Source of the DNA: a virus
Taxonomy: Duplodnaviria > Heunggongvirae > Uroviricota > Caudoviricetes
Length of the DNA stretch: 4,622 nucleotides
Direction: 5' to 3' (one strand)
IMG/VR virus record: IMGVR_UViG_2563366839_000003
Shown: piece by piece, positions 1-4,622 of the stretch
Numbering within the stretch: the first letter of the stretch is position 1
Layout: every line of letters starts with the position of its first letter
Translations under genes and position numbers: made by a program
The notes under the pieces: model-generated
What the model was told of the DNA's origin: nothing
The model's database searches: none
Seen by the model: the letters and a program-made list of their open reading frames with translations, nothing else

Positions 1-1329
1 CCGGGCTATTTTCAGATAACCGCCACGCCGCATCTTGCGGTTTATGATCCGACGGTACAGTTTGAGTTCTGGTTCTCGGAAAAGCGGATTACCGATATCA
101 GGAAGGTTGAAACCACAGCGCGCTATCTTGGCACGGCGCTGTACTGGATAGCCGCCAGTATCAATATCAGGCCGGGCTATGATTATTATTTTTACGTTCG
201 CAGTGTGAACACCGTTGGCAAATCGGCATTCGTGGAGGCTGTTGGTCAGCCGAGTGATGACGCATCCGGCTATCTGGATTTTTTCAAAGGCGAGATAGGG
301 AAAACCCATCTGGCTCAGGAGCTGTGGACGCAGATTGATAACGGTCAGCTTGCGCCTGACCTGACTGAAATCAGGACGTCCATAACGGATGTCAGCAATG
401 AAATAACACAGACCGTCAATAAGAAACTGGAAGACCAGAGTGCAGCGATCCAGCAGATACAGAAGGTTCAGGTTGATACAAATAATAACCTGAACAGCAT
501 GTGGGCAGTGAAGCTGCAGCAGATGCAGGACGGACGCCTTTATATTGCGGGTATCGGTGCCGGTATTGAGAACACCCCTGACGGCATGCAGAGTCAGGTG
601 CTGCTGGCAGCAGACAGGATTGCGATGATTAATCCTGCGAATGGCAACACAAAGCCGATGTTTGTTGGTCAGGGCGATCAGATATTCATGAATGAAGTGT
701 TCCTGAAACGCCTGACGGCCCCCACCATTACCAGCGGCGGTAATCCTCCGGCATTTTCCCTGACATCAGACGGGAGACTGACGGCGAAAAATGCGGATAT
801 CAGTGGCAGTGTGAATGCGAACTCAGGAACGCTCAACAATGTCACGATTAACCAGAACTGTACGATTAAGGGCATGCTGGAGGCGACCCAGGTCAGAGGA
901 GATTTCGTTAAAGCTGTATCAAAAGCCTTCCCGAAAAAAGTCGGTACGTGGGGTAACACGGAAACACCAAACGGTACGGTTACAGTCACCATCAGCGATG
1001 ATCATAACTTTGACCGCCAGATTATTATTCCGCCCATTATTTTTAACGGTATAGCGTATGACGATCCGGGGAGCGGAAATAACCCAGGAGGCACGCGATA
1101 CACGGGTTATGGTTTTGAAGTTCGCAAAAACGGCGTATTAATCGCATCCAGAGAAACTAAAGGGGCCATTCCCGGTAGTTACAGTGCAGTTATTGATATG
1201 CCGAGTGGCAGGGGAAGCGTCACTCTGGAGTTTAAGATTTTCCAGAAAGGCAATCAGGGGGCAGGCAATATCACCGACTGTACGGTGATTGTGACCAAAA
1301 AAGCCGCTTCCGGCATCAGTATTCGTTGA
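1..1329 (+). CDS. J: Tail tip host-specificity protein J (central tail fibre), C-terminal ~443 codons; 5'-partial (continues upstream of window)
   Basis: Frame 1 is open from position 1 with no stop until TGA at 1327-1329 (the track shows only the ATG-initiated part, 205..1329). The translation ([17 protein letters not shown]...[22 protein letters not shown]...KAASGISIR) matches my recollection of the C-terminal part of lambda gpJ. Gene order J-lom-stf with ~65-70 nt spacers matches lambda. Receptor specificity cannot be read from sequence alone. Confidence 0.88.
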
Positions 1330-1350
1330 AATATTTATAACCCCAATAAA

Positions 1351-1378
1351 GGGCGTCAGGAATGACGCCTTTTTTATT
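1351..1378 (+). terminator. Rho-independent terminator downstream of J
   Basis: GC-rich inverted repeat GGCGTCA (1352-1358) / TGACGCC (1363-1369) with a 4-nt loop (GGAA), followed by a T-rich tract (ttttttatt, ~1370-1378). It starts 22 nt after the J stop. Confidence 0.75.
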
Positions 1379-1388
1379 GCAGAAAAGC

Positions 1389-1394
1389 GAGAGG
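1389..1394 (+). promoter_or_regulatory. Shine-Dalgarno-like ribosome-binding site for lom
   Basis: GAGAGG sits 5 nt upstream of the ATG at 1400. Confidence 0.6.
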
Positions 1395-1399
1395 TAATT

Positions 1400-1471
1400 A
1401 TGCGTAAAGTTTGTGCAGCCATTTTGTCCGCAGCCATCTGTCTGGCCGTATCCGGTGCGCCTGCATGGGCG
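1400..1471 (+). other. lom: Predicted Sec signal peptide of Lom (24 aa, cleavage after AWA)
   Basis: N-terminal basic residues (RK), a hydrophobic core (AAILSAAICLAV) and an A-W-A small-residue site preceding SEHQ. Confidence 0.8.
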
Positions 1472-1999
1472 TCTGAACATCAGTCCACACTGAGCGCGGG
1501 GTATCTTCATGCCCGTACGAACGCTCCCGGCAGCGATAATCTGAACGGGATTAACGTGAAATACCGTTATGAGTTTACGGACACGCTGGGGCTGATTACG
1601 TCATTCAGTTATGCCAACGCTGAAGATGAGCAAAAAACGCATTACAGCGATACCCGCTGGCATGAGGATTCCGTGCGTAACCGCTGGTTCAGCGTGATGG
1701 CGGGGCCGTCTGTGCGCGTGAATGAATGGTTCAGCGCGTATGCGATGGCGGGTGTGGCTTACAGCCGTGTTTCGACTTTCTCCGGGGATTATCTCCGCGT
1801 AACTGACAACAAGGGGAAAACGCACGACGTGCTGACCGGAAGTGATGACGGTCGCCACAGCAACACGTCTCTGGCGTGGGGGGCTGGCGTGCAGTTTAAC
1901 CCGACCGAATCCGTGGCCATTGATGTCGCTTATGAAGGCTCCGGCAGTGGCGACTGGCGCACTGACGGTTTCATCGTGGGTGTCGGTTATAAGTTCTGA
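1400..1999 (+). CDS. lom: Outer-membrane protein Lom (Ail/Lom/PagC family 8-stranded beta-barrel); lysogenic-conversion 'moron' gene
   Basis: 199-aa ORF. Typical Sec signal peptide MRKVCAAILSAAICLAVSGAPAWA with an AxA cleavage motif. Alternating amphipathic beta-strand pattern and a C-terminal ...GVGYKF ending in Phe (OMP/BAM signature). Near-identical to my recollection of lambda Lom. Located between J and stf as in lambda. Confidence 0.95.
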   Translation: MRKVCAAILSAAICLAVSGAPAWASEHQSTLSAGYLHARTNAPGSDNLNGINVKYRYEFTDTLGLITSFSYANAEDEQKTHYSDTRWHEDSVRNRWFSVMAGPSVRVNEWFSAYAMAGVAYSRVSTFSGDYLRVTDNKGKTHDVLTGSDDGRHSNTSLAWGAGVQFNPTESVAIDVAYEGSGSGDWRTDGFIVGVGYKF

Positions 2000-2025
2000 T
2001 TAGCCAGGTAACACAGTGTTATGAC

Positions 2026-2052
2026 AGCCCGCCGGTTCAGGCGGGCTTTTTT
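2026..2052 (+). terminator. Rho-independent terminator downstream of lom
   Basis: Perfect 8-bp GC-rich stem AGCCCGCC (2026-2033) / GGCGGGCT (2040-2047) with a 6-nt loop (GGTTCA), followed by a T6 tract (2047-2052). It sits 27 nt after the lom stop. Confidence 0.85.
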
Positions 2053-2054
2053 GT

Positions 2055-2058
2055 GGGG
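2055..2058 (+). promoter_or_regulatory. Shine-Dalgarno-like GGGG for stf
   Basis: GGGG lies 5 nt upstream of the ATG at 2064, immediately after the lom terminator. Confidence 0.45.
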
Positions 2059-2063
2059 TGAAT

Positions 2064-4622
2064 ATGGCAGTAAAGATTTCAGGTGTACTGAAAGACGGTG
2101 CAGGTAAACCGGTACAGAACTGTACAATCCAGCTGAAAGCAAAACGTAACAGCACCACGGTGGTGGCGAACACGGTGGCCTCAGAAAATCCGGATGAAGC
2201 CGGGCGTTACAGCATGGACGTTGAGTACGGTCAGTACAGCGTTATTCTGTTGGTGGAAGGCTTCCCGCCATCGCATGCCGGGACCATCACCGTGTATGAA
2301 GACTCACAACCGGGTACGCTGAATGATTTTCTCGGTGCCATGACGGAGGATGATGTCCGTCCGGAGGCACTGCGCCGCTTTGAACTGATGGTGGAAGAGG
2401 TGGCGCGTAACGCGTCCGCAGTGGCGCAGAACACAGCAGCCGCGAAGAAGTCAGCCAGCGATGCCGGCACATCAGCCCGTGAGGCGGCAACCCATGCGAC
2501 TGATGCTGCAGGCTCAGCACGCGCAGCCAGCACGTCAGCCGGACAGGCCGCGTCGTCGGCTCAGTCAGCGACTTCCAGCGCAGGAACGGCATCAACAAAG
2601 GCCACTGAAGCATCAAAAAGTGCTGCCGCTGCAGAGTCCTCAAAAAGCGCGGCAGCTACCAGTGCCAGTGCCGCGAAAACGTCAGAAACGAATGCTGCAG
2701 CGTCACAACAATCAGCAGCCACTTCTGCATCCACCGCGACTACGAAAGCGTCAGAAGCTGCCACCTCAGCCCGGGATGCGGCGGCTTCAAAAGAGGCGGC
2801 AAAATCATCAGAAACGAACGCATCCTCGAGCGCCAGTAGCGCAGCTTCCTCGGCAACAGCGGCAGGAAATTCCGCGAAGGCCGCAAAAACGTCTGAGACG
2901 AATGCGGATAACAGCGCACAGGCGGCAGCAGACTCACAAACTGCATCGGCAAACTCCGCGACAGCAGCCAAAAAATCAGAAACCAACGCGAAAAATAGTG
3001 AGGCAGCAGCAAAGGTCAGCGAAACCAACGCTAAAGCGTCAGAGAACAAGGCGAAAGAATATCTCGACAAGGTCGGGGGACTCGTCAGCCCGATGACGCA
3101 ATACGATTGGCCCGTTGTTACTGGTAGTGAGCCTTTTTACATAAAGATCGCGAAACTTTCCGATCCTGGAAGCAAAGATTGCCATGTAACGCTAATGGTT
3201 ACTAATGCCGGTAACTACGGCTCCCCTTACGGAAACATTGACTTTATCGAGATCTCGGCGCGCGGTCTGCCTTCTTCGCTTACTGCGGATAATGTATCCC
3301 GTTACCTGAGTATACGCCGCTTAGGGTCAACCGGGCTAGCCAATAACAGCCAGATGCGTTACGGCCTGGTTAAAGGTGATGGCTTTATTGAGGTTTGGGC
3401 ATTCCAGAGTGCGTTTATTAACGACGCAAAGGTTGCGGTGCTGGCGCAGACAACACTAAGCACAGAATTATACATCCCAGACGGATTTGTTAAGCAAACC
3501 GCCGCGCCTTCTGGATATATTGAAGGCAACGTTGTAAGGATTTACGACCAGGTAAACAAGCCGACTAAAGCAGATTTGGGTCTTTCTAATGCTATGCTTA
3601 CAGGCGCTTTCGGTCTTGGCGGTAGCGGGATATCAACAAACGGCAAGATGAGCGATGTAGAGATCTTAAAAGCTCTGCGTGACAAAGGTGGTCATTTCTG
3701 GCGCGGTGATAAGCCGACCGGAAGCACGGCGACCATTTATAGCCACGGTTCTGGTATATTCTCGCGGTGCGGCGATACGTGGTCAGCGATCAATATCGAC
3801 TACTCAACCGCGAAGATTAAGATCTATGCCGGCAACGATGCCCGGCTTAACAACGGGACTTTTAGCGTCAATGAGCTATACGGCTCGGCAAACAAGCCGT
3901 CGAAATCGGATGTTGGACTTGGCAACGTAACGAACGATGCGCAGGTAAAAAAAACCGGCGATACAATGACCGGTGACTTGACAATCAAAAAAGGTACACC
4001 GTCAGTCTTCCTGCGGGCAGACAGTGGAGTCACCGCTTTGCGGTTTTATACTGGCGATAACACAGAGCGCGGCATAATCTATGCTGGTCCTAACACTGAT
4101 TCGCTTGGCGAAGTTCGCATCAGGGCAAAGACAGCAGGGGGGACATCAGGAGGGGATCTTGTTGTTCGTCACGACGGGAGGGTTGAAGTCCGTGATCTCA
4201 CAGTAGCGTATAAAATTAAAAGCAGAACGATTGAGATTGCAAATACCGACACTGACTCATCGGCAACTACGCTAAGCATCTATGGAGTACAGCACACGCC
4301 GTTGGTTTTAACGCGTTCTGGTTCTTCTGAAAATGTGTCCATTGGGTTTAAGTTAGACAACGTGAACCCAAAGTATCTTGGAATTGATACTAATGGGGAT
4401 CTGGCTTTTGGTGAGAGTCCTGATCAGAAAAAAAACAGCAAATTGATCACGCAAGCGAAACTCGACAAGGGATTAACGATTGGTGGTCAACTGGCTTTCA
4501 AAGGTACGACAGCGTTTTCAGCCGTTGCTACGTTCAGTGCCGGGATAGCAGGAGCCATCGAGCCGGAAAACATTGACGGCCAGACGGTTAATCTTAACAA
4601 CCTGACCATCATCAAGTCAGAT
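2064..4622 (+). CDS. stf: Side tail fibre protein Stf, mosaic; 3'-partial (no stop within window, at least 853 codons)
   Basis: Hand translation from ATG 2064 in frame 0 gives MAVKISGVLKDGAGKPVQNCTIQLKAKRNSTTV...; it is open to 4622 with no stop. The N-terminal ~110 aa match my recollection of the lambda Stf N-terminal domain. An Ala/Ser/Thr-rich shaft with SETNA repeats follows, then a distal region with tail-fibre motifs (NKPTKADLGLSN, NKPSKSDVGLGNVTN, GDTMTGDLTI). Position directly after lom is as in lambda. Confidence 0.9.
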   Translation, partial: MAVKISGVLKDGAGKPVQNCTIQLKAKRNSTTVVANTVASENPDEAGRYSMDVEYGQYSVILLVEGFPPSHAGTITVYEDSQPGTLNDFLGAMTEDDVRPEALRRFELMVEEVARNASAVAQNTAAAKKSASDAGTSAREAATHATDAAGSARAASTSAGQAASSAQSATSSAGTASTKATEASKSAAAAESSKSAAATSASAAKTSETNAAASQQSAATSASTATTKASEAATSARDAAASKEAAKSSETNASSSASSAASSATAAGNSAKAAKTSETNADNSAQAAADSQTASANSATAAKKSETNAKNSEAAAKVSETNAKASENKAKEYLDKVGGLVSPMTQYDWPVVTGSEPFYIKIAKLSDPGSKDCHVTLMVTNAGNYGSPYGNIDFIEISARGLPSSLTADNVSRYLSIRRLGSTGLANNSQMRYGLVKGDGFIEVWAFQSAFINDAKVAVLAQTTLSTELYIPDGFVKQTAAPSGYIEGNVVRIYDQVNKPTKADLGLSNAMLTGAFGLGGSGISTNGKMSDVEILKALRDKGGHFWRGDKPTGSTATIYSHGSGIFSRCGDTWSAINIDYSTAKIKIYAGNDARLNNGTFSVNELYGSANKPSKSDVGLGNVTNDAQVKKTGDTMTGDLTIKKGTPSVFLRADSGVTALRFYTGDNTERGIIYAGPNTDSLGEVRIRAKTAGGTSGGDLVVRHDGRVEVRDLTVAYKIKSRTIEIANTDTDSSATTLSIYGVQHTPLVLTRSGSSENVSIGFKLDNVNPKYLGIDTNGDLAFGESPDQKKNSKLITQAKLDKGLTIGGQLAFKGTTAFSAVATFSAGIAGAIEPENIDGQTVNLNNLTIIKSD
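2676..3032 (+). repeat. stf: Five intragenic copies of a ~21-nt unit encoding K-[TSKV]-S-E-T-N-A within the Ala/Ser-rich Stf shaft
   Basis: Copies at 2676-2696 (aaaacgtcagaaacgaatgct), 2802-2822 (aaatcatcagaaacgaacgca), 2885-2905 (aaaacgtctgagacgaatgcg), 2970-2990 (aaaaaatcagaaaccaacgcg) and 3011-3032 (aaaggtcagcgaaaccaacgct). They encode KTSETNA, KSSETNA, KTSETNA, KKSETNA and KVSETNA, set in an A/S/T-rich low-complexity context. Confidence 0.8.
3555..3940 (+). repeat. stf: Two copies of a tail-fibre sequence motif N-K-P-[TS]-K-[AS]-D-[LV]-G-L-[SG]-N, ~112 codons apart, in distal Stf
   Basis: Copy 1 at 3555-3590 (aacaagccgactaaagcagatttgggtctttctaat = NKPTKADLGLSN). Copy 2 at 3891-3940 (aacaagccgtcgaaatcggatgttggacttggcaacgtaacgaac = NKPSKSDVGLGNVTN). 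Both are preceded by an aromatic/hydrophobic pair plus Q/S (IYDQV / LYGSA). Confidence 0.7.

Follow-up and report, generated by a model that had tools for sequence, protein, structure and literature searches.

The window, by which we mean the whole 4,622-nucleotide stretch of DNA that was analysed, carries the 3' part of a J gene, a lom gene and the beginning of a stf gene, in the order J-lom-stf that is also seen in lambda and in the relatives of the window. The features on the strand given are the following.

1..1329, plus strand: 3' part of J, the central tail fibre or host specificity protein (from the translation and the J annotation in relatives)
1400..1999, plus strand: lom, Ail/Lom outer-membrane beta-barrel protein (ORF of 199 aa)
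2026..2047, plus strand: terminator-like element, a GC-rich hairpin and then a T run, in the gap between lom and stf (consensus scan)
2064..2465, plus strand: Stf aa 1-134, N-terminal 'collar' domain, the tail anchor (PF08400)
2466..2903, plus strand: Stf aa 135-280, lambda-like Ala/Ser/Thr-rich shaft, corresponding to lambda's proximal coiled coil (lambda identity)
2904..3056, plus strand: Stf aa 281-331, further shaft resembling S74-type Stf proteins such as that of mEp460, not lambda-like (mEp460 identity)
3057..4622, plus strand: Stf in mid-fibre, aa 332-853, the greater part of an internal, beta-rich cassette that extends to about aa 898 in full-length relatives (phrog_24369)

The last 147 aa of J are of the phage 434 type and not of the lambda type, and by tblastn the segment 886-1329 is 96.6% identical to J of phage 434 and 100% identical to J of mEp332, PhiR34_1 and others. 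Identical copies of the window's lom score with PF06316 (Ail_Lom), and lom is approximately 100% identical at the nucleotide level among prophages that differ in their J and stf alleles. In a protein look-up, none of the contigs with a Lom identical to that of the window had an identical stf, and the part of Stf beyond the window (406 aa) was therefore deduced from relatives that are 97-99.6% identical in nucleotide sequence over the window's distal part. The hairpin between lom and stf corresponds in position to a terminator annotated in phage Ayreon.

The stf frame starts at 2064 and runs for 853 uninterrupted codons to 4622, where it is still open, as the initial annotation had stated; the two sequences quoted there, ...ETNAKASENKAKEYLDKVGG and then DWPVVTGSEPFYIKIAKLSDPGSKDCHVTLMVTNAGNYGSPYGNIDFIEISARG, are both present in the translation. 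The window ORF belongs to a prophage side tail fibre (Stf) of the lambda type and covers its first two-thirds. The nearest relative, from a prophage of E. coli 300081 (here L014), is one uninterrupted ORF of 1,259 aa that differs from the window in 7 residues, with identity running to the last codon (99.2% for the 853 aa as a whole); a further eight S74-type relatives, of 1,252-1,260 aa, are uninterrupted too. The expectation of a protein longer than lambda Stf, which has about 774 aa, was thus borne out. Another reading would make the region two genes or a decayed gene, with an N-terminal pseudogene followed by a separate S74 peptidase that begins at Met343. PGAP splits one relative (L001) and many other genomes in this manner ('pyocin knob domain-containing S74 family peptidase'), and many database proteins of about 909 aa begin MTQYDWP. 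We find this reading most improbable and reject it, since the frame is intact both in the window and in nine relatives, the annotations of L014, Ayreon, mEp460 and vB_EcoS-640R1 give one CDS for the gene, and no promoter-like site was found in 1300-4622. The latter result, together with the absence of Rfam families from the window, means that nothing points to an RNA element or to an internal start at the junction.

The initial annotation had also suggested that a tfa chaperone gene might be found downstream. This did not hold for the relatives, which end in an S74 domain and are followed by a mere remnant of tfa. In L001 the domain (PF13884, Peptidase_S74) is found at aa 1115-1166 with E=3.4e-13 and 50 bits against a cut-off of 22, and the Ayreon Stf has it too, as do the stf genes located after identical copies of lom. 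The relatives have the Ser...Lys motif S-D-x-x-x-K, as SSDRRLK in L014 (S1116-K1121) and SSDRDLK in L001, which we take to be the cleavage site from work on endosialidase and T5 pb1. By comparison with lambda Tfa, a remnant of 45-48 aa of the Tfa C-terminus lies 37 nt past the stop codon in 8 of 8 S74-type relatives, and in L014, which was outside this set of eight, tfa fragments are annotated as pseudogenes.

The N-terminal part conforms to the lambda protein. The PF08400 (phage_tail_N) match covers the full length of the family at aa 1-134 with E=6.6e-72 and 240 bits against a cut-off of 26.6, and a close relative matches the solved N-terminal chain of lambda Stf (9e7m) over aa 1-94 with E=3e-51. 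The collar that StfN makes sits at the junction of gpV and gpM, and the proximal coiled coil is built from lambda residues 102-393 (PMC12617516); the coiled-coil geometry of the present shaft is taken from that work. Ala, Ser and Thr make up 75% of aa 135-280, and an NCBIfam scan gave a single spurious SMC match on this low-complexity shaft. A lambda-Stf-like N-terminus and shaft had been recognised previously, and this is confirmed by 86% identity to lambda orf-401 over aa 1-284. The lambda-homologous shaft ends at aa 280-284 (nt ~2903-2915), and the next ~50 aa are shaft that is not lambda-like; in nucleotide alignments with lambda and with a Tfa-type Stf (L008), similarity breaks after ...ACGTCTGAGACGAAT at about 2903, and in the region of aa 281-331 these two are just 32-49% identical to the window. 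The boundary that had been placed near 3060 is consequently about 150 nt downstream of the end of lambda homology, but it coincides with a second breakpoint, since the identity to the mEp460 Stf (~97% over aa 1-331) stops at aa 331, nt ~3056. The homology to mEp460 resumes at aa 899-1259 of the full-length relative with 79% identity, while the middle in between is unrelated. No tandem repeats were found in the shaft DNA at 2300-3200.

The later part of the ORF has no similarity to lambda orf-314 (best E=1.5), in agreement with the earlier impression, so that this Stf does not have the lambda-type distal region; to judge from its relatives, a separate Tfa gene is not to be expected either. Homology thus upholds the proposal of a mosaic fibre in which a lambda-type N-terminus and shaft are joined to unrelated sequence. 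The middle of the protein was swapped in from another fibre family, and the patchwork is real, although common and catalogued in E. coli. The same annotation held that full-length collinear identity to a single well-characterised Stf would make the gene ordinary instead of mosaic; this applies in part, as the whole ORF is collinear at 99.2% aa identity with the RefSeq protein L014, which is however known from annotation and not from experiment.

The stretch 3040-4622 was initially taken for the fibre tip, that is, a horizontally acquired receptor-binding module that sets adsorption specificity. It is indeed exchanged relative to lambda, L008 and mEp460, and pairwise identity among the relatives is lowest in aa 631-870 (0.68-0.79), which lies inside the cassette and not in the tip before the chaperone, so that the cassette could also carry specificity. 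We nevertheless regard the interpretation as a tip as unlikely. The stretch is most of an internal cassette (aa 332-898) with mEp460-shared sequence on both sides, and 406 residues are still to follow. Because mEp460 shares aa 1-331 and 899-1259 but not the middle, 3057-4622 is internal; its Stf has the tip and S74 region in common at 79% and yet lacks the cassette. Conversely, the relative P0046 is 79% identical over L014 aa 459-1045, much of the cassette region, and combines this with another C-terminal end; P0046 lacks an S74 domain and contains repeats that are related to a Tfa-dependent Stf.

The homologues point in the same direction. The cassette matches the tail fibre family phrog_24369 with E=1.5e-211 at profile positions 208-715 of 1396, and aa ~334-853 are 37-55% identical to the middles of Klebsiella phage fibres of 1,300-1,400 aa; homologues occupy aa ~240-800 of fibres of 1,300 aa, which does not fit a tip. 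In KP15 the homologous stretch is at aa 241-779, in the middle of a 1,328-aa fibre at the gp37 position, upstream of a separate gp38 adhesin gene, and in a siphovirus fibre of 1,314 aa it is at about aa 291-797. Most of the long cluster representatives also have it mid-protein. The receptor-binding tip is likely to be located beyond the window end.

The cassette can be divided into the following parts, which are approximate and meant at domain level only, since the AF2 model used is a monomer with a mean pLDDT of 67 (38 sequences including the Klebsiella relatives); a model from a shallow alignment (26 sequences, 65-97% identical) had a mean pLDDT of 49 and was discarded.

3099..3539, plus strand: sub-domain A (aa ~346-492), beta-sandwich domain
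3654..3875, plus strand: sub-domain B (aa ~531-604), small alpha/beta knob-like domain (AF2 block pLDDT 53-86)
3873..3998, plus strand: conserved connector motif (aa 604-645: ...KPSKSDVGLGNVTNDAQVKKTGDTMTGDL...), common to many unrelated fibre genes
4011..4223, plus strand: sub-domain C (aa ~650-720), beta-repeat like the shaft of the proximal long tail fibre, gp34-type (profile match)
4224..4622, plus strand: aa ~721-853, shaft of variable sequence, truncated by the end of the window (low identity; AF2 block pLDDT 38-65)

Sub-domain B has a profile match to residues 552-636 of a 'Putative tail fiber' chain (7z47_D, E=1e-4), and aa ~511-612 are shared at 38-41% identity with L-shaped fibre genes of T5-like phages. 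The connector motif is nearly invariant in the family alignment and matches the T4-type distal long-tail-fibre families phrog_16472 and phrog_5667; in dozens of cluster representatives the match is confined to query residues ~263-330. Sub-domain C matches residues 948-1020 of the 'Long tail fiber proximal subunit' 9f4a_Le (E=3e-9), with an AF2 block pLDDT of 80-91 across most of it. In fold searches with the AF2 model the best Foldseek match was KP27 Gp37 (E=2e-30), and the strong matches in BFVD are all tail fibres or tailspikes. The best relatives of known structure are shaft and joint pieces, which also argues against a tip and suggests that the stretch mainly supplies length, joints and knobs. 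The fold matches also include N-terminal parts of tailspikes and T4 gp9. Together with the variable aa 631-870 these raise the idea that the cassette binds a receptor itself, as a second site on the side of the fibre, or serves as a platform on which another receptor-binding protein docks. We give this little credence; if true, it would mean that a lambdoid phage carries a side fibre that is branched or of dual specificity, for which the dual-domain 'T-shaped' fibres of T5-like phages in the BASEL collection (PMC11990801) offer a comparison.

The drop in GC content after the shaft had been put forward as the mark of horizontal exchange. The drop is real, at 8.5 points (57.5% in aa 135-333 and 49.0% in aa 334-853; z=3.5), but does not reach the mid-40s as estimated by eye; the lowest 200-nt value, 41.5%, is reached only in 4201-4400. 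Both values would fit a recent import of DNA from a donor of lower GC content that lies outside the usual range of hosts. However, GC3 runs opposite to the drop, with 0.46 in the shaft and 0.50 in the part that follows (z=-1.0), while GC2 is 0.74 in the shaft versus 0.46 after it. The amino acid composition alone predicts a GC fraction of 0.625 for aa 135-280 and 0.501 for aa 334-853, and thereby reproduces the drop that is observed (0.598 and 0.490). The rare codons noted earlier are present, in that ATA, AGG, AGA, CTA, CGA and CGG together account for 19 of 520 codons after the junction versus 1 of 333 before it, but they are not a signature of foreign DNA. The shaft has no Ile codons, no Leu codons and only three Arg codons, so rare codons of this kind are impossible there, and the rare share of Ile, Arg, Leu and Gly codons in the distal part (44/157) is like that of the adjacent J gene (29/120; Fisher p=0.49). 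In addition, nearly all of the phage relatives found have hosts among the Enterobacteriaceae, for the most part Klebsiella, Escherichia and Salmonella. Foreign low-GC DNA is accordingly rejected as scarcely credible, and the shift in GC and rare codons is an amino acid effect, a by-product of the Ala/Ser/Thr shaft.

Taken together, the window probably covers codons 1-853 of the roughly 1,259 in a lambdoid prophage Stf built of at least four blocks, with the cassette in mid-fibre and an S74 end. The first block is the lambda-type collar and coiled-coil shaft, to aa 280, and the second the short shaft of aa 281-331 typical of S74-ended Stf proteins. The third is the beta-rich cassette in the interior (aa 332-898, about 567 aa), whose homologues are the mid-shafts of 'L-shaped' or long Klebsiella phage fibres and inside which the window ends, and the fourth, outside the window, would be the tip region with the C-terminal S74 intramolecular chaperone domain. 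By analogy with its homologues, Stf would trimerise, and the S74 domain would nucleate folding and then cleave itself off at Ser-Asp-x-x-x-Lys (residues S1116 to K1121 of L014). The collar domain may clamp the fibre onto the tail, and the exposed tip may be the first part to touch the cell surface, in a reversible contact with what is probably LPS or O-antigen; adsorption would thereby be faster, and the 434-type J tip would then engage a receptor of its own. The exchange of blocks is probably ordinary homologous shuffling in the repetitive shaft and at conserved fibre motifs.

The Stf of the window is ordinary and already catalogued, and its value as a discovery is small, as mosaic Stf proteins of lambdoid prophages are well known and the allele is in RefSeq at 99% and in hundreds of E. 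coli genomes. The case has some general implications. Shifts in GC and rare codons beside low-complexity Ala/Ser/Thr shafts should not be taken as evidence of horizontal transfer, and the splitting of an intact gene in RefSeq into a pseudogene and an 'S74 peptidase' can mislead the prediction of prophage host range.

With respect to known systems, lambda Stf (orf-401/orf-314; UniProt P03764) has the same locus after J-lom, the same PF08400 collar and 86% identity over aa 1-284, a range that takes in the first ~180 residues of the coiled-coil shaft. It is unlike the window's Stf (~1,259 aa) past aa ~284, and it uses a separate Tfa, whereas the relatives of the window have a C-terminal S74 chaperone and a tfa remnant only. 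The whole window ORF is collinear with the Stf of the E. coli 300081 prophage (WP_446851291.1; 99.2% aa), of Ayreon (ATP61598.1; 81%) and of vB_EcoS-640R1 (URC10088.1; 84%), all three with the J-lom-stf arrangement of the window, but Ayreon and 640R1 have diverged alleles at aa ~510-853. The module is present over at least 80% of the query in 242 of 5,426 complete E. coli genomes, and it occurs in these two phages as well. The mEp460 Stf (AFM76057.1) is alike at aa 1-331 (96-97%) and in the tip and S74 region, aa 899-1259 (79%), with an unrelated middle of ~505 aa in place of the aa 332-898 cassette of the window's relative. The Klebsiella 'L-shaped' and long fibres (gp37 position in KP15 and KP27, vB_Kpl_K50, T5-like Roth49) align with the cassette in their middles, but have other N-terminal attachment regions and belong to myovirus, T5-like and other siphovirus virions. 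T5 pb1 and the phage endosialidase chaperone (PF13884) follow the same logic, in which a long trimeric fibre has its binding tip immediately before a C-terminal S74 domain that is expected to be a self-cleaving folding chaperone; collinear similarity to T5-type pb1 was not found, and the tip of the present fibre family has no significant sequence match to the solved pb1 tip. The fibre of phage K1F is an endosialidase that bears an S74 domain. A chimera of the N-terminus of lambda Stf and the tail fibre of K1F is functional (PMC11338833), and the natural junctions described here, the breakpoints at aa 280 and aa 331 and the return of mEp460 homology at about aa 899, could help in the design of lambda Stf chimeras like those already employed to deliver DNA (PMC11338833).

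The side tail fibre gene stf in the window is mosaic, and this structure, proposed in the initial annotation, is confirmed by the breakpoints found on comparison with lambda, with a prophage copy that has a Tfa-type Stf (L008) and with phage mEp460, and not by base composition. The gene stands in the order J-lom-stf, which is common to lambda and hundreds of lambdoid prophages, and the following features were located:

1-1329, plus strand: 3' end of gene J, from translation.
1400-1999, plus strand: lom, an ORF.
2026-2047: strong terminator-like hairpin between lom and stf, 8 pairs (7 G-C) and then a T run, with the start codon of stf 17 nt further on.
2064-4622, plus strand: stf ORF from the ORF scan, with ATG at 2064 and open at 4622 after 853 codons.

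The peptide strings quoted initially were found in this ORF where they had been placed. A terminator is annotated in phage Ayreon at the place equivalent to the hairpin, no promoter-like sites were found in 1300-4622, and no Rfam families were matched anywhere in the window; stf expression is presumably dependent on antiterminated late transcription.

PF08400, the N-terminal domain of prophage tail fibres, is matched over its full length by residues 1-134 (E=7e-72), and the first 94 residues of a close relative match 9e7m, the collar domain of lambda Stf as solved. Lambda orf-401, one of the two ORFs covering lambda Stf, has 86% identity over aa 1-284 and is unrelated beyond, and the other, orf-314, shows no similarity, in line with the earlier statement that the later part is unlike the lambda Stf distal region. 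The boundary originally drawn, at about nt 3060, coincides with the breakpoint against mEp460, whose Stf keeps 96.7% identity as far as aa 331 (nt ~3056) and is divergent from there on, but similarity to lambda and L008 has already ended by then, the nucleotide alignment to both breaking after ...ACGTCTGAGACGAAT, at ~nt 2903. Since the similarity of other phages is lost at ~2413, 2485, 2902 or 3037, there are several recurrent junctions, in the shaft and close to where the N-terminal domain ends. Identity to most close relatives is 86-96% in 3091-3500 and ~100% in 3500-4622, and in other relatives it goes down to 48-83% in 3791-4500; judging by these values, there is further patchwork inside the later part of stf.

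The fall in GC that had been taken as a mark of foreign DNA is real in the raw values, from 57.5% (aa 135-333) to 49.0% (aa 334-853; z=3.5), but it reaches ~49% and not the mid-40s, with only one 200-nt window (4201-4400) as low as 41.5%. GC2 is 0.74 in the shaft versus 0.46 after it, whereas GC3 is 0.46 versus 0.50 (z=-1.0), which is opposite in direction to total GC, and GC3 shows no difference when aa 1-333 taken whole are compared with aa 334-853 (z=0.4). The shaft consists of 75% Ala+Ser+Thr, essentially without hydrophobic residues, and when pooled synonymous usage is applied to the amino-acid composition the expected GC of aa 135-280 is 0.625 (observed 0.598) and that of aa 334-853 is 0.501 (observed 0.490). 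Because the signal vanishes by codon position and the amino-acid prediction reproduces the drop, the shift is a consequence of protein composition and not of foreign DNA. The rare codons, also cited in support of a foreign origin, "appear" past the junction because the shaft has 0 Ile, 0 Leu and only 3 Arg codons; their share of Ile+Arg+Leu+Gly codons in the distal part (44/157) is like that in the neighbouring J (29/120; Fisher p=0.49).

The stretch first regarded as the fibre tip is not at the tip, since several lines of evidence put 3057-4622 mid-fibre. The mEp460 Stf has aa 1-331 (96%) and aa 899-1259 (79%) in common with the full-length relative, and because it matches both flanks and not the unrelated middle, aa 332-898 (numbered on that relative) form an internal cassette in which the window ends. 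The related database protein P0046 matches at 79% over aa 459-1045 of E. coli 300081 (L014, the nearest relative; WP_446851291.1), much of the cassette region; it is without an S74 domain, and its repeats are related to a Tfa-dependent Stf. Cassette homologues (37-55% identity) sit centrally in long fibres, as in Klebsiella myovirus KP15 (aa 241-779 of a fibre of 1,328 aa at the gp37 position, with a separate gp38 adhesin gene next) and in a Klebsiella siphovirus (around aa 291-797 of 1,314 aa), and a T5-like phage of Klebsiella has one more. Among 1.84 billion cluster representatives searched there were 143 matches, 24 of them at E<=1e-30; the matched stretch is internal in most long matches, and many cover only sub-blocks of the query. 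The family profile matched 9f4a, a proximal long-tail-fibre subunit (E=3e-9, window aa ~650-720), and 7z47, a chain labelled 'Putative tail fiber' (window aa ~510-595, E=1e-4). The AF2 model, a monomer with mean pLDDT 67, predicts:

aa ~346-492: beta-sandwich domain.
aa ~531-604: small alpha/beta knob.
aa ~633-723: beta-repeat, confident.

Since aa 631-870 is the most variable segment among 74 close relatives (mean pairwise identity 0.68-0.79, versus 0.82-0.86 in the less variable pre-chaperone tip), the cassette may be involved in specificity. A segment of ~125 nt (window 4487-4613) has 92-93% identity to genes labelled 'tail fiber protein' on E. coli plasmids of 80-93 kb, a hint that short pieces of fibre genes are exchanged with phage-like elements carried on plasmids.

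The complete protein is seen in relatives, among which there was no contig identical to the window. In L014 it is a single annotated CDS of 1,259 aa, with 7 of 853 residues differing from the window ORF, and 8 further relatives have uninterrupted ORFs of 1,252-1,260 aa. Past the window edge, their C-terminal end is a Peptidase_S74 intramolecular-chaperone domain, with a PF13884 match above the curated cut-off at aa 1115-1166 in the prophage-bearing contig L001 (E=3e-13) and an S-D-x-x-x-K motif in L014 (S1116...K1121). A gene for Tfa, the separate assembly chaperone of lambda-type fibres, had been expected downstream, but intact tfa is absent in 8/8 S74-type relatives checked against lambda Tfa (L001, L002, L004-L006, L009-L011; L014 is outside that set). 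All eight carry only a remnant of the Tfa C-terminus, 37 nt past the stf stop (10877-11020 in L001), with 76-83% identity to aa 147-191/194 of lambda Tfa, and PGAP labels such fragments tfa pseudogenes in L001 and L014. We read the remnant as the right-hand recombination scar, where a self-chaperoned end would have replaced the Tfa-dependent distal end. PGAP also splits the uninterrupted 1,258-aa stf ORF in L001:7064-10840, and in many RefSeq E. coli genomes, into an N-terminal 'pseudogene' and a 'pyocin knob domain-containing S74 family peptidase' from internal Met343; stf is a single CDS in Ayreon and mEp460 as in L014, and the split looks like an annotation artefact. In contig L007 an otherwise 97%-identical stf copy (8665 onward) has a stop at codon 970 and no gene called, and is probably decayed. 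GtrA-family and glycosyltransferase family 2 genes (yfdG, yfdH) lie ~2 kb downstream of stf in L014 (9741-11017).

The nucleotide match to lambda J ends at 885, and the last 147 aa of J (window 886-1329) have 96.6% identity to phage 434 J and 100% to J of mEp332, PhiR34_1 and ev243; we take the target of the 434-type tip to be probably OmpC rather than LamB. Prophages L004-L011 have a ~100% identical lom but nothing that matches window 933-1290 at nucleotide level, and the central fibre tip is therefore swapped independently of stf. Across prophages with differing J tips and differing stf alleles, lom (window 1391-2000) has ~100% nucleotide identity and is, on these alignments, a conserved island with an exchangeable receptor-binding module on either side.

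In Ur-lambda the collar at the gpV-gpM junction is built from 12 StfN domains and feeds four trimeric fibres, and the proximal coiled coil is made up of lambda Stf residues 102-393 (PMC12617516). The window protein retains, by homology, this collar and coiled coil; past the latter, the lambda hinge and distal end would be replaced by a long beta-structured shaft, with the tip, beyond the window, capped by the S74 domain. In T5 pb1 and in endosialidases, among which we count the S74-bearing K1F fibre, the S74 domain promotes trimer folding and then cuts itself away, and by analogy it would here drive trimer folding and self-cleave off. From this architecture we infer that the tip, being exposed, would be the first part to make contact, reversibly and with a partner that is plausibly LPS or O-antigen, and that the J tip would thereafter bind its own receptor. 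Such hybrids work, since experiment has shown function for a fusion of the lambda Stf N-terminus to the tail fibre of phage K1F (PMC11338833), and 126 lambda-Stf chimeras, some from prophage fibres, were screened as libraries with fusion points set at homology stretches to lambda Stf (bioRxiv 10.1101/2025.02.28.640725).

Of 5,426 complete E. coli genomes, 242 carry the module over 80% or more of the query and 445 carry at least part of it; it is also found in the isolated phages Ayreon and vB_EcoS-640R1, and has a PHROGs entry, tail fibre family phrog_24369. The window stf thus encodes a mosaic fibre of an ordinary kind that has already been catalogued. Recombination between lambdoid tail fibre genes and their counterparts in prophages is reportedly a documented process. 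Orthology to T5 pb1 was rejected, as similarity to the fibre genes of T5-like phages is limited to aa ~511-612 (~40%). The window protein is like the lambda-type Stf family in collar domain, locus and proximal shaft but differs from it in the distal Tfa feature, and its relatives group it with the S74 self-chaperoned fibres.

Follow-up and report, generated by a model that had tools for sequence, protein, structure and literature searches.

The stf gene at this locus raises the question of what lies between the Ala/Ser-rich shaft of the encoded fibre and its first NKPxKxDxGL motif, a segment which an earlier note had been unable to place in a known family and had suggested could be an inserted globular domain, possibly carbohydrate-binding or enzymatic. 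In the window (the whole stretch of 4,622 nucleotides that was analysed; features are on the plus strand unless stated), the 3' part of the tail-tip gene J runs in from upstream (positions 1-1329, open frame from 1, stop at 1327-1329) and is followed by lom, for an Ail/Lom outer-membrane protein (1400-1999, a 199-aa ORF, with Lom annotated at the same place in L002, L010 and L012), and by the stf ORF, which starts with an ATG at 2064 and stays open in frame 3 to the window end and past it. Annotations of phage Ayreon and of E. coli prophages show the same J-lom-stf synteny, and lambda Stf has in common with the present protein both this gene order and the PF08400 collar. This lambda-type collar/anchor domain occupies Stf residues 1-134 (2064-2465; PF08400, E 6.6e-72), of which residues 1-94 differ little from the N-terminus of Ur-lambda Stf, a solved structure (PDB 9e7m). 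It leads into an Ala/Ser-rich coiled-coil proximal arm (residues 135-339, 2466-3080), predicted by AF2 as helix that is continuous over residues 291-339, and then into a hinge or kink linker, LVSPMT (residues 340-345, 3081-3098), which is non-helical and of lower pLDDT in the AF2 model and aligns to residues 214-219 of pb1, the L-shaped tail fibre (Ltf) of phage T5, in overlap with the variable kink of that protein. The flagged domain begins directly after this kink (residues 346-492, 3099-3539), and so does lie between the shaft and the first motif, as had been described. Beyond it come linker L1 (residues 493-530, 3540-3653), with NKPTKADLGL at residue 498 (3555-3584) and pLDDT below 50 at residues 510-516, a small alpha/beta subdomain for which AF2 predicts a helix and five strands, presumably D2 of the T5 scheme discussed below (residues 531-605, 3654-3878), a second linker motif, NKPSKSDVGL (residues 610-619, 3891-3920), and further pb1-type fibre subdomains (residues 641-853, 3984-4622), colinear with pb1 up to its residue 715, with the gene extending past the window.

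The segment differs abruptly from the shaft that precedes it, and the description of its sequence in the earlier note held up well. The peptide quoted there comprises 142 residues, exactly Stf 350-491 (3111-3536, frame 3), and the proposed boundaries of 3100-3550 coincide almost exactly with those of the AF2 domain. Ala+Ser makes up 56% of residues 135-339 and 18% of residues 346-492, a sharp change at the boundary, and over the same step the share of aromatics goes up from 0.5% to 10.9% and that of V/I/T from 12.7% to 21.1%. A single Cys, C373, is present, and Tandem Repeats Finder reported no repeat in the segment. The AF2 model folds residues 346-492 as a discrete, compact all-beta domain, a predicted beta-sandwich (pLDDT 88.7, pTM 0.84), flanked by a helix and the hinge on one side and by a low-confidence linker on the other, as expected of a globular domain and not of ordinary shaft. 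The reading that the segment is plain gp37-type shaft with no discrete fold, which had been set against the domain proposal, could draw on its location within a long fibre protein and on PHROG profiles that label it merely 'tail fiber protein'. It is already contradicted by the confident fold of the monomer, by the composition and repeat analysis that sets the segment apart, and by the T5 authors' description of globular subdomains joined by linkers (PMC12750041), and we give it almost no credence. No Rfam match and no promoter or terminator-like site were found inside 3099-3539, and a 56-aa minus-strand ORF at 3359-3529 had no support.

The statement that the segment could not be placed stands as far as curated families are concerned. 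Pfam covered only Stf residues 1-134 (PF08400), the segment had no significant Pfam or NCBIfam match, and PDB sequences gave no match in single-sequence or profile searches of a copy that did not contain the pb1 structure. The segment is nevertheless placeable, being 62-65% identical to residues 224-365 of T5 pb1, and Stf 234-853 as a whole is colinear with pb1 108-715 at 59% identity over 622 aligned positions. Likewise, PHROG 24369, whose profile length of 1396 is like that of pb1, covers Stf residues 211-853. The cryo-EM structure of pb1 is CASP16 target T1257. In this protein an anchor (1-40) and a coiled coil (41-218), with a variable kink at ~213-218, precede a rigid fibre domain (219-1263) made of subdomains D1-D6 joined by linkers (PMC12750041). 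Because it aligns where the fibre domain begins, the flagged segment is presumably subdomain D1, the boundaries of which are not printed in PMC12750041, and we refer to it as D1 below. The domain is no inserted oddity; it is colinear with the part of T5 pb1 at which the fibre domain begins.

Stf and T5 pb1 have in common, in the same order, a SETNA-type coiled coil, a short kink, the domain, the NKPTKADLGL linker and the next subdomains, and a Peptidase_S74 chaperone stands at the end of both pb1 and the full-length Stf relatives, which are 1253-1258 aa long. The C-terminus of the present Stf lies beyond the window, and its Peptidase_S74, in pb1-type fibres an auto-cleaved intramolecular chaperone, was judged from L010, a full-length relative with 98% DNA identity to positions 1363-4611 of the window, in which PF13884 is found at residues 1115-1166. 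The two fibres differ in their anchors, a PF08400 lambda-type collar domain in Stf and residues 1-40 under the T5 collar in pb1, in the coiled coil, which is ~120 residues longer in Stf, in D2 and the later subdomains, which have diverged (37-52%), and in the host element, a lambdoid prophage here and a lytic Tequintavirus in the case of T5. D1 is better conserved than D2, both against T5 (62% vs 37%) and against Matisse (47% vs 38%), and linkers L1 and L2 (residues 606-640), with 76% and 85% identity to T5, stand above both subdomains. A profile search found one copy of D1 each in the full-length Stf, pb1, Matisse, WSPA, PS2 and IMGroot fibres, so that a second copy was rejected; a weak similarity at pb1 737-765 was not significant.

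The front of the protein is of lambda type. Residues 1-284 are 86% identical to lambda Stf (orf-401), which has no similarity to Stf past residue 284, and pb1 homology begins at residue 234, which defines residues 234-284 as the lambda/T5 crossover zone. As judged from these alignments, Stf is a mosaic of a lambda Stf front and a T5 pb1-type rod. Lambda Stf follows the same overall layout, in which a collar and a coiled coil are joined by a hinge to a distal arm. In Ur-lambda Stf, too, the coiled coil is proximal to the hinge, and the arm distal to it is gp37-like in lambda (PMC12617516). Lambda differs in having a separate tail fibre assembly gene after the distal arm and in lacking D1. The distal arm of lambda type (the orf-314 region), paired with an assembly gene of its own, is not seen in the present Stf; in related prophages, tfa downstream of stf is a truncated remnant only.

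Structural comparison bears on what such a domain could do. The top match of the D1 model was Pantoea stewartii WceF (PDB 6tgf), with a significant superposition score at 15% identity and with no sequence homology to WceF detected when PDB sequences were searched with a profile. Judging by size and secondary structure, the matched part is most likely the jelly-roll beta-sandwich domain of WceF, and a similar jelly-roll likeness extends to domains in phage tailspikes and in RaK2 gp526. The sandwich of WceF comes after the catalytic beta-helix, near the C-terminus, whereas that of Stf stands near the N-terminal end of the rod. The suggestion that D1 could be an enzyme, a glycosidase or an esterase, gains something from WceF and several other matched chains being depolymerases as whole proteins. 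It is nonetheless close to refuted and highly improbable, since the matched part is most likely the non-catalytic sandwich and not the catalytic beta-helix, no hydrolase family of Pfam or NCBIfam matched, and the family alignment shows no conserved His, no Ser-His-Asp triad and no paired-acid pattern, with C373 variable. Only G386, R400 and P482 are invariant in that alignment.

Jelly-roll sandwiches are a common lectin fold, and the conserved polar and aromatic residues of D1, which include K361, D393, N410, R418/R419, R432, Y433, E443 and W445, could equally well belong to a ligand site or to an interface. D1 could be a lectin-like accessory carbohydrate-binding domain that offers a second, low-affinity contact with surface polysaccharide besides the C-terminal tip, a reading that we consider unlikely. 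A broader proposal, possible and still rather doubtful, is that D1 is a conserved functional site at the elbow, either a lectin-type second glycan site for multi-point O-antigen or capsule contact or an elbow lock. In the latter form, contacts of D1 with the end of the coiled coil would set and change the hinge angle in adsorption, by analogy with the Ur-lambda hinge, which opens from 107 to 134 degrees, and K361, D393, R400, N410, R419, R432, Y433, E443 and W445 would make up the ligand or latch surface. Further structural matches were to the baseplate protein gp9 of T4 and KP1. Together with the location of D1 at the elbow, the site at which other phages have branched fibres attached, they are compatible with D1 being a docking platform, whether for a branch fibre, for an assembly factor or, in fibre stowing, for the tail itself; this reading, by analogy with gp9/gp10-type attachment domains, we regard as distinctly improbable. 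The T5-like phage DT57C has branched LtfA/LtfB fibres (PMC10713586). The segment had no fold similarity to pyocin fibre knobs (PDB 6cl5/6cl6). In RefSeq, R-pyocin fibre 'knob' is the product name on these proteins.

The distribution of D1 is that of a module. The earlier note had proposed a survey of Stf proteins carrying the segment, and among 5426 complete E. coli genomes we found D1 at 666 places in 419 genomes; the same survey counted 15,380 places with a lambda-type Stf N-terminus, so that the segment is present in ~4% of E. coli Stf genes. Word-indexed homologue searches (with a 170-residue query or a 9-sequence profile) recovered short E. coli fragments only, and the diverse homologues came from an exhaustive representative search and from a 620-residue query. 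D1-bearing proteins start with varied anchors (PF08400, PF12571 and PF03903, of lambda Stf, P2 and T4 gp36 types) and end variably, with Peptidase_S74 in 16 of 26 and also with Gp34_trimer and gp37_C. In Klebsiella Slopekvirus and Serratia Muldoonvirus, the distal long-tail-fibre proteins (gp37-like, gp36A) have D1 at 28-47% identity, followed by the same NKP-type linker; in these myovirus fibres it occupies residues 235-400 or 500-690 and comes after beta-rich segments and not after a coiled coil. In T4-like phages an NKPxKxDxGL-type motif stands on either side of D1, and in the relative P0139 D2 is absent and an NKPSKSDVGL-type second linker motif stands directly after D1. These varied anchors and ends, the better conservation than D2 and the NKP brackets argue that D1 is not specific to a tip. 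The idea that many E. coli copies are frameshifted just before D1 was rejected: in the example checked, L011, the ORF is intact and the split is an annotation artefact. In RefSeq, an intact stf ORF is broken up in at least one case at Met344, which lies three residues ahead of the D1 start.

Our preferred explanation, which we consider probable, is that the segment forms, as first globular subdomain, the beginning of a trimeric fibre rod of T5 pb1 type, a structural knob from which the rigid distal arm extends. The homology to pb1, the discrete fold, the place after the hinge and the distribution are results of the analysis, and the trimeric knob arrangement, with any inter-chain contacts, and the purely structural role we infer. 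Recombination would have joined a T5 pb1-type rod to an anchor and coiled coil of lambda Stf type. Each chain would run from a three-helix coiled coil (residues ~135-339) through the six-residue hinge LVSPMT and fold past it into the ~147-residue beta-sandwich (residues 346-492), and the knob would be made up of three of these sandwiches arranged about the fibre axis, with the conserved NKPxKxDxGL linker leading on to the subdomain after it. The role of D1 would be architectural, providing trimer register, conversion from alpha-helical to beta structure at the elbow, rigidity and spacing. As such, D1 may be a portable cassette, with anchors that vary on one side of it and receptor-binding tips that vary on the other, itself neither a receptor-binding tip nor an enzyme.

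If D1 were to bind glycans or to control the elbow, it would add a mechanistic step to reversible adsorption, a direction in which no finding points. The value of the result is practical more than conceptual. D1 is a portable and well-conserved marker of the junction between anchor arm and distal arm in lambdoid prophage, T5-like, Webervirus and T4-like fibres, and it has no Pfam or NCBIfam family and no public coordinates. Defining it would improve annotation, as in the case of the RefSeq split at Met344, and the hinge and the NKPxKxDxGL linkers offer natural fusion points for fibre engineers.

The earlier note had singled out a stretch between the Ala/Ser shaft of the side-tail-fibre protein (Stf) and the first NKPxKxDxGL motif, and its observation was confirmed throughout: the peptide lies exactly at Stf residues 350-491 (nt 3111-3536), and the two NKPxKxDxGL motifs lie at residues 498 and 610. 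From the shaft to residues 346-492 the share of Ala plus Ser falls from 56% to 18% and that of aromatic residues rises from 0.5% to 10.9%, and the segment holds one Cys (C373) and no detectable tandem repeat. Pfam covers only residues 1-134 of Stf (PF08400), an NCBIfam search gave no match, and a PDB sequence search of Stf gave two matches only, one to 9e7m, the N-terminus of lambda Stf, and a weak one to the Ala/Ser part of T7 gp17; nor did a profile of the domain match any solved structure.

The segment is not, as had been suggested, an unplaceable insertion, but corresponds, in a prophage, to a subdomain of the T5 L-shaped tail fibre pb1, for which a structure has been determined (coordinates not yet public). 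It aligns to pb1 residues 224-365 with 62-65% identity, and homology between the two is close to certain. In pb1, an anchor (1-40) and a coiled coil (41-218) with a variable kink at ~213-218 are followed by a rigid 500 Å fibre domain (219-1263) composed of six subdomains, D1-D6, and linkers, as seen by cryo-EM (CASP16 target T1257, entry given as "PDB: N/A"; PMC12750041). Since the fibre domain begins at 219, the segment corresponds to its start and is presumably D1, a label inferred from position, as the limits of D1 are not printed in that paper. Ur-lambda Stf is laid out alike, its collar leading through a proximal coiled coil and a hinge to the distal arm (PMC12617516). No curated family covers the segment.

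Stf is a lambda/T5 mosaic. Over residues 1-284 it shares 86% identity with lambda orf-401, which is the N-terminal part of Stf, and the similarity ends there; from residue 234 to 853 it is colinear with pb1 108-715 (59% identity). PHROG 24369, with a profile as long as pb1 (1396), covers residues 211-853. Because the two homologies overlap at residues 234-284 (window 2763-2915), in a repetitive SETNA-type Ala/Ser coiled coil, this is, on sequence grounds, the likely recombination junction. A full-length relative, 98% identical in DNA to window 1363-4611, encodes a Stf of 1258 residues ending in a Peptidase_S74 intramolecular chaperone, an end shared with pb1 and the Matisse fibre.

The window opens inside the tail-tip gene J, whose 3' part takes up 1-1329 (open frame), and continues with lom (1400-1999) and the first 853 codons of stf (ATG at 2064, running past the window end), an order also annotated in phage Ayreon, E. 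coli prophages and lambda. The lom/stf gap contains a strong terminator-like hairpin at 2026-2047 (8 pairs, 7 of them G-C, then a T run), 17 nt before stf begins, and Ayreon has an annotated terminator at the matching place. Over the shaft (2231-3096), a stretch of high AT skew with GC of up to 0.63, several long alternative-frame ORFs overlap on both strands (for example 2461-3096, plus strand, 211 aa; 2561-3070, minus strand, 169 aa); these are most likely by-products of repetitive GCN/AGC codon composition, and a similar opposite-strand ORF is annotated in lambda as 'orf206b'. In the flagged region itself, neither an opposite-strand feature nor an RNA family competes. In a related prophage (L011, NZ_CP076527, 4954-8715, matching window 2064 onward) RefSeq splits stf in the hinge at Met344 (window 3093), into an N-terminal 'pseudogene' and a 'pyocin knob domain-containing S74 family peptidase' starting at Met344; this looks like an annotation artefact, because the ORF is open throughout its 1253 codons, with no internal stops. 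Consistent with a start near Met344, many proteins in the database are 915-916 aa long and cover ~82% of a 620-residue query.

An exhaustive search yielded 35 clusters of diverse relatives at E<=1e-3, which were aligned. The suggestion of a discrete globular domain proved right: the AlphaFold2 model of residues 336-505 (mean pLDDT 88.7, pTM 0.84) has about eight main strands and no helix of 4 or more residues. A second model, of residues 290-660, predicts a continuous helix (291-339), a non-helical hinge LVSPMT (340-345), the beta domain (346-492, therefore nt 3099-3539), a linker with NKPTKADLGL whose pLDDT drops below 50 at 510-516, a small alpha/beta domain, presumably D2 (531-605, window 3654-3878), and the second NKP motif. 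With the D1 model, Foldseek placed Pantoea stewartii WceF (6tgf) first, followed by T4 gp9, KP1 gp9 and Kp9 gp42; the tool does not report match ranges, and the matched region is very probably the eight-stranded jelly-roll sandwich at WceF residues 531-667, which in the trimer comes after a short triple beta-helix (PMC7949094). Many fibres in a viral model library show the fold, among them KP27 gp37 (TM 0.87) and a RaK2 tail fibre (TM 0.73 at 17% identity), and a "large beta-sandwich" matching WceF had already been noted in RaK2 gp526 (PMC10253068). The predicted beta-sandwich is a fold found repeatedly among the fibres and spikes of phages.

By tblastn the segment occurs in 273 phage records, including T5 and relatives, Klebsiella T5-like Sugarlandvirus, K50-type siphoviruses, Slopekvirus myoviruses (distal long fibre, residues ~235-400), Serratia Muldoonvirus (gp36A-like, residues ~500-690) and, as partial matches, Webervirus fibres. 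It is preceded by the SETNA coiled coil in siphoviruses but by beta-rich sequence in T4-like phages, and in Serratia phages NKP-type motifs flank it on both sides. Among 26 diverse carriers the anchors include PF08400, PF12571 and PF03903, and the C-terminal end is Peptidase_S74 in 16, others including Gp34_trimer and gp37_C. Scanned with a D1 profile, full-length Stf, pb1 and the Matisse, WSPA, PS2 and IMGroot fibres each have one copy. In the survey of prophage Stf proposed in the earlier note, which covered 5426 complete E. coli genomes, 419 carried the segment's DNA, at a total of 666 places and nearly all at >=90% identity; the lambda-type Stf N-terminus occurred at 15,380 places in 4844 genomes, so that ~4% of E. 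coli Stf genes are of the D1-bearing type. In one relative (P0139, 1153 aa, residues 343-747) D2 is missing and D1 is joined straight to the second motif, NKPSKSDVGL, which suggests that the NKPxKxDxGL linkers are module junctions or recombination points. A further protein (P0160, 2219 aa) shows eleven weak partial matches to central D1 over ~528-2141 with a period of ~155 residues, a hint of tandem D1-like sandwiches in which individual E-values are not significant.

In the family alignment G386, R400 and P482 are invariant and A363, R419 and L460 nearly so, while C373 gives way to Ser, Ala or Gly in relatives; judged from this alignment, D1 conservation is structural in character. The enzymatic domain once entertained is rejected, because no catalytic triad or acid pair was found in the D1 family, nor any conserved His. 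A lectin-like accessory site is an unlikely alternative, and a docking surface somewhat more so; D1 carries a conserved Arg/Asn/Tyr/Trp set, which might serve a ligand site as readily as a chain interface. We consider a structural role probable: three D1 sandwiches would make up the knob with which the rigid distal arm begins, setting the trimer register and taking the fibre from coiled coil to beta structure at its elbow. D1 is more conserved than D2, with identities of 62% versus 37% to T5 and 47% versus 38% to Matisse; from D1 onwards, conservation is highest in the two linkers with NKP motifs (76% and 85% to T5). This conservation, together with P0139, fits D1 being a conserved architectural bead in a modular rod, with the linkers as its joints.
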